Of a stretch of DNA of 52,318 nt, positions 1 to 52,318 are shown piece after piece (the stretch's first letter is position 1; each line of letters opens with the position of its first letter). The position numbers were made by a program, and so were the translations under genes. The stretch comes from Minisyncoccota bacterium (lineage in GTDB: Bacteria > Patescibacteriota > Minisyncoccia > Phycocordibacterales > Phycocordibacteraceae). Under the pieces are notes generated by a model that was not told the DNA's origin, made no database searches, and saw only the letters and a program-made list of their open reading frames with translations. The stretch spans positions 1 through 52,318 of the forward strand of contig DATKSU010000001.1 of assembly GCA_035531495.1 (NCBI GenBank), written 5' to 3'.

Positions 1-224
1 ACCCCGAACCGTCGGCCGGCCTCGGTCGGAGAATGCCCGTGCCGCACCATAGCGGCGGCGTCTCTCCTCACCTTGGGCATGTATGGATTCTTGGTGTACA
101 TGACGCGATGGTATCGCGTCCAAGCTATTGAACCATTACGGGGGTATTGTCTTCTGCGCAAGATGTGCTATTATGTAAATTGGCCAATTGCCCGCGGCTA
201 TGCCGCGCTACCTAAGGAGGAGAT

Positions 225-467
225 ATGAAGACCATGCATGAGATCCTTGAAGATAAATTTCTGTACGCAGCGTTCATCTGCGTACTGCTCGCTGTCGGCG
301 TCGCGCTCGCCGACGTCCGTGACCCCCATGAGGCGGTCGCGCGGTACATAATTGGATTTATCCTGCTGGGTGTCGCAGCAGCCATGGGCATCATTCAGAT
401 GCTCGGCAGGCGCGAGGGCAGGCATGACGCAGTACAGGGGATATCAGAGATCATCGACAAGCTCTGA
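225..467 (+). CDS. small hydrophobic (membrane) protein, 80 aa, function unknown
   Basis: ATG is preceded by AAGGAGG at good spacing (ctaAGGAGGagatATG). The translation contains two hydrophobic stretches. No family was recognised. Confidence 0.5.
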   Translation: MKTMHEILEDKFLYAAFICVLLAVGVALADVRDPHEAVARYIIGFILLGVAAAMGIIQMLGRREGRHDAVQGISEIIDKL

Positions 468-586
468 TGACTCGTAGGACGGCCGGTCGCGGGTGTATCC
501 GCGACCGGCCGCTTCATTTCTTGACGCGCCCTCTCCGGACGCGCATAGTGACGGGAGATTCCCGCTTATCACCGATAGGAGGAACC

Positions 587-802
587 ATGCTCAGTGTCAT
601 CGGATGGATCGTCTTTACGATCGTCGCCGCGACCTCACTCGTCCTGACGCTTTTCGTCATCTCGTTGAAGCTCGGCGAGTACTTCGACTCGCCCCTTATC
701 TTCGTCGGCGCATTCGCCGAAAGCATCAGCGCAGCGCTGGTCCTCATCGTCCATCACTATCGCAAGATCAAGCCGCTCGCACCGCCCGGCGAACCTCACT
801 GA
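587..802 (+). CDS. small membrane protein, 71 aa, function unknown
   Basis: Internal ATG of the 467..802 ORF, preceded by tAGGAGGaacc. The product MLSVIGWIVFTIVAATSLVL... is two TM-like segments. The upstream part of the ORF looks non-coding (Arg/Pro-rich). Confidence 0.5.
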   Translation: MLSVIGWIVFTIVAATSLVLTLFVISLKLGEYFDSPLIFVGAFAESISAALVLIVHHYRKIKPLAPPGEPH

Positions 803-861
803 CCGCGGATTCAGGCTTTACGGCAGGCACGACACACCGCGCTTGCCGTTATCCGTTACCG

Positions 862-896
862 ACGTTTTGCATTTTCAAAACGTGTCGGTGTATAGT
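862..896 (+). promoter_or_regulatory. dnaJ promoter (TTGCAT-N18-TATAGT) with an overlapping 8-bp inverted repeat
   Basis: TTGCAT lies at 867-872 and TG+TATAGT at 889-896, 9 nt before the dnaJ ATG at 906. The perfect inverted repeat ACGTTTTG (862-869) / CAAAACGT (876-883) straddles the -35. Confidence 0.55.
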
Positions 897-905
897 GTCT
901 CAACT

Positions 906-1985
906 ATGGCAAAGGATTATTATGCGGTGCTCGGCGTCGACAAGAAGGCGTCGAAGGACGACATCAAGAAGGCGTTCCGCAAGCTCGCGCACAAGTACCA
1001 CCCCGACAAGGGCGGCACGGACGAGACGAGGTTCAAGGAGATAACCGAAGCGTACGCCATCCTCTCCGATGAGAAGAAGCGCCGCGAGTACGACGCGTAC
1101 GGCCAGGCCTTCTCGGGCGGCGCTGGACCGGGCACGGGCGGCAATCCGTTCGCCGGCTTCGACTTCTCACAGTTCCAGCAGGACTTCGGCGGCGGGACCG
1201 AATTCGACTTCGGCGACCTGTTCGGCGACATCTTCGGCGGGCGCGCGAGCCGCTCCCGCATGCCGCGCGGGCGCGACATCTCCATCGATCTCGAGGTGTC
1301 CTTCAAGGACGCTGTCTTCGGCACGAAGCGTCACGTCCTCATCGCGAAGGTGTCCCGGTGCGACGTGTGCGGCGGCAACGGCGCGAAGCCCGGTACGCCG
1401 CTCGACACGTGCACCGTCTGCAACGGCAGCGGCCGCGTTCATGAGGTGCGCAACTCCATCCTCGGGCAGTTCACGAGCACGCGCACCTGCGCGACCTGCG
1501 ACGGCACCGGCAAGATACCGAAAGAGAAATGCGCGGCATGCAAAGGCCACGGCGTCCTGCGCAAGGAAGAGGACATCCAGATCACCATCCCAGCCGGTAT
1601 CGAGAACGGCGAGATGATACGCCTGCCGCAGCAGGGCGAAGCGGTGAAGGCCGGCGTCGCGGGCGATCTCTACGTGAAAGTGCACGTGAAGCCGCACCCG
1701 GTCTTCCGCCGCGAGGGGACGAATCTCGTCATGGACCTGCCCGTGAAGCTTACCGATGCCTTGCTCGGCACCACCGTTCCCATCGAGATTTTGGAAGGGA
1801 AGACGCTCGAGGTGGAGGTGCCGCCCATGAAGCGCTCCGAAGAGCTCCTGCGTGTGCGCGGCAAGGGCATCCCGCAGGACGGCGCCCGCGGCGACCTCAT
1901 CATCCACCTCGAGACGGCCCTCCCGCAGAAGCTTTCGGGCAAGGCCCGCAAGGCCATTGAGGATTTGAAGGACGAGGGTCTCTAA
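906..1985 (+). CDS. dnaJ: molecular chaperone DnaJ (J domain, G/F region, four CxxCxGxG zinc motifs)
   Basis: MAKDYYAVLGV...HPDK J-domain, a Gly/Phe-rich linker, and CDVCGGNG / CTVCNGSG / CATCDGTG / CAACKGHG repeats. The start was moved to the Met22 of the track ORF. Confidence 0.95.
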   Translation: MAKDYYAVLGVDKKASKDDIKKAFRKLAHKYHPDKGGTDETRFKEITEAYAILSDEKKRREYDAYGQAFSGGAGPGTGGNPFAGFDFSQFQQDFGGGTEFDFGDLFGDIFGGRASRSRMPRGRDISIDLEVSFKDAVFGTKRHVLIAKVSRCDVCGGNGAKPGTPLDTCTVCNGSGRVHEVRNSILGQFTSTRTCATCDGTGKIPKEKCAACKGHGVLRKEEDIQITIPAGIENGEMIRLPQQGEAVKAGVAGDLYVKVHVKPHPVFRREGTNLVMDLPVKLTDALLGTTVPIEILEGKTLEVEVPPMKRSEELLRVRGKGIPQDGARGDLIIHLETALPQKLSGKARKAIEDLKDEGL

Positions 1986-1999
1986 GGGGAGGTATACTG

Positions 2000-2539
2000 G
2001 TGCCGATGGGCGCCGCCGTGAGCAACATCGCGAACCTCTCGCAAGTCAATTCCATCGTCACGACGACGACGGGCACCTTGTGGGCGGCGACGGGCAATTT
2101 CGTCATCATCCTCGCCCTCCTCGGGGTGCTCTTCCTCTTCTCCCGCTACGTGGGCCGCGGCCCGTTCGTCGCCCTTCTCCTGGCCTTCTACGCCGCCTAC
2201 GCCCTTTACGAGACCTTCCCGTACATGTCGTACCTGCCGACGGCGCCGGCAGTCACGGCGCTCGTCACGCACGCCGCGGTCTACGTCGCGCTCGTCCTCG
2301 TCTTCTACATGATATTGCGCCGCGTCGTCGTCTCGGACTTCCTCTACATCGGCCTCTTCGGCCTCGTCGCGCTCTCGTTCTTCGGTGCCGCGTTCCTCGT
2401 CGCCATTTCGTACCACCTCTTCCTCATCAGCGCCGTGTATCAGTTCAATCCGACCATCAGCGCCGTCTTCGCTCCCGACCAGTATTTCTTCTGGTGGTTC
2501 GCCGCCCCTGCCATCGGCCTCTTCTTTCTCGCGAGGTGA
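2000..2539 (+). CDS. polytopic membrane protein, function unknown
   Basis: The 179-aa ORF is strongly hydrophobic with about five TM segments. A GTG at 2000 follows GGGGAGG. Alternatively, the ATG at 2006 lies 7 nt after TATACT (1993-1998). Confidence 0.6.
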   Translation: MPMGAAVSNIANLSQVNSIVTTTTGTLWAATGNFVIILALLGVLFLFSRYVGRGPFVALLLAFYAAYALYETFPYMSYLPTAPAVTALVTHAAVYVALVLVFYMILRRVVVSDFLYIGLFGLVALSFFGAAFLVAISYHLFLISAVYQFNPTISAVFAPDQYFFWWFAAPAIGLFFLAR

Positions 2540-2554
2540 AAAATATCAGCTTCG

Positions 2555-2563
2555 TGGTATAAT
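2555..2563 (+). promoter_or_regulatory. extended -10 promoter (TGgTATAAT) of the ABC transporter gene
   Basis: TGgTATAAT ends 6 nt before the GTG start at 2570. No SD is present, which implies a leaderless mRNA. Confidence 0.6.
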
Positions 2564-2569
2564 ATTTTA

Positions 2570-4354
2570 GTGACGGATACGAGACCGAAATTCACCTGGG
2601 CCGAGAAGAAAGCCGCGCTTGCGCGGCAGCTTCGTCCTTACCGGAGTCTGCTCGTCACGCTCGGCATCGTCGAGGTGTTCGCCGCCGTCGCCAACGGCGT
2701 AGTCCCGTATCTGACCGGCAAATTCTTCGATGCGCTCATCACCCCGCATGCTATCGCGCTGCCGGGGTTCGGCGCCTATCCGGCCTGGGCGGTGCTGCTC
2801 GGCGCCTGGATACTCATCCAGCTCCTCGCGAACCTGACGAGCTTCGCGAGCGACCGCTATGAGCGCCATCTGACGACCGAGGTGGAAGCCGGTGTGCAAG
2901 CGCGCGCGTTCGTCCACCTGCTCACGCTCCCGGTCTCGTTCCACAAGAAGCACCGGACAGGCGAGATCGTCGATAACTTGAGTCGGGCCGGCTGGATGCT
3001 CGGGAGCATGATAAGCACGATTCTCTCTATCGCGCCGCAGTTCCTCACCATCGTCATCGGCGTCGGCATCTCATTCGCCATCTACCCGAGACTCGCGCTC
3101 GTCCTCCTCGCCGGTATCGCCGTCTACCTCGTCGTTCTCCTGCGCGTCCTGCCGCAGACGAGTCATTTCCAGGAAGAGGGGTTCCGCATCTGGAATCGCG
3201 CCTTCGGCGACGCGCAGGATGCGTACGCGAACGTCTCGACCGTAAAGCATGCCGGAGCCGAGGCGTACGAGGGCAAGCGCATCATGAGCGCGTTCTACGA
3301 GAAGGCTGTGCCGCTGTGGTATCGCATGGAGCGCGCCTGGAGCAACCTGAACTTCTCTCAGCGCATCATCGTTACCGCGACGCAAGGGGCGATACTCCTG
3401 TACTCGGTCTTCCTCATCGCCGGACACCAGATAACCATCGGCGATCTCATCGCCTTCAACGCATATGCCGCCATGATCATCGGTCCGTTCGTCTCCCTCG
3501 GCCGGCAGTGGCAGACCGTCCAGAACGGTCTCACGGCCGTCGCGCGCGTGGAACTCATCTTCGGCACGGCGCCCGAAGCCTATGAGCCGCCGGAAGCCAT
3601 CGCGCTGCCGGACGTGAAGGGGAATGTCTCGTTCGAAGATGTGCATTTCTCGTACGGAGCCGACCAGCCCGAGGTGCTCAAGGGCGTCTCGTTCGCCGCA
3701 AAGGCGGGCGAGGTCATCGCGCTGGTCGGCGAGACGGGCGTCGGCAAATCGACGACTGCCGACCTCATTTCGGCCTACTATTTCGCGACCGATGGCCGCA
3801 TTCTCATCGACGGCCACGATATACGCGACGTGAACCTGCGCGACCTGCGCCGCAGCATCGCCGTCGTCCCGCAGGAGGTCGTGCTCTTCAATGCGTCTAT
3901 CAAGGACAACATCCGGTACGGCCGCCCTGATGCGACCGACGAGGAGGTCATTGCGGCGGCGGAGCGCGCGCATGCGGGCGCGTTCATACGGAGATTTCCG
4001 GAGCAGTACGAGCAGGAGGTGGGGGAGCGCGGCATCAAGCTCTCGGTCGGCCAGAAGCAGCGCGTCGCTATCGCGCGCGCGATGCTGCGTGACCCGCACA
4101 TCCTCATCCTCGACGAGCCGACCTCGGCGCTCGACCCGGAGACCGAGAGCTATATCACCAAATCGCTTGAAGAGCTCATGGAAGATCGGACCACCTTCAT
4201 CATCGCGCATCGTCTCTCGACCGTCCGGGAGGCGGATCGCATCATCGTACTCGAGGACGGCCGCATCGCCGAGGAAGGGTCGCATGACGAGCTGATCGCG
4301 AAAAACGGCGCGTATGCTCGCCTCTACAACTTCCACATCGGACTGCGCGAGTAA
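2570..4354 (+). CDS. ABC transporter, fused permease/ATP-binding protein (MsbA/exporter type)
   Basis: An N-terminal six-TM exporter domain is followed by Walker A GETGVGKST, the signature LSVGQKQR and Walker B ILILDEPTSALD. Confidence 0.9.
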   Translation: MTDTRPKFTWAEKKAALARQLRPYRSLLVTLGIVEVFAAVANGVVPYLTGKFFDALITPHAIALPGFGAYPAWAVLLGAWILIQLLANLTSFASDRYERHLTTEVEAGVQARAFVHLLTLPVSFHKKHRTGEIVDNLSRAGWMLGSMISTILSIAPQFLTIVIGVGISFAIYPRLALVLLAGIAVYLVVLLRVLPQTSHFQEEGFRIWNRAFGDAQDAYANVSTVKHAGAEAYEGKRIMSAFYEKAVPLWYRMERAWSNLNFSQRIIVTATQGAILLYSVFLIAGHQITIGDLIAFNAYAAMIIGPFVSLGRQWQTVQNGLTAVARVELIFGTAPEAYEPPEAIALPDVKGNVSFEDVHFSYGADQPEVLKGVSFAAKAGEVIALVGETGVGKSTTADLISAYYFATDGRILIDGHDIRDVNLRDLRRSIAVVPQEVVLFNASIKDNIRYGRPDATDEEVIAAAERAHAGAFIRRFPEQYEQEVGERGIKLSVGQKQRVAIARAMLRDPHILILDEPTSALDPETESYITKSLEELMEDRTTFIIAHRLSTVREADRIIVLEDGRIAEEGSHDELIAKNGAYARLYNFHIGLRE

Positions 4355-4369
4355 TGCTATAGTTTCCCC

Positions 4370-5623
4370 ATGACGCTCGCGCAGGAGCTCAAGGAACGCG
4401 GCCTTATCGTCGACACCTCGGCACCGCCCGAGAAGATATTCGCTGCCCGTCGCACCGTCTATCTCGGCATCGATCCGACGGCGGACTCCATGCACGCGGG
4501 CCACCTCGTGCCCATCCTGCTCATGCGGCGGCTCGGCGAGGCGGGGAACAAACTCATCTTCCTCGTCGGCGGCGGGACGGGGCTCGTCGGCGATCCGAAG
4601 GAGGCGGGGGAGCGGCCGATGCTCGATGCGAAGACGGTCGCCGCGAATACACGCGCGCTCAAGCGCCAGCTGAAAGGCCTCATGAACGGCATCCCATTCA
4701 CGATGGCCGACAACGCCGACTGGCTCGCAAAGCTCAAGCTCCTGCCGTTCTTGCGCGAGATCGGCAAGCACTTCACGGTGAACGACCTTGTCAAGCGCGA
4801 CATCATCAAGAAGCGCCTCGAGACGCCTGACGAGAGCATCTCGTACACGGAATTCACCTATGCGCTCTTACAGGGTTATGATTTTCTGACCCTGAACGAG
4901 AAGTACGGCTGCGACCTCCAGGTCGGCGCCTCCGACCAGTGGACGAACATGCTCTCGGGCGTCGAGCTCATCCGCAAAAAGGCCGGAAGGGAGGCGTTCG
5001 CCTTCACGGTGCCGCTCATCACGGACGCGAACGGCAAGAAGTTTGGCAAGTCGGAAGGCAACGCCGTCTGGCTCGACGCGCGCAAGACCTCTCCGTTCCG
5101 TTTCTACCAGTTCTGGATGAATCTCCCGGATACGAACGTCGAACAGTATCTCAAAGTCTACACGTTCATGCCGCTCGCGGAGATTCAGGCGCTCATGGAG
5201 CTACACCGGAGGAGCCCCGGCGAGCGGCAGGCGCAAGAGACGCTCGCGCGCCTCGTGACGGAGCTCGTGCACGGCCCAGCCGCCACCGCGCAGGCGGCCG
5301 CGGCGACCGACGCTCTCTTCGGCGGCGTGCCCTTCGCCAATCTTTCGAACGAAGCGCGCGAAGTCGTTCTCGCCGAAGCGCCGTCGGTGACGCTCTCGAA
5401 GAAAGAGATTGCGGACGGCGTCCCGCTCGCCGATATCCTCATCTCGGGCGGCCTCGCTTCCTCCCGCTCCGACTCCCGCCGGCTCGTGGAAGGGAAGGGC
5501 GTGACGGTGAACGGAATGGTGCCCCAGGCGCCCGACCAGAAAGTCTATGCCGGCGACCTGCCGGGCGGCCACGCGCTCGTGCGCAAAGGCAAGCAGGGCG
5601 TCCTCATCCTCGTTTTGAAATAA
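4370..5623 (+). CDS. tyrS: tyrosyl-tRNA synthetase
   Basis: Class I HIGH-type motif (DSMHAGHL), a KFGKS (KMSKS-like) motif and a C-terminal S4-like domain. TGcTATAGT (4355-4363) lies 6 nt upstream of the ATG. Confidence 0.95.
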   Translation: MTLAQELKERGLIVDTSAPPEKIFAARRTVYLGIDPTADSMHAGHLVPILLMRRLGEAGNKLIFLVGGGTGLVGDPKEAGERPMLDAKTVAANTRALKRQLKGLMNGIPFTMADNADWLAKLKLLPFLREIGKHFTVNDLVKRDIIKKRLETPDESISYTEFTYALLQGYDFLTLNEKYGCDLQVGASDQWTNMLSGVELIRKKAGREAFAFTVPLITDANGKKFGKSEGNAVWLDARKTSPFRFYQFWMNLPDTNVEQYLKVYTFMPLAEIQALMELHRRSPGERQAQETLARLVTELVHGPAATAQAAAATDALFGGVPFANLSNEAREVVLAEAPSVTLSKKEIADGVPLADILISGGLASSRSDSRRLVEGKGVTVNGMVPQAPDQKVYAGDLPGGHALVRKGKQGVLILVLK

Positions 5624-5652
5624 GTAGCCGCATCGGCTATAGTGGCCTCATT

Positions 5653-5735
5653 GCGTCGGTGGCAGAGTGGTCAATTGCACTTGGCTGTAAACCAAGCGAC
5701 TTCGGTCTACGAAGGTTCGAATCCTTCCCGGCGCA
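5653..5735 (+). tRNA. tRNA-Tyr (anticodon GTA), long variable arm
   Basis: Hand fold: acceptor GCGTCGG/CCGGCGC (one G-U), D stem GCAG/TTGC, anticodon stem CTTGG/CCAAG with loop CTGTAAA. There is a long variable arm, T arm GAAGG-TTCGAAT-CCTTC and discriminator A. TATAGT at 5638-5643 lies upstream. Confidence 0.9.
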
Positions 5736-5765
5736 CCCTGATAATTCTATGCTATCGTTTGCGGT

Positions 5766-6845
5766 ATGAGTAACGGCAGGCCCGTCCTCGTCTCCGGCGT
5801 CAAACCGACCGGGGACCTGCATATCGGCAACTATTTCGGCGCGATACGCCAGCAGGTCGAGCTTGTCGAAAGCGGGAAGTACCGCCCCTTCATTTTCGTC
5901 GCCGACTATCACGCACTGAACACGATGCAGGACGCCGAAGAGATGCGCCGCCGCACGAAGGAGCTCGTAATGGCCTACCTCGCCATCGGCCTCGATCCGA
6001 AGGAAGTGGTGCTCTTCAAGCAATCGGACGTCCCTGCGCACACCGAACTCTGCTGGATTTTCGATAGCATCACCACGATGCCCTACCTGATGCTTTCACA
6101 TGCGTTCAAAGCTACAGCTGATAGAGCCTTTTTTGAAAATAACAACATTAAGACAACTGCTGATTTGAATAATTACTTCAATAGTCTACCTATGACAGAA
6201 GCGGATGCCGGCTCAGACACATTTCGGTCAATGGTGAGTAGAGTCTTCAAGGGGATTGGCGTCGGCACGTTCAACTACCCGATGCTCATGGCCGCCGACA
6301 TACTCCTCTATGACGCTGCGGTCGTACCGGTCGGCCAGGACCAGAAGCAGCACATCGAATACGCGCGCGACACAGCGGAGAAATTCAATCGCATCTTCAA
6401 GGAGGACGTCTTTACGCTCCCCGAGCCCTACATCATGCCGGACGTCGCCGTCGTTCCAGGCACGGATGGTCAGAAGATGAGCAAGAGCTACGGCAACGTC
6501 ATCCCGCTCTTCGGGAGCCGCGACAAGCTCGCGAAGGCCGTGATGAGCATCGTGACGGACTCCTCCGGGAAACGTCCGGAGAACGTTTACGCCATCCACA
6601 AGCTCGTGAAGAGCGAAAAGGAGCTTGAACCGCTCTACAAGAACAATCGCGGCAACTACAAGGCGCTCAAGGAAGCGCTCATCGAAGACCTCGACCGTTA
6701 CTTCGCGCCGATGCGTGAGCGATACGAGGCGCTCGAGAAGGACCCGGGCGCCGTCGAAGGCATCCTCGCGGAAGGGAAACAGGAAGCCCGTGCCGTTTCC
6801 GAGGCGAAGATGGAGCGAGTTCGCCGCGCCATCGGTGTAGCATAA
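5766..6845 (+). CDS. trpS: tryptophanyl-tRNA synthetase (with an AT-rich in-frame insertion)
   Basis: GVKPTGDLHIGNY (HIGH region), YPMLMAADILLY, VPVGQDQKQH and KMSKS are present. TGcTATCGT lies 7 nt upstream of the ATG. Confidence 0.9.
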   Translation: MSNGRPVLVSGVKPTGDLHIGNYFGAIRQQVELVESGKYRPFIFVADYHALNTMQDAEEMRRRTKELVMAYLAIGLDPKEVVLFKQSDVPAHTELCWIFDSITTMPYLMLSHAFKATADRAFFENNNIKTTADLNNYFNSLPMTEADAGSDTFRSMVSRVFKGIGVGTFNYPMLMAADILLYDAAVVPVGQDQKQHIEYARDTAEKFNRIFKEDVFTLPEPYIMPDVAVVPGTDGQKMSKSYGNVIPLFGSRDKLAKAVMSIVTDSSGKRPENVYAIHKLVKSEKELEPLYKNNRGNYKALKEALIEDLDRYFAPMRERYEALEKDPGAVEGILAEGKQEARAVSEAKMERVRRAIGVA

Positions 6846-6849
6846 GCGT

Positions 6850-8253
6850 ATGGAGCGCACCCTCATCGGCGAACTCGGAAAGCATGTCGGCGAAACCGTC
6901 TCCATAAGCGGCTGGGTGGACGTGCGTCGCGACCAGGGGAAGATGGTCTTCTTCGATTTCCGGGACCGTTCGGGAATCGTACAGGGCGTCGTTCTGCCGA
7001 AGAGCGAGGCGATGGAGGCTGCCAAAGACGTCCGCAACGAATACGTCGTGCGGATAGAGGGCGTCGTCAACAAACGCCCAGACAAGAACGTGAACGCAGG
7101 CGTCTTGAACGGCGACATCGAACTCGAGATAACGGCCGTCGAGGTCTTGAACCACTCGGAGCCGATGCCGTTCGATATCTCAGGCGACACGCGCGCCGTA
7201 GACGAGAACGTCCGCGCCGAGTATCGCTACCTCGACCTGCGCAGCCCTCGCTTGCGGAAGAACATGCAGGTGCGCAGCGAATTCGTCCGCCGCTGCCGCG
7301 AGCACCTCTTCGCGGGCGGCTTCATCGAGATAGAGACGCCGCTTCTGACCGAGTCCACGCCCGAGGGCTCGCGCGATTTCGTCGTTCCGTCGCGGCTCAA
7401 CCCCGGCAAATTCTATGCGCTCCCGCAGTCGCCCCAGCAGTACAAGCAGCTCCTCATGACGGCCGGTTTCGAGCGGTACTTCCAGATCGCCCGCTGCATC
7501 CGCGACGAAGACCTGCGCGCTGACCGCGGCTTCGAGCATACCCAGGTGGATATCGAGATGTCGTTCGTCACGATGGAAGACGTCATGCAAGCCGTGGAGG
7601 AGATGATCATCTCGGTGGTCGAGGCGATGGGGCACGTCATAAAGGAGAAGCCCTTCCCGCGCATCTCGTACAAGGACGCGATGGCGACGTACGGTGCGGA
7701 CAAGTTCGACCTGCGCACGGAAGAGGAGAAAGGGAAGGGCGTCCTCGCGTACGCCTGGGTCGTCAATTTCCCGTTCTTCGAGAAAACCGAGAAAGGCGGC
7801 TGGACCTTCACGCATAACCCGTTCTCAATGCCGGTTCCCGAGCACCTCGACTGGCTCATGAAGGGCGAGCATATCGGGGACATCCTCACAACGCAGTACG
7901 ACCTCGTCTGCAACGGCTTCGAGTCGGGCGGCGGTTCCATCCGCGCGCACAAGCCCGAGATACTCGAAGCCGTCTATAAGGTGATGGGTTTTTCGGGCGC
8001 GGAGCTCGAAGAACGCGTCGGCCACATGCTGCGCGCCTTCCGGCACGGCACGCCCCCGCACGGCGGCATCGCCCTCGGCGTAGAGCGCAACGTCATGAAC
8101 CTCACCGGCGAGTCGATGCTGCGGGAAGTGCAGGCCTTCCCGATGACGCGCGGCGGCCAGACCTCCGTCATGAAGGCGCCGAAGGAACTGTCGCAGAAGC
8201 AGCTCGACGAACTCCACCTTTCCATCAATGTACCTCGCGACGCCGAAAACTAA
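6850..8253 (+). CDS. aspS: aspartyl-tRNA synthetase, short form lacking the GAD insertion domain
   Basis: OB-fold N-terminus, bacterial-type LPQSPQQYKQLLM, FQIARCIRDED, and class II motif 3 GGIALGVERNVM. The length is 467 aa, compared with about 590 aa for canonical bacterial AspRS. Confidence 0.9.
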   Translation: MERTLIGELGKHVGETVSISGWVDVRRDQGKMVFFDFRDRSGIVQGVVLPKSEAMEAAKDVRNEYVVRIEGVVNKRPDKNVNAGVLNGDIELEITAVEVLNHSEPMPFDISGDTRAVDENVRAEYRYLDLRSPRLRKNMQVRSEFVRRCREHLFAGGFIEIETPLLTESTPEGSRDFVVPSRLNPGKFYALPQSPQQYKQLLMTAGFERYFQIARCIRDEDLRADRGFEHTQVDIEMSFVTMEDVMQAVEEMIISVVEAMGHVIKEKPFPRISYKDAMATYGADKFDLRTEEEKGKGVLAYAWVVNFPFFEKTEKGGWTFTHNPFSMPVPEHLDWLMKGEHIGDILTTQYDLVCNGFESGGGSIRAHKPEILEAVYKVMGFSGAELEERVGHMLRAFRHGTPPHGGIALGVERNVMNLTGESMLREVQAFPMTRGGQTSVMKAPKELSQKQLDELHLSINVPRDAEN

Positions 8254-8974
8254 CTTCACCATCCGGACGGACTCGTTCCAGGGCCCGTTCGAGCTCGTGC
8301 TCGAGCTCATCGAGGCGCACAAGCTTCTCATCAACGACCTTGCGCTCGCGAGCATCACCGAAGATTTCATCCAGCACGTGCGCGCGCAAGCATCATTCCC
8401 CATCGAGGAGACGGCGAATTTCATACAGATTGCGGCGACGCTGCTCCTCATCAAGTCGAAATCCCTCGTGCCGGACTTGACCCTGACCGAAGATGAGAGT
8501 GCGGACGTCGACGACCTCAAGCGCCGGCTCGAGGCCTATGAGAAGGTGCGCGAAGCGGCGCGCGAGCTCTCCCGCATCTATGGCCGAACCGTCATGTTCC
8601 CGGCAGGGGAGCGGCCGCCCGAGACCGTCTTTGCGCCCGCCCGCGACTTCACGAAGGCGGCCCTCGCCGACGCGCTCGCGCGCGTGCTCGCCGCGCGCGA
8701 GGAAGTCGAGGCGCTGCCCGAGGCGCGCGTGAAGCCGGTGGTGACCATCGAGGAGATGATGGAACGACTCGCCGCGCGCGTCCAGGGCGCGCTCACGCTC
8801 TCGTTCAAGGAATTCACGGGCTCCTCCAAGGAGAAAGTCGAAGTCATCGTGTCCTTCCTCGCGCTGCTCGAGCTCGTCAAGCAGGGCGCGGTCGCCGCCG
8901 AGCAGTACGCCGCTCACGGCGATATCCGCATCAGCCATACCGCGCCGGAGGCTACCCCGCGCTACGGTACCTGA
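8228..8974 (+). CDS. scpA: segregation and condensation protein A (kleisin)
   Basis: The FQGPFELVLELIEAHKLLINDLALASIT N-terminus is typical of ScpA. It is followed directly by scpB. The start overlaps the aspS 3' end by 26 nt. Confidence 0.8.
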   Translation: MYLATPKTNFTIRTDSFQGPFELVLELIEAHKLLINDLALASITEDFIQHVRAQASFPIEETANFIQIAATLLLIKSKSLVPDLTLTEDESADVDDLKRRLEAYEKVREAARELSRIYGRTVMFPAGERPPETVFAPARDFTKAALADALARVLAAREEVEALPEARVKPVVTIEEMMERLAARVQGALTLSFKEFTGSSKEKVEVIVSFLALLELVKQGAVAAEQYAAHGDIRISHTAPEATPRYGT

Positions 8975-9062
8975 CGACGGCCTCTTCCCGGGCCATAGGC
9001 CCGCAAAAACGTCCCCAATCGGCGCGTTGCCCTCGAGGGAGTGCGCGGCTATGATAGGGGTA

Positions 9063-9608
9063 ATGATCGATCCTCCGGCCGCCATTGAAGCCCTCCTGTT
9101 CGCCTCCGGCGAGCCCTTGGAGAAGAAGCGGCTCGCCGGCCTCCTCGGCATCAGGGACAGCGAACTGGACGTCGCCCTCGGCGCGCTTGCGCAAGCGCTC
9201 AAGGGCCGCGGCATTACGCTCGTCGAGACGGCGACCGAGGTCGAGCTGCGCACGACGGCGGAGGCGGCCGACCTCGTGAAGACGCTCCGGGAGAGCGAAC
9301 TCTCGCGCGACCTGGGTAAGGCGAGCCTCGAGACGCTCGCCGTCATCGCGTACCGCGCGGGCGCGACCCGCGGCGAGATCGACTGGGTGCGCGGCGTCAA
9401 TTCCTCGACATCGCTGCGCACGCTTCTCCTGCGCGGCCTCATCGAGGGCAGGGAAGACGAGCGCGACAAGCGCCGCATCCGCTACACGCTCACGACCGAC
9501 GCGCTCGCGCACCTCGGCCTCTCCCGCGTCGCGGATCTGCCGCGCTATGCGGAACTGTCCGCCGAGGCGCAGGCCGCGAGCGCGGCCGAGACGCAGGACG
9601 CAGCATGA
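9063..9608 (+). CDS. scpB: segregation and condensation protein B
   Basis: IEALLFASGEPL... and the ETLAVIAYRAGATRGEIDWVRGV winged-helix repeats. The ATG at 9063 was chosen because TATGAT (9050-9055) lies 7 nt upstream. Confidence 0.8.
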   Translation: MIDPPAAIEALLFASGEPLEKKRLAGLLGIRDSELDVALGALAQALKGRGITLVETATEVELRTTAEAADLVKTLRESELSRDLGKASLETLAVIAYRAGATRGEIDWVRGVNSSTSLRTLLLRGLIEGREDERDKRRIRYTLTTDALAHLGLSRVADLPRYAELSAEAQAASAAETQDAA

Positions 9609-10561
9609 TCATCATGGACGGGCTCGAGCACCAACGGTTAGCGGTACGGGCGCGCGGCATGCGCGAGCTCGGCATCGTGCTCATCTTCGCGTCCATGGTT
9701 CTCGCGCTCTTCCTCTTCCTGCCGGTCTCGCCCGACCAGGCCGCGCCCGCACCTATCGCCATCGCGAGCACGACGGCGCCGGACGCCTTCGCGGACCTTC
9801 CCATCGACGCGAAGGCCGCCATCGTCTATGACCTCGCGACAGGAGAGGTCTTGTACGCGAAGAACGCGGACGCGCAGCTGCCGCTCGCCTCGCTCACGAA
9901 ACTCCTCACGATGTACGCCGCGTTCAGCGAGTTTTCGTCCTCGACGCCGATTACGATACCGGCCGACGTCATGGGGCTGAGCGCCCCGCATGCGTTCTTG
10001 CCGGGACAGATGTTCACGCTCTCGAATCTCGCACGCCTCACGCTTACCGGCTCCTTGAACGACGGCGCGGCCGCTATCGCCGAGGCGGTGGCCGCGCGTG
10101 AGAATACGTCCATCCACGGCGCGCTCGCGGGCGCCGCTGCCGCCCTCGGCCTCTCGCAGACCTATGCCATCAACGGCAACGGCCTCGACGTGAATACCGC
10201 CGTCTCCGGCGGCTACGGTTCTGCGTACGACCTTGCGCGCCTCGCGGGTGCTCTCGTCGCGCTTGCGCCGGACGTCGCTTCCGCGACGACGCACCGGACG
10301 GTCGAGGCGTCGTCCGTCGGCGGCACGTCGTTCACGATCAAGAATACCGATCCGATGGTCGCGAATATCCCAGGACTTCTCCTTTCGAAGACCGGCTACA
10401 CGGACCTCGCCGACGGCAACCTCGCGCTCGTCTTCGATGTCGGCATCCAGCATCCGGTCGCCGTCGTCGTCCTCGGCTCGACGGTAACTTCGCGCTTCAC
10501 TGACGGTCTGAAGCTCGTCGCGGCGACGTTCGCGCATTTCGCCCACGTCAAATCTTTATGA
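9605..10561 (+). CDS. D-alanyl-D-alanine carboxypeptidase (S11, low-MW PBP)
   Basis: The SLTK (SxxK), SLN (SxN) and KTG motifs are in the correct order after an N-terminal TM/signal segment. Confidence 0.8.
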   Translation: MIIMDGLEHQRLAVRARGMRELGIVLIFASMVLALFLFLPVSPDQAAPAPIAIASTTAPDAFADLPIDAKAAIVYDLATGEVLYAKNADAQLPLASLTKLLTMYAAFSEFSSSTPITIPADVMGLSAPHAFLPGQMFTLSNLARLTLTGSLNDGAAAIAEAVAARENTSIHGALAGAAAALGLSQTYAINGNGLDVNTAVSGGYGSAYDLARLAGALVALAPDVASATTHRTVEASSVGGTSFTIKNTDPMVANIPGLLLSKTGYTDLADGNLALVFDVGIQHPVAVVVLGSTVTSRFTDGLKLVAATFAHFAHVKSL

Positions 10562-11640
10562 TTACGAGCAACATCCTCAAGGTGTTCATCCCGGCGACCG
10601 CGTCGTTCGCCGTCGGCATCGCCTGCGCCCCGCTCCTCACGCACTACCTGTTCAAGTACCGCGTCTGGAAGAAGACGGACGGGAAAACTGCGCTCGACGG
10701 CACGGCCGCGGTCGAGTTCGAGAAACTCCGCGCGAGCGGCGAGACGCGCGCGGGCACGGAGACGAAGACGCCGCGCATGGGCGGCATCCTCATCTGGGCG
10801 AGTGTCACCATCGTGACTGTCCTCATGTGGGCGCTCGCGCGCTTCGTCCCCGGTCCCCTCACCGAGAAGCTCGACTTCCTCTCCCGCAGCCAGACGTGGA
10901 TACCGTTCTTCACGCTCCTCGCCGGGGCGCTTATGGGCTTCGCGAACGACCTGCTCGATGTCCAGCCGGGAGGAGAGAAGGGGATACGGCTGCCCACGCG
11001 TCTCCTCTTCGTCATGCTCGTCTCGGCCTTTGTCGGCTGGTGGTTCTACGCGAAGCTCGGGATGACGGCTATCGGCATCCCGGGCGACGGGACGCTTCCT
11101 CTCGGCGGCTTCATCGTCCCCTTGTTCATGCTCGTCTCCATCGGCATCTATGCGGGCGGCGTCATCGACGGCATCGACGGGCTGTCGGGCGGCATCTTCG
11201 CGAGCATCTTCATGGCGTACGCCGGCATCGCGTACTTCCAGAACCAGATAAACCTCGCCGCGTTCTCCGCGACCTTGGTCGGCGCCATCCTCGCCTTCCT
11301 CTGGTTCAACATCCCGCCCGCGCGCTTCTGGATGACGGAGACCGGCACGATGGGCCTCACGATGACTTTAGCCGTCATCGCTTTCATGACCGATACTCCC
11401 GGGAACGGCTACGGCGTCGCCGCGCTGCCGGTCATCGCGTTCCCGCTCGTCATCACCGTCCTGTCGAACGTCATCCAGGTCGCTTCGAAACGCTTCCGCG
11501 GCAAGAAGGTCTTCCGCATCGCCCCCTTGCACCACCACTTCGAGGCTATCGGGTGGCCATCCTATAAGGTCACCATGCGTTACTGGGTCATCTCCGTCAT
11601 CTGCGCCATCGTCGGCATGTCGATCGCGCTCATCAAGTAA
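10558..11640 (+). CDS. mraY: phospho-N-acetylmuramoyl-pentapeptide transferase
   Basis: The polytopic protein carries GIDGLSGG, TGTMGL and the APLHHHFE motif typical of MraY. Its start is coupled (ATGA) to the upstream gene. Confidence 0.95.
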   Translation: MITSNILKVFIPATASFAVGIACAPLLTHYLFKYRVWKKTDGKTALDGTAAVEFEKLRASGETRAGTETKTPRMGGILIWASVTIVTVLMWALARFVPGPLTEKLDFLSRSQTWIPFFTLLAGALMGFANDLLDVQPGGEKGIRLPTRLLFVMLVSAFVGWWFYAKLGMTAIGIPGDGTLPLGGFIVPLFMLVSIGIYAGGVIDGIDGLSGGIFASIFMAYAGIAYFQNQINLAAFSATLVGAILAFLWFNIPPARFWMTETGTMGLTMTLAVIAFMTDTPGNGYGVAALPVIAFPLVITVLSNVIQVASKRFRGKKVFRIAPLHHHFEAIGWPSYKVTMRYWVISVICAIVGMSIALIK

Positions 11641-11643
11641 GGT

Positions 11644-12741
11644 ATGCGCTTTCAGACCGGCGACCGCATCTTCTTCATGCTCGTGCTCGCGCTTGCGCTC
11701 GCCGGCCTCGCCATCTTCTCGTCCGCCGCGCTCGGACTGCTCGCCCGCGAGACGAGCTCGATCTCCCGCGACATCCTCCTGCAGATCGTCCTCGGGCTCG
11801 GCTTCGGGTCCGCCGCCCTCGTCGCCGCGCGCTTCATCCCGCTCGCGGCTATCCGGCGCTTCGCGCCGCACCTCTTCGCCGTCTCGCTCATCTTCACGGC
11901 GCTCGTCTTCGTGCCGCACCTCGGACTGCGCGCCAACGGCGCGACTCGATGGATCAACCTCGGCTTCACCACCGTGCAGCCGGCCGAATTCCTCAAGATC
12001 GGCTTCGTCATCGCGCTCGCCTGGTGGCTCGCGCCGCGGGCGCGACAGCTCTCGGACGTCAAGAAGGGCCTCATCCCGTTCGCCGCCATCCTCGCGCTGC
12101 CGGCGCTCCTCCTGATCGCGCAGCCGAACACGTCGACGACGCTCCTCATCCTCGCGACGGGCGCCGTGATGTACTTCGCCGCCGGCGCGCCCTGGCGCGA
12201 TTTCGGCATTCTCCTCGCTCTCATCCTCGTCGCGTTCGGCGCCGTCGTGCTCATCCGGCCGTACGTCCTCCAGCGCGTCGAGACTTTCTTCAACCCGTCA
12301 GCGAACTCGCTCTCGACCGGCTATCAGATCCAGCAGTCCTTGATCGCCGTCGGTTCAGGCGGCGTCTTCGGCCGCGGCTTCGGCCAGAGTGTCGAGAAAT
12401 TCAACTACCTACCGGAACCCGACGGCGACTCCGTCTTCGCCGTCTTCGCCGAAGAGACGGGTTTCGTGGGCTCTCTCATCCTGCTCGCGCTCTTCGTCGC
12501 GCTCGCCGCACGCGGCATCGTCATCGCCGGCGATTCCCGCGACCTCTTCGGCGGGCTCATGGTGCTCGGCCTCTCTTTCCTCATCATCCTCCAGGCGTTC
12601 ATCAACATCTGCGCCATGCTCGGCATCATCCCGCTCACGGGCCTGCCGCTGCCGTTCGTCTCGCACGGCGGAACCGCGCTCTTCGCCGTCCTCCTCATGT
12701 GCGGCCTTATCCTGAACGTCGCCGCCCACCGGCAGGCGTGA
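11644..12741 (+). CDS. ftsW: SEDS family peptidoglycan polymerase FtsW (FtsW/RodA/SpoVE)
   Basis: GATRWINLGFTTVQPAEFLK, PEPDGDSVFAV and LPFVSHGGTA motifs. The position between mraY and murG supports FtsW. Confidence 0.85.
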   Translation: MRFQTGDRIFFMLVLALALAGLAIFSSAALGLLARETSSISRDILLQIVLGLGFGSAALVAARFIPLAAIRRFAPHLFAVSLIFTALVFVPHLGLRANGATRWINLGFTTVQPAEFLKIGFVIALAWWLAPRARQLSDVKKGLIPFAAILALPALLLIAQPNTSTTLLILATGAVMYFAAGAPWRDFGILLALILVAFGAVVLIRPYVLQRVETFFNPSANSLSTGYQIQQSLIAVGSGGVFGRGFGQSVEKFNYLPEPDGDSVFAVFAEETGFVGSLILLALFVALAARGIVIAGDSRDLFGGLMVLGLSFLIILQAFINICAMLGIIPLTGLPLPFVSHGGTALFAVLLMCGLILNVAAHRQA

Positions 12742-12758
12742 ACTGGTATAGTCGTGGT

Positions 12759-13898
12759 ATGAAAATCGCGTTCACAGGAGGCGGGACCGGCGGCCACTTC
12801 TATCCCGCCATCGCCATCGCGGAAGCCGTGCGGGACATCGTCCGCGAGAAGCGCCTCCTCGACCCGAAGCTCTACTACCTCGCGCCGGACCCGTTCGACG
12901 AGAAAGCGCTCTTCGAGAACGGCATCGTCTTCATCCGCATCCCGGCAGGGAAACTGCGTCGCTATCGCTCGCTCCTGAACGTAACCGATTCCTTCGTGAC
13001 GCTCCTCGGCACGTTCGCGGCCCTCGTGACGCTCTTCAGCATCTATCCGGACGTCGTCGTGAGCAAAGGCGGGTACGGCAGCGTGCCGACGGTGCTCGCC
13101 GCGCGCCTCCTCGGCATCCCGGTCATCGTGCATGAATCGGATGCGAAGCCCGGACGCGCGAACCTGCTCGCCGCGAAGTCCGCGCGCAAGATCGCCATCT
13201 CTTTCGACAGCGCTGCGCAGTACTTCCCGTCGTCGGTGCAGAAGAAAATTGCGCGCACGGGCATCCCCGTGCGCAAGGCGCTCATGCGTATCGAGCTGGA
13301 AGGCGCTCACCAGTACCTCGGCCTCGATCGGAGCGTCCCGACGGCGTTCATCCTTGGCGGCTCGCAGGGCTCGCTGCGCATCAACGAGGCGGTCCTCTCC
13401 GCGCTGCCGGAGCTCGTCTCCTTCGCGAACATCATCCACCAGACGGGCGTCGCGCACTATGCGAACGTCGAGGCCGTCGCGAAAGTCGCGCTCGCGAAGA
13501 GCGAGCACGCGGACCGCTACCATCCCTTCAACTACCTCTCCGAGATGGCCATGCAGCGCGCGGCAGGCGCCGCGGACATCGTCGTCTCGCGCGCCGGCGC
13601 GGGCTCCATCGCCGAAATCGCGCTCTGGAAGAAGCCGTCCATCCTCATACCTATTCCCGAATCCATAAGTCATGATCAGCGGACGAACGCGTATGCCTTC
13701 GCTCGCACCGGCGCCGCCGTCGTCGTCGAAGAAGAGAACCTTACGCCGCACGTCCTCGTCTCCGAGATGCGCCGCATCGTCTCCGATCCGGCGGCGGCAA
13801 GCCGCATGAGCGCCGCGTCGGCCGGCTTCACGGAAGTCGACGCCGCACGCGTCCTCGCGAACGAGGCGCTCGTCATTGCGCTCGAGCACGAAGCATGA
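12759..13898 (+). CDS. murG: UDP-GlcNAc:lipid I N-acetylglucosaminyltransferase
   Basis: MKIAFTGGGTGGHFYPAIAIAE N-terminus. TGgTATAGT (12744-12752) lies 6 nt upstream of the ATG. The long 5' extension of the track ORF overlaps ftsW and was discarded. Confidence 0.9.
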   Translation: MKIAFTGGGTGGHFYPAIAIAEAVRDIVREKRLLDPKLYYLAPDPFDEKALFENGIVFIRIPAGKLRRYRSLLNVTDSFVTLLGTFAALVTLFSIYPDVVVSKGGYGSVPTVLAARLLGIPVIVHESDAKPGRANLLAAKSARKIAISFDSAAQYFPSSVQKKIARTGIPVRKALMRIELEGAHQYLGLDRSVPTAFILGGSQGSLRINEAVLSALPELVSFANIIHQTGVAHYANVEAVAKVALAKSEHADRYHPFNYLSEMAMQRAAGAADIVVSRAGAGSIAEIALWKKPSILIPIPESISHDQRTNAYAFARTGAAVVVEEENLTPHVLVSEMRRIVSDPAAASRMSAASAGFTEVDAARVLANEALVIALEHEA

Positions 13899-15289
13899 CG
13901 GAAGTCGTCACCCGCATCCCGCCGTCGCCGACCGGCCACCTTCACATCGGCACCGCACGTACGGCGCTCTTCAACTACCTCTTCGCACGCCACGCGGGCG
14001 GCTCGATCGTCTTCCGCAGCGAGAACACCGATCGAGCGAGGAGCACCCAGGAATTCGAGGATGAGATTATTGACGGACTCCGGTGGCTCGGCCTTTCCTG
14101 GGACTCGTTCTCCCGCCAGAGCGAACGCGGCCCGCGCTACCGCGAACTCCTCGAGAAGCTCATCGGGGAAGGGAAGGCCTATAAGAGCGACGAGACAAAG
14201 AGATCGGAAACGTTAGATAGGCCCAGGAAGAATCTCGATGAGGTCATGAATCTCCGTGCGGAAGTGATACGGCTCAAGAATCCCGGAAGGACGGTCACCT
14301 TCCATGACGAGATACGCGGCGACATCACGTTCGATACGACTGAACTCGGCGACTTCGTCATCGCGCGCGCCATCGACGACCCGCTCTACCACTTTGCGGT
14401 GGTCGCCGACGACATGGATGCCCACGTCACCCACGTCATCCGCGGCGAGGACCACATCTCGAACACGCCGCGGCAAATCCTCATCCAGGAAGCGCTCGGC
14501 GCCCCGCGGCCGGCATACGCGCACTTGCCACTCATCCTCGACGAGAAACGCGCGAAGCTCTCGAAGCGAAGTCCCTCCGGCGTGCCGGAGATTCCACAGC
14601 TCAGAGAGGAGGGCATTCTACCGGAAGCGCTTGTGAACTACCTCGCCCTCCTCGGCTGGAATCCGGGCAGCGACCGGGAGGATTTCTCGCTCGCGGAGCT
14701 CGTCGACGAGTTCACTCTCAACGGCGTACAGAAGAGCGGCGCCGTCTGGGACCGCACGAAGCTCTTGTCCGTCAACCAGCGCTGGATGCGTAAGCTTTCT
14801 GAAAAGGATCTCTTATTCGCCCTTGGCATAGTGCACGTCGGCAATCAAGCGATCCCTGCAAAGCTGCTGAAGACGATGCCGCTCCTTAAGGAGCGCGCGT
14901 CGACGCTGGCCGAAGCGAAGCAGATGCTAGAAGGCGAATTGCAATGCCTCTTCAGTACCCCGAGGCCTGCTCTGGATACGCTCATCGCCAAAGAGCTTCC
15001 GAGCCGTCCGGGCATCGCGCGCGAGAGCCTCAGCGCCATCCTGAAGCTCGTGCAAGGCCTTCCTGAAGACGTTTCCGTCGAGACGGTAAAGGATAGCGTC
15101 ATGCCGCTCGCCGACGCAGAAGAAACCGAAGGGAAGGGAGGCAGGGGCGCCGTCCTCTGGCCTCTGCGCTACGCGCTTTCGGGCCAAGAGCGCTCTCCGG
15201 ACCCGTTCACCATCATCTCCGTCATCGGCCCCGCCGATGCCGCTATGCGCATCGAACAAGCCCTCAAGATCCTCGGGAAGGAGGATTGA
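13895..15289 (+). CDS. gltX: glutamyl-tRNA synthetase
   Basis: RIPPSPTGHLHIGTARTALFNY (HIGH) and KLSKRS (KMSKS). The ATGA overlaps the murG stop. Confidence 0.9.
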   Translation: MTEVVTRIPPSPTGHLHIGTARTALFNYLFARHAGGSIVFRSENTDRARSTQEFEDEIIDGLRWLGLSWDSFSRQSERGPRYRELLEKLIGEGKAYKSDETKRSETLDRPRKNLDEVMNLRAEVIRLKNPGRTVTFHDEIRGDITFDTTELGDFVIARAIDDPLYHFAVVADDMDAHVTHVIRGEDHISNTPRQILIQEALGAPRPAYAHLPLILDEKRAKLSKRSPSGVPEIPQLREEGILPEALVNYLALLGWNPGSDREDFSLAELVDEFTLNGVQKSGAVWDRTKLLSVNQRWMRKLSEKDLLFALGIVHVGNQAIPAKLLKTMPLLKERASTLAEAKQMLEGELQCLFSTPRPALDTLIAKELPSRPGIARESLSAILKLVQGLPEDVSVETVKDSVMPLADAEETEGKGGRGAVLWPLRYALSGQERSPDPFTIISVIGPADAAMRIEQALKILGKED

Positions 15290-15394
15290 GTGGCAAGTAC
15301 GCGGCGACGCAATTTCCGTCGCTGATGTACGCCGAATCTCGGCAACACGAGATACGGGGCTGTAGGGGAGGGAGGGCTGGTATACTGTCCTTAC

Positions 15395-15583
15395 ATGCTG
15401 CGGCTCCTCTTCTGGATCTTCGTCCTCTTCCTGGCCCTGTCCTATTTCGGTATCTCTATCCGCACTATCGTCGAATCTCCCGCCGGCCAAGCGAATCTCG
15501 CCTACCTCGCCTACCTCGCCGTCACGAGTTGGCACCTCTTGTACGGCTACGCCCAAAACGCTGTCCAGCAGCAGGGCCTCTGA
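15395..15583 (+). CDS. small membrane protein, 62 aa
   Basis: TGgTATACT (15378-15386) lies 8 nt before the ATG. The N-terminus is hydrophobic (MLRLLFWIFVLFLALSYF). No homology was recognised. Confidence 0.45.
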   Translation: MLRLLFWIFVLFLALSYFGISIRTIVESPAGQANLAYLAYLAVTSWHLLYGYAQNAVQQQGL

Positions 15584-15669
15584 CGGCCGTAGGCGTATTT
15601 ACGCAAAAGATATATTGTGCGCACTTTATTCATCCGGTAGAGAGGCTTGCTCGGAAGCCGTGCCCTTCC

Positions 15670-16425
15670 CTAGCAGGAGACGTTTTCGATGATGTACTCG
15701 TAAGCCTCATCAACCGAGTCGACGAGCGTGAAGAGGTTCATATCTTCCTTGTCGATGGCCTTATGCTCGCGGTACAACGTCTCGTCGATGAATTTCTGTA
15801 GCGGCTCCCAATACTGCTTGCCGAAGACCACAATCGGCACCTTGCGGATCTTCTTCGTCTGGACGAGCGTCACAATCTCGAAGAACTCATCGAGCGTGCC
15901 GAATCCGCCCGGGAAATAGATGTAGACCTCGGAGGCGTACGTGAGCATGACCTTGCGCACGAAGAAATGATCGAAGCCGAACCGGTCAGTCAGGTACGGG
16001 TTGTAATCCTGCGCTTGCGGAAGGTTGATGTTAAGGCCGATGGACGCCCCGCCGGCTTCGAAGGCGCCGCGGTTGGCCGCCTGCATGATGCCCGAGCTGC
16101 CGCCCGTGATGACGGCGAAGCCCTTGCGCGCGAGCCGGCCGGCGAGTTCTGTCGCATGCTTGTAAAGGTCGTCCTCGAAGGTCGTACGGGCGCTGCCGAA
16201 GAACGACGCGGCGAGGCTGTAGCGGCGGATCAGGTCGAAACCTTCGACGAACTCCGACATGATCTTGAAGACGCGCCACGACTCTATCTTGTTTGGCTTA
16301 CACACGAGGAGCGGCTTGTCGTCCGGCATCGTGCGCCGCCCTTCGTGGATGGTCTTCGCGAGCCGTTCGCCCATGTCGTCATCGCCATGCACGACGGGCA
16401 TGTCGCGCGTGAAGTTCTCGTTCAT
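15670..16425 (-). CDS. LOG family protein (TIGR00730; nucleotide 5'-monophosphate nucleosidase / lysine-decarboxylase-like)
   Basis: The GGSSGIMQAANRGA and PGGFGTLDEFFE motifs are characteristic of the LOG family. TGcTACTAT lies 7 nt upstream of the ATG on the minus strand. Confidence 0.85.
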   Translation of the reverse strand: MNENFTRDMPVVHGDDDMGERLAKTIHEGRRTMPDDKPLLVCKPNKIESWRVFKIMSEFVEGFDLIRRYSLAASFFGSARTTFEDDLYKHATELAGRLARKGFAVITGGSSGIMQAANRGAFEAGGASIGLNINLPQAQDYNPYLTDRFGFDHFFVRKVMLTYASEVYIYFPGGFGTLDEFFEIVTLVQTKKIRKVPIVVFGKQYWEPLQKFIDETLYREHKAIDKEDMNLFTLVDSVDEAYEYIIENVSC

Positions 16426-16443
16426 TCGCTCAATAGTAGCAGA

Positions 16444-16791
16444 CTAGAGGCCCGCGCAATTCGTCGCCGGCGCATAACCGTGCGTCTGCGCGTCCGACTC
16501 GGACGCGAACCACACTTTGTTGGCGTCGCTAATGCGCGCGGCGGTCGCGCACCACGGCAGGTAGTACTTCGTTCCGCTCCTCGAGGCGACGACCTGGCCG
16601 TCCGACGAGGTCGCGACCGCGAGGGAGACGCCGACGGACACGCCTTCCCCCTGCCCTGCCGCGCTCCCGGCGAGATAGCCGAGGCCGAACGAGAGCAGCG
16701 CGACGAGGACGAGGATGGCGAGGATGCGGACGTCGCGCGGGATGCGTTCGACAGCGCTTTTGCATTTCGCGCGCGTCTCTGCTATAGTCAT
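16444..16791 (-). CDS. membrane-anchored protein with a C-terminal Cys-containing small domain
   Basis: Internal ATG at 16791. One TM segment ([18 protein letters not shown]) is followed by KYYLPWC...NKVWF...GYAPATNC. Upstream codons of the track ORF overlap rpmA antisense. Confidence 0.5.
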
Positions 16792-16810
16792 CCGACACAA
16801 GATACCACGT

Positions 16811-17083
16811 ATGGCATCAACCAAAGCCGGCGGATCGACTAAAAACCTGCGCGACTCAGGACCGAAATACCTGGGCGTGAAGCTCGCTGACGGCGCAAAG
16901 GCGCGCCCGGGCATGGCCATCGTTCGCCAGCGCGGCACGAAGGTCGAAGCCGGCAAGAACGTCGGCATCGGCCGCGATCATACGCTCTTCGCGCTTGCCG
17001 CTGGCACCGTCTCTTTCCGCACCCGCCGCAAGATGAGCTTCACGGGCCATCGCTCGTTGAAGAAGATCGTCGACGTACTTTAA
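16811..17083 (+). CDS. rpmA: 50S ribosomal protein L27
   Basis: [24 protein letters not shown]...IVRQRGTK is a canonical L27 N-terminus. TGcTATAGT lies at 16780-16788. Confidence 0.95.
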
Positions 17084-17099
17084 ACTTTAAAACGTAGAG

Positions 17100-17143
17100 G
17101 AAGAACCTGGGAGCGCATACGCGCTCCCAGGTTCTTCTTTTTT
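17100..17143. terminator. bidirectional rho-independent terminator between rpmA and rplI
   Basis: A perfect 17-bp stem GAAGAACCTGGGAGCGC / GCGCTCCCAGGTTCTTC with loop ATAC is followed by TTTTTT. There is a short A-run on the other side. Confidence 0.8.
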
Positions 17144-17159
17144 GCATTATTACTTTACT

Positions 17160-17603
17160 TTATTCCGCCTCGATCGTGATCGGGAATTCGCCGAACGTCT
17201 CGCCGCTTGAAACCGGAACCCGGAACGTCCCGATCTCCTTGAATGGCTTCTCGATGGCGAGCGCGTTTTCCGGAATATCGATATGCGCTTCCGCCTTCGC
17301 CGCCTGTGCTATCTCGCGGGCGCCGACCGCATCGTAGAGGTGGCCCTTCTCGTTCGCCTTCGCGCGAACAACGATACGCGCCTCGGCGAGCGCGGCGATG
17401 TTGCCCGCGAGAACCTTCGCATCGACTTCTTTGCGCTCCTTCGTCTGCCGCAGCCGCAGCTCGGCCTCTTTGAGCGCTGCGGACGTCGCCGGGATGGCGA
17501 GTTTCTTCGGGATGAGGAAGTTGAGCGCGTAACCGTCCTTGGCCTCGACCGACTCGTGGGCGCGGCCCATGCCCTTCACGTCTTTCAGGAGTACGACCTT
17601 CAT
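17160..17603 (-). CDS. rplI: 50S ribosomal protein L9
   Basis: MKVVLLKDVKGMGRAHESVEAKDGYALNFLIPKKLA is a typical L9 N-domain. The length is 147 aa. Confidence 0.9.
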   Translation of the reverse strand: MKVVLLKDVKGMGRAHESVEAKDGYALNFLIPKKLAIPATSAALKEAELRLRQTKERKEVDAKVLAGNIAALAEARIVVRAKANEKGHLYDAVGAREIAQAAKAEAHIDIPENALAIEKPFKEIGTFRVPVSSGETFGEFPITIEAE

Positions 17604-17623
17604 AGCGGAGCCACTCTACCCTA

Positions 17624-18880
17624 TCATTTGCCCGTCGTCAAAAACTGCACGGCGCGCGCCATCTGCGGATCCGTTCCGGCGTTCGCGTCGGCTTTCGTGA
17701 AGGGCACGGTGATGTCCGGCGTGATGCCGTTGCCCATGATCCATTGGCCGTCCGGCGTAATCCAGCGCGCGATGGTCACCTTGAGCGAGCCGCCGCCGAT
17801 CGGAATGAGCTCCTGCACCGAGCCCTTGCCGAAGGAGCGCGTGCCAATCAAGGTCGCGACATGGTTATCCTTGAGCGCCCCGGCGAGGATCTCGGACGCG
17901 GACGCTGAGCCGCCGTTGATGAGGACGACGACCTTTGTGCCCGGCGGAACGTCGTCGTAGCCGAGGCTTGTGTGGACCTGGTTGGATCCTTTGCCGCCGA
18001 AGTCCTCCGTCACGATTGTCGCGCCTTTCGGAAGGAAGTGGCTCGCGATGTCGACGGCGGCGTCGAGATAGCCGCCCGGGTTGTCGCGCAAATCGATGAC
18101 AAGCTCTTTCGAGCCGGAAGCCTTGAAGCGCTGGAAGGCCTGGTCGAAGAGACCCGCCGAATCCGAAGTGAACTCGTACAGCGCGATGTGGTAGACGCCC
18201 GTCTTCGGGTCGTAGCCGTCGCTCGTCTCGGGCACCTGGATGGTCGCGCGCGTCACCTTGATAGTGAGCGGATTGCCGTCACGCACGAGCGAGAGCGTGA
18301 TGGTCGTGCCGATCGGGCCGCGGATCTCGTTCGCGGCTTCGTCGACGGAGAGGCCCTGTGTCGGCTTATTGTCGATGGCGACGATCTGGTCGCCGGGCTT
18401 GATGCCAGCCGCTTCCGCCGGCGTGCCCTTCAAGGGCGCGATGACGGTCAAGACGCCATCCTTCACGTCGATCTCCATGCCGACGCCCGCGAAGCTTCCC
18501 GAGATGTCCTCGGCGAACGACTTCGCCTGCTGCGGCGGGAAGAAGATCGTATACGGGTCGCCGTAGGCGCTCGCGAGGCCTTGGATAGCGCCGTAAACCT
18601 TGTCCTGTGTCGAGGGCAGCGTCGTTGAGGCATGCGTGATGACGTAATTGCTCTGGAGCGCATTCCAGGCCTCCCAGAAATCGGTGAGGTCGACGTTCGG
18701 ATCCGGCGTCGGATCGAGACCGTCGCTCACGAACGGGATGTGGGACACGACCGATGCGGCAGAGCCGCTGCCGCCCACGGCGATGCCGGCGCCGAAGGCG
18801 ACCGCCGCGACGAGCGCGAATGAAATGCCGCGGATAGCGATGCCGCGGCCTCTGCTGTTTCGGGTGTTTGAAAAGTCCAT
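17624..18880 (-). CDS. ctpA: carboxy-terminal processing protease (S41 family) with PDZ domain
   Basis: A signal/TM segment, a PDZ domain (GVGMEI...GTPAEAAGIKPGDQIVAID), GGSASASEILAGAL (catalytic Ser) and the GTRSFGKGSVQ motif. Start is at the internal Met, with TGcTACACT 6 nt upstream. Confidence 0.85.
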   Translation of the reverse strand: MDFSNTRNSRGRGIAIRGISFALVAAVAFGAGIAVGGSGSAASVVSHIPFVSDGLDPTPDPNVDLTDFWEAWNALQSNYVITHASTTLPSTQDKVYGAIQGLASAYGDPYTIFFPPQQAKSFAEDISGSFAGVGMEIDVKDGVLTVIAPLKGTPAEAAGIKPGDQIVAIDNKPTQGLSVDEAANEIRGPIGTTITLSLVRDGNPLTIKVTRATIQVPETSDGYDPKTGVYHIALYEFTSDSAGLFDQAFQRFKASGSKELVIDLRDNPGGYLDAAVDIASHFLPKGATIVTEDFGGKGSNQVHTSLGYDDVPPGTKVVVLINGGSASASEILAGALKDNHVATLIGTRSFGKGSVQELIPIGGGSLKVTIARWITPDGQWIMGNGITPDITVPFTKADANAGTDPQMARAVQFLTTGK

Positions 18881-18955
18881 CGGGACAGTGTAGCACATGC
18901 CGTTTTTGCGCATCCTGGGGCGGAATCGCGCGACGGGGCGTGGTATCCTACAGCC

Positions 18956-19873
18956 ATGACGTTCCGGTACGACTACCCAGACGGCGTCTGGATCGACCTC
19001 GAACAACCGACAGAGGAGGAGATTCACGAGGTCGCACGGGCATTTTCCATCAGCGAACGGCTCGAGACGGAGCTCCTCTACCCCACCCCGTCCCCGCTCG
19101 TCGCGAACGATCCGAGCACTGCGCTCCTCGTCCTGCATTTCCCCGAGCACGGCGAGGTGCACGGCGAGACAAAAAGTCAGGAGATCGATCTTGTCGTCGG
19201 CGCGCATTTCATCATCACGGTGCGGTACGAGGTCATCGCGCCCTTGCACCGCCTGAAGAAGCTGCTCGAGACGGAGAGTGTGGTCGACGGCACTGCCGCC
19301 ATCTCGACCGACGTGCTGCTCGAGATTATCTTCGCGCACCTCTATACGTCGGTTCGCGACCACACGAGCCACAGCGCCGACGTCCTCGCGCGCGTCGAGC
19401 GGGACATGTTCGGCGGCCACGAACGCACTACGGTGCGGGCGATCTCGACCATCAGCCGCGAATTCCTTCACCTCGAATCCGCGCTCGCCAACCAGGAAGA
19501 GCCGCTCGCTCGCTTCCTGCGCACGCTCTCCGAGCGCAGCTTCTTCGGGCCGTCATTCGCCGAGCGCACGACGCGCATCCTCGCCGAGCGCATCCAGATT
19601 GCGCACCTCGTGCGTACGCACCGCGCCGTCGCGACCGAATTGCGCGAGACGAACAGCGCGCTGCTGGAGTCCCGACAGAACGAGATCATGAAAACGCTCA
19701 CGATGATAACCGTCGTCGTGCTGCCGCTCGAGCTCATCGCCTTCGTCTTCGGCATGCACGTTCCCGGGACGCCGCTCGACCAGAATTCGCACGCGTTCTG
19801 GATTATCATGGCGGTCATGCTCGCGGCCGTCGGCTTCATGACTGTCTATTTCGCGCGCAAGCGCTGGTTCTGA
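18956..19873 (+). CDS. corA: CorA-family divalent cation transporter (GMH variant of the GMN motif)
   Basis: The size and two C-terminal TM helices with FVFGMHVPG between them match the CorA architecture. TGgTATCCT lies 6 nt upstream of the ATG. Confidence 0.8.
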   Translation: MTFRYDYPDGVWIDLEQPTEEEIHEVARAFSISERLETELLYPTPSPLVANDPSTALLVLHFPEHGEVHGETKSQEIDLVVGAHFIITVRYEVIAPLHRLKKLLETESVVDGTAAISTDVLLEIIFAHLYTSVRDHTSHSADVLARVERDMFGGHERTTVRAISTISREFLHLESALANQEEPLARFLRTLSERSFFGPSFAERTTRILAERIQIAHLVRTHRAVATELRETNSALLESRQNEIMKTLTMITVVVLPLELIAFVFGMHVPGTPLDQNSHAFWIIMAVMLAAVGFMTVYFARKRWF

Positions 19874-19876
19874 CGC

Positions 19877-21331
19877 ATGGAGTGGCTCGCGCGCATCTTC
19901 AGGAGATGGGAGCCGGCGGGCCGGACGCGGCCGGAGCCGATCTTCCTCACGAACACGCTCTCGGGCGCGGAAGAGGTCTTCACGCCGCTCACGAAGGGCG
20001 TCGCGCTTCTTTATAGCTGCGGACCGACCGTCTACGACCGCGCGCACATCGGCAACCTGCGCGCCTACGTCTTCGCCGATACCCTCGCGCGCACGCTCGC
20101 GGGCGCCGGCTACCGCGTCCGCCGCGTCATCAACATCACCGACGTCGGCCACCTGACGAGCGACGCCGACGAGGGCGAGGACAAGATGAGCGTCGCCGCC
20201 CGGCGCGAGCACGCGGCCCCGGACGAGATTGCGGATCGCTACGCGAAACGATTCATCGAAGACCTCGATGACCTCGGCATCGATACGGACGACATCCTCT
20301 TCCCGCGCGCGACCGAATACATCCGCGAGCAGATATCGCTCGCGAAGACGCTTGAGGAGAAGGGCTACGCGTACCGCACTGCGGACGGCCTCTATTTCGA
20401 CACGAGCCGCTTCCGGGGCTACGGCAAGCTCGGCAACGTCGCCGGCGCCTCGCTCGTCGCGGGCGCCCGCGTCGCGGTCGGCGGCGAGAAGCGCCATCCG
20501 GCCGACTTCGCGCTCTGGCGCGCTGCGAAGCCCGGCGACCTGCAGCAGTGGCTGAGCCCGTGGGGCCCGGGCAATCCCGGCTGGCACATCGAATGCTCGG
20601 CCATGAGCCGCGCGCTTCTCGGTCCTGAAATAGACATCCACACGGGAGGCGAGGACCACATCCAGATCCACCACAACAATGAGATAGCGCAGTCGGAAGC
20701 CGCGAGCGGACGGCCCTTCGTCCGCTACTGGATGCATAACGCTTTCCTCACGATGAGCGGCGAGAAAGCGTCGAAATCGCTTGGCAACGTCATTTATCTC
20801 TCGGACATCTCGGGAAAGGGCTATCACCCGCTCTCTCTGCGCTACTTCTTCCTCCAGGCACACTACCGCACGCCGCTCTCCTTCACGTGGGACGCGCTCG
20901 CCGGCGCCGCAAGCGCCCTTGAGCGCCTGTGGCGGACCGCGCGCGAAATCGCGACGGAGTCCGGGCGGAAGGCCGCCCATTCTTCGGCGCGCGACGCTTT
21001 CCTCGCCGCGATGCGCGACGACCTCTCGACGCCGCAGGCGCTCGGCATCCTCTGGGATGCGCTCAAGAGCGATGAGCGCAGCGCTGCCGAGAAATGGGGA
21101 CTCCTCAAGGATGCCGACCTTCACCTCGGACTTTCCCTCTTCGCTCCTCCGCCCGAACGGACTCCTGTCGAGATTCCGCCCGAAGTCGCTGAGATCCTCG
21201 TGAAGCGCGAGGCGGCCCGTAGGGCCAAGGATTACGCGGAGGCCGACCGTTTACGCGGCGAAATAGCGACCCGGGGATATCGTGTGGAAGACGGTCCCGA
21301 CGGGCCGGTATTGTCGAAGACGGCGCTTTGA
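19877..21331 (+). CDS. cysS: cysteinyl-tRNA synthetase
   Basis: CGPTVYDRAHIGNLR (HIGH), GWHIECSAM, the HHNNEIAQSEA region and KASKSLGN (KMSKS). Confidence 0.9.
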   Translation: MEWLARIFRRWEPAGRTRPEPIFLTNTLSGAEEVFTPLTKGVALLYSCGPTVYDRAHIGNLRAYVFADTLARTLAGAGYRVRRVINITDVGHLTSDADEGEDKMSVAARREHAAPDEIADRYAKRFIEDLDDLGIDTDDILFPRATEYIREQISLAKTLEEKGYAYRTADGLYFDTSRFRGYGKLGNVAGASLVAGARVAVGGEKRHPADFALWRAAKPGDLQQWLSPWGPGNPGWHIECSAMSRALLGPEIDIHTGGEDHIQIHHNNEIAQSEAASGRPFVRYWMHNAFLTMSGEKASKSLGNVIYLSDISGKGYHPLSLRYFFLQAHYRTPLSFTWDALAGAASALERLWRTAREIATESGRKAAHSSARDAFLAAMRDDLSTPQALGILWDALKSDERSAAEKWGLLKDADLHLGLSLFAPPPERTPVEIPPEVAEILVKREAARRAKDYAEADRLRGEIATRGYRVEDGPDGPVLSKTAL

Positions 21332-21346
21332 TACAATAGGCGGGCC

Positions 21347-22705
21347 ATGGCCGCCGACCGCATCCCGCCCCAATCGCTCGAATCGGAACGCGCGCTCCTC
21401 GGCGCGCTCCTCCTCAAGCCCGACGTCATCCACGACGTTTCCGATATCATCCGCGCGGATTCGTTCTACGCGGAGAAGCATCGGCTCATCTTCACCGCGA
21501 TGCACGATCTCGCCGAGCGCGGCGAGCCCATCGACCTTCTCACGCTCTCCGAGCGCCTCTCGGGCCAGGGTCTCATTGAGCGCGCCGGCGGCCGCGCGTA
21601 TCTCGCCGAGCTCGCCGCAGCGGCGCCCGCGCCCGGCAATTACGCGAACTACGCGGATCTCGTCTCGCGCAAGTTCCTCATGCGCTCCCTCATCGACGCG
21701 GCGTACGGCATCACCGAGTCCGCGTACGACGAGGCACGCGACGCGACCGAAGTGCTCGACGAAGCCGAGAAGAGCGTTTACGCCATCGGCAACGCCTCGG
21801 CTGCGCACAAGTTCACGGCTATCGGCGACACCATCCACGAGACCTGGGACCGCATCGAGGCCTTGTCGAAGAAAGAAGACGGCATCCGCGGCGTCCCGTC
21901 CGGCTTCCCTGCCCTCGACAACCTCCTCTCCGGATTCCACCCATCGGACCTCGTCATCCTCGCCGCGCGGCCGTCGATGGGCAAGACGTCGCTCGCCCTC
22001 GACATCGCGCGCAATGCCGCCGTGCGGCATGACACGCCCGTCGGCATCTTCTCGCTCGAGATGAGTTCGGAACAGCTCATCGACCGCATGCTCGCGGCGG
22101 AGGCCTTCGTTAATTCATGGAAACTGCGCACCGGCCAGGTGCGCGATGAGGAGGATTTCAGCCGCATCCGCGATGCGCTCGAGTCGCTCTCGAAAGCGCC
22201 CATTTATATCGACGACAAGCCGGGCAACAACATCCTCGCGATGCGCGCGGTCGCGCGACGGCTCAAGCGCGAGCGTGGCATCGGGCTCATCGTCGTGGAC
22301 TACCTGCAACTCATGGCGCCGACGAGCGCGAAAGCCTCGGATTCGCTCGTCCAGCAGGTGACGGAGATCTCGCGCTCCTTGAAATCGCTCGCGCGCGAGC
22401 TCCAAGTGCCGGTCCTCGCGCTTTCGCAGCTCTCGCGCGCGGTCGAGCAGCGCGGCGGGCGTCCGCGCCTCTCGGATCTGCGCGACTCGGGCTCCATCGA
22501 GCAGGACGCCGACGTCGTTATGTTCATCCACCGTGAGGACAAGAGGAATCCAGAGAGCGACCGGCCGAACATCGCCGAGGTCCTCATCGAGAAGCACCGG
22601 AACGGCCCGACCGGCAAGATCGAGCTCTATTTCGACGAGAAGCGCGCCACCTTCCAACCGGTGGATAGCGCCGGCTACGAGGGTCTCGCCGGCGAATTCG
22701 AGTGA
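21347..22705 (+). CDS. dnaB: replicative DNA helicase DnaB
   Basis: PPQSLESERALLGALLL N-domain, Walker A ARPSMGKTSLAL, LIVVDYLQLM and the SGSIEQDADVVMFIHR motif. TGaTACAAT lies 9 nt upstream. Confidence 0.95.
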   Translation: MAADRIPPQSLESERALLGALLLKPDVIHDVSDIIRADSFYAEKHRLIFTAMHDLAERGEPIDLLTLSERLSGQGLIERAGGRAYLAELAAAAPAPGNYANYADLVSRKFLMRSLIDAAYGITESAYDEARDATEVLDEAEKSVYAIGNASAAHKFTAIGDTIHETWDRIEALSKKEDGIRGVPSGFPALDNLLSGFHPSDLVILAARPSMGKTSLALDIARNAAVRHDTPVGIFSLEMSSEQLIDRMLAAEAFVNSWKLRTGQVRDEEDFSRIRDALESLSKAPIYIDDKPGNNILAMRAVARRLKRERGIGLIVVDYLQLMAPTSAKASDSLVQQVTEISRSLKSLARELQVPVLALSQLSRAVEQRGGRPRLSDLRDSGSIEQDADVVMFIHREDKRNPESDRPNIAEVLIEKHRNGPTGKIELYFDEKRATFQPVDSAGYEGLAGEFE

Positions 22706-22706
22706 C

Positions 22707-23312
22707 ATGGCTGACCGCATCGACGAGCTCGCGCACGCCTTCGCCCGCTTCCCCGGCATCGGACCGCGGCAGGCGAAACGTTTCGTCTTCCATCTCCTCG
22801 CGGCTCCGGCCGCCGAGCGCGCGGCGCTCATCGCGCTCATCACCGCCCTCGGGAAGGATGTCCGCCAGTGTCCTGACTGTCTGCGCTATTACAACGGCAC
22901 GGGCGGCGCGGCGTGCGCGTACTGCATGGACGCGCACCGGGATGATGCGGTCCTCATGCTCGTCGAGAAGGACCAGGACCTCGCTGCAGTGGAGCGCGCT
23001 GGGACGTATAAGGGCCGCTATTTCGTCCTCGGCGGCGTCCTCATGCTCTCGGGCAAGGGCGCCATCCGCGAGAAGGAGCTTGTGAAGGCAGTCGAGAAGC
23101 GGCTCGCCAAAGGGCTTATGGAAATCGTCCTCGCACTCTCGGCGACCTCCGAGGGCGAGCATACGGCTGACCGGGTGCGCGAGCTCCTTGCGCCCCTACG
23201 CGACAAGGTACGCATCACGACGCTCGGCCGCGGTCTCGCGACCGGTTCCGAGCTCGAATATTCCGACGCGGAGACTTTGCGCGCGGCACTCTCGAATCGC
23301 CGGGAGACCTAG
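22707..23312 (+). CDS. recR: recombination protein RecR
   Basis: FPGIGPRQAKRFVFHLL (HhH), a C4 zinc finger (CPDC...CAYC) and a Toprim region. Start is at the internal Met just after the dnaB stop. Confidence 0.9.
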   Translation: MADRIDELAHAFARFPGIGPRQAKRFVFHLLAAPAAERAALIALITALGKDVRQCPDCLRYYNGTGGAACAYCMDAHRDDAVLMLVEKDQDLAAVERAGTYKGRYFVLGGVLMLSGKGAIREKELVKAVEKRLAKGLMEIVLALSATSEGEHTADRVRELLAPLRDKVRITTLGRGLATGSELEYSDAETLRAALSNRRET

Positions 23313-24664
23313 CGCTCCGGGACGAACGTAAGCGCCTTCCCTTTCATCTCCGCGCGGCCAGTGCGGCCGATGCGGTGGACGTAGTCTTCGTAGGTTGACG
23401 GCAAGTCGTAATTGATGACGTGCGAGACGGCCGGGATGTCGAGACCGCGCGCAGCGACGTCGGTCGCGATGAGCGCGCTCACCTTCCCCTGCTTGAACGC
23501 CTCGAGGGCGCGCATGCGCGCGTGGTGCGTCTTGTTGCCGTGGATGGATTCCGCGAAGATGCGCTGGCGCGAGAGCGCCTTCGCGAGCTTCTCGACGCCG
23601 TACTTCGTGCGCCCGAAGACGAGCACCTTGCTGAACTCCGGCTTCTGGAGGAGGTCGACGAGGACCTCAAACTTATCTTTCCCGCGCGGGATGCGGACGA
23701 CGTCCTGCTCGACGTTCTTCGGCGTGTCGCGCGTCTTCACAGAGATGACGACCGGGCTCGAGAGAAAGTCGCCAATGAGTCCTTCGATGTCCTTCGACAT
23801 TGTGGCCGAGAAGAAGAGCGTATGGCGCTCCGAGCGCATTTTCCCGAGGATGAAGCGCATGTCGTCGATGAAGCCCATGTCGAGCATGCGGTCGGCTTCG
23901 TCGAGGACGACGGTGCCGAAACCCGAGAGGTCGAGCGACTTGCGTTCCATGAGGTCCTTCAAACGCCCCGGTGTACCGATGACGAAGGCTGGGTCATGGC
24001 GCAAGGCCGCAATCTGCGGACTGATGTTCGCGCCGCCGACGGCGACCATGCCGCGGAAGCCGAGGCCCTTCGCGAAGCCGGCGAGTTCCTTCTCAATCTG
24101 CACGGCGAGCTCGCGGGTCGGCGCCATGATGAGAACGTGCTCGCCTTTCTGCTTCATGACCTTGTCGATGAGCGGAATGAGGAAAGCCGCCGTCTTGCCG
24201 GTGCCGGTCTCGGCGAGCCCGACGACGTCCTGGCCAAGGAGCGCGTGCGGGATGGCCTTATCCTGGATAGGTGTCGGCAGCCCGTAGCCCTTGGCCGTGA
24301 TGTTCTGCTTCAGATGCTCGTTGATATCGAAATCGGAGAAGTGATGCTCCGGCACGAAGGCCGGTTCTTCAGTCGTGACGACGGCCCGATTCTGGAACTT
24401 CGCAATCTCGGATTCCGTCTCGCCGAAGGCACCGAATCCGCCGCGCTTGCCCCGTCCGCCATAGCCGCTACGAGAACCGCGACCGCCGAAGTCCCGACTG
24501 CCGCGAGAACCGCCGCGTCCCGAGCGCGCGCCGGACCGCCCGTCCCGCTCTGGCGAGTAGGAACGTTGACGCGGCGCGCGCTCGTCGCCCGCGTGGGCAT
24601 GCGAGCTCCGCCCGCCCGAATGAGAGCCTGCTGCCGACTGATGATTCCACCTGCCTATCTGCAT
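23309..24664 (-). CDS. DEAD-box ATP-dependent RNA helicase with an N-terminal Arg/Gly-rich extension
   Basis: Q motif (GYGLPTPIQ), AETGTGKT, PTRELA, VLDEAD, SAT and HRIGRTGRAE. The first ATG at 24664 was used; a GTG at 24724 is possible. Confidence 0.9.
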   Translation of the reverse strand: MQIGRWNHQSAAGSHSGGRSSHAHAGDERAPRQRSYSPERDGRSGARSGRGGSRGSRDFGGRGSRSGYGGRGKRGGFGAFGETESEIAKFQNRAVVTTEEPAFVPEHHFSDFDINEHLKQNITAKGYGLPTPIQDKAIPHALLGQDVVGLAETGTGKTAAFLIPLIDKVMKQKGEHVLIMAPTRELAVQIEKELAGFAKGLGFRGMVAVGGANISPQIAALRHDPAFVIGTPGRLKDLMERKSLDLSGFGTVVLDEADRMLDMGFIDDMRFILGKMRSERHTLFFSATMSKDIEGLIGDFLSSPVVISVKTRDTPKNVEQDVVRIPRGKDKFEVLVDLLQKPEFSKVLVFGRTKYGVEKLAKALSRQRIFAESIHGNKTHHARMRALEAFKQGKVSALIATDVAARGLDIPAVSHVINYDLPSTYEDYVHRIGRTGRAEMKGKALTFVPER

Positions 24665-24739
24665 GAATGTGAGTTGTATATGTGAGTAGTATGCCGGGCC
24701 GGATGCCTGGCTCGCTCGCAGCACCGCATGAGACGCGGG

Positions 24740-25057
24740 CTACGAAATCGAATCGATCTTCACCTTGAGGAGCGGCTGTCGGTGGCCGCGTCGCTTGTAG
24801 TAGCGGCTCTTCGGCTTGTATTTGACAACCTCTATTTTTTTGGCCCGTCCGGACTCTACGACCGTGCCCTTCACCTCCGCGCCCTTGATCGTCGGCGCGC
24901 CGATGGTCGTGTCCGAGCCGTTGTCCACGAGGAGTACCTCGCCGAAGACAACCGAGTCGCCTTTCTTCAGGTCGCCAGAGAGCTTCTCGATAGTGAGAAT
25001 GTCGCCCTTGGAGACGACATATTGCTTCCCGCCGGTCTTGATTACGGCCACTTCCAT
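24740..25057 (-). CDS. rplU: 50S ribosomal protein L21
   Basis: MEVAVIKTGGKQYVV... is typical of L21. TGcTAATGT lies 8 nt upstream of the ATG at 25057. Confidence 0.9.
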   Translation of the reverse strand: MEVAVIKTGGKQYVVSKGDILTIEKLSGDLKKGDSVVFGEVLLVDNGSDTTIGAPTIKGAEVKGTVVESGRAKKIEVVKYKPKSRYYKRRGHRQPLLKVKIDSIS

Positions 25058-25083
25058 GTAGCCGAACATTAGCATTTCTAGAG

Positions 25084-25114
25084 CAAAAAGACAAGGCGGA
25101 CCGCGTGGTCCGCC
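25084..25114 (-). terminator. rho-independent terminator downstream of the 217-aa gene
   Basis: On the minus strand, GGCGGACC-ACGC-GGTCCGCC is followed by TTGTCTTTTTGC. Confidence 0.65.
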
Positions 25115-25129
25115 CCTAGAAACCGCCCC

Positions 25130-25783
25130 CTAGCGCGACGGTACGACGTTCTCTGGACGGCCGATTTTCCAGCCCCGGCGCCGGCGCAGCGCCGTGCCGG
25201 GCTTCTTCCCTGCTGCCGCCAGCTTCTTCGCATACCGCGCACGCCGCTTGCGTTCGGATGTGAGAAAATCGACTGCCGCGGCTGGCAAGCCGTAATCCCA
25301 CGGGAGCGTGACTGCCTCCTTGTGGTTTCCCGGCCGCGCGCAACGCCAATAACGCGCCTTGAAACCTTTCCCGCGCACGATGTTCATCCGAGCGTGGCAC
25401 TCTGGACAGAGCGGACGATTCATCGCCCGGAGCTGCGCGATGCGCGCATGTGTGCGCAACCTGCGCAGGAACCCTTCCGTCCGGTGCAGCGGGTGAGTGA
25501 AATACTTCACGTCGTCCCCCTCCTTTATGAGGACCCAGCCGGCGTCCTGCCCGCGCGCGTAGTTCTCGCGAGGAAGAAACGTCGTCCAGACCACGACCTC
25601 GAGACCGTTCGCGTGGAAGACGAAGCCGGCTTCCCTGCCCTCGCGCGGCGACGGAGCTTTGAGTCCGAGCCGCACGAAGTCCTTCTTGAATTCCTGCCGC
25701 GAGACCCTGCGGAACCCGCGTGCCTCGAACCAGCGACAAGAGCGCTCGAATTCCTCCGAGCTCGGTAGCACTTTTGCAGGCAT
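25130..25783 (-). CDS. hypothetical protein with a topoisomerase-type zinc ribbon and a basic C-terminal tail
   Basis: The ATG at 25783 has a strong SD (AAGGAGGcagaaATG). CPECHARMNIVRGKGFKARYWRC...H resembles C4 topoisomerase-type zinc ribbons. The N-terminal domain is unassigned. Confidence 0.6.
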   Translation of the reverse strand: MPAKVLPSSEEFERSCRWFEARGFRRVSRQEFKKDFVRLGLKAPSPREGREAGFVFHANGLEVVVWTTFLPRENYARGQDAGWVLIKEGDDVKYFTHPLHRTEGFLRRLRTHARIAQLRAMNRPLCPECHARMNIVRGKGFKARYWRCARPGNHKEAVTLPWDYGLPAAAVDFLTSERKRRARYAKKLAAAGKKPGTALRRRRGWKIGRPENVVPSR

Positions 25784-25872
25784 TTCTGCCTCCTTCTTCA
25801 AGAACAAGTCAGGCCATACTGTAGCCCATGTCACCCGGCAACGCACGTTGCCGGCGGAAAACCCCGAGAGCA

Positions 25873-26940
25873 TTACTCGTTCTCCACCACCGGCTTCTCG
25901 AGGAGCTCGGGTTCGATGCCGACCGTCGTTTCCGAGATGCGGTACACGTCCTTGTCTATCTTGCCGAGCTCCTTATAGCCCGCGTTGTAGTGGGAGACGC
26001 TCGTGCCGAGAGAGACGCCGAGCTTCCGGTAGAACTCTTCGTACGCGCCGATATGCTTCCCGAGCTCCCCTACCCGCTTCTGGATGTCGACGGCCTTCTG
26101 CTCTATCTGGAGCGCCTTGAGCCCCTGCATCACTGTCTGGAGATACGCGAGGAAGGACGTCGGCGAGACGATGATAACTTTGTATTTGCTCGCCGCCCTT
26201 TGGATGAGATTCTCGTCTTCTCCGCCCCCGACCTGGTTCGTGAGAAGGTCGTAGTAGATGCCCTCCGACGGGATGAACATGAAGGCGAAGTCCATCGTGT
26301 TCTCCTCGGGGCGAATGTACTTGGCCGTCTCCTGGATGCGCAACTTCAGGTCGTTCACGAACGCCTTCTCGGCAGCGACGCGCTCCGGCGTGCCGATTTG
26401 GGTACTCACGAACCGGTTGTAGTTATCGAGCGAGAACTTGGAATCCACCGGCACAAGCTTCTTGTCGATGATGATGACCGCGTCCACGATCTCTCCGTTC
26501 TTGAACGGGTACTGGATGCGGTAATCCTCGGGCGACATCACGTTCTTCAAGACCGTCTCCAGGTAATACTCGCCGAGGATGCCGCGCTGCTTCGGGTTCT
26601 TCAAGAGGTCCTGGAGCGACTGAAGTTGCTCGGCATACGTCTGGGTCTGGCGGCCGATCTCCTTCACCGAGGTGAGCTCGGTCGTAATTTCTTTGATGAG
26701 TTTCGAGGACTCGGCGAATTGCCGATGTGAGTTCTCCTGCATCAGTTTCGAGGATTCCGAAACGCGCGCGTCGAGCGTCTTCGTGAGCTCCTGCATCTGC
26801 TGCTGCAGCAGCACCATCGCGCTGCCCTCTTCCGGCCGCGGTGCGTTCTGGCGCTTCAGCCAGCCGAAGATGACCGAGAGGCCGATGACCTGCACGATGA
26901 CGAGCGCGGCGATGATGAGGAGTATCGTGAGCGGGTCCAT
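25873..26940 (-). CDS. rmuC: DNA recombination protein RmuC
   Basis: An N-terminal TM segment, a long coiled-coil and a C-terminal nuclease-like domain with FAFMFIPSEGIYYD are typical of RmuC. Start is at the internal Met (MDPLTILLII). Confidence 0.85.
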   Translation of the reverse strand: MDPLTILLIIAALVIVQVIGLSVIFGWLKRQNAPRPEEGSAMVLLQQQMQELTKTLDARVSESSKLMQENSHRQFAESSKLIKEITTELTSVKEIGRQTQTYAEQLQSLQDLLKNPKQRGILGEYYLETVLKNVMSPEDYRIQYPFKNGEIVDAVIIIDKKLVPVDSKFSLDNYNRFVSTQIGTPERVAAEKAFVNDLKLRIQETAKYIRPEENTMDFAFMFIPSEGIYYDLLTNQVGGGEDENLIQRAASKYKVIIVSPTSFLAYLQTVMQGLKALQIEQKAVDIQKRVGELGKHIGAYEEFYRKLGVSLGTSVSHYNAGYKELGKIDKDVYRISETTVGIEPELLEKPVVENE

Positions 26941-26962
26941 GGGCTGTAGTATACTCTGCCCC
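26941..26962. promoter_or_regulatory. 22-bp divergent promoter with a palindromic -10 (AGTATACT) serving rmuC and the yqeY-like gene
   Basis: GGGCTGTAGTATACTCTGCCCC sits between the two ATGs. TATACT reads on both strands (26950-26955 plus, 26948-26953 minus). Each copy is exactly 7 nt from its ATG. Confidence 0.6.
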
Positions 26963-27418
26963 ATGACTATCCACGAAACCCTGAAGGCCGCCATCCCGAA
27001 CGCCATGCGCGCGAAGGACGAGGTGAAGCTCCGAACGCTCCGCTCCCTCGTGACCGCGATGACCAACGAAGTCGTCGCGAAGAAGCGCAGGCCCGACGAG
27101 TTCCTCACTGACGAGGAGGTCGTCGCGGTCATCAAGCGCGCCGCGAACCAGCGCAAGGACTCCATCGAGCAATTCGAGAAGGCCGGTAGGAACGATCTCG
27201 CCGAACCCGAGAAGGCGGAGCTCGCCATCATCGAATCCTACCTTCCGCAAATGATGAGCCGCGAAGACATCGAGAAGCTTGCGCGCGCGAAGATGGCGGA
27301 CCTCGGCGTCTCCTCAAAAGCCGACGCAGGCCGCTTCATGAGCGCCCTCATGAAGGACCTCAAGGGCAAGGCAGATGGCGGCGACGTGAAGGCGGTCGTG
27401 GACGCGCTTCTTGACTGA
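26963..27418 (+). CDS. GatB/YqeY domain-containing protein
   Basis: LKAAIPNAMRAKDEVKLRTLRSL...EIIESYLPQMMSREDIE...GKADGGDVKAVV matches the stand-alone YqeY family pattern. Confidence 0.85.
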   Translation: MTIHETLKAAIPNAMRAKDEVKLRTLRSLVTAMTNEVVAKKRRPDEFLTDEEVVAVIKRAANQRKDSIEQFEKAGRNDLAEPEKAELAIIESYLPQMMSREDIEKLARAKMADLGVSSKADAGRFMSALMKDLKGKADGGDVKAVVDALLD

Positions 27419-27485
27419 CGCCGATCTTATCATATCCTGGACTCCGGAAACGCGAGGAGGAGAAGGTTCGGCACAGGAGATCTTC

Positions 27486-27863
27486 ATGAAAATCGCGTTA
27501 AATGAGGCAATCGGGCCCAGCGTGGCGCGGATTATCGTGCCGACGATCTGCCCGGCGGGCAAGCAGTTCATCGGCTTCGTCGTTCCGGTGAACCATCTCC
27601 CGCTCGGCGACGTACAGCGCATCGCGCAGGATTTCTCGAGCGATCCGCAGGTCGAGGTAGCAGTAGTGACCAAGCCGCTCTTGGACGGACTCGTACACTG
27701 CCTGTCAGTGGTTCACACCTTCGGACGGAACGTGTACTTGTCCCAGAAAGACCTGGGTCGAGCGGCCGAAAGCCTTCGGAGACAGATACATCTTGCCCTC
27801 GGCGTCCCGGCCGACATCAACCGGGTCGTGAGCAGCCGCGCCGCGTGGCGCTTGCTGAAGTAG
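27486..27863 (+). CDS. hypothetical protein, 125 aa
   Basis: ATG after cAGGAGatcttc. The codon usage is host-like and no family was recognised. Confidence 0.45.
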   Translation: MKIALNEAIGPSVARIIVPTICPAGKQFIGFVVPVNHLPLGDVQRIAQDFSSDPQVEVAVVTKPLLDGLVHCLSVVHTFGRNVYLSQKDLGRAAESLRRQIHLALGVPADINRVVSSRAAWRLLK

Positions 27864-27989
27864 CTTGTCTTCGTTTCTATGTCGGCGTCCTCTGGGCGCC
27901 GTTTTTTTCGCTTCGGTAGTGGCTTGCTTTTTGCGAAAGACTGGTGCTTAATTACGAAAGTTCTACGAAACCAAACGGAGCATGTACAT

Positions 27990-28220
27990 ATGAGCAATGA
28001 GAAGCCGAAGATAGTGCGTGACGCGCAGCTTCGTGGCGATTCTGAAGCCCTCTCAAATATGGGCCGGAAAGGAGTATCTCGTAAAATACAACTCGAAGAC
28101 CTCAAAAAGGCGGGGGAGCAAGCGGAACGCGAGCGTCTGGAGGCGGAACAGGCGAAGCTCTATTCAACTAATAAGGAGGGTGACGTTCTCCCGCCGGAAT
28201 CACCCTCTACCGAAGAATAG
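27990..28220 (+). CDS. small hydrophilic protein, 76 aa, in a lower-G+C patch
   Basis: Internal ATG. The product is charged and coiled-coil-like (AERERLEAEQAKL). A clean terminator follows. There is only a weak resemblance to KGG-type stress peptides (NMGRKG). Confidence 0.45.
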   Translation: MSNEKPKIVRDAQLRGDSEALSNMGRKGVSRKIQLEDLKKAGEQAERERLEAEQAKLYSTNKEGDVLPPESPSTEE

Positions 28221-28224
28221 CCTC

Positions 28225-28251
28225 GGGACACGACGTGTTCCGTTTTTTTTT
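28225..28251 (+). terminator. rho-independent terminator
   Basis: A 7-bp stem GGGACAC/GTGTTCC (one G-U) with a 3-nt loop is followed by a T9 run. Confidence 0.7.
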
Positions 28252-28252
28252 G

Positions 28253-28325
28253 TGACTCCACGGGGACTCGAACCCCGGTTCCCGCCGTGAGAGGGCGGTG
28301 TCCTAGGCCGCTAGACGATGGAGCC
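28253..28325 (-). tRNA. tRNA-Glu (anticodon CTC)
   Basis: The reverse complement folds as GGCTCCA-TC-GTCT..GGAC-A-CCGCC-CTCTCAC-GGCGG..CCGGGGTTCGAGTCCCCG-TGGAGTC-A. TGgTATAAA lies upstream (28335-28343, minus). Confidence 0.9.
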
Positions 28326-28359
28326 GTGCGATTTTTATACCAGAAACGGACCTGCAGCG

Positions 28360-29631
28360 CTACGCGCGCCGCTTCCACTCCTTGTCTTGCCGGACAAGGT
28401 GGACGACGTCGGCCGGGTCCACGAGAAGCGCCTCGACGATGCGCTCCATCCGAACCGATTGGGAGCCCTTGACGAGGATGACGTCGCCTTTCTGCGCGAG
28501 TTCCGACAGCTCGACCGCCGCGCGGCGAGAATCGTCGAAGCGCATCGCGCCGATTTCGTCCTGCGAAACGAAGGCGCGCGCACGGATGCCGACAGCGATG
28601 ACGAGATCCGCCGAAGCGCGCGCGAGCGCGCCGATGCGCTCATGTTCAGCGACCGAGTAGCGTCCAAGCTCGAGCATGTCGCCGAGGACGGCGATGCGTC
28701 GCTTCGCATGCGGGAACGCCTTCAAGGTCGCGAGGATTATCTCGACCGCCGCCGGCGAGGAATTATACGAATCGTCGATGATGAGCGAGCCGTTCTTGCC
28801 GCGGAGGATCCGGCCGCGGCCGCGCGGCGGCACGTAGCCTGCGAGCGCGGCCGCAGCCTCCGCGAGCGGGATGTCGAACGCGAGCGCGGCAGCGAGCGCG
28901 GCAGCGGTTGACGGAATCTGCGCCTTCCCGACCGAACCTTTTACGACGAGCGACACCGATTCTCCGGCGACCGTCGCGCGTGCCTGCATGCCGGCAACAC
29001 GGCCGTCCGACTGGTAGAAATCGATATCGCTCACGCGGATAGTCGCATCTTCAGCCATACCGTACGTGATGAGGCGGACGGGCAGGCGCGCGGCCATCCT
29101 TCGCGCGTGCGAGTCATCGGCCGAGACGACGAGCGGCGCGGCGGGCGCGAGCGCGTACGCCGGCGAGAACTCTTCTTCGCGAACCGCTTCCGGCGACGTG
29201 TACGCTTCGACGTGCACCGGGATATCCGGCAAACGTGTCACGACGACGGCGTCCGGCGTCGCGATGCGCAGGATGCGCGCGAGGTCGCCCGGGCGGTCCG
29301 CACCGACTTCGAGGACGAGCAGGTTCGGATAATGGTTCGGCAGGAGGAGGAGTGTGAGACCGTTCTTGATGACGGACGCCCAGGCGAACGGGTTGCCCCA
29401 CGGGTTCCCGACGCCGAGGATGGTGAACGGCACGCCGAACTCGCTATTGAAACTCTTCTCGCTCTTGCGGGCGAGGAAGCGCTCGCCGAGCACGGTTGCG
29501 ATCGCGTCTTTCGTCGATGTCTTCCCCACCGACCCGGTCACCATCACGATGCGCGGGCGATACTTGCGCACGACGCCTCGGGCGAAGAGCCCGAGCATGA
29601 ACGCAAAAACCGGCTTCAGGATGCGCTTCAT
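28360..29631 (-). CDS. murF: UDP-N-acetylmuramoyl-tripeptide--D-alanyl-D-alanine ligase
   Basis: Mur ligase P-loop VTGSVGKTSTKD, and DDSYNSSPAAV in the C-domain. It lies at the end of the mraZ-rsmH-ftsL-ftsI operon. Confidence 0.9.
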   Translation of the reverse strand: MKRILKPVFAFMLGLFARGVVRKYRPRIVMVTGSVGKTSTKDAIATVLGERFLARKSEKSFNSEFGVPFTILGVGNPWGNPFAWASVIKNGLTLLLLPNHYPNLLVLEVGADRPGDLARILRIATPDAVVVTRLPDIPVHVEAYTSPEAVREEEFSPAYALAPAAPLVVSADDSHARRMAARLPVRLITYGMAEDATIRVSDIDFYQSDGRVAGMQARATVAGESVSLVVKGSVGKAQIPSTAAALAAALAFDIPLAEAAAALAGYVPPRGRGRILRGKNGSLIIDDSYNSSPAAVEIILATLKAFPHAKRRIAVLGDMLELGRYSVAEHERIGALARASADLVIAVGIRARAFVSQDEIGAMRFDDSRRAAVELSELAQKGDVILVKGSQSVRMERIVEALLVDPADVVHLVRQDKEWKRRA

Positions 29632-31367
29632 GGGGAGGTGCTGGTCGCGACGCCGCGGTCAGGTGGCACAGCGTAATAGTCTATCAGGAAATGCACAAGG
29701 TCGACGAGCGCCGGCGTCAGAGAGTCAGCCGCATAGATGGTATTTTTCGGGTCGACCGTATACAGCAGGATGATGAACTGGGGATCGAATGACGGGAAGA
29801 AGGCGACTTCGGAATCCAGGAACTTGTCGTTGTAATAGGTGCCGGTCGGCGTCGGCAGCTGCGCCGTACCGGTCTTTACCGCGACCGACATCGTCGGAAT
29901 CCTCACCTTGCCCCCGTCAAGCACGTCGTCGAAGAGCGCATCCATCATCACGATCGTCTCGCGCGCCGCTGTCGCGCTGAAGACCGGCACATCCGTTCCC
30001 CAGTCATACGGCCGCACGAGGCCCGTATCGAGCATGACGCCCGAAGCAAGGTGCGGCGTGACCATGACGCCGTGGTTAGCGACCGCGCCGAGCGCGCGTA
30101 TCATCTGCATCGGCGTGACCGCGATGCCTTCTCCAAAGGATGCCGTGTCGTAGTAGATCTGCTGCGGCTTCGAGAGATTGCCGATGAGCGCTTCAGATTC
30201 GTTCGGCAGGTCGACGCCTGTCTTCTGCCCGAAGACTTTCGTAAAGTACTCGCGGAACTTGCTCTGTCCAAGCTGCTCCGCGATCCAGGACGCGCCGACG
30301 TTCAAGGACTGCATGATGATGGTCTGCACCGGAATGACGCCGTACGCGTGGTAATTCCAGTTGCAGATCCGTGCCGTGTCGACGGTGATGCAGCCCGTGT
30401 CGTCGTACGTCGACTGCGGCGTGATGACGCCGGCCGTGAGCGCCGATGCCATCGTAATAGGCTTCATGATAGAGCCGAACTCGTAGACGTGCGACACGAG
30501 CGGATTGACGAGGAGCGACGGGTCGATGTTCTGCAGATTGTTCTCGTCAAACGTCGGATAGCTGCCGAGCGCGATGATGGCTCCCGTGGACGGCACCATG
30601 ATGATTCCGCCCGTCGTATTGCTCGAGTACTGCGCGTTTGCGGCGGCAAGGTCGTCGACGAGGCGCGTCTCCACTTCCGGCTCGATGGTCGTGATGATGT
30701 CCCCCTGGTGCGCGTCCCGCGCGTTCACGAGCATGCTTCCGATATTGGAGAAGAGCTCGGCGAAGAAGTTCTTATAAAGCGCGTCGCCCGAGCGCGTGAG
30801 CACATTGTCGTAGTAGGCCTCGAGACCGGTCTGGCCCGTGAGCGTATCGCCCGAGCCGTAGGAGACGATTCCGATGGACTGCGCGGCGAGGTCGCCACCC
30901 GGATAATAGCGCCAACGCTCCCGAAGCACCTCGACGCCGGGGATATTCTCGGCCGCGAGCGTCATGCCTTGCGTGTCGGAGAGATGGTGCGCGACTTCCA
31001 CGTATACGAGGCTTTTCTTCGCCGCTGCCGCGGCGAAGGCGCTCTGGCTCAGGAGCGTCGAGGACGCGACGGCATCTATCGCCGCGTGCGCCGCGGCCGA
31101 ATTGCCGAGTACCTGCGGATTGATAGCGACGAGGAACCCGGTTTCGAGGGTCGCCGCGGAGATGAGTGTTCCGTCCTTGCGCGTGAAGTAGATGGAACCG
31201 CGGTCGAAGAGGCCGCTGCCGCCTGACGCGTACTGCGTCTCGGCCTTCTGCGCGTAATCTTCTCCGTTCACGATCTGCACGAAGTACAGCCGGACGACGA
31301 TGAGGAGCGCGATGAAGACGACCGACGCGAGGACGATCCGGATGCGAGTACGGAACTGTGCGCGCAT
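29628..31367 (-). CDS. ftsI: penicillin-binding protein (class B transpeptidase, FtsI type)
   Basis: An N-terminal TM segment, a dimerisation domain, SIMK (SxxK) and KTGTAQ (KTG). It has the dcw position. Confidence 0.9.
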   Translation of the reverse strand: MRAQFRTRIRIVLASVVFIALLIVVRLYFVQIVNGEDYAQKAETQYASGGSGLFDRGSIYFTRKDGTLISAATLETGFLVAINPQVLGNSAAAHAAIDAVASSTLLSQSAFAAAAAKKSLVYVEVAHHLSDTQGMTLAAENIPGVEVLRERWRYYPGGDLAAQSIGIVSYGSGDTLTGQTGLEAYYDNVLTRSGDALYKNFFAELFSNIGSMLVNARDAHQGDIITTIEPEVETRLVDDLAAANAQYSSNTTGGIIMVPSTGAIIALGSYPTFDENNLQNIDPSLLVNPLVSHVYEFGSIMKPITMASALTAGVITPQSTYDDTGCITVDTARICNWNYHAYGVIPVQTIIMQSLNVGASWIAEQLGQSKFREYFTKVFGQKTGVDLPNESEALIGNLSKPQQIYYDTASFGEGIAVTPMQMIRALGAVANHGVMVTPHLASGVMLDTGLVRPYDWGTDVPVFSATAARETIVMMDALFDDVLDGGKVRIPTMSVAVKTGTAQLPTPTGTYYNDKFLDSEVAFFPSFDPQFIILLYTVDPKNTIYAADSLTPALVDLVHFLIDYYAVPPDRGVATSTSP

Positions 31368-31376
31368 GGGCCCGGG

Positions 31377-31670
31377 TTACCGGAGCGCGGTGACGCTCTT
31401 CGCCGGCACGAACACTTCGGCCACGGGCTTCGCGTAGCCTGCGGTCGCGTAGTCCGTATCCGTAATCTTGGCCACCGTCGCGAGATACTGCGCCTCGAGC
31501 GTCGCGACCTTCGATTCGTCGTTCCGAACCGACTGCGAGAATTCGATTGTGAGCGCGGCATAGCTCATGACGACCGCGATGAGGCCGATGTAGGCGACGC
31601 CGAGGACGGCAACAAGGCCCGTGCAAAGCGAGACGGGAGAGAGCGGGAGATGCAGGCGATTCTTATGCAT
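31377..31670 (-). CDS. FtsL-like single-pass cell-division protein
   Basis: The 97-aa product has one TM segment followed by a short coiled region (VATLEAQYLATV). It sits between rsmH and ftsI. Start is at the internal Met. Confidence 0.5.
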   Translation of the reverse strand: MHKNRLHLPLSPVSLCTGLVAVLGVAYIGLIAVVMSYAALTIEFSQSVRNDESKVATLEAQYLATVAKITDTDYATAGYAKPVAEVFVPAKSVTALR

Positions 31671-32616
31671 ATGAAAAGGCGGGGTTAGGCGGATCAGCGG
31701 GCTCGGCTTCGCGCGAGACGGTAGCGCGCTCGAAGACGCGGAGCTTCGCGCTCCTCGCCCGACGATTCGCGAGGATTTCCACGCGCCCAGGCACGACGGG
31801 CTTCTTCGGCAAGAGCGAGCCGAGACCCTCGTACACCGCATTGCGCAGGATGCCCTTCACGATGCGGTCTTCGATGCTGTGGAAAGTGATGACGGCGAGC
31901 CGGCCGCGCGGCGCGAGCGCGGCGAGTGCGGCAGCAAGCCCGTCCCGCAGCGCCGCGAGCTCGTCGTTCGCCGCGATGCGCAGCGCCTGGAAGGTCTTCG
32001 TCGCCGGATGGATCTTGCGCTCGTGATACCAGCGCGGCGTGCCCGCGAGGACCGCCGTGACGAGCTGTCCGGTCGTGAGGATGCGCGCCTTCGCGCGCGT
32101 CGCGACGATGCTGCGCGTGATGCCGCGCGCGAATCGCTCTTCGCCGTACGTATAGATGAGATCGGCGAGCGCCTCTTCGGACATGCTGTTGACGAGGTCC
32201 GCAGCCGTCTCGCCGCCATCGGCGTACGTCATGAGGAGCGGCTCGTCCTTCTGGAACGAAAAGCCGCGCGGCGCGGCGATCTGGTAGCCGCTCCAGCCGA
32301 GATCGAAGAGCGCTTTGTGCACATGGCCGACGCCGAGTCGCTCGAGGATTCGGCCAAGATTGCGGAAATTGTCGCAGATGAGGTGCGCGATGGGACGATC
32401 GGCGCGCCGGTCCTCGGCGTATGCCGCGCGGGCGCGCTCGACGGCGGCGGAGTCGGCATCGATGCCGATGATGACGCCATCCTTGCCGAGCGCGGCGAGG
32501 AGCGCGGCAAAGTGCCCTGCTCCGCCGATGGTCGCATCGACGACGACATCATCCGGCTGGACGGCGAGCGCTTCAAGCGCTTCGGGAAGGAGGACGCTGT
32601 CGTGGCGCGCTTCCAT
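31663..32616 (-). CDS. rsmH: 16S rRNA (cytosine1402-N4)-methyltransferase
   Basis: HDSVLLPEALEAL...DATIGGAGH...DLGWSGYQ...FHSIEDRIVK. The long upstream part of the track ORF overlaps mraZ and was discarded. Confidence 0.9.
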   Translation of the reverse strand: MEARHDSVLLPEALEALAVQPDDVVVDATIGGAGHFAALLAALGKDGVIIGIDADSAAVERARAAYAEDRRADRPIAHLICDNFRNLGRILERLGVGHVHKALFDLGWSGYQIAAPRGFSFQKDEPLLMTYADGGETAADLVNSMSEEALADLIYTYGEERFARGITRSIVATRAKARILTTGQLVTAVLAGTPRWYHERKIHPATKTFQALRIAANDELAALRDGLAAALAALAPRGRLAVITFHSIEDRIVKGILRNAVYEGLGSLLPKKPVVPGRVEILANRRARSAKLRVFERATVSREAEPADPPNPAFSYA

Positions 32617-32618
32617 AG

Positions 32619-33047
32619 CTAGGCGGTGTCGCCGAGCTTCTCCGCGAGCGCATCGGCGTCGCGCTCTATGGAAGCGGTGTAGCGCTTCCATGCGGTCTCG
32701 TCCCATATCTCGACACGGTCGGCGACGCCTGCGACGATAGCTTTCGCGCGCAGGCCGGCGTAGCTCTTCAGGTGATCGGGCACGAGCACACGGCCCGCGG
32801 TATCGACCTCGGCTTCCATGGCTCCCGCGAGGAAGAGGCGCGCGAGTCCACGCCCGGCTGCAGTCCCGCCGGCATGCGCCGCGCGCATGGCGGCCTCTCT
32901 CGCCCACTCCTTCTTCGGGTACACGAACAGGCAATGATCAAGGCCGCGTGTCATGACGACGCCGCGGCCGAGGTCTTTGCGGAATTTCGCCGGAAGCGAG
33001 AGACGATTCTTCGAATCGAGGGTGTGAGTGTATTCGCCGATGAACAT
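32619..33047 (-). CDS. mraZ: transcriptional regulator MraZ
   Basis: MFIGEYTHTLDSKNRLSLPAKFR plus a second DxxGR repeat (DTAGRVLVPDHL). Confidence 0.9.
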   Translation of the reverse strand: MFIGEYTHTLDSKNRLSLPAKFRKDLGRGVVMTRGLDHCLFVYPKKEWAREAAMRAAHAGGTAAGRGLARLFLAGAMEAEVDTAGRVLVPDHLKSYAGLRAKAIVAGVADRVEIWDETAWKRYTASIERDADALAEKLGDTA

Positions 33048-33078
33048 ACGGGATCGGTGGGCGTAAACGGGAAATCGG

Positions 33079-33123
33079 CCACCACTCCGGCTTCCCACTT
33101 CATCCCACTGATAGTGAATTATA
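33079..33123 (-). promoter_or_regulatory. mraZ promoter (-10 TATAAT) with downstream GTGGGA direct repeats (MraZ-box-like)
   Basis: On the minus strand, TATAAT (33118-33123) is followed by GTGGGA (33103-33108), GTGGGA (33093-33098, exactly 10 nt apart) and a degenerate GTGGTGG (33079-33085). Confidence 0.55.
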
Positions 33124-33174
33124 TGACACTCTCCCCCACTTCCCTACCCGGTTATCCACACGGCCGGAAACGCC

Positions 33175-33197
33175 GAAAAAACGCCGTATGACGGCGC
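33175..33197. terminator. bidirectional terminator downstream of lysK
   Basis: AAAAAA-CGCCG-TATGA-CGGCG-CTTTTT. On the minus strand the hairpin is followed by T6, immediately after the lysK stop. Confidence 0.7.
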
Positions 33198-33216
33198 TTT
33201 TTCCGAGGCCAGACGG

Positions 33217-34785
33217 TCAAGCTGACGCTTCTTTCAGGCGGTTGACGGTGAAGTCATGCGGGAGCCCGGCGAGAAACCAGCCGGCTTTCGGCCCCGAATC
33301 GCGCGCGAGGAAGACGCGATAGAGCCCCTGGAAGAGTTCTTTCGGAACGATTGGGATCTCGGTCTTGAGTTCATGCAGGCGTGCATGAATCTCTTCGCCT
33401 GTCCGCGAGCCGCCCTCAAGGAAGGCCGCGAGCTCTGAGAGCGCGCGCTTTTGCGCAGTCGAGAGTTCCGTGTCTGGCAGGCGCTCCTGAAGCGCATAGC
33501 GATACTCTTCCGGCGCATACGTGGTGAGCCAGAAGCGCGCATATGCGGCGCGCGTCGCGAGTGCCTGCCGTTCATCTTCGGAAAGCTTGCTTCCCTTCGC
33601 GCGCTCGGCCTCCGCTTCGAGCGAGAGATGCGGCATCTGCACGACGAAGGCGACTTCGCGGAATCGCATCTGCCACGGCGCGCCGGCGTCCGCGCGGTTC
33701 TCCGGCAATTGGCAGAGAGAGTATAGCCGCGCATAGTCGTCCGCCTCCCCTTCCCGCGCATGCTCCGCGAGCTCGTCATACCAATCGTAGAGGCGCGGCA
33801 CGGATTCACCGGCAGGATCGACATCGATCTGCTCGCGGATGTCCTTGCCGATGAGGACGAGGCGGAAAACCTCCGGCGGGAAGAGGTCGCTCATGTCTTT
33901 GGCGCTCGTGCCGCGGCCCTTCGACGAGGACATCTTCTTGCCGCCGACGAGGAAGAACTCGTACGGGATATCGAACGGCGGCTCGTCCTTATAGACCTCG
34001 CGGCAGATGTGATTCGCGACGTCGCGCGAACCGCCCTTCGTCGAGTGGTCCTTGCCGCCGCCTTCGACGTCGACGCCGTGCGCGACCCACTTCGCCGCCC
34101 AGTCGGCTTTCCAGTAGAGCTTCGCAGCGCCCTTCCACGGCGCGACGCGGCCCGCGTGCCCGCACGGGACGGTCTCGTCGGGCGAGCGGTCGCACGCGTA
34201 GGCGACCGTCTCGCCGTCGAAGTCATACGCGCGCGTCGTCATCATCTTCCCGCATTTCTCGCACACGACCGAGATCGGGAGCCACGATTCGTCCTTCTCA
34301 GAGCCCGACACTTCCTTGAGGACGCGCCGAACGGCATTCGCGAGCTCGAGCGCGCGACGCATCAAGGGGTCAATCTTGCCCGAGCGGTAGACCTCGGTCG
34401 AGCGGATGTAGCGCGGATGGAAGCCGGCTTTCGCGTGGACAGCCGTGAATTCGGCGCCGAAATATTCCGCGTAATTATCGAAACCGGTCTCGGGGCTCGG
34501 AACGGCGTAGAGCGGCTTGCCCAGGTGCGGGCGAAACGTCGCCTCGTCGAGGTAGCTCGGGATGGAATCGAACGGGTCGAAATCGTTCAGCTCATAGAGG
34601 TATTCATTCGCGATGCCCTGTTCGTCGAGGATCTCCGCGACGAGGCCGTGGATGGCGACGCCGCGCATCGAGCCCACGTGGACGCGGCCGGAAAGGGTCT
34701 TCTCATCCCGTATCAAAAAACGCTTCCCGTCGCGCGGCGCACGCGTATCCCGTATCTCGCCCGCGATGCGATCGACCCAGAGCAT
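33217..34785 (-). CDS. lysK: lysyl-tRNA synthetase, class I
   Basis: The Rossmann-type enzyme has GRVHVGSMRG (HIGH-like) and KMSSSKG (KMSKS). The size and layout match class-I LysRS, not the class II OB-fold enzyme. Confidence 0.85.
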   Translation of the reverse strand: MLWVDRIAGEIRDTRAPRDGKRFLIRDEKTLSGRVHVGSMRGVAIHGLVAEILDEQGIANEYLYELNDFDPFDSIPSYLDEATFRPHLGKPLYAVPSPETGFDNYAEYFGAEFTAVHAKAGFHPRYIRSTEVYRSGKIDPLMRRALELANAVRRVLKEVSGSEKDESWLPISVVCEKCGKMMTTRAYDFDGETVAYACDRSPDETVPCGHAGRVAPWKGAAKLYWKADWAAKWVAHGVDVEGGGKDHSTKGGSRDVANHICREVYKDEPPFDIPYEFFLVGGKKMSSSKGRGTSAKDMSDLFPPEVFRLVLIGKDIREQIDVDPAGESVPRLYDWYDELAEHAREGEADDYARLYSLCQLPENRADAGAPWQMRFREVAFVVQMPHLSLEAEAERAKGSKLSEDERQALATRAAYARFWLTTYAPEEYRYALQERLPDTELSTAQKRALSELAAFLEGGSRTGEEIHARLHELKTEIPIVPKELFQGLYRVFLARDSGPKAGWFLAGLPHDFTVNRLKEASA

Positions 34786-34797
34786 GGGCGTATCGTA

Positions 34798-35271
34798 TCA
34801 CGCGACTTTCTCGATGGTGTACGTCTGCTTGCCGCTCGGGGTCTCGAAGGTGAACGTGTCGCCCTTCTTCTTTCCCATGAGCGCGGCGCCCAAAGGCGAG
34901 AGGTGCGAGAGTTTGCGCTCGCGCATGTCAGCCTCTTCGCTCCCCACGATCACGTATTCGTGCGTGTCGGGGCTGCCGTCCTTCCTGATTATGACCGTCG
35001 AGCCGAAGCCGACCTCGTTCTTCTTCTTGCCGTCGGTCATTATCTTCGCGTGCTTCACGAGCTCCTCGAGTTTCTTGATGCGCTCTTCGGTGGCGGCCTG
35101 CAGGTCGCGCGCTTCCTGGTATTCGGCGTTCTCCGAGAGGTCGCCGAGCGATCGCGCATACTCGAGATTCTTCGCAATTTCCGTACGCCGCACCGTCTTA
35201 AGGTGCTCGAGCTCTTTCGCCATCTCGTCGAATTTCTCCTGCGAGACGACAGTTTCGTGGGCGTCGGGCAT
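34798..35271 (-). CDS. greA: transcription elongation factor GreA
   Basis: An N-terminal coiled-coil with GDLSENAEYQEA, and a C-terminal domain with SPLGAALMGKKKGD. Confidence 0.9.
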   Translation of the reverse strand: MPDAHETVVSQEKFDEMAKELEHLKTVRRTEIAKNLEYARSLGDLSENAEYQEARDLQAATEERIKKLEELVKHAKIMTDGKKKNEVGFGSTVIIRKDGSPDTHEYVIVGSEEADMRERKLSHLSPLGAALMGKKKGDTFTFETPSGKQTYTIEKVA

Positions 35272-35336
35272 AGGCGAGAGGACCGTTTGACCGACATTGT
35301 ACGCGACCGGGGCGGGAGCGCAACCCCTGCGGCGCG

Positions 35337-37040
35337 TCAGGAAGCCGGCGTCGTCGTCGGGGCCGCGACGCCCGTACCGTCGGCGTAGGGCGAATTCTCG
35401 GCGTGCAGGGCCTCGAAGAGGCGCTGCATCACGCGTACGGCCTGCTCACCCGCTCCCGAGGGACCCCGCTCGAGCACGACGGAGAACGCGTACTCGGGGT
35501 GGTCGTACGGGAAGAACCCTTCCACCCAGGCGTTGTCGTATTGGTTGTTCGCGCCCACCTGCGCCGTACCGGTCTTCGCCGCGACGCTCACGTACGGGAG
35601 ATTGACGGCCTGCGCGAGCGCCGTCGTCACGCCGAGGTGCATACCCTGCCGCACGACGTCGAGCATCGCCGGATCGACAGGCACCGTCGTGTACGACGGT
35701 GCCTGGTCGGCGAGGAGGGTCGGCGCGTAGAGCCTGCCGCCGTTGGCGATCGCCGCGGTGGCGCGCGCCATCTGGATCGGCGTCACCTGCATCGAATACT
35801 GGCCGATGGCCGTGAAGTACGTATCGCCGAGATACCACGGCTGGCCCTGCGTCGATTCTTTCCACGCGGGGCTCGGCACGAGCCCGCTCGCCTCTCCGGG
35901 CAGGTCGATGCCCGTCGGGCTGCCGAAGCCGAACGCGCGATACCAGTAATCGAGTCGGTCGATACCGAGGCCTTTCTGCGAGCCGAAACCGCCGCCGACC
36001 GTGTAGAAGAAGATGTCGGACGACCAGGCGATGGCCTGGCGCACGTCGACGGGGCCGAGTGCTTTCCAGCCCGTATACGTGAAGACCTGCCCGGGATGGT
36101 ACGGGTCGGGCACTTCGAGCTTCCCCGTGTCGTCGATGACGGTCGAGGGCGTGATGAGGCCGTCGGTGAGCGCGCCGGCGGCGATGAACGGCTTCACGAT
36201 GGAGCCCGGCGCGTAAACGCCCTGCACCGCGTGGTCGAGGAACGGATGCCCCGAATCGCTGCCGTAGCTCGCAATGACGTTCGAGGGCCCGCCGCTCGCC
36301 ATCACGTTCGGGTCGTAGGTTGGGTATGAGACGATGGCGCGCACCTCGCCCGAATGGACGTCCATGATGACGCCGCCGCCCGCGATGAAATGCTGCTCTT
36401 GCGCGACCGATGCGAGGGCGGCGGCGAATTTCTTCTCGAGGTCCGCGTCGATGGAGAGCCGCAGCGTCTGACCGTCCTCGGGCGGCACGACCGTGCCCTC
36501 CGAACGGACGTTGCCGAGCGCGTCGGTCTCGGTGAGAAGTTCCCCGTTCTTCCCGGCGAGGAGGCCGTCATACTCGGCCTCGAGGCCGGCGACGCCCGTC
36601 TCGCGCGTGTCGTAGTAGACGCCGTTCGCGTCTTTCTTCGGATAGGACACGTAGCCGATGATCTGGCCGAGCGACGGCACGGGATAGTCGCGCTCGACGG
36701 AGCCGTCGGATTGCGCCGCGTTATCGGCGAGGATGGCGCCGTTCCGGTCCGTGATGACGCCGCGGCGGGCGAAAATGATGGTCGACGCGAGCGAGTTGTG
36801 CGCGCTCTCTGCCGCGAAAGCCGGGCCATTCATTATCTCGAGATTCCAGGCGCGCGAGATGAGGACGAGCATGAGGATGGCGAGCGCGACGCCGAGCGAG
36901 ATGAATGTGGAGCGCGAGAGCGGCGTCTCGATGCGCCCTTCGAAGCGAGCGCGGTCGAACGCGGGTGCGTTCGACGCGTCGAGGAATATCTCATCGGGAG
37001 CGATCTCCGGATCGTGTCGCCGCTGCCGCCACCACTTCAT
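35337..37040 (-). CDS. mrdA: penicillin-binding protein 2 (elongasome transpeptidase)
   Basis: A TM anchor, SIVK (SxxK) and KTGTAQV. It lies immediately downstream of mreBCD. Start is at the internal Met (MKWWRQRR). Confidence 0.85.
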   Translation of the reverse strand: MKWWRQRRHDPEIAPDEIFLDASNAPAFDRARFEGRIETPLSRSTFISLGVALAILMLVLISRAWNLEIMNGPAFAAESAHNSLASTIIFARRGVITDRNGAILADNAAQSDGSVERDYPVPSLGQIIGYVSYPKKDANGVYYDTRETGVAGLEAEYDGLLAGKNGELLTETDALGNVRSEGTVVPPEDGQTLRLSIDADLEKKFAAALASVAQEQHFIAGGGVIMDVHSGEVRAIVSYPTYDPNVMASGGPSNVIASYGSDSGHPFLDHAVQGVYAPGSIVKPFIAAGALTDGLITPSTVIDDTGKLEVPDPYHPGQVFTYTGWKALGPVDVRQAIAWSSDIFFYTVGGGFGSQKGLGIDRLDYWYRAFGFGSPTGIDLPGEASGLVPSPAWKESTQGQPWYLGDTYFTAIGQYSMQVTPIQMARATAAIANGGRLYAPTLLADQAPSYTTVPVDPAMLDVVRQGMHLGVTTALAQAVNLPYVSVAAKTGTAQVGANNQYDNAWVEGFFPYDHPEYAFSVVLERGPSGAGEQAVRVMQRLFEALHAENSPYADGTGVAAPTTTPAS

Positions 37041-37291
37041 CCCTCGATGATACTCGGCTTCAAGCGGTTGCGCACGAGGTAGGCCGCGAGCGTCACGGCG
37101 GCACCCGCGATCGTGCCGAGCGGCAGCATTCCCGCCGCATGCGTGTAATAGAGCGTATCGGAAAAGATACCGGCAACGACAGGGAGCAAGGGGACGGCGA
37201 GCGATGAGCTGACGACGAGGAGCGCCGTGACCGGCCACGGGAAGAGGATGACCGATGCGAGCGTCGCGACCGTGAGCGTGCCGCGTATCAT
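37037..37291 (-). CDS. mreD: rod shape-determining protein MreD-like small membrane protein
   Basis: The 84-aa all-hydrophobic protein sits between mreC and mrdA, and its start and stop overlap them. Assignment is by position and hydropathy. Confidence 0.6.
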   Translation of the reverse strand: MIRGTLTVATLASVILFPWPVTALLVVSSSLAVPLLPVVAGIFSDTLYYTHAAGMLPLGTIAGAAVTLAAYLVRNRLKPSIIEG

Positions 37292-38121
37292 GGCAGCGTC
37301 GAGGTCGCCGCCTGGAGCGCGCCGAGCAGATCCGTTCCCGAGTCGCGGAGCGTGACCCAGACGAGCGAGAAGACGTTCGTCATCGGCTGGATGCGCAGCG
37401 TGACGGTCGGCGCCGACGGGTCGCCGTCGATGCGCGCGACGATGCCGATCGGGAGCATGCCCGGGCCCGGCACGAAGACCGTATCTCCCGCCGCGATGCC
37501 CGCGGAGCGCTGGATTGACGCGTCGAGCGCACCGGCACCCGCGCCGCGGATGGTGATCGGCACGGACGTGCTCCCCGCCCAGCCGCCGGTAATCATGTCC
37601 GGTGCGGAGAAGAGCGTGACGCGCGCGACATCCGTATGCACGGTCGTGACGACGCCGAGCGGCACACCGCCAGCACCGAAGGCCTCCATGCCGCGCGTGA
37701 CGCCCGCGTCCGCGCCGGCCGCGACGACGAGCGTGTCATACGGGCTCTCGGGCGGGCGGGCGAGCACGCCGGCGAGAATGCCTTTCTTCGGCGCCGGCGC
37801 CGTGCCGAGGAGCGCCGTGAGGTTTGCGTTCTCTTCGAGGAGCGCCTGGTTCTTGTACGCGAGCGCGGTGTTCTCGGCGGAAAGCGCGTCGTTCTGCGCT
37901 GCTAGCGTCGCACTATTCTCGAACCCAGCGAGGAGCGCGTGCGTCCCGTTCGCGACGGCGTTCGAGGCGTCCATGGCCGGCGCCATGAGTTTCCAGAAGA
38001 GGTTCGGTGCGAGAAGCCGCAGCGCGAGTACGGCGAGGACGAAGGCGAGCGCGAGAGCGCCCGCCGAGAGGCCGGTCGGCGTCAGAAGCGCGTTACGCCT
38101 CGCTGAGAATATCCTCCTCAT
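37288..38121 (-). CDS. mreC: rod shape-determining protein MreC
   Basis: A TM segment, a coiled-coil (ATLAAQNDALSAENTALAYKNQALLEENANL) and a beta-barrel-rich C-terminus. The start is uncertain; the Met at 38121 overlaps the mreB end. Confidence 0.75.
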   Translation of the reverse strand: MRRIFSARRNALLTPTGLSAGALALAFVLAVLALRLLAPNLFWKLMAPAMDASNAVANGTHALLAGFENSATLAAQNDALSAENTALAYKNQALLEENANLTALLGTAPAPKKGILAGVLARPPESPYDTLVVAAGADAGVTRGMEAFGAGGVPLGVVTTVHTDVARVTLFSAPDMITGGWAGSTSVPITIRGAGAGALDASIQRSAGIAAGDTVFVPGPGMLPIGIVARIDGDPSAPTVTLRIQPMTNVFSLVWVTLRDSGTDLLGALQAATSTLP

Positions 38122-39145
38122 TGATGAAAAAGTCCGCGTAAGGACTCGGGTTCTCGGTGACGATGCCGGCGCCACGAACCACCGCGGTCAAGGGATCGGG
38201 CGCGACTTTGACCGGTACGCCGAGCATCTTCGCGAGCACTTGCGGCAAGCCGCGCAGGAGCGCGCCGCCGCCGAACACGGTCACGCCGCGCTCAAGGACG
38301 TCGGAAAGCAGTTCGGGGGGCGTGGCTTCGATGACTTCCTTCATGGCGTCCATGAGCGCATCAAGGGACGGCGCAAGGGCGTCGCGCACGTGTGCGTCGG
38401 AGATGGTGACTTCGCGCGGCAGCCCGGTCGCGAGGTCACGGCCGCGGATGCTCCTCGTGAGCGGCTCCGACAGGGGCGTTACCGCGCCGATGAAGATCTT
38501 CACTTCCTCGGCGGTGCGTTCCCCGATACCGAGCTTGAATTCGCTGTGCACGAAATCGATGATGTTCTCGTTGAAGTGGTCGCCTGCGATCTGCGAGCTC
38601 TTCGACGCGACGGAGCCCGAGAGCGCGATGACGGCGATGTCGGTCGTCCCGCCGCCGATGTCGAGGACCATGGTCCCGACGGCGTCCGCGACCGGCAGCT
38701 TCGCGCCGATGGCGCCCGCGGTCGGCTCTTCGAGGATGATGACTTCGCGAGCGCCGGCGTTCCTCGCCGCGTCGCGCACGGCGCGGCTCTGCACGTTCGT
38801 GACGCCCGTCGGCACGCCGATGACGACCCGCGGGCCGAAGAGCCGCGCGCGGCCGCCCTGCGCCTTGTTGATGAGGTACGTGAGGAGTTCCTCCGTCACC
38901 TCGAAGTCCGAGATGACGCCGTGCGAGAGCGGACGGACGGTGCGGATGTGCGGTGGCGTCTTGCCGAGCATCACCTTCGCCGCCTGTCCCACCGCGACGA
39001 CCTGGTTGGTCTTGTCGTTGACCGCGACGACCGACGGCTCGTTGATGACGATGCCGCGGCCGCGCACGTACACGAGCGTGTTCGACGTGCCGAGGTCGAT
39101 CCCGATGTCGGAGCTGAAGAGCGAATTCTTCGAGAATCTCGCCAT
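38093..39145 (-). CDS. mreB: rod shape-determining protein MreB
   Basis: The actin-fold motifs DIGIDLGTSNTLV, NEPSVVAV and VLDIGGGTTDIAV are present. Confidence 0.9.
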   Translation of the reverse strand: MARFSKNSLFSSDIGIDLGTSNTLVYVRGRGIVINEPSVVAVNDKTNQVVAVGQAAKVMLGKTPPHIRTVRPLSHGVISDFEVTEELLTYLINKAQGGRARLFGPRVVIGVPTGVTNVQSRAVRDAARNAGAREVIILEEPTAGAIGAKLPVADAVGTMVLDIGGGTTDIAVIALSGSVASKSSQIAGDHFNENIIDFVHSEFKLGIGERTAEEVKIFIGAVTPLSEPLTRSIRGRDLATGLPREVTISDAHVRDALAPSLDALMDAMKEVIEATPPELLSDVLERGVTVFGGGALLRGLPQVLAKMLGVPVKVAPDPLTAVVRGAGIVTENPSPYADFFINEEDILSEA

Positions 39146-39148
39146 ACG

Positions 39149-40383
39149 CTAGCGCGCGAGGAGCGCCGCGCGCGGCTTCTTCTCAACCGTCCCGGTCGCG
39201 CGATCGACGACCTCGAACGTCCCGCTTGCAGCGGCCTCCTTGCCCACCACGATGCGTGACGGGATGCCGATGAGATCGCTCTCCGCGAACTTCTGGCCCG
39301 CGCTCATGTCGCGATCGTCGTAGAGGGTCTCGATGCCGGCCGCGACGAGGTCCTCGTAGAGTGCGTCCGCCCCTTTCGCTACCGCATCGCCCGGCTTGCC
39401 GAGAGAGACCAGGTGCACGGAAAACGGGGCGACTTCTGCAGGCCAGACGAGACCTTTCTCGTCGGCAAGCGTCTCCACGATGGTGCCCATGAGGCGCGTC
39501 GGGCCGATGCCGTAACAGCCCATGACGACCGGCCGGGACTTCCCTTCCCGGTCGAGGTAAGAAAGGCCCAAGGGCTCGGAGAACCGCGTCCCGAGCTTGA
39601 AGATGTTGCCGACCTCGACCGCCGGCGCTTCCTCGAGCTCATCTTTCGAGAGGCCGAGGTCCGCGAGCACCTCGTCGGTGAGCACTTCTTCGTTGATGGC
39701 GAGGTGCTTCTCCCGCGCAACGTAGACGGTGTCCTCGCCGGCATCGCAGAGCGTCTGGAACTCATGGCTGTACTTGGAGAACGCCCCGCCCGACGCGAAG
39801 GTCAGGAAGGTGCGGTCGCCGATGCCTGCGCGGCGGAAAACGGAGCGGTAGGCCTCGGTCGCCTTCTCGTAGAAGACGTCGAGGTCCTTCTCGTCGGCGT
39901 GGAAGGAATAGAGGTCCTTCATGAGGAATTCCCGCCCGCGCATGATGCCGGACTTCGCGCGCTCTTCGTTGCGGAATTTCGTCTGTATCTGGTACACAGA
40001 GAACGGCAGGTCGCGGTACGAGCTCACGTGCTGCGACGCGATGTGCGTGATCGCTTCTTCTTGCGTCCAGCCAAGCCGAGTTCGCCGCCTGCGTTCAAGG
40101 ACGTCTTGAACCATACGTCCTCGTCCCAGCGATCGGTCTTCTTCCAGAGTTCCGGATTCTGGAGCGACGACAAGAGTACTTCCTGTCCGCCAAGAACGTT
40201 CATCTCCTCTCGGACGATGCGGACGATGTTGTCGAGAGTGCGTAGTCCCAAGGGGAGGTACGAATACACGCCGGCCATCTCCTTCTGGATGAAGCCTGCG
40301 CGGATGAGGAGCTGCGCGTTCTTCACCACTTCGTCCGCCGGCGCCTCGCGTCGCGCTTTCGTGAAGAGCTCTGATTGCCGCAT
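39149..40383 (-). pseudogene. proS: prolyl-tRNA synthetase, reading frame broken by a 1-nt frameshift near 40075 (true pseudogene or assembly error)
   Basis: The N-terminal ORF (MRQSELFTKARREAP...NAGGELG) and the C-terminal ORF (LGWTQEEAITHI...YQIQTKFRNEERAKSGIMRGREFLMKD...GCYGIGPTR) together make a complete ProRS. They lie in frames offset by one nucleotide. 1235 nt equals 3n-1. Confidence 0.85.
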
Positions 40384-40429
40384 AATGGCCTCAAGTATAT
40401 GCCGAGGGCGCGGCAAGCGCAAAAATCGG

Positions 40430-41521
40430 CTAGCCGACGATGCGGAAGATGTCGTGCGCCGTCACGACGACCATGAGGAGGATGAGGAATGCGAAGCCGG
40501 TCAGGTTGACGGCGCGCGCGACGCTCGGCTTGATGGGCCGGCGGATGATGCCTTCGATGACGACGAAGAGGAGCCGGCCGCCGTCGAGGGCCGGGATGGG
40601 GATGAGGTTGATGATTGCGAGGTTGATGGAGATGACGGCCATGAGGGACAGGAGGTCGCCGAATCCCTGCGCGGACGCGGCGCCGACGGCGCCCGCGATG
40701 CCGACGGGACCCGAGACCTGCGAGAGGTTCGCCGAGAGAGTGAAGATGCCGTAAAAGAGGTGCCAGAGCCCGGCCGCGGTGAGCATGGTGGCGCCCCAGG
40801 TGAGCGCCGCGCCCTGCGTGATCGCGTGCGGCAGCGAGACCGGGACGACGCCGATGGTCGCGACCTCGATGCCGAGCGCGTACCGGCTCGGGTCGTCCGC
40901 GACGAGGCCCCGCACCGGCGTCGCTGTAATCGTGCGCTCGACGCCTTCCGCGTCGACGACGTGCAGCGTGACGGCAGCGCCGCCGCTTCCCGCGATGAAC
41001 GACGAGAAGCCTGCGGGGTCGACGGCATGCCACGTGCCGTTCGCGTCGCGTGCGTCCGTGACCGAGTCCCCGAGCGCGATGCCGGCAAGCGCGGCCGGCG
41101 TGTTCGGCAGCACGTTCACGACCGCGAGCGAGGTGTCGGACGCCTGCGCGACCTCGTTCGGCGTGAGCGCGCGCGGCGTCCCCGCGACGAGCGCGCCCGT
41201 GATGAGCACGTATGCGAAGAGGAGATTCATCGCGACGCCCGCGACGAGCACGATGGCCTGCTTGATGCGGGAGCGCGATGAGAAGGAGCGCGGACCGGTT
41301 TCGACGCCGTCCTCGCCGTAGATCTTCACGAAGCCGCCGAATGGCAGCCAGTTGAGCGTGTACGAGGTCTCGCCGATTGTCGCGATCGTCGCCGCGCGCG
41401 GCGGGAAGCCGATGCCGAATTCGTCCACGCGCATGCCGGAGAGCTTCGCAGCGATGAAGTGCCCGAGCTCATGCACGAGGATGAGGGCGACGATGACGAT
41501 GAGGAACGTGAGTATCTCCAT
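40430..41521 (-). CDS. rseP: RIP metalloprotease RseP (site-2 protease, M50) with PDZ domain
   Basis: HELGHF in TM1, a central PDZ (PAALAGIALGDSV) and a C-terminal NLIPIPALDGG motif. Confidence 0.85.
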   Translation of the reverse strand: MEILTFLIVIVALILVHELGHFIAAKLSGMRVDEFGIGFPPRAATIATIGETSYTLNWLPFGGFVKIYGEDGVETGPRSFSSRSRIKQAIVLVAGVAMNLLFAYVLITGALVAGTPRALTPNEVAQASDTSLAVVNVLPNTPAALAGIALGDSVTDARDANGTWHAVDPAGFSSFIAGSGGAAVTLHVVDAEGVERTITATPVRGLVADDPSRYALGIEVATIGVVPVSLPHAITQGAALTWGATMLTAAGLWHLFYGIFTLSANLSQVSGPVGIAGAVGAASAQGFGDLLSLMAVISINLAIINLIPIPALDGGRLLFVVIEGIIRRPIKPSVARAVNLTGFAFLILLMVVVTAHDIFRIVG

Positions 41522-41523
41522 TC

Positions 41524-42075
41524 TTATTGCGCGATGTCCACTTCTTTCTTCTCCAGGATGGCGGCGAGCGCTTCGTTTCCGGCGTCGATGAGCTTCTGCA
41601 CCTCCGCCTTCAGGCGCGCCGCTTCATCTTCCCCCATGCCGCCCGCTTTCTCCGCCGCCTCGAGCTCCTTCAGGGCGTCGGTGCGGCGGCCGCGCAGCGT
41701 GACGCGCGCCTGCTCGGCCTTGTCGCCCGCAATCTTCGAGAGCTGCGCCCGGCGTTCCGCCGTGAGCTCGGGGAACGAGATGCGCAGCCCCTGACTGTCG
41801 ACCGCGACGCCGACGCCGAGGTTCGCGTCCGTGACGGCCTTCTCGATGACTTTCAGCTGCGACATGTCCCACGGGATGACCCGCAGGGTGCGGGCGTCTT
41901 CGACTGAGACGGACGCCACGTGCGCGAGCGGCGTCCGGGCACCATAGATGTCCGGCTTCACGCTGTCGAGCAAGGTCGGCGACGCGCGGCCGGTGCGGAC
42001 GCTCGCGAGCTCGCGAGACAGCCACTCCTCGGTATCGCGGATAGCATCCTTAAGTTTCGAGAAGTCGTACGCCAT
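41524..42075 (-). CDS. frr: ribosome recycling factor
   Basis: The length is 183 aa. SVRTGRASPTLLDSV and ISFPELTAERRAQL match the RRF pattern. TGgTATGAT lies 8 nt upstream of the ATG. Confidence 0.95.
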   Translation of the reverse strand: MAYDFSKLKDAIRDTEEWLSRELASVRTGRASPTLLDSVKPDIYGARTPLAHVASVSVEDARTLRVIPWDMSQLKVIEKAVTDANLGVGVAVDSQGLRISFPELTAERRAQLSKIAGDKAEQARVTLRGRRTDALKELEAAEKAGGMGEDEAARLKAEVQKLIDAGNEALAAILEKKEVDIAQ

Positions 42076-42084
42076 ATCCCCGCA

Positions 42085-42765
42085 TCATACCAAATCCTTC
42101 GGCGCGACGAGCGCGAGATGCTCGAGGACGAGACGAACGGGTGCGCTGCGATCGTGGAGATAGCCGCGTACGGCCTGCACGTCCTTGAGAAGCGCGACGA
42201 CGGGTGCGGATGCCTTCCCGTGCAGGCGCGCGTATGCCGCCGCCTCAATGCCGTTCACGATGGCGAGCGCTTCGTCGCGATGCGCGCGCCGTTCGTCGTC
42301 GTCCTTGCCGCTCGCGAGCCTCTTCGCGACAGCGCTGCGCTTCTCCGCGTTCGCGGCGAGGAACGCGCGTGCCGCTTCCGACACGGCCGGGGCCGGCGCA
42401 TGTTCGCCCGCGAGCACGGCGGCGCGCGATCGCATCGTCGGCAGGAGGCCGCCCAAGGACGGCAGTATGAGAAAGAGGTAGGTGCCCTCGGGCGGCTCCT
42501 CGAAGAGTTTCAGGAGCGCGTTCTGCGCCTCATGATAGGCGCGGCCCGCGGCGATGACGAGCGCCTTATGCTCGCCCGCGACCGGCGCCTGCGCCGCGAA
42601 CGCGCCGACGCGGCGCGCGTCCTCGACCGAGAAGAGGCCGTAAACGAACTCGACGATGTCCGGGTTGTTGCGCCCAGCGAGGCCGAGTTCGCGTGCGAGC
42701 CAGTCGCGTGCCGCGGCGATGCCCGCCTCCGCTTCGGCCTCGATGACGAACGCGTGGTGCCGCAT
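42085..42765 (-). CDS. holB: DNA polymerase III delta'-like subunit (short, degenerate AAA+)
   Basis: AQNALLKLFEEPP and the LLPTMRSRA (SRC-like) motif. No intact Walker A is present. TATACT lies 6 nt upstream of the ATG. Confidence 0.65.
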   Translation of the reverse strand: MRHHAFVIEAEAEAGIAAARDWLARELGLAGRNNPDIVEFVYGLFSVEDARRVGAFAAQAPVAGEHKALVIAAGRAYHEAQNALLKLFEEPPEGTYLFLILPSLGGLLPTMRSRAAVLAGEHAPAPAVSEAARAFLAANAEKRSAVAKRLASGKDDDERRAHRDEALAIVNGIEAAAYARLHGKASAPVVALLKDVQAVRGYLHDRSAPVRLVLEHLALVAPKDLV

Positions 42766-42789
42766 GCGGCCAGTATAGCGCGAGCGGCG

Positions 42790-43815
42790 TCAGCTCTTCG
42801 CCAAGATGCTCTTGCGGTAGGTGTCGAGGTGCTTGAGCGCGATGCCGGTACCGCGGGCGACGCAGTAATAGGGGTCGGTTGCGAGCTTTGCGACGACGCC
42901 CGTGCGGCGGTAGACGAGTTCGGGCATCTGGCGCAGCTGCGAGGAGCCGCCGGTCAGGATGATGCCGTTGTCGATGATGTCGGCCGCGAGCTCGGGCGGC
43001 GTCTCCTGGAGCACCTTGCGCACCGCCTGCGTCATCTCGCGCAATTCGCGCGCCATCGCCTGGACGATGTCGTTCGTCGAGAGGTCGACCGTGCGCGGCA
43101 GTCCGCTCATGAGGTCGCGGCCCTTGACCGCGAACGTGAGCTCCTCGTTCAATGGCACCGCGGCGCCGACTTTTATTTTGATCTCTTCCGCGGTCTTATC
43201 GCCGATGGAGAGGTTGTGCTGGCGCTTCACGTGGTCGACGATGGCGCGGTCGAGGCGATCGCCCGCGCACTTCACGGAGGTCGACGCGACGATGCCGCCG
43301 AGCGATATCACGGCGGCGTCGATAGTGCCGCCGCCGATGTCGACGACCATGCGGCCCATGGGCTCGTGGATGGGAATGCCGGCGCCGATGGCGGCGAGGA
43401 TGGGTTCCTTCACGACGTACGCGTTCTTCGCGCCGGCCTTCATCGCCGCTTCGATGACGGCGCGCTTCTCGGTCGAGGTCACGCCCGCGGGGACGGAGAC
43501 GATGACCGTCGGCTTGAACGGGTTGCCGCGGAGCGCTTTCTTCATGAAGTAGCGCAGCATCGCTTCGGTCACGCGGTAGTCGGCAATGACGCCGTCCTTC
43601 ATCGGGCGGTACGCCACGATGTCGTCCGGCGTCCGGCCGACCATCCGCTTCGCCTCGTTGCCGATGGCGAGGATCTTGTTGCCGCCCTGCTTCCCCTGCC
43701 CTTTGCTCACCGCGACGACTGACGGCTCGTTGATGATGACCCCTTTGCCCGGCATGAAGACGAGGACATTCGTCGTGCCGAGGTCGATGCCGAGCTTGGG
43801 AGAGAAGAAGGACAT
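42790..43815 (-). CDS. second MreB-family actin homologue (MreB/Mbl paralogue)
   Basis: KLGIDLGTTNVLV, NEPSVVAV, GRTPDDIVAYRPMKDGVIADY and VVDIGGGTIDAAV. The upstream 494 codons of the track ORF are antisense to murA and were discarded. TATCAT lies 8 nt before the ATG. Confidence 0.85.
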   Translation of the reverse strand: MSFFSPKLGIDLGTTNVLVFMPGKGVIINEPSVVAVSKGQGKQGGNKILAIGNEAKRMVGRTPDDIVAYRPMKDGVIADYRVTEAMLRYFMKKALRGNPFKPTVIVSVPAGVTSTEKRAVIEAAMKAGAKNAYVVKEPILAAIGAGIPIHEPMGRMVVDIGGGTIDAAVISLGGIVASTSVKCAGDRLDRAIVDHVKRQHNLSIGDKTAEEIKIKVGAAVPLNEELTFAVKGRDLMSGLPRTVDLSTNDIVQAMARELREMTQAVRKVLQETPPELAADIIDNGIILTGGSSQLRQMPELVYRRTGVVAKLATDPYYCVARGTGIALKHLDTYRKSILAKS

Positions 43816-43887
43816 GTGCGCGCATGATACCGCGCCCGCCTGCATCTGTGCAAAAGCCGGCGGCAGGCGGGGTGCTACGATAGCCCC

Positions 43888-45198
43888 ATGCAGGAAGGGA
43901 TGAATTTCATCGTCGACGGCGGTAAGCGGCTCTCGGGCACGGTCGTGACGAGCCGCTCGAAGAACGGCGCCGTCGCCCTCCTCGCCGCTTCCCTCTTGAA
44001 TCGCGGTACGACGACTCTCGAGCACGTGCCGAAGATCGAAGAGGTCAACCGTCTCATCGAAGTGCTCCGCTCCATCGGCGTCTCGGTCGAGTGGCAAGGT
44101 TCGAACGTCGTCCTCACGCCGCCCGCGGCGCTCTCGCTCGACGCCATCGACCGCGCAGCCGCGACGAAGACGCGCAGCATCCTCATGTTCATCGGCCCCC
44201 TGCTCCACGCGTTCGATTCGTTCGAGCTGCCGCAGTCGGGCGGCTGTACCTTGGGCCTGCGCAGCGTCCGGCCGCACCTTTTCGCGCTCGAAAAGTTCGG
44301 CGTGTCCATCGAAGCGCTCACCGACCGCTATCGCGTGACGCACGGCGCGCTTCACGCGGCGGAGGCCGTCCTCTACGAATCGAGCGATACCGCGACCATT
44401 AACGCCCTCCTCGCCGCCGCGCGCATCCCGGACGAGAGCGTCATCAAGTACGCGTCGGCAAACTATCAAGTGCAGGAAGTGTGCGGATTCCTGCGCGCCC
44501 TCGGCGTCCGAATAGACGGCGTCGGAACGACGACGCTCTCCGTCCGCGGCGTCGCCGATATCGCGCAGGATGTCGCCTACAGCGTCGCCGAGGACCCGAC
44601 CGACGCGATGTTCTACATCGCCACCGCCATCCTCACCGATTCTGCGCTCACTATCGCCGCGGCGCCCATCGAGTTCCTCGAAGTCGAGCTCTTCCTGCTC
44701 GAGAAGATGGGACTCTCCTTCTCGCTTTCGAACCGCCGCACCTCCGAGAACGGCATCACGAAGCTCGTTGACCTCTCGCTCGAGCCGTCGGAACTCGTCG
44801 CCTTCCCCGAAAAGATTCACGCCCGCCCGTACCCGGGCCTCAACATCGACAACCTCCCCTTCTTCGCCGTCATCGCGACGAAGGCGAAAGGTACGACCCT
44901 CATCCACGATTGGGTCTACGAGAAGCGCGCCATCTACTACACCGAACTCGACCGGCTCGGCGCGACGACGGTGCTCCACGACCCGCACCGCATCTCTATC
45001 GAAGGCCCGACGCGCCTGAAACCAGCCGAGGTCATCTGTCCGCCAGCCTTGCGACCTGCGACCATCATCCTCGTCGCCATGCTCGGCGCTCACGGCCGCT
45101 CGATGCTGCGCAACGTCTATAGCATCAATCGCGGCTACGAGGACCTCGTCGCACGGCTCGGGAAGCTCGGCGCCTCCATCGAGACGCACGCGGGATGA
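43888..45198 (+). CDS. murA: UDP-N-acetylglucosamine 1-carboxyvinyltransferase
   Basis: GSVVTSRSKNGAVALLAASLL, the active-site loop with GGC (QSGGCTLGLRSVRPH), and the EPSP-synthase-like fold length. TGcTACGAT lies 6 nt upstream. Confidence 0.9.
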   Translation: MQEGMNFIVDGGKRLSGTVVTSRSKNGAVALLAASLLNRGTTTLEHVPKIEEVNRLIEVLRSIGVSVEWQGSNVVLTPPAALSLDAIDRAAATKTRSILMFIGPLLHAFDSFELPQSGGCTLGLRSVRPHLFALEKFGVSIEALTDRYRVTHGALHAAEAVLYESSDTATINALLAAARIPDESVIKYASANYQVQEVCGFLRALGVRIDGVGTTTLSVRGVADIAQDVAYSVAEDPTDAMFYIATAILTDSALTIAAAPIEFLEVELFLLEKMGLSFSLSNRRTSENGITKLVDLSLEPSELVAFPEKIHARPYPGLNIDNLPFFAVIATKAKGTTLIHDWVYEKRAIYYTELDRLGATTVLHDPHRISIEGPTRLKPAEVICPPALRPATIILVAMLGAHGRSMLRNVYSINRGYEDLVARLGKLGASIETHAG

Positions 45199-45202
45199 CG
45201 CC

Positions 45203-45511
45203 ATGAAACGCATCGGTGACATCCTCCCCGATTTCGAGAAGAAGGCCGCAGCGGCGCCGAGAGGGCGCAAGCGCCTCACCGAACGGGGTGAGCTCATGCG
45301 TTTCTTCCAGCGGCATCTGAACCACTCGCGGACGAAGGACGGCTATCAGCCGATATCGATGCCGCGCATGGGAGCGATACTCGAGGGGATACCGACCGGC
45401 GACCTCTACTATCTCAAGAGCGTGTGCATGAAAGCGAAGAGCTTCTCCAAGAAATTCTGGTGGGAAGTAGACCCCGGCAAGCACATGAAGGAGAATACCG
45501 AACCGTTCTGA
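45203..45511 (+). CDS. hypothetical protein, 102 aa
   Basis: The ORF follows directly on murA and has host-like composition. No family was recognised. Confidence 0.5.
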   Translation: MKRIGDILPDFEKKAAAAPRGRKRLTERGELMRFFQRHLNHSRTKDGYQPISMPRMGAILEGIPTGDLYYLKSVCMKAKSFSKKFWWEVDPGKHMKENTEPF

Positions 45512-45532
45512 TTGTGTGCTAGATTGGGACAC

Positions 45533-46060
45533 ATGCGAGAAATCGTGCAAGCCGAGGCGCCCGTCCTGCGAGGGGTCGCGAAGCCCGTGCCGGAGGAGCT
45601 TTTCGGCACGGAGGAGCTCGCGCGCACTATCGCCGATATGGCCGAAGCGCTCGACGCGCAGCCCGAAGGCGTCGCCCTCGCGGCGCCACAGATTGGTATC
45701 CCGCTGCGCCTCTTCATCGTGCGCATGGACCGCACGTTGCCTCCGCCGCCCGAGGGCGTGCCGCAGCCGCCGCCCGAGGTCGAGGCGTACGTGAATCCGG
45801 AGATCACGAAGACATCGCGTAAGCGCACGGCGGCGGATGAGGGATGCCTCTCCGTCCGCGATGTCTACGGCACGACGCAGCGCCACGAGCGGGCCACCAT
45901 CCGCGCCCGGCGTGCGGATGGTTCGCGCTTCACGCGCGGCGCCGGCGGCCTTCTCGCGCAGATATTCGAACACGAAATCGACCACCTGAACGGCATCCTG
46001 TTCACCGATCACGCGGAGAACCTTTTTCATATCACGCATGAACCAGGACCCGCAGCATAA
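45533..46060 (+). CDS. def: peptide deformylase
   Basis: The GVALAAPQIG, EGCLS and HEIDHLNG motifs are present. TGcTAGATT lies 7 nt upstream of the ATG at 45533. Confidence 0.9.
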   Translation: MREIVQAEAPVLRGVAKPVPEELFGTEELARTIADMAEALDAQPEGVALAAPQIGIPLRLFIVRMDRTLPPPPEGVPQPPPEVEAYVNPEITKTSRKRTAADEGCLSVRDVYGTTQRHERATIRARRADGSRFTRGAGGLLAQIFEHEIDHLNGILFTDHAENLFHITHEPGPAA

Positions 46061-46871
46061 TTTCGCGTACTTCGGCACGCCGACCGTCGCGCGCGAGACG
46101 CTCGAACTCCTCCTCGCGCGCGGCTTCGCGCCCGCGCTCGTCGTGACGGGGCCCGACGCGCCGAAAGGGCGCGGCCTCGCGCTCACGCCTTCGCCCGTGA
46201 AGACGCTCGCCGAAGAGCGCGGGCTGCCCGTAGTAACGCCGGCGGCGCTCGATGACGCCGCCATCGAGGCCATCCGCGCGCGCGGCTGCGATTACGCCGT
46301 CGTCGTCGCGTACGGGAAGATATTCCCGGAGACGCTTATCGCGGCGTTCCCGAAGGGCGTCGTGAACGTGCACTACTCCCTCCTGCCCCGCCATCGCGGC
46401 GCGACGCCCGTCGAAGCCGCGCTCCTCGCGGGCGACGCCGTGACGGGCGTCACCATCCAGAAGATGGTCAAAGAGCTCGACGCGGGCGACGTCCTCGCGC
46501 AAGAGGAGACGCCGATCGACGCAGACGAGACCGCGCGCGAGCTGCGGCCGCGTCTCATTACGCTCGGCGCCGAACTCCTCGCCGATACGCTCCCCGCGCT
46601 CGAACGCGGCGAGCTGCGGCCGGTGCCGCAAGACGCATCTCGCGCGACACACTCCGGCAAATTAAAGAAGCAGGACGGCGAGCTCTCGCTCGATGGGTCC
46701 GCCGACGAGAATTGGCGCAAGTACCGCGCCTTCGCCGATACCATCGGCACATATTTCTTCGAGAACGGCGCGCGCATGAAGATAACGAAGGCGTCGTTCA
46801 AAGGTAGCCGGTTCGTCGTCGAGCGCGTCATCCCCGAAGGCAAGCGTGAGACGGCGTACGCGGGTTCCTGA
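46038..46871 (+). CDS. fmt: methionyl-tRNA formyltransferase (short form)
   Basis: FGTP...VVTGPDAPKGRG, NVHYSLLPRHRGATPVEAAL (HxSLLPxxRG) and DAGDVL. It follows def. Confidence 0.85.
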   Translation: MNQDPQHNFAYFGTPTVARETLELLLARGFAPALVVTGPDAPKGRGLALTPSPVKTLAEERGLPVVTPAALDDAAIEAIRARGCDYAVVVAYGKIFPETLIAAFPKGVVNVHYSLLPRHRGATPVEAALLAGDAVTGVTIQKMVKELDAGDVLAQEETPIDADETARELRPRLITLGAELLADTLPALERGELRPVPQDASRATHSGKLKKQDGELSLDGSADENWRKYRAFADTIGTYFFENGARMKITKASFKGSRFVVERVIPEGKRETAYAGS

Positions 46872-46887
46872 CGGGACGGCGGCGACC

Positions 46888-47250
46888 CTACTCTCCGAGA
46901 CGGAGCATGCGCTTCAGCGCCGAACCGCCGCGCTTCCAGAGCTTGCGGCCGCGGCCGCGGTCGCGTCGTATCTCTGCCTCGAGCTGGCTCCTCACCCGAT
47001 CGGCGGCGCTTTCTGGGTTCGGCTTCACGGCCTCAGCGCGATAGACCTCGCCGTCGACCGAGAGCCGAGCGACGAGCCGGCAGGGCTCTGACGAGCGTCC
47101 TTCAGGCGGCGCCTCTTCGACTTCGATCTCGAGCAACGCCGTGTCGTCCGCGCCTCCCATGAGGCGCAGAGGCGCGGCAAGCTTCTTCTCGACGAGCGCT
47201 TCGGTTTCCGGGGAGAGTTCGTACTTGGTCGCTTTGATGGAAGTGCGCAT
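46888..47250 (-). CDS. ribosome-associated inhibitor / hibernation factor-like protein (S30AE family)
   Basis: The N-terminus MRTSIKATKYELSPETEALVEKKL has the pattern of RaiA/HPF short forms. The C-terminus is basic. This is a moderate-confidence family call. Confidence 0.6.
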   Translation of the reverse strand: MRTSIKATKYELSPETEALVEKKLAAPLRLMGGADDTALLEIEVEEAPPEGRSSEPCRLVARLSVDGEVYRAEAVKPNPESAADRVRSQLEAEIRRDRGRGRKLWKRGGSALKRMLRLGE

Positions 47251-47261
47251 AGTAAGGAGCG

Positions 47262-47480
47262 TTAATTATCAATGCTCACTATCTTAGAACGGGAACGGTG
47301 TCCTGTCAGGATGCGCACCCTGCCGACGGGCACGCTTGAGCGCGTCGCCACGATTTCGCGCACGCGCTTGTTGGCCCGATTGCCCGCCGCCGGTTCCCGC
47401 ACGGCGACGACGAGGATGTCGTCCTTCTCTTCCACGCGCTCGCGCCGCGCGCCTGGCGTCACGAAGACCTTCAGGTACAT
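47262..47480 (-). CDS. DUF167 (YggU-like) protein
   Basis: VFVTPGARRERV...AAGNRANKRVREIVA...ILTGHRSRSKIV matches the DUF167 pattern. Confidence 0.7.
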   Translation of the reverse strand: MYLKVFVTPGARRERVEEKDDILVVAVREPAAGNRANKRVREIVATRSSVPVGRVRILTGHRSRSKIVSIDN

Positions 47481-47483
47481 CGC

Positions 47484-47723
47484 CTATGCCTTCGCATGGT
47501 GCGCGCGCAGATACGCGTCGATGTCCGCAGATTCGTACATCTCGACGCCGTTGTCGGCATCGACGAGGTACGGCACCTGCCGCTTGCCGCCGCGCGCGAT
47601 GAGCTCCGCGGCGACCGCGTCATCGGCGATGTTCTTCTGGTCAAAGTCGATGCCGAGCTCCTGCCCTGTCGCGAGCACGCGCGCGCAGAACGGGCATCCG
47701 GTCTTCACGTATAAGGTAAGCAT
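47484..47723 (-). CDS. glutaredoxin-like protein (CPFC active site)
   Basis: YVKTGCPFCARV...RQVPYL is a thioredoxin fold. TATACT (47732-47737, minus) lies 8 nt upstream of the ATG. Confidence 0.75.
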   Translation of the reverse strand: MLTLYVKTGCPFCARVLATGQELGIDFDQKNIADDAVAAELIARGGKRQVPYLVDADNGVEMYESADIDAYLRAHHAKA

Positions 47724-47746
47724 ATGCGGGCAGTATAGCGCAGTTG

Positions 47747-48100
47747 TTACTCACTCCTATCCGGGATGATCATCCCCGCTCCGATTTCAGAGTGGCAATT
47801 CTTACAAACTAGGACACATTTCTCGGCTTCTCTGACCAAAGAATCCCACGAATACGACAATCCCTTCACACTCAGCGCGAATTTCTTATTCCCTGGATCC
47901 TTATGATGGAAATCAAGAGCGCCGGCATACCTCTTATATCCGCATAGAGAACACTTGCCGCCGAACATCTCGACTAATTTCTCTTTCTTGCGGCGACGAT
48001 TCTGCATGACGGCTGTCGAAGCGCACTTGCCGCAGCGATACCACCCTTCAGTTCTGGGGAAAAATTTCGTCAGTCCGTGAATCTTGCAAATCCTTTGCAT
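47747..48100 (-). CDS. HNH endonuclease (His-Me finger) with an N-terminal Cys cluster
   Basis: CSLCGYKRYAGALDFHHKDPGNK...LVCKNCHSEI is an HNH core. The N-terminus carries C...CGKC. G+C is low. TATACT (48109-48114, minus) lies 8 nt upstream of the ATG at 48100. Confidence 0.75.
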   Translation of the reverse strand: MQRICKIHGLTKFFPRTEGWYRCGKCASTAVMQNRRRKKEKLVEMFGGKCSLCGYKRYAGALDFHHKDPGNKKFALSVKGLSYSWDSLVREAEKCVLVCKNCHSEIGAGMIIPDRSE

Positions 48101-48174
48101 ATGAGAACAGTATAACACCGGGTGTTAATATTGTTTTCCTGGGCAGCCTGTGTATAATTTTCCTGTTCGTGTAT

Positions 48175-48459
48175 TCCGCGGTAGCTCAATGGTAGAGCAG
48201 CTCCCTGTGGCGAACGCAGCTTCCTGGAGGAATCCAGGTCGAATAACGAGGTGAATTGCTGGAAACCCCTTGCGGGCGATCAGCAGCCAAGCTCCGCTTC
48301 CGCGGAGAAGGTTCAGAGACTATCCCTAACGGGAGTACCCGACGGTATCGTCAGGGGAAGCGCCTCGCATCGAGAACCGATGATGATATAGTCCACGCCT
48401 TCAGCAATGAGGGAACACGTGTAAGGAGTTGGTTGTAGGTTCGAGTCCTACCCGCGGAG
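48175..48459 (+). tRNA. tRNA-Asn (anticodon GTT) interrupted in the anticodon by a 213-nt group I intron
   Basis: Exons: TCCGCGG-TA-GCTC-AATGGTA-GAGC-A-GCTCC-CTGT | TAA-GGAGT-TGGTT-GTAGG-TTCGAGT-CCTAC-CCGCGGA-G. The acceptor has 7 perfect bp. The spliced loop is CTGTTAA. TATAAT lies at 48153-48158. Confidence 0.85.
48209..48421 (+). ncRNA. group I intron (IC3-like core, no ORF)
   Basis: P1: exon CUGU|G pairs with CGCAG (48215-48219), giving the U-G wobble at the 5' splice site. The last intron nucleotide is G. P2 is CCUGGA-GGAA-UCCAGG. The core strings CAGCCAAGC and GAAGGUUCAGAGACUA closely resemble the Azoarcus and Tetrahymena cores as I recall them. Confidence 0.85.
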
Positions 48460-50133
48460 CAGACTGCCTGATTTGGGGTCAAAGAACCCAAATCGGACAG
48501 TGATTAGGGGGTTTTCGGAGGTTCGAAAATTATTTCGAGGTTCCGGAACTTCCATCACAACGGAATGAGTATTGTTAACAGAAATATCCTGCAAATGGCC
48601 GCCTTTGGCGGCTTTTTGCATGGGTTCTAAAATTTCTATGTCGAGTCCTTTCTGGATGCGTTCTGCGAGCTTCCGGACGGCCGGTTTGAATTCGTAGGTT
48701 GTATCACCGTTCTTGAGACGCAGAGCGGAGAACATCTGCGCGATGAGGACACGCCGCTGATCTGGCGAACGCTTGAGGTAAATCTCCTTGGCTCGGAGCG
48801 CAAGGTCGAGAATGTTCTGCCACAGCTCATAGTATTTCGCTTCCTTGGACTGAATCCTCTCCAGCTCTTGCGTTATGCTGGTGCGCTCGTCGTCGATTTC
48901 CTTCTCCTTGCGCTTCCAGTGCTCGGCGGTTATCTCCTCGTCGAGCTTAGCGTCAAATAGCCGCTCCTTGCGGGCTCCTAGGGCGTTATAGCGGGTCTGA
49001 AGCTGGTTCCGCTGGTGTTCCTTATAGGCAACCTCCTCCGCGTGATTCTGCTTGATTTTGAGGCGAATCAGCTCGGCTTCCTCTGGGGTCAAAGTTTCGA
49101 ATATCTGGAATGCTCTCGTGATCTGCTTTTCCACCTTCTCCTCACGAGCGCAGATTTGCTGCGAGCAGTCGCGATAGTGGCTGCAATGGTAATAAATATA
49201 ATTGTGGACGTTGCCGTTCTGTTGGCGCTTCGTCTTCAGTTCGGCCGTAATGGTGCTCCCGCACTCGCCGCATGTAATCAGTTTCCTGAAAGCGAAATTG
49301 CGCCGCTGAAAGTGCGGTGCTTTTTTGCCGGAGAGAGTCGCTTGCACTTGGTCGAACAAACCTTGAGAGATGAGTGGCTCGTGCTTTCCTTGTCCGCGAA
49401 TCATGTCGTTCCAGCGGATCATCCCACAATAGAACGGGTCGCGGAGCATATCGTCGAGGCGGCTTTTAACCAGCCGATTGCCGGACGGTGAACGCAATCC
49501 TTCTTTGTAGAGCTGATTAGCAAGCGCCTTTATCGAGTAGTTGCCGGTCGCGTATAGTTCGAACGCGCGACGCATGAACGGAGCCATCTTCGGGTCAGGA
49601 ACATGCGTTTTGTGCCCACGTTCGCCGACGGTCATATATCCGAGCTTTGCGCGACATGGAATCCACCCTTGTTGTATTTTCTCCTCCTGACCTTTTTTGA
49701 CCTCCTCCGAAAGATTGTCGACGTAGTTCTTCGCGAAAAGGATTCTTACGCCCATATTCAACTTTTCCTGCGACCGAGAGTTTTTTGTAAGCACAAGCGA
49801 GTCCTTCACAAGATGCACTTGTCGCGCCTCATCTTCTTCGAGCCAGTCATCTATCGTAACCAAGTCTCTATAGTTACGCGTTAGCCGGTCAGCCTTCTCG
49901 CAGATAATCGCCGGTATCTGATTCTTCGCCGCGAAATTCACCATCTGCGTGAAGACCTGCCGTTGTTGCTTTCCCGCCGCCGATTCCGAAACTGAAAAGA
50001 CTTGCTCGATGTCGAATCCGTGCTTCTCCGCGTATTCCGTAAGAAATCTCTCTTGCGAGGGCAACGAAAACCCCGTCTCCTCTTGTTCCTTTGAGGAGAC
50101 TCGGCAGTAGAGAATTGCTTTCGGTTTTTCCAT
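48448..50133 (-). CDS. large serine recombinase (phage-integrase/transposase type)
   Basis: N-terminal resolvase domain AILYCRVSSKEQ (catalytic Ser), a recombinase domain, a zinc ribbon CGECGS...YYHCSHYRDC and a C-terminal coiled-coil. SD is AAGGAG. The stop codon lies inside the tRNA-Asn T-stem. Confidence 0.9.
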   Translation of the reverse strand: MEKPKAILYCRVSSKEQEETGFSLPSQERFLTEYAEKHGFDIEQVFSVSESAAGKQQRQVFTQMVNFAAKNQIPAIICEKADRLTRNYRDLVTIDDWLEEDEARQVHLVKDSLVLTKNSRSQEKLNMGVRILFAKNYVDNLSEEVKKGQEEKIQQGWIPCRAKLGYMTVGERGHKTHVPDPKMAPFMRRAFELYATGNYSIKALANQLYKEGLRSPSGNRLVKSRLDDMLRDPFYCGMIRWNDMIRGQGKHEPLISQGLFDQVQATLSGKKAPHFQRRNFAFRKLITCGECGSTITAELKTKRQQNGNVHNYIYYHCSHYRDCSQQICAREEKVEKQITRAFQIFETLTPEEAELIRLKIKQNHAEEVAYKEHQRNQLQTRYNALGARKERLFDAKLDEEITAEHWKRKEKEIDDERTSITQELERIQSKEAKYYELWQNILDLALRAKEIYLKRSPDQRRVLIAQMFSALRLKNGDTTYEFKPAVRKLAERIQKGLDIEILEPMQKAAKGGHLQDISVNNTHSVVMEVPEPRNNFRTSENPLITVRFGFFDPKSGSLLRG

Positions 50134-50140
50134 AGAAATA

Positions 50141-50473
50141 TCACTCCTTGGCTACCAAGATGCCATAGAGTTTCTTCACACCTTTCTTCAGTGTTGATTC
50201 TTGCTGCTTGGGAAGACTGGCTCTGACTGAAGCCGGAGTTTTCCCTTGCGACTCAAGCATCTTGATTGCGTTCGGACTATCAATCGGCACTAGGTTTGCA
50301 TTTCCGCACAACTTGCAAACCTTCTTTGTTCCGCTATTTCGCCATATCTCGTAAATGATGCCCGGCAGAATAAAAAAGCACAGTAGAATCAGTGTAATCC
50401 ATATCGAGCCGGGAATTTCTTCCTTTGGCGAGCCTACATGCCCGCAGTTCGTGCACACCATCGGATCTTTCAT
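50141..50473 (-). CDS. zinc-ribbon membrane protein, 110 aa
   Basis: The CTNCGH...CKLCGN Cys pairs flank one TM helix (IWITLILLCFFILPGIIY). No family was recognised. Confidence 0.55.
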   Translation of the reverse strand: MKDPMVCTNCGHVGSPKEEIPGSIWITLILLCFFILPGIIYEIWRNSGTKKVCKLCGNANLVPIDSPNAIKMLESQGKTPASVRASLPKQQESTLKKGVKKLYGILVAKE

Positions 50474-50477
50474 AGTT

Positions 50478-50597
50478 TTGGACGCCTATTGGTAATTGCC
50501 TGGACAACTGTAATGCCCCCACAAGGGTTTGACAGCCTTGCGGCTGACCGGCGTCCAAGCCAGGCCCCTTGTGGAGGCATTACAGGCTTGGACGCCG
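50478..50597. repeat. nested inverted/direct repeat cluster (20-bp inverted repeat, 13-bp inverted repeat, three copies of TTGGACGCC)
   Basis: 50508-50527 is complementary to 50566-50585 (19 of 20). CGGCGTCCAAGCC (50549-50561) is perfectly complementary to 50585-50597. TTGGACGCC occurs direct at 50478 and 50588 and inverted at 50550-50558. An inner hairpin CAGCC-TTGC-GGCTG lies at 50533-50546. Confidence 0.75.
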
Positions 50598-50646
50598 TTA
50601 TTCAGTTGTTCAATTAGTTTAGCATTCATACTGCCTTCAACAATGG

Positions 50647-50868
50647 CTACATTTTCTCTGGCAACCCCACAAGTAGCCGCTCCATTCTCATGAGACGTTC
50701 TTCGATTTCTATCCAGTCCTTCATTTCGGATGAGCTGAGATTTACTGATACTATTTTGCCGTCCTTAATGACCACCTTTTCGGAATACCTAGAGTTTACG
50801 AATACCCTCGTTCTTTTGATTCGATTTTCTTGATCCTCAAGCATTTGCATGATTTTGTCTTTTGCCAT
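50647..50868 (-). CDS. hypothetical protein, 73 aa
   Basis: The ORF is in operon orientation between the ParB-like gene and the repeat cluster. The product is charged and helical. No homology was recognised. Confidence 0.45.
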   Translation of the reverse strand: MAKDKIMQMLEDQENRIKRTRVFVNSRYSEKVVIKDGKIVSVNLSSSEMKDWIEIEERLMRMERLLVGLPEKM

Positions 50869-50874
50869 ATTTAT

Positions 50875-51615
50875 TTAGTTAGAGTTTTTGTAATGTTGCT
50901 CGACGATATCGAGCATCTTTGCGAACAGTGCCGACACGTTGCGGATATTCTCGCGTTCAGAAACGGTTGCGAGCACCTCTCGTAGATGTTCGAAATCTGC
51001 CTTGTCCGCGAGATATACTTCTGCATCCTTTTCGAGCAATTTGAGCACCTCGTCGAACTTTTCTTTTTGCTTTGGCAAGAACAGGATCTGCAACATCTCG
51101 TAGTCGAAATCGAACACGATGTCGTCCGCCCTTATAGCGGGCAGGTCGAAGTCGAGTTCACCATCGAATATTCCAGACTCAAGCTTCGATTCGATGCTTT
51201 GTATTTCATTGAATAGTTCCGCAAGCATAATCGGGTCGTCGTAGCCGGTGAGTGCGTTGTGCGCCAACTGCTTTGCGCGGATCTGGTCGCGCGATAGTTC
51301 TTCTTCAATCACCATCACAAACACTTCTCGCAATCCTGCAGCGCGAGCCGCACGTGTCCGATGATGCCCAGAGATAATGTGGAACTCTTCGTTGTCCGAC
51401 GCGTTTTTCTTGATGACACACAGCGGCAGAGATTCGAGTCGTTTGCCATCTGCAATCGTGATCTTCATCCGGTCGAGTTTGTCCGGACTCATCACACGAG
51501 CATTCTTGTCTTGCTCGCGCAGGAGGTCGATGTCGACTTTCCAGATTGCGATTCCGTTGCCCATATCGAGCACCCTCTCTTTGATTGGTTCGTTTTCCAT
51601 ACTTCTATGCGGCAA
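50875..51615 (-). CDS. ParB-like nuclease (ParB/Srx fold) domain protein
   Basis: EFHIISGHHRTRAARAAG is the ParB/sulfiredoxin-type GHHR motif in the N-terminal domain. The C-terminal domain is unassigned. Confidence 0.75.
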   Translation of the reverse strand: MPHRSMENEPIKERVLDMGNGIAIWKVDIDLLREQDKNARVMSPDKLDRMKITIADGKRLESLPLCVIKKNASDNEEFHIISGHHRTRAARAAGLREVFVMVIEEELSRDQIRAKQLAHNALTGYDDPIMLAELFNEIQSIESKLESGIFDGELDFDLPAIRADDIVFDFDYEMLQILFLPKQKEKFDEVLKLLEKDAEVYLADKADFEHLREVLATVSERENIRNVSALFAKMLDIVEQHYKNSN

Positions 51616-52318
51616 CAGCCACGTTAGCTACTAATGCACGTTCTTCATCGAGAAACTGGCGCACCACACCCTTGAAATCCTGCTCGCGGAAATCGGTGTC
51701 GTAGAGGATTTTATACATACCGCCGTTAGCGCGCCCCTCCTTCAATCGTTCGCAGGAGAGTGCCTTCAAGATGCCGTTATTGAGCTTCACACGGCGATAC
51801 TTTGAGAGGCAGGTAGTCCGGAGTCCACGAAGCCTGTAGACGCGGTTTACGCGGCTTGCAGTGCGATACAACACGTCGGCAAACTCGTTGCAGGTAATCG
51901 CCAGCATGAGCAGACGATTCGCCCTCGGCATGTTTCGGACCGGCGCGTTGAATCCGTAATTTTCGAACACGCGGTCGCTCTTCAAACCAAACAAAGAGTT
52001 CGTCATGAAGCCGACAGTCGCGAACACTTTGCCGTCCACAAGCATGAGGAAATATTGCTCCGCGCCGGTGTTCCCGAGTTTGTGTGCGAACAGGTCGCGG
52101 TAATAGAGAGCCTGCTGTTCTGGCACAGATACGAAACTGATCTTGCTGTCATAAGTCAGTTCATCGCCATTCATGAACACTGGTGCTGGGTAAGGCTTCA
52201 CACCTCGCGAGGCCATAAAGTCTACGGATGAGCGATACTGGAATCCTTCTAGAATCTCTGGCTTCGTAAGTAGCCAGTAGTCGCGCTTGTCTACATCATT
52301 CTCTTTGCAGAAGATTAC
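51605..52318 (-). CDS. hypothetical protein, 5' end outside the window (reading frame open to the edge)
   Basis: The frame of the 51605..52216 ORF continues without a stop for the 34 codons up to position 52318 (VIFCKENDVDKRDYWLL...). It overlaps the ParB-like gene start by 11 nt. No family was recognised. Confidence 0.55.
   Translation of the reverse strand, partial: VIFCKENDVDKRDYWLLTKPEILEGFQYRSSVDFMASRGVKPYPAPVFMNGDELTYDSKISFVSVPEQQALYYRDLFAHKLGNTGAEQYFLMLVDGKVFATVGFMTNSLFGLKSDRVFENYGFNAPVRNMPRANRLLMLAITCNEFADVLYRTASRVNRVYRLRGLRTTCLSKYRRVKLNNGILKALSCERLKEGRANGGMYKILYDTDFREQDFKGVVRQFLDEERALVANVAVAA

Follow-up and report, generated by a model that had tools for sequence, protein, structure and literature searches.

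Characterised large serine recombinases mostly target protein-coding genes, and their attP and attB sites share only a few bases. In the ssrA islands of Dehalococcoides, the integration module comprises DsiB, DsiA, a RecF-like gene, ParB and Mom (McMurdie et al. 2011, PMC3146451): attL, a 540-aa CcrB-like serine recombinase with an embedded repeat, ParB, and a Mom gene with an embedded pseudo-tRNA. This module is the closest described system to the locus analysed here. Among tycheposon-like elements, 27 of 937 use a large serine recombinase (bioRxiv 10.1101/2020.12.28.424599).

The locus lies at the right-hand end of a window (the whole stretch of DNA analysed) of 52,318 nucleotides from a Minisyncoccota bacterium (GCA_035531495.1, DATKSU010000001.1:1-52318). 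The original prediction, made from the sequence alone, had it as one integrative element or prophage fragment running from about 47740 to the edge of the window. The low-G+C stretch 47740-52318 is real foreign DNA, consisting of two unrelated mobile DNAs at a host tRNA-Asn gene. The explanation that best accounts for the whole, to which we assign a probability of about 0.8, is a homing unit (47747-48421) plus the attL side of a serine-recombinase element (from about 48447 on), both situated at this tRNA gene. The contig ends at 52318, so that the first 3.9 kb of the element are visible, while its size, completeness and exact core are deduced from relatives. The features are as follows.

47484..47723, minus strand: glutaredoxin-like gene (grx); Pfam GST_N_3/Glutaredoxin, GC3 0.85, syntenic with fmt-hpf-DUF167 in relatives
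47747..48118, minus strand: gene for a free-standing HNH endonuclease of 123 aa, pointing away from tRNA-Asn; PHROG HNH families, 4e-23 and 9e-21
48175..48208, plus strand: tRNA-Asn(GUU) exon 1 (ARAGORN intron mode); 91-97% identical to tRNA-Asn of syntenic relatives
48209..48421, plus strand: 213-nt group I intron within the tRNA-Asn anticodon loop; Rfam RF00028, 62.3 bits (gathering score 50)
48422..48459, plus strand: tRNA-Asn exon 2 (ARAGORN intron mode); similarity to the L056 and L168 element loci begins exactly at 48422
48447..48461, no strand: putative attachment core CCTACCCGCGGAGCA, made up of the tRNA's final 13 nt and 2 more; an identical 15-mer flanks the L066 element
48448..50133, minus strand: predicted large serine recombinase, 561 aa, putative element integrase; Pfam Resolvase 1.7e-21, Recombinase 2.4e-17, Zn_ribbon_recom 3.4e-8
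48463..48498, plus strand: hairpin directly 3' of the tRNA, inside the recombinase coding region; 21 family loci have a stem-loop in this position
50141..50473, minus strand: Zn-ribbon protein with central membrane hairpin, 110 aa; two CxxC pairs flanking a hydrophobic stretch, weak Pmp3 match only
50501..50612, no strand: nested inverted repeats forming a long intergenic hairpin; arms of 20 nt (95% complementary), 13 nt (100%) and 10 nt
50647..50868, minus strand: small ORF, 73 aa, conserved in position
50875..51615, minus strand: ParB-N-domain ('ParB-like nuclease') protein, 246 aa (241 aa from ATG 51600); Pfam ParB_N 3e-5, PHROG 7405 1.9e-52
51605..52318, minus strand: DAM-like plus GNAT-phage-like (Mom-type fold) protein, C-terminal 237 aa, truncated by the contig end; PF22559 4e-10

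Comparison with Described Systems

The locus shares several properties with the Dehalococcoides ssrA islands. A CcrB-like recombinase of about 540-560 aa adjoins attL on the reverse strand, its link to DsiB being a common best match to CcrB; the recombinase gene contains a short repeat (20 bp in Dehalococcoides) of the 3' end of the tRNA or tRNA-like gene; and a ParB-domain gene is followed by a GNAT-fold gene, which is of Mom type in Dehalococcoides and putatively Mom-like here. Both are low in G+C and have variable cargo. The tRNA-like element found at about 4.4 kb in those islands (PMC3146451) has its equivalent in close relatives of the window's element, at the start of the DAM-like/GNAT-like gene, 4.1-5.0 kb from attL; the corresponding position in the window copy would fall immediately beyond 52318. 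In contrast, the target here is tRNA-Asn(GUU) rather than ssrA (tmRNA), and the host belongs to Patescibacteria rather than Chloroflexota. The Zn-ribbon protein and the 73-aa ORF stand where DsiA and the RecF-like gene are located in Dehalococcoides, neither of the two ORFs having a resolvase or RecF match in Pfam, PHROGs, NCBIfam or PADLOC. What further sets the element's relatives apart from the ssrA islands is their tyrosine recombinase, DUF488 and DnaD-like gene.

With the large serine recombinases of phages and SCC elements (A118/LI, phiC31, Bxb1, CcrA/B, XisF) the locus shares the Resolvase-Recombinase-zinc ribbon architecture and a sole integrase beside the att site, while differing from them in the targeting of a tRNA 3' end and in a shared core of 15-20 bp (in relatives) that lies inside the recombinase gene. 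The Islander islands (PMC4383910) and the tycheposons of Prochlorococcus are similar in that the 3' end of a tRNA is the target, the gene is regenerated and a displaced fragment marks the far end. They too are small elements of streamlined genomes that combine replication genes with adaptive or defence functions as cargo. However, Islander islands have tyrosine integrases; here the enzyme is of the serine type, its reading frame runs through the att core and ends within the tRNA, and the phylum is another one.

Composition and Extent of the Foreign DNA

Positions 1-47740 have a G+C of 0.640 (95 windows of 500 bp: sd 0.035, minimum 0.522), which drops to 0.502 in 47741-52318, where all nine windows of 500 bp lie between 0.434 and 0.534 (z -3.0 to -5.9). 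The tetranucleotide usage of the latter stretch correlates with that of the host at 0.68, against 0.94 +/- 0.015 for host segments of equal length (z -17.8). The abrupt fall originally claimed near 47740, from 64.0% to 50.2% with every window some 3-6 sd low, is therefore real, and the discontinuity is significant by sliding-window G+C and by tetranucleotide usage alike; the hand counts of 38-50% on which the claim was based had correctly indicated low G+C but were somewhat low, the true mean being 50%. GC3 follows the same trend, at 0.51-0.64 for the island genes versus 0.78-0.86 for four flanking host genes. The switch is located between the start of grx (47723), the final high-G+C host gene, and the stop codon of the HNH gene (47747).

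All the predicted content was found again: the HNH endonuclease, the intron-containing tRNA, the 561-aa recombinase, the Zn-ribbon membrane protein, the repeat cluster, the ParB-like protein and the ORF of unknown function. What has to be modified is the notion of a single unit starting at 47740. The DNA is foreign from there on but composite, and the left boundary of the element proper is the 3' end of the tRNA (about 48447-48461).

The Host tRNA Gene and the Intron-Associated Nuclease

The complete tRNA-Asn(GUU) gene spans 48175-48459 and is interrupted by the group I intron, which is of a self-splicing kind; deletion of 48209-48421 yields a tRNA-Asn cloverleaf with ARAGORN, and an intronless allele, in which 48208 is joined directly to 48422, is present in the same metagenomes. 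The question of whether this gene is the integration target of the host or cargo of the element, previously left unresolved, can be settled: it is a single-locus host gene and the target, since the gene order def-fmt-hpf-DUF167-grx-tRNA-Asn(+) is kept in about 25 related Kaiserbacteria-like genomes (loci L001-L042) with or without any element. At this syntenic locus the tRNA is intronless in 15 cases and intron-bearing in about nine. The slot on its 3' side is variable: other genes occupy it in most syntenic relatives, and a convergent recombinase gene, overlapping the tRNA by 13 or 43 nt in each case, is found in L012, L015, L028, L034, L040 and the window.

The HNH gene (G+C 0.476, GC3 0.56) has homologues of 46-78% identity that are found within the tRNA-Asn intron in L002, L030, L060 and L106 and next to tRNA-Asn in L008, L024, L085 and L094. 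Because such homologues sit inside the tRNA-Asn intron or beside the gene also in relatives without the recombinase element, the HNH gene and the intron are classified, from their sequences, as a homing-type unit separate from that element. Both share a Logan contig with the host flank, at equal depth (12.3 in run X1, 9.9 in run X3). The nuclease would cut intron-less alleles of tRNA-Asn, and repair would then copy the intron and possibly the nuclease gene too. In collaborative homing, a free-standing homing endonuclease pairs with a group I intron that has no endonuclease of its own, as with F-CphI beside the psbA intron of cyanophages. The arrangement in the window resembles this situation, as the nuclease gene is outside the intron and adjoins the intron-bearing gene, with relatives holding the same nuclease inside the intron. 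It differs in the putative target, which is a bacterial chromosomal tRNA gene.

The Recombinase and Its Probable Attachment Site

All three of its domains identify the 561-aa protein as a predicted large serine recombinase, the putative integrase acting on attP and attB. The catalytic domain PF00239 covers residues 6-156 (1.7e-21), with R11, V12 and S13 invariant in 27 homologues, and is followed by PF07508 (2.4e-17) and PF13408 (3.4e-8) in the C-terminal part; residues 188-446 match the C-terminal domains of the A118 integrase (structure 4KIS). The protein matches the PHROG 95 integrase at 1.9e-79. Among named families, CcrB and XisF come closest; the best NCBIfam match, CcrB at 5e-35, is well below the equivalog cut-off, and identity to the integrases of deposited phage records does not exceed 28%. 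More than 2,500 homologues were found, and those with a source name are from Patescibacteria/Paceibacterota MAGs. The Shine-Dalgarno motif AAGGAG noted earlier is indeed present, 9 nt ahead of the ATG.

The recombinase gene converges on tRNA-Asn with an overlap of 13 nt, its last four codons and stop being antisense to the 3' end of the tRNA. The family alignment consensus also terminates in LLRG. Among 62 non-redundant homologous metagenome loci, the recombinase stop codon falls inside a convergent tRNA in 46, and this tRNA is tRNA-Asn in 33. Since attR would be situated beyond the contig end, we infer from relatives that 48447..48461, CCTACCCGCGGAGCA, is the attachment core of the window copy. 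This core includes, on the opposite strand, the final four codons and stop of the recombinase (LLRG-stop). Complete relatives are bounded by tRNA-end repeats at the same position of the tRNA: the 6.7-kb element L066 by the window's own 15-mer, the 9.9-kb L057 by 17 bp and the 8.2-kb L111 by 20 bp. Comparison of the window with the tRNA of L056 gives differences up to 48445 and identity from 48447 onward. A direct repeat of the tRNA-Asn 3' segment had been proposed as the mark of attR; a long repeat is not to be expected, given that the complete relatives have 15-20 bp only.

In mechanistic terms, the recombinase would join attP, situated in the 3'-terminal part of the recombinase gene, to attB, the last ~15 nt of tRNA-Asn, leaving exon 2 (48422..48459) as the arm of attL on the host side. 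Because the shared core holds both the tRNA end and the antisense LLRG-stop, the tRNA and the recombinase gene would be intact in either state. The element would also supply a new hairpin behind the tRNA. The hairpin at 48463..48498 is probably such a replacement terminator, judging from its position: in the 21 family loci that have a stem-loop after the tRNA the stem sequences differ and a T run often follows, while in L066 and L057 the original hairpin of the host, with its T run, remains at attR.

Genes behind the Recombinase

The recombinase is followed, in order, by the Zn-ribbon protein, a structured spacer, the 73-aa ORF, the ParB-like gene and the DAM-like/GNAT-like gene. The Zn-ribbon protein has homologues at the same place in L056 and L168 (67-73% identity). 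The spacer corresponds to the repeat cluster of the original prediction; its nest of inverted repeats spans 50478-50612 in a wider count, and the region folds as RNA at -69.5 kcal/mol (z -4.0). Its identification as a LOOT RNA was rejected on testing, although relatives carry LOOT in the same slot. ORFs of 71-74 aa follow ParB in L055/L056, L166 and L168 as well, the identity to the window's 73-aa ORF being 35-39% in L166 and L168; tblastn with this ORF gave no match in L056.

The ParB-like protein is 82-87% identical to its counterparts in L056 and L168, and 31-35% identical to proteins encoded ahead of terminase genes in phages. The last ORF, formerly listed as unknown, turns out to be the C-terminal part of a DAM-like/GNAT-phage-like protein. 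Its full-length relatives have about 470-495 aa, contain PF22555 plus PF22559 and are 86-93% identical; contig L139 lengthens the ORF to 359 aa. It is homologous to a 480-aa protein encoded upstream of ParB in phages FP_Brigit and ValentiniPuff. ParB homologues activate phage DNA-modifying enzymes (PMC13229309). By analogy with these enzymes, and with the ParB-Mom pair of Dehalococcoides, the ParB-like and DAM-like/GNAT-like proteins probably constitute a DNA-modification or self-marking module.

Related Elements

The element L055/L056 at tRNA-Asn has a recombinase 80%, a ParB 82% and a GNAT protein 86.5% identical to those of the window. In L168, which occupies the same grx-side tRNA-Asn locus, the three proteins are 79-93% identical, with the Zn-ribbon protein at 73% and the small ORF at 35%; L166/L169 are further close relatives at tRNA-Asn. 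These close relatives (79-93% protein identity) contain the recombinase, ParB-like and DAM-like/GNAT-like genes followed by a tyrosine recombinase, a DnaD-like gene (8e-18) and restriction-modification genes, and hold DUF488, AAA_13 and ResIII genes also. By analogy, the part beyond 52318 should contain the tRNA-like element, DUF488, the tyrosine recombinase, the DnaD-like replication organiser and restriction-modification or other defence cargo. Replication-initiator and defence genes are absent from the 3.9 kb of element seen, but both are present in the close relatives.

In a broader survey, 150 family ORFs included replication initiators, primases, methylases, restriction enzymes and parts of CBASS; capsid, portal and TerL are all missing from the 25 families listed as commonest by Pfam or PHROG. 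Elements of this kind are common in ultra-small (CPR) bacteria, even if the literature searched yielded no description of serine-recombinase elements at tRNA 3' ends in CPR/Patescibacteria. The element is of an ordinary kind, what is new being the phylum and the target.

Alternative Explanations

Recombinase genes follow tRNA-Asn in five syntenic relatives as well as in the window, as they might if the Kaiserbacteria chromosome had long passed on this block by vertical descent, its low G+C reflecting function rather than mobility. This explanation is scarcely credible, as the syntenic recombinases are only 24-37% identical to each other and to the window's (one pair reaches 51%) and their cargo is unrelated, indicating independent insertions and not a conserved block; most relatives hold other genes after tRNA-Asn; the recombinase, ParB and GNAT proteins of L168 are 79-93% identical to those of the window whereas its host proteins are 59-75% identical; and the tetranucleotide signature is foreign. 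Nor does it seem at all probable that everything from 47740 to the end is one element with the intron-bearing tRNA-Asn as its cargo. The composition break does lie upstream of the HNH gene and the tRNA, as that explanation would have it. However, the tRNA stands beside grx/DUF167 in about 25 relatives, most of them without a recombinase, its exons are 91-97% identical to theirs, the similarity to related elements begins only at exon 2, and the HNH gene and intron share the contig and depth of the host flank, from which the element differs in depth. The latter observation derives from the assembled contigs of three metagenome runs (X1-X3), in two of which the element has about half the depth of the host (6.3 vs 12.3 in X1, 4.6 vs 7.5 in the other), while in X3 the two are about equal (9.1 vs 9.9). 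It also lies behind a third possibility, namely that the contig is an assembly chimera in which an element from a co-occurring strain or species with intron-less tRNA-Asn was joined to the host through the shared 38-nt exon 2. The element's depth in X1 (7.6 falling to 6.3) agrees with that of the intron-less allele (7.3) rather than with the 12.3 of the host, and the picture in X2 is similar; other assemblies (L139-L143) break inside the element; and a 30-mer of exon 2, common to the tRNA-Asn of other co-occurring species and to the intron-less allele, occurs in several other contigs, so that it is the original assembly and run X3 that tie the element to the exact host strain. In this run, however, one contig passes from the host through the intron to 48452 with no intron-less path, and the recombinase contig, at host-like depth, later splits into variants of 5.8 and 3.3, the sum of which is 9.1. 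Moreover, the original contig spans the junction, and L168 has a related element at the same grx-side tRNA-Asn in a related MAG. A chimera is therefore unlikely, and even a real one would leave the element inserted at a tRNA-Asn whose 3' end is exactly this one.

The alternative that the original prediction offered beside an integrative element is that of a prophage, which would be the integrase-proximal end of a tailed temperate phage with its structural genes beyond the contig end. It derives some strength from a homologous DAM-like/GNAT-like and ParB-like pair that stands directly ahead of the terminase genes in two phages, FP_Brigit of Faecalibacterium and ValentiniPuff of Microbacterium, from the PHROG families matching the HNH, recombinase, ParB and GNAT proteins, and from recombinases of 34-37% identity on IMG/VR viral contigs of 28-49 kb. 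Against it, the closest relatives show no capsid, portal, tail or large-terminase gene in the 6.7-16 kb past the recombinase, complete family members measure just 6.7-9.9 kb, replication and defence genes are the commonest families in the survey of 150 ORFs, and IMG/VR yielded nothing closely related to the recombinase, to ParB or to the DAM/GNAT protein. Pfam and PHROG searches of the window itself found no capsid, portal, large-terminase or tail gene. Of the two options, the horizontally acquired integrative element thus largely stands, in the form of one mobilised by a large serine recombinase, and the prophage is the weaker reading, one that we regard as distinctly unlikely. On the preferred explanation, a homing unit plus a serine-recombinase element at the host tRNA-Asn, the element would be plasmid-like or integrative mobilisable, and not a tailed prophage; we infer that it is active.

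Two further ideas concern the evolution of the locus. The block of recombinase, ParB, Mom-type protein and tRNA-like RNA could be an ancient, self-contained mobility module, in which the ParB/Mom pair and the RNA mark or prepare the element DNA, or steer the direction of the recombinase. We consider this rather doubtful. If true, the same module would be common to the tmRNA islands of Dehalococcoides, the tRNA-Asn elements of Patescibacteria and, without its recombinase, the part of tailed-phage genomes close to the terminase; the ParB/Mom pair and the tRNA-like RNA would then not be cargo, but would replace the missing recombination directionality factor. As a side possibility, the HNH/intron unit might drag the integrated element, whose att core is 38 nt away, between strains by homing co-conversion.

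Composition and Contents of the Island

The original prediction of an abrupt low-G+C island at the right end of the window was borne out by computation: G+C switches sharply from 0.640 in positions 1-47740 (95 windows of 500 bp, with sd 0.035 and minimum 0.522) to 0.502 over the remainder from 47741 on, each of its nine 500-bp windows lying 3.0-5.9 sd under the host mean, and the tetranucleotide usage of the island correlates with that of the host at 0.68, compared with 0.94 ± 0.015 for equally long host segments (z -17.8). The same break is seen in GC3, which is 0.78-0.86 in fmt, hpf, DUF167 and grx versus 0.51-0.64 in the genes of the island. Everything that had been listed for the island is present, as follows.

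Features of the low-G+C island
47747-48118, HNH endonuclease gene (PHROG, 4e-23)
48175-48460, plus strand, split tRNA-Asn(GUU)
48448-50133, minus strand, large serine recombinase of 561 aa with Resolvase, Recombinase and zinc-ribbon domains; AAGGAG 9 nt before the ATG
50478-50612, intergenic nest of inverted repeats (the predicted repeat cluster); long-hairpin fold of -69.5 kcal/mol, z -4.0
within the island, Zn-ribbon membrane protein
within the island, ParB-like protein
51605-52318, minus strand, ORF cut by the contig end (the unknown ORF of the prediction); C-terminal part of a DAM-like plus GNAT-phage-like protein, here DAM/GNAT

PADLOC returned no defence-system assignment for the genes of the window. 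In three related elements a LOOT RNA (RF03000, 53-84 bits) lies 1.5-3 kb from the recombinase (L056 8221-8335, plus strand; L066 8158-8281, minus strand; L057 8404-8515, minus strand). In the window no such RNA came up even when the filters were relaxed, and a different hairpin of about 110 nt (window 50501-50612, z -4.0) occupies the spacer that corresponds to the LOOT slot of the relatives.

The tRNA-Asn Gene as Target of Integration

The location of the island poses a question: Is its tRNA-Asn the host's own gene and the target of integration, or cargo carried by the element? A scan with the Fmt protein, taking one genome per species, recovered 52 loci at 57-74% identity, mostly in Kaiserbacteria/Paceibacterota MAGs and none of them from the window's own genome, across which the gene order def-fmt-hpf-DUF167-grx is kept, some loci being without hpf, DUF167 or grx. 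A tRNA-Asn(GUU) on the plus strand follows in about 25 of the 52; in 15 loci it is intronless, whereas in about nine the gene is interrupted by an intron, 186-582 nt long. Given this conserved order and the recurrence of tRNA-Asn(GUU) in so many relatives, the tRNA is the host's own gene and the target of integration, not cargo.

The split gene of the window is missed by ARAGORN in default mode and found in intron mode at 48175-48460, with an intron of 213 nt that matches the group I model of Rfam (RF00028, 62.3 bits vs a threshold of 50, at 48212-48414). The program reads it as Thr(UGU), both splice sites being shifted by two bases. We rejected this reading in favor of Asn(GUU) with an intron at 48209-48421, because the tRNA body, the G73 discriminator and an intron-less allele joining 48208 to 48422 all correspond to Asn(GUU), as do the relatives. 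Two further calls of the intron mode, a tRNA-Ser with a 628-nt intron (31720-32438, minus strand) and a tRNA-Val with a 2695-nt intron (38389-41177, plus strand), are without Rfam support for either tRNA or intron and are probably artefacts. In four relatives the 5' end of tRNA-Asn recurs as a copy of 20 nt, 90-95% identical, about 150 nt upstream of the gene (L002 12841-12860, L003 3928-3947, L005 6301-6320, L012 12447-12466); it is not present in the window, and may be the scar of an event on the 5' side.

The Recombinase Family and Its Attachment Site

The recombinase gene converges on the tRNA-Asn, with its last four codons and stop (LLRG*) lying antisense to the 3' acceptor strand in an overlap of 13 nt. 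The same LLRG ends the consensus of a family of more than 2,500 homologues, of which those with a source name come from Patescibacteria/Paceibacterota MAGs. In 62 non-redundant metagenome loci the sequence continues beyond the stop codon, and 46 of them have this codon inside a convergent tRNA (Asn in 33, the rest being Gln, Tyr, Ser, Arg, Val and His), and the overlaps in family loci cluster at 13, 15 and 40 nt. A stop codon placed within the convergent tRNA is thus characteristic of the family.

Three related elements are complete and lie between direct repeats: L066 (6.7 kb) has on either side CCTACCCGCGGAGCA, which is identical to the 15-mer at window 48447-48461, L057 (9.9 kb) a repeat of 17 bp and L111 (8.2 kb) one of 20 bp, each repeat consisting of the final 13-19 nt of the tRNA and a further 1-2 nt. 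Since in the 13-nt class the stop codon lies within the att core, integration leaves both the tRNA and the recombinase gene unchanged. The original hairpin and T run of the host remain at attR in L066 and L057, and behind the tRNA the element supplies a hairpin of its own (window 48463-48498), conserved in position but not in sequence across 21 loci. No tRNA-end repeat of at least 12 nt occurs within 9-10 kb in seven other loci (L012, L015, L028, L034, L040, L166 and L168), the elements of which are longer or cut by contig ends. Serine integrases having a conserved tRNA end as attB could become tools for DNA integration in organisms so far beyond the reach of engineering.

Within the coding sequence of the recombinase, some 75 nt beyond the end of the tRNA, 21 family loci share a nearly invariant GGTTCGAAAAT (window 48521-48531); it encodes an FRTS motif, with CGA as the Arg codon in about 18 of the 21, and resembles the T-loop of a tRNA.

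Exact-protein look-ups of the recombinase and of two start variants of ParB gave no match, and that of the Zn-ribbon protein gave short contigs only, which add at best 367 nt to the window. Scans of IMG/VR for the recombinase, for ParB and for the full DAM/GNAT protein turned up no close relative, identity to integrases in deposited phage records does not exceed 28%, and the sole structural match of the recombinase is the A118 integrase.

A Separate Homing-Type Unit

The original prediction had taken the whole low-G+C segment as a single island. The integrative element stands, but its boundary and the membership of the HNH gene and intron have to be revised. Homologues of the HNH protein (46-78% identity) are found inside the tRNA-Asn intron in four loci (L002, L030, L060, L106) and free-standing beside the tRNA-Asn in four others (L008, L024, L085, L094), some with and some without a recombinase; in L024 and L085 the free-standing gene adjoins an intron-less tRNA-Asn. 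Moreover, in the soil metagenome runs that contain the window, one contig carries the host flank together with the HNH gene and exon 1 (depth 12.3 in run X1), and in run X3 a single contig of depth 9.9 extends from host DNA across the intron as far as 48452. Given this independence from the recombinase and the linkage to the host flank, the low-G+C segment 47747-48421 forms a homing-type unit of its own, the island is composite, and the recombinase element has its true left boundary at the 3' end of the tRNA. Calls of islands that are based on composition can therefore fuse distinct elements, here three layers of selfish DNA (intron, homing nuclease and integrative element) at one tRNA gene. 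The intron-encoded and free-standing forms of HNH in the tRNA-Asn loci of Paceibacterota look like snapshots of an endonuclease moving into or out of the intron.

Relatives and Nature of the Element

A recombinase directly follows the tRNA-Asn in five syntenic relatives too. Rather than a gene block conserved in synteny, which would have contradicted the predicted mobile island, these five and the window recombinase are mutually only 24-37% identical (one pair excepted, at 51%), the cargo of the five is unrelated, and other genes fill the slot in most relatives. The recombinases behind the tRNA-Asn are independent insertions. Much closer elements exist: L055/L056, next to an intron-less tRNA-Asn, share with the window the recombinase (80%), ParB (82%), the GNAT part (86.5%) and the Zn-ribbon protein (67.5%), and L166/L169 have a ParB that is 72% identical. 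In L168, a locus of a related MAG, the element sits at the same grx-side tRNA-Asn, with recombinase, ParB and GNAT proteins 79-93% identical to those of the window, a Zn-ribbon protein at 73% and a 73-aa ORF at 35%. Since the host proteins of L168 are only 59-75% identical to the window's, the higher identity of the recombinase, ParB and GNAT proteins argues for horizontal spread.

From attL, the close relatives share the order recombinase, ORF of 71-74 aa (with or without small variable ORFs), ParB-like, DAM-like/GNAT-like, tRNA-like element, DUF488, tyrosine recombinase, small ORFs and a protein of about 240 aa, which scored as DnaD-like in the L056 copy only (PHROG, 8e-18). The cargo beyond is variable: one relative has an AlwI-type restriction enzyme and methylase, another a methylase, AAA_13 and a ResIII nuclease. 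In the complete L066 copy, a DnaD/O-like gene is accompanied by DUF4145, DUF3761 and unknowns. In a wider survey of 150 ORFs within 6.5 kb of 28 family recombinases, for which the 25 most frequent families were listed in each of two libraries, the commonest were replication proteins (HTH_36/DnaD/O-like initiators, primases, Prim-Pol and rolling-circle Rep) together with methylases, DpnII, CBASS parts and reverse transcriptase.

The original prediction allowed for either an integrative element or a prophage fragment. Some weight stays with a prophage, from the homology of the DAM-like/GNAT-like and ParB-like pair with a pair lying just before the terminase genes in tailed phages, and from the presence of more distant recombinases (34-37% identical) in viral contigs of 28-49 kb; but the close relatives are without virion genes in up to 16 kb, and capsid, portal and large terminase are all missing from the 25 most frequent families of either library in the 150-ORF survey, where Zot and small-terminase matches are few. 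A prophage is consequently unlikely from the gene content of the relatives, and an integrative element at the host tRNA-Asn is retained, the genes of which fit a small plasmid-like or mobilisable integrative element with functions of defence and DNA modification. Because ParB homologues are activators of phage DNA-modifying enzymes (PMC13229309), the ParB-like and DAM/GNAT proteins probably form a pair of this kind.

The tRNA-like element of the relatives immediately precedes the ATG with which the DAM-like/GNAT-like gene starts, 4.1-5.0 kb from attL (L056 5717-5789, L166 8508-8579, L168 1935-2007), and would be expected about 200-1200 nt beyond the right-hand edge of the window. Covariation is seen in its acceptor stem (TGCGGAA/TTCCGCA, TGCGGAT/ATCCGCA, TGCGGGT/ACCCGCA), a T-loop-like GGTTCGA is present, and the anticodon-loop triplets are ATA, TCA and CTA; the L056 copy, the one searched, falls below the threshold of the Rfam tRNA model. 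In L169, a second serine recombinase of 600 aa (2688-4490) accompanies primase and D5-helicase genes behind the first element, 16 kb from the tRNA-Asn. No tRNA-end remnant was found beside it, and the arrangement could be either tandem accretion or one larger element.

Possible Polymorphism in Soil Populations

Three soil metagenome runs of 2019 (X1, X2 and X3) hold the window sequence, with depths taken from assembled contigs. The host side has depths of 12.3, 7.5 and 9.9 and the element of 6.3, 4.6 and about 9.1, respectively; in X3 the first 626 nt of the element are at 9.1, followed by two sequence variants at 5.8 and 3.3. The intron-less allele of the same tRNA-Asn (48208/48422 junction, with 30 identical nt on each side) is present in X1 and X2, at depths of 7.3 vs 12 and 3.8 vs 13.3 for the intron-bearing allele, and was not found among the assembled contigs of X3. 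The coexistence of the two alleles fits ongoing gain or loss of the intron, or a sister strain.

Could the original contig have joined this host to an element residing at the tRNA-Asn of a sister strain? Depth at the tRNA does not discriminate here, because the 30-mer of exon 2 is common to the tRNA-Asn contigs of several other species. Such a join is the less probable reading; the contig and depth data of X3 count against it. Overall, the depths are consistent with polymorphism of the element among co-occurring strains, and microdiversity fits the breaks of other assemblies, which fall inside the element or no more than 367 nt from the window end.

Relation to Known Islands

Mobile elements of the ultra-small CPR/Patescibacteria are poorly described, and no description of the very large CPR family to which this element belongs was found in the literature searched. 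The closest described system is that of the ssrA genomic islands of Dehalococcoides (PMC3146451). Reading along the reverse strand from attL, these islands have a CcrB-like serine recombinase of 540 aa with a 20-bp ssrA repeat embedded in its gene, then a small serine recombinase, a RecF-like gene and a ParB-domain gene, and lastly a homologue of Mom, in which a pseudo-tRNA is embedded at about 4.4 kb from attL. The element of the window is alike in having CcrB as the best named family of its recombinase (5e-35, far below the equivalog cut-off, the likeness to the Dehalococcoides recombinase DsiB being through this shared match), an att core embedded in the recombinase gene, and ParB followed by a putative Mom-type (GNAT-like) gene; its relatives carry their tRNA-like element in the same place as the pseudo-tRNA of mom. 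It differs in its target, tRNA-Asn, and in phylum, in the absence of the small recombinase DsiA and of the RecF-like gene, and in the tyrosine recombinase of its relatives. A large uncultured family is thereby tied, across phyla, to the one well-described precedent.

The window element is thus a further serine-recombinase island at the end of a tRNA-like gene, a known kind. At this locus foreign genes enter a streamlined genome of 64% G+C via a tRNA gene end, with a serine integrase in place of the usual tyrosine integrase. Tycheposons are functionally comparable elements of another streamlined genome; of 937 tycheposon-like elements, 27 use a large serine recombinase (bioRxiv 10.1101/2020.12.28.424599).

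Follow-up and report, generated by a model that had tools for sequence, protein, structure and literature searches.

An 'Asn.4Ug'-type group I intron in the anticodon of a CPR bacterial tRNA-Asn gene, beside a free-standing HNH endonuclease gene

The anticodon of an asparagine tRNA gene in the window (the whole stretch of DNA analysed, 52,318 nt) is split by a 213-nt group I intron of the self-splicing type, whose splicing is predicted from its structural model. We put at roughly 0.88 the probability of the full reading, in which a chromosomal tRNA-Asn(GUU) gene, belonging to a CPR bacterium of Parcubacteria/Paceibacteria type, is interrupted at U35|U36 by an ORF-less intron of the 'Asn.4Ug' type, with a neighbouring HNH gene whose product most likely acts in trans. 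The features of the locus are:

47747..48118, minus strand: free-standing HNH endonuclease gene (PHROGs HNH families, invariant signature, tblastn adjacency)
48175..48208, plus strand: tRNA-Asn 5' exon (acceptor 5' strand, D arm, anticodon stem 5' strand, loop bases C32 U33 G34 U35)
48209..48421, plus strand: group I intron, 213 nt, without an ORF (RF00028 match, fold, covariation, P1 register)
48422..48459, plus strand: tRNA-Asn 3' exon (U36 A37 A38, anticodon stem 3' strand, variable loop, T arm, acceptor 3' strand)
48448..50133, minus strand: large serine recombinase gene (Pfam Resolvase, Recombinase, Zn_ribbon_recom)

A first-pass annotation had described the letters of 48175-48459 and proposed that a complete cloverleaf is obtained only when 213 nt (48209-48421) are removed. 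Re-inspection of the sequence agrees with that description, and splicing 48208 to 48422 in silico yields tRNA-Asn(GTT), with exons that pair perfectly as a cloverleaf. The final base of the 5' exon is U48208 (U-1), the discriminator G73 lies at 48459, and CCA is not encoded; a scan upstream of the tRNA found no consensus promoter. That the removed segment is a group I intron is borne out by the Rfam covariance model RF00028 (Intron_gpI), which matches 48212-48414 on the plus strand over its full extent (model positions 1-253) at 62.3 bits (E=1.7e-13), above the gathering score of 50 bits. Every assigned helix of the intron consists of standard pairs:

48205-09/48215-19, plus strand: P1 (structure and P1 register analysis)
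48215..48219, plus strand: internal guide sequence CGCAG; G48216 wobbles with U48208, C48215 pairs with G48209, the first intron base
48223-28/48233-38, plus strand: P2, GGAA loop
48247-53/48361-67, plus strand: P3 (fold)
48257-62/48280-85, plus strand: P4 (fold)
48266-68/48274-76, plus strand: P5 (fold)
48286-88/48310-12, plus strand: P6 (fold)
48292-97/48302-07, plus strand: P6a, hairpin CUCCGC-UUCC-GCGGAG
48316,48318-22/48389-94, plus strand: P7 (fold)
48323-26/48331-34, plus strand: P7.1, UCCC-UAAC-GGGA
48338-44/48349-56, plus strand: P7.2 (fold)
48368-72/48378-82, plus strand: P8, CAUCG-AGAAC-CGAUG, by Rfam alignment
48398-403/48408-13, plus strand: P9, GCAA loop
48421, plus strand: omega-G, last intron base

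The minimum free energy fold of the pre-tRNA (z = -3.0) shows these helices, and RNAalifold independently recovered P1-P6a, P8 and P9. Much of this had been drawn correctly at first pass: the U that ends the 5' exon does sit in a P1 wobble, opposite G48216 (CUGU|G with CGCAG), the intron does end in G, P2 does carry a GNRA loop, and both the wobble and the terminal G agree with the proposed insertion between anticodon positions 35 and 36. The hairpin first named P6 also exists and is P6a in our numbering, whereas the stem first named P8 is P7.1, the first of two hairpins (P7.1 and P7.2) that make up a 36-nt insertion between P7 and P3'. P10 is weak or absent.

Support for the structure across relatives comes from a MAFFT alignment of 60 non-redundant homologs among the matches listed, evaluated by pair counting and with RNAalifold. 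Cells assigned as paired were paired in 89.3% of cases, against 35-48% when the partners were slid, and the covariation score of 0.384 compares with 0.130 in shuffles, none of 500 of which scored as high. Compensatory changes were found in P2, P3, P4, P6a, P7.1 and P8, the paired fraction being 96.9% in P3, 98.9% in P4, 96.3% in P6a and 95.3% in P8; pairs of the anticodon stem, formed between the two exons, covary as well (alignment columns 1-2 with 297-298). A P3-P7 core unable to form had been named beforehand as an outcome that would count against the intron, and the core instead pairs in the fold, with P7 100% paired and invariant in the homologs. Covariation is uninformative for P7 and for the exon strand of P1, which do not vary, and P7.2 and P9 are weakly documented across the homologs, with 50-70% pairing that probably reflects length differences. 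The P1 register is conserved in full: the pairs C32-G, U33-A, G34-C and U35·G are invariant, as are the guide GCAG and the splice-site UG (60/60 sequences), and of 117 unique introns among the matches listed, 103 pair their base +1 with the base just 5' of GCAG, as G-C, A-U, C-G, U-A or G·U.

Locus anatomy and established group I chemistry together suggest how splicing would proceed. The pre-tRNA would be transcribed with the intron in place, and the intron would fold into P1-P9 plus P7.1/P7.2, with GNRA loops on P2 and P9. The guide CGCAG would pair with C32-U35 and the first intron base, placing U35 in the U·G wobble, and a free guanosine bound in P7 would attack 3' of U48208. G48421 would then occupy the G site, and attack by the U35 3'-OH after G48421 would join U35 to U36 and form the GUU anticodon, while the 5-bp anticodon stem, instead of a strong P10, would keep the exons together.

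The gene upstream is divergent from the tRNA gene, across a gap of ~57-75 nt that depends on its start: the ORF has 123 codons from GTG 48118 and 117 from the likelier ATG 48100. Its protein matches phrog_2255 (E=4.1e-23), all 25 aligned family members match PHROGs HNH families, and the signature CxxC..HH..N..CxxCH is invariant (C56, C59, H71, H72, C101, C105, N107, C108, H109). Single-sequence searches of Pfam, NCBIfam and PDB with this ORF were sub-threshold or empty; the window protein scores 15.1 bits against Pfam PF01844, under the cutoff of 21.4, with 23 of the 25 family members matching (best 2.2e-6), and a profile search of PDB returned as its sole match a group II intron maturase, through the HNH portion of that protein (E=1.2e-4). 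With a GC3 of 0.57 (0.85 in host genes) and a dN/dS of 0.127 relative to L237, the related MAG with the closest copy of the intron, the gene is on these measures compositionally foreign and under purifying selection.

Homologs of this HNH protein occur in two kinds of place around the same intron family. Among the matches listed, 52 longer Asn introns encode one within their P1 loop, and ~13 Asn loci with compact introns have one upstream and divergent; homologs also adjoin a related intron in CAU-anticodon tRNAs. ARAGORN calls of 'Gln(CUG)' beside flanking HNH genes proved to be mis-splits of these CAU-anticodon tRNAs, whose intron follows U36. In the protein tree, the flanking clade to which the window gene belongs forms one branch, set apart by its N-terminal zinc module, and other flanking copies (L182, L184, L244, L305, L290, L323 and L147) nest among the intron-encoded ones.

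A free-standing endonuclease gene adjoining an intron that lacks one is thus what the window contains, and, the gene being related to the homing endonuclease of that intron's own family, the arrangement suggests trans or collaborative homing. The HNH gene probably aids the spread of the intron by such a putative route, its product being most likely a trans-acting homing endonuclease for the intron/tRNA locus. We hold more tentatively, at somewhat under even odds, the stronger proposal that intron and divergent HNH gene may form a working homing pair on a bacterial chromosome, within a family that would keep both ends of an endonuclease-gene invasion pathway, HNH in the flank or in the P1 loop, and would have passed between these states several times.

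It is also conceivable, if rather unlikely, that the HNH gene plays no part in intron movement, whether as a selfish free-standing endonuclease gene aimed at some other target or as one for a domesticated nuclease, and that its adjacency reflects shared clade ancestry. For most compact Asn introns (111 among the matches listed) the nearest 1.2 kb holds no HNH gene, so that the intron evidently persists in its absence, and since the flanking clade with its different zinc module is a single branch, one ancestral event could account for the seven closest cases. Set against this are the presence of the same protein family in the P1 loop of sister introns, the nesting of the other flanking copies among intron-encoded HNH proteins, the recurrence of the flanking arrangement by the related intron in CAU-anticodon tRNAs, and a foreign composition that is nevertheless combined with purifying selection. 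One contig (L003, from SRR8554501) matches the window at 100% identity and stops exactly at 48208. Such a break would fit a branch in the assembly graph, but our search yielded no contig lacking the intron, and the break would arise equally if a strain with a different intron co-occurred.

Very improbable is a reading in which the intron has decayed and lost splicing, the tRNA-Asn gene is a pseudogene, and asparagine is decoded by a copy elsewhere in the genome. The intron does lack an ORF, and our tRNA-Asn gene count, which found no second gene, covers the 52-kb window alone. Yet every core element is intact and agrees with columns that are invariant in the 60 homologs, the exons form their perfect cloverleaf, and relative to L237 the exons are 100% identical while all 8 intron substitutions spare the helices, falling in loops or joiners or changing C-G to U·G. 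Further evidence against decay is that intron-containing tRNAs complete the tRNA sets of complete CPR genomes; the paper describing these genomes could detect some tRNAs only by taking group I introns into account, a result that fits a possible single-copy status of tRNA-Asn here.

Splice junctions 2 nt upstream would instead give tRNA-Thr(UGU), with a 213-nt intron at 48207-48419 between U33 and U34, an alternative that the first-pass annotation had itself raised. The 2-nt ambiguity (U35|U36 for Asn, U33|U34 for Thr) is genuine. Default ARAGORN calls no tRNA at the split locus, its intron mode (-i) prefers the leftward placement and calls tRNA-Thr(TGT), here and in at least 85 homologs, and the Thr junction also has a U at -1 (48206) and a G at the intron end (48419); a label 'Thr.2Ug' in the Williams alignment, as far as that source extends, matches it too. 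Given the 48208|48422 splice, however, ARAGORN returns Asn(gtt), and four lines of evidence reject the Thr reading, which we consider scarcely credible. In the conserved, covarying P1 the Thr junction base U33 pairs with A, not G, and the wobble sits at U35. In 29 of 186 genes among the matches listed, omega-2 is a base other than G, leaving the Thr reading there without a terminal G (the G at the Asn intron end in 186/186 genes of Asn layout, among the same matches, follows by construction from the rule that defined them). Variation at omega-1 would turn the Thr anticodon into CGU or AGU, whereas the Asn anticodon is GUU every time. Lastly, G73 is an Asn identity element established in E. coli work, and the tRNA bodies are Asn-like, with U1-A72/G73 in the window and in 177 of 186 split genes among the matches listed; in a small set of uninterrupted genes at the same loci, Asn genes have U1-A72/G73 (n=2) and Thr genes G1-C72 with A73 or U73 (n=3). 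The Asn(GUU) assignment thus stands, and the ligated junction expected from it is GCAGCTCCCTGT|TAAGGAGTTGG, as opposed to CCCT|TGTAAGG for Thr.

On its other side the tRNA gene meets a serine recombinase, which is a neighbour outside the intron system. The final codons of the recombinase overlap the 3' end of the tRNA (48448-48459), and the gene marks the edge, at which GC drops from ~0.65 to ~0.50, of an inserted element that reaches the window end. Look-ups of the recombinase and of a ParB-like protein in public assemblies returned no record, so the other end of the element and any empty site were not found. A reading in which the split tRNA gene belongs to this element, as cargo or attachment-site copy, and not to the host is hardly tenable: the tRNA/intron/HNH region does touch the element, overlaps its recombinase ORF and has a GC of 0.48-0.57 (0.66 in the host), but L237 has the same gene order at ~78% identity (fmt ... 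glutaredoxin, HNH, intron-bearing tRNA-Asn), with homology that stops at 48461 and no element, and L175 also keeps an HNH gene adjoining the tRNA.

It is important to note how such genes may escape annotation. tRNAscan-SE was not designed for group I introns, and with default ARAGORN missing the gene and its intron mode reporting tRNA-Thr, CPR genomes can seem to be without a tRNA-Asn. If this were the sole Asn tRNA of a reduced genome, decoding of Asn codons would depend on a ribozyme, a consequence already implicit in earlier work. Less expected is that one HNH family occurs both in the P1 loop of ~50 sister introns among the matches listed and free-standing here.

The intron type itself is not new. 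The first-pass annotation took tRNA-Asn, interrupted between positions 35 and 36, for an unrecorded host and site, a claim that fails since the type 'Asn.4Ug' is described, with the seed Pam37.Asn.4Ug, in the alignment of the Williams 2020 preprint (doi 10.1101/2020.01.27.920355), and since we find the same layout at no fewer than 185 other loci, mostly in Patescibacteria/CPR genomes. It is an already described type that is common in CPR bacteria; our searches for literature on group I introns in tRNA-Asn, CPR or Patescibacteria gave nothing specific beyond that preprint. The window intron has the layout CUGU|...G|UAA and shares with the seed, as far as the alignment shows it, the tRNA, the insertion after the fourth anticodon-loop base (U35|U36), U-1, the terminal G, a 3' end in ...GUG, extra hairpins between P7 and P3', the P3' strand AGCGCC and the P7 3' strand GAUAUAGUCC. 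The alignment reveals no substantial difference; the window copy is compact (213 nt, ORF-less), lies in a genome of 64% GC and has a free-standing HNH neighbour.

The kinship with Azoarcus-type introns implied at first pass does not hold. The classical IC3 introns, in Azoarcus tRNA-Ile(CAU), Agrobacterium tRNA-Arg(CCU), cyanobacterial tRNA-Leu(UAA) and tRNA-fMet, are likewise small self-splicing anticodon-loop introns with a U·G at the 5' splice site, a terminal G, GNRA loops on P2 and P9, a short P1 from anticodon-loop bases and an anticodon stem that keeps the exons together. They are inserted at 34/35, 36/37 or 33/34, as opposed to 35/36, and lack P7.1/P7.2, and their core strings are GGUGUAGAGACUA and GGGAUAGUCC in place of GGUUCAGAGACUA and GAUAUAGUCC. 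The P7.1/P7.2 insertion, by which P7 is not directly followed by P3' as it is in Azoarcus and Anabaena, and the different core therefore exclude IC3; by textbook criteria, the subgroup would be IA-like.

Outside CPR, BLAST places phage introns nearest to the window intron. Their cores are of the P7.1/P7.2 type, their host genes include terminase genes in phages of Rhizobium, Escherichia and Campylobacter, and identity is 69-75% over 105-152 nt of core in the best-covered of 73 phage records matched. The phage introns differ in splitting protein-coding genes and in peripheral parts unrelated to those of the window intron. More than 120 viral contigs contain the J6/7-P7 and P7 3' strings of the window intron; the broad core pattern GGTTCARAGACTA...GATATAGTC, which hits >120 phage contigs, was rejected as unspecific, and a tRNA-anchored pattern was used for the homolog scan in its place.

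Phages also provide the closest models for the proposed homing. Collaborative homing joins a free-standing endonuclease and an ORF-less intron (review PMC3984707), and trans homing is exemplified by T4 mobE with the nrdB intron (PMC2790892). The present locus would be a testable chromosomal counterpart, differing in its setting, a tRNA gene on a bacterial chromosome instead of a protein-coding phage gene, and in a cleavage site and an activity that are here putative. It differs further in that the two states, ORF in P1 and ORF in the flank, coexist in one intron family, which, if the homing pair is real, would offer a natural series for the assembly and dismantling of mobile group I introns.

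The sequence at 48175-48459 on the forward strand agrees with its description in the first-pass annotation as a tRNA-Asn(GUU) gene interrupted by a 213-nt group I intron (48209-48421). The Rfam model RF00028 matches 48212-48414 (+) over its full length, scoring 62.3 bits where the gathering score is 50 (E=1.7e-13), and is the sole non-tRNA Rfam match in the window. Default ARAGORN calls a tRNA-Tyr and a tRNA-Glu elsewhere in the window and nothing at 48175-48459; after in-silico splicing (48208/48422) it calls Asn(GTT), as had been predicted. CCA is not encoded. A promoter scan upstream of the gene found no promoter, and a TATAAT is visible by eye at 48153-48158. A complete helix model was built on the Rfam alignment together with the sequence.

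Helices and terminal base of the intron (coordinates, strand, feature)
48205-09 / 48215-19, +, P1
48223-28 / 48233-38, +, P2, GGAA loop
48247-53 / 48361-67, +, P3
48257-62 / 48280-85, +, P4
48266-68 / 48274-76, +, P5
48286-88 / 48310-12, +, P6
48292-97 / 48302-07, +, P6a
48316, 48318-22 / 48389-94, +, P7
48323-26 / 48331-34, +, P7.1
48338-44 / 48349-56, +, P7.2
48368-72 / 48378-82, +, P8
48398-403 / 48408-13, +, P9, GCAA loop
48421, +, terminal G of the intron

The hairpin UCCC-UAAC-GGGA, earlier assigned to P8, is instead P7.1; it belongs to the 36 nt inserted between P7 and P3', a stretch outside RF00028. Folded to minimum free energy without guidance, the full pre-tRNA (-113.6 kcal/mol, z = -3.0) forms P1, P2, P3, P4, P5, P6, P6a, P7.1, P7.2, P8 and P9 together with the anticodon and acceptor stems.

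Searching for the J6/7-P7 core together with the 3' strand of P7 and a tRNA T-loop downstream gave 4 viral contigs; the species-representative genomes and the metagenome contigs with a match each number at least 119. The great majority of the genome matches listed are Patescibacteria/CPR MAGs (Saccharibacteria, Parcubacteria/Paceibacterota, Falkow-, Kaiser-, Adler-, Taylor-, Moran- and Doudnabacteria); some few matches bear the labels Omnitrophota, Planctomycetes or Gammaproteobacteria. Under a junction-aware rule (CTGT, an intron ending in G, TAA, anticodon stem 5/5, acceptor pairs at least 6/7), the layout of the window recurs in 185 of 242 loci among the matches listed; including the window, 132 of these 186 genes have introns of at most 350 nt, 2 of 351-500 nt and 52 of more than 500 nt. 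Closest among the matches listed is the MAG 'bacterium isolate WY3.bin89' (L237), whose exons are identical and whose intron is 96% identical; a MAG of Paceibacteria (80%) and one of Taylorbacteria (77%) come next. The window is itself metagenomic, and the same locus is present in several samples. One contig from SRR8554501 (L003), 100% identical to the window, stops exactly at 48208, where the 5' exon ends. The break may reflect an assembly graph that forks between alleles with and without the intron, or between strains whose introns differ; no contig lacking the intron was recovered.

With 60 non-redundant compact introns aligned by MAFFT, 89.3% of the cells in the helix model are paired, as opposed to 35-48% when the 3' partners are slid by 1-3 columns, and the covariation score of 0.384 (0.130 in shuffles) is reached by 0 of 500 shuffles. 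Both sides have changed in 42 of 64 pairs, with numerous compensatory changes in P2, P3, P4, P6a, P7.1 and P8; no variation occurs in P7 or in the exon strand of P1, and the signal in P7.2 and P9 is blurred because homolog lengths differ there. RNAalifold, independent of the drawn model, predicts P1, P2, P3, P4, P5, P6, P6a, P8 and P9 as well as the two anticodon-stem pairs formed between the exons, with compensatory change in 33 of its 45 pairs. Of the eight intron substitutions that separate L237 from the window, each lies in a loop or joiner or converts C-G to U·G. By these comparative measures the intron has the signature of a ribozyme under selection; that it is a relic is improbable in view of the covariation and the placement of the L237 substitutions.

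In intron mode ARAGORN does return a tRNA gene split by 213 nt of intron, but it sets the intron at 48207-48419 and calls tRNA-Thr(TGT), so the caveat in the first-pass annotation about a junction 2 nt upstream was a genuine ambiguity; a U precedes the 5' site and a G the 3' site under both placements. Four independent lines nevertheless favour tRNA-Asn: P1 register, terminal G, anticodon constancy and the tRNA body. The invariant guide GCAG pairs with C32, U33, G34 and U35, so that U35 faces G in the wobble originally proposed for the 5' splice site, whereas a Thr junction would place U33 opposite A; among 117 unique introns, 103 also pair their first base with the nucleotide preceding GCAG (G-C, A-U, C-G, U-A or G·U). 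In 29 of the 186 genes, including one from the window's own clade (L213), the position two bases upstream of the Asn-type 3' junction holds a base other than G, which would leave a Thr-type intron there without its terminal G. Variants at the penultimate intron base would shift a Thr anticodon to CGU or AGU, while the Asn reading gives GUU always. Finally, 177 of the 186 split genes carry U1-A72 and G73, as do uninterrupted tRNA-Asn genes of the same loci, whereas tRNA-Thr genes of these loci have G1-C72 with A73 or U73, in a small comparison set of 2 Asn and 3 Thr genes. G73 is important for Asn identity in E. coli. That the gene is a tRNA-Thr(UGU) with its intron 2 nt to the left is thus very improbable.

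Intron-mode ARAGORN labels most of about 90 homologous loci, and the window, tRNA-Thr(UGU), sometimes Thr(CGU/AGU), His or Ser. Because the default mode misses the split gene and the intron mode mislabels it, CPR genomes may seem to be without tRNA-Asn or to have surplus tRNA-Thr. A paper on complete CPR genomes describes some tRNAs as hard to detect owing to group I introns, and the tRNAscan-SE 2.0 paper states that the tool was not designed for them.

With the parts of the tRNA-Asn locus in place and conserved, standard group I chemistry would have guanosine attack after U48208 and the terminal G48421 dock in P7, whereupon U35 would be ligated to U36, creating the GUU anticodon. No convincing P10 helix was seen in the window intron, and the 5-bp anticodon stem GCUCC/GGAGU is the obvious candidate for the exon clamp, the role reported for the anticodon stem of the Anabaena pre-tRNA intron, to judge from a title cited in PMC3984707.

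Genes and element flanking tRNA-Asn, with intron-borne examples
47747-48118, -, free-standing HNH endonuclease gene, divergent from tRNA-Asn, 123 codons from GTG
48448-50133, -, large serine recombinase, 561 aa, last codons overlapping tRNA 3' bases 48448-48459
48448-52318, inserted element, GC ~0.50, starting at the tRNA 3' end, far end beyond the window
L137, L149, L177, L188, L193 (homologous loci), example long introns with HNH ORF, 520-630 nt

Host genes upstream (mreB, murA, def, fmt, glutaredoxin) have ~65% GC, falling to ~50% from tRNA-Asn onward, and beyond the recombinase lie ParB-like and phage-GNAT-like genes. Homology with L237 ends at 48461 and the element is absent there, which marks it, judged by this alignment, as a lineage-specific insertion adjoining tRNA-Asn. 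A contig from SRR8554485 (L004) matches the window to 48452, where its last 5 bases differ (GCCGG vs CGCGG, window 48452-48457); this divergence, within the acceptor 3' strand and adjoining the recombinase stop codon, might stem from a variant att site or from an assembly tip.

The HNH gene more likely starts at ATG 48100 (117 codons), given its homologs. Pfam at default settings gave no match for ORF 47747-48118; in an alignment of 25 family members the HNH PHROGs match all 25 (window protein E=4.1e-23) and Pfam HNH 23, the window protein falling under the cutoff. C56, C59, H71, H72, C101, C105, N107, C108 and H109 are invariant in the family, and the N-terminus is a C..H..CxxC module in the window as against a basic helix in intron-encoded relatives. 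A dN/dS of 0.127 against L237 indicates purifying selection, and GC3 (0.57 vs 0.85 in neighbouring host genes) a foreign composition. Among 83 tblastn matches in the retrieved loci, a homolog of 100-116 aa lies on the tRNA strand within 52 long Asn-type introns, inside the P1 loop, where the 5' splice site precedes it and the GCAG guide follows; since the ORF runs into the guide, translation and P1 formation would compete. Directly upstream of the tRNA, and mostly divergent, are homologs in the window's clade (L237, L213, L209, L318, L281, L185, L175) and a few other loci; no HNH gene occurs within 1.2 kb at 111 compact introns. In a neighbour-joining tree without support values the window clade forms one branch, and other flanking copies nest among intron-encoded ones. 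The flanking gene of a Paceibacteria MAG (L175:2933-3263) looks frameshifted near its C-terminus, giving two tblastn pieces and losing CxxCH, which suggests a decaying copy. The arrangement in the window, a free-standing HNH gene beside an ORF-less intron, fits collaborative or trans homing as defined in phages, and the two may form such a system.

The same non-IC3 core occurs in CAU-anticodon tRNAs of three 'Gammaproteobacteria' MAGs (L187, L346, L347) and of Vibrio sp. 10N.286.49.B1 (L220), a cultured isolate that could be a culturable model. Here the intron follows U36 (CUCAU/A...GUG) in tRNA bodies resembling tRNA-Ile2; ARAGORN mislabels these loci as Gln or Met, and three of the four, mislabelled Gln, have a flanking divergent HNH gene. 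By ARAGORN calls, the core strings also occur in CPR MAGs in Phe GAA (L196, L202, L212, after U33), Tyr GTA (L148), Leu CAA (L186) and Asp GTC (L216). The nearest non-CPR sequences are phage intron cores (69-75% identity over 105-152 nt in the best-covered matches). The best, Rhizobium phage RHph_N3_13 (L129, MN988507.1, 1501-1651), falls in an unannotated gap directly before the CDS annotated as terminase large subunit, probably an unannotated intron splitting the terminase gene.

The finding is real and its first reading essentially right, but it is not novel as a kind. The hosts then listed, Leu, fMet, Arg and Ile, are the classical set, all four IC3; the intron is of a different structural class from those with which it had been compared, not IC3, and belongs to a described type, so that the Asn 35/36 site is not new. 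A 2020 preprint by Williams (doi 10.1101/2020.01.27.920355) widened bacterial tRNA introns to 21 tRNA/site types, and its seed alignment holds 'Pam37.Asn.4Ug', whose host and site are exactly those of the window intron, along with Tyr.4Ug, Asp.4Ug, Phe.2Ug, Leu.1Ug, Lys.2Ug and 'Thr.2Ug', the last with a P1 (CUGUC/GGCAG) that looks like the window layout read 2 nt to the left. The window has in common with the Asn, Phe, Leu.1, Lys.2 and tmRNA rows of that alignment both the extra hairpins between P7 and P3' and AGCGCC / GAUAUAGUCC.
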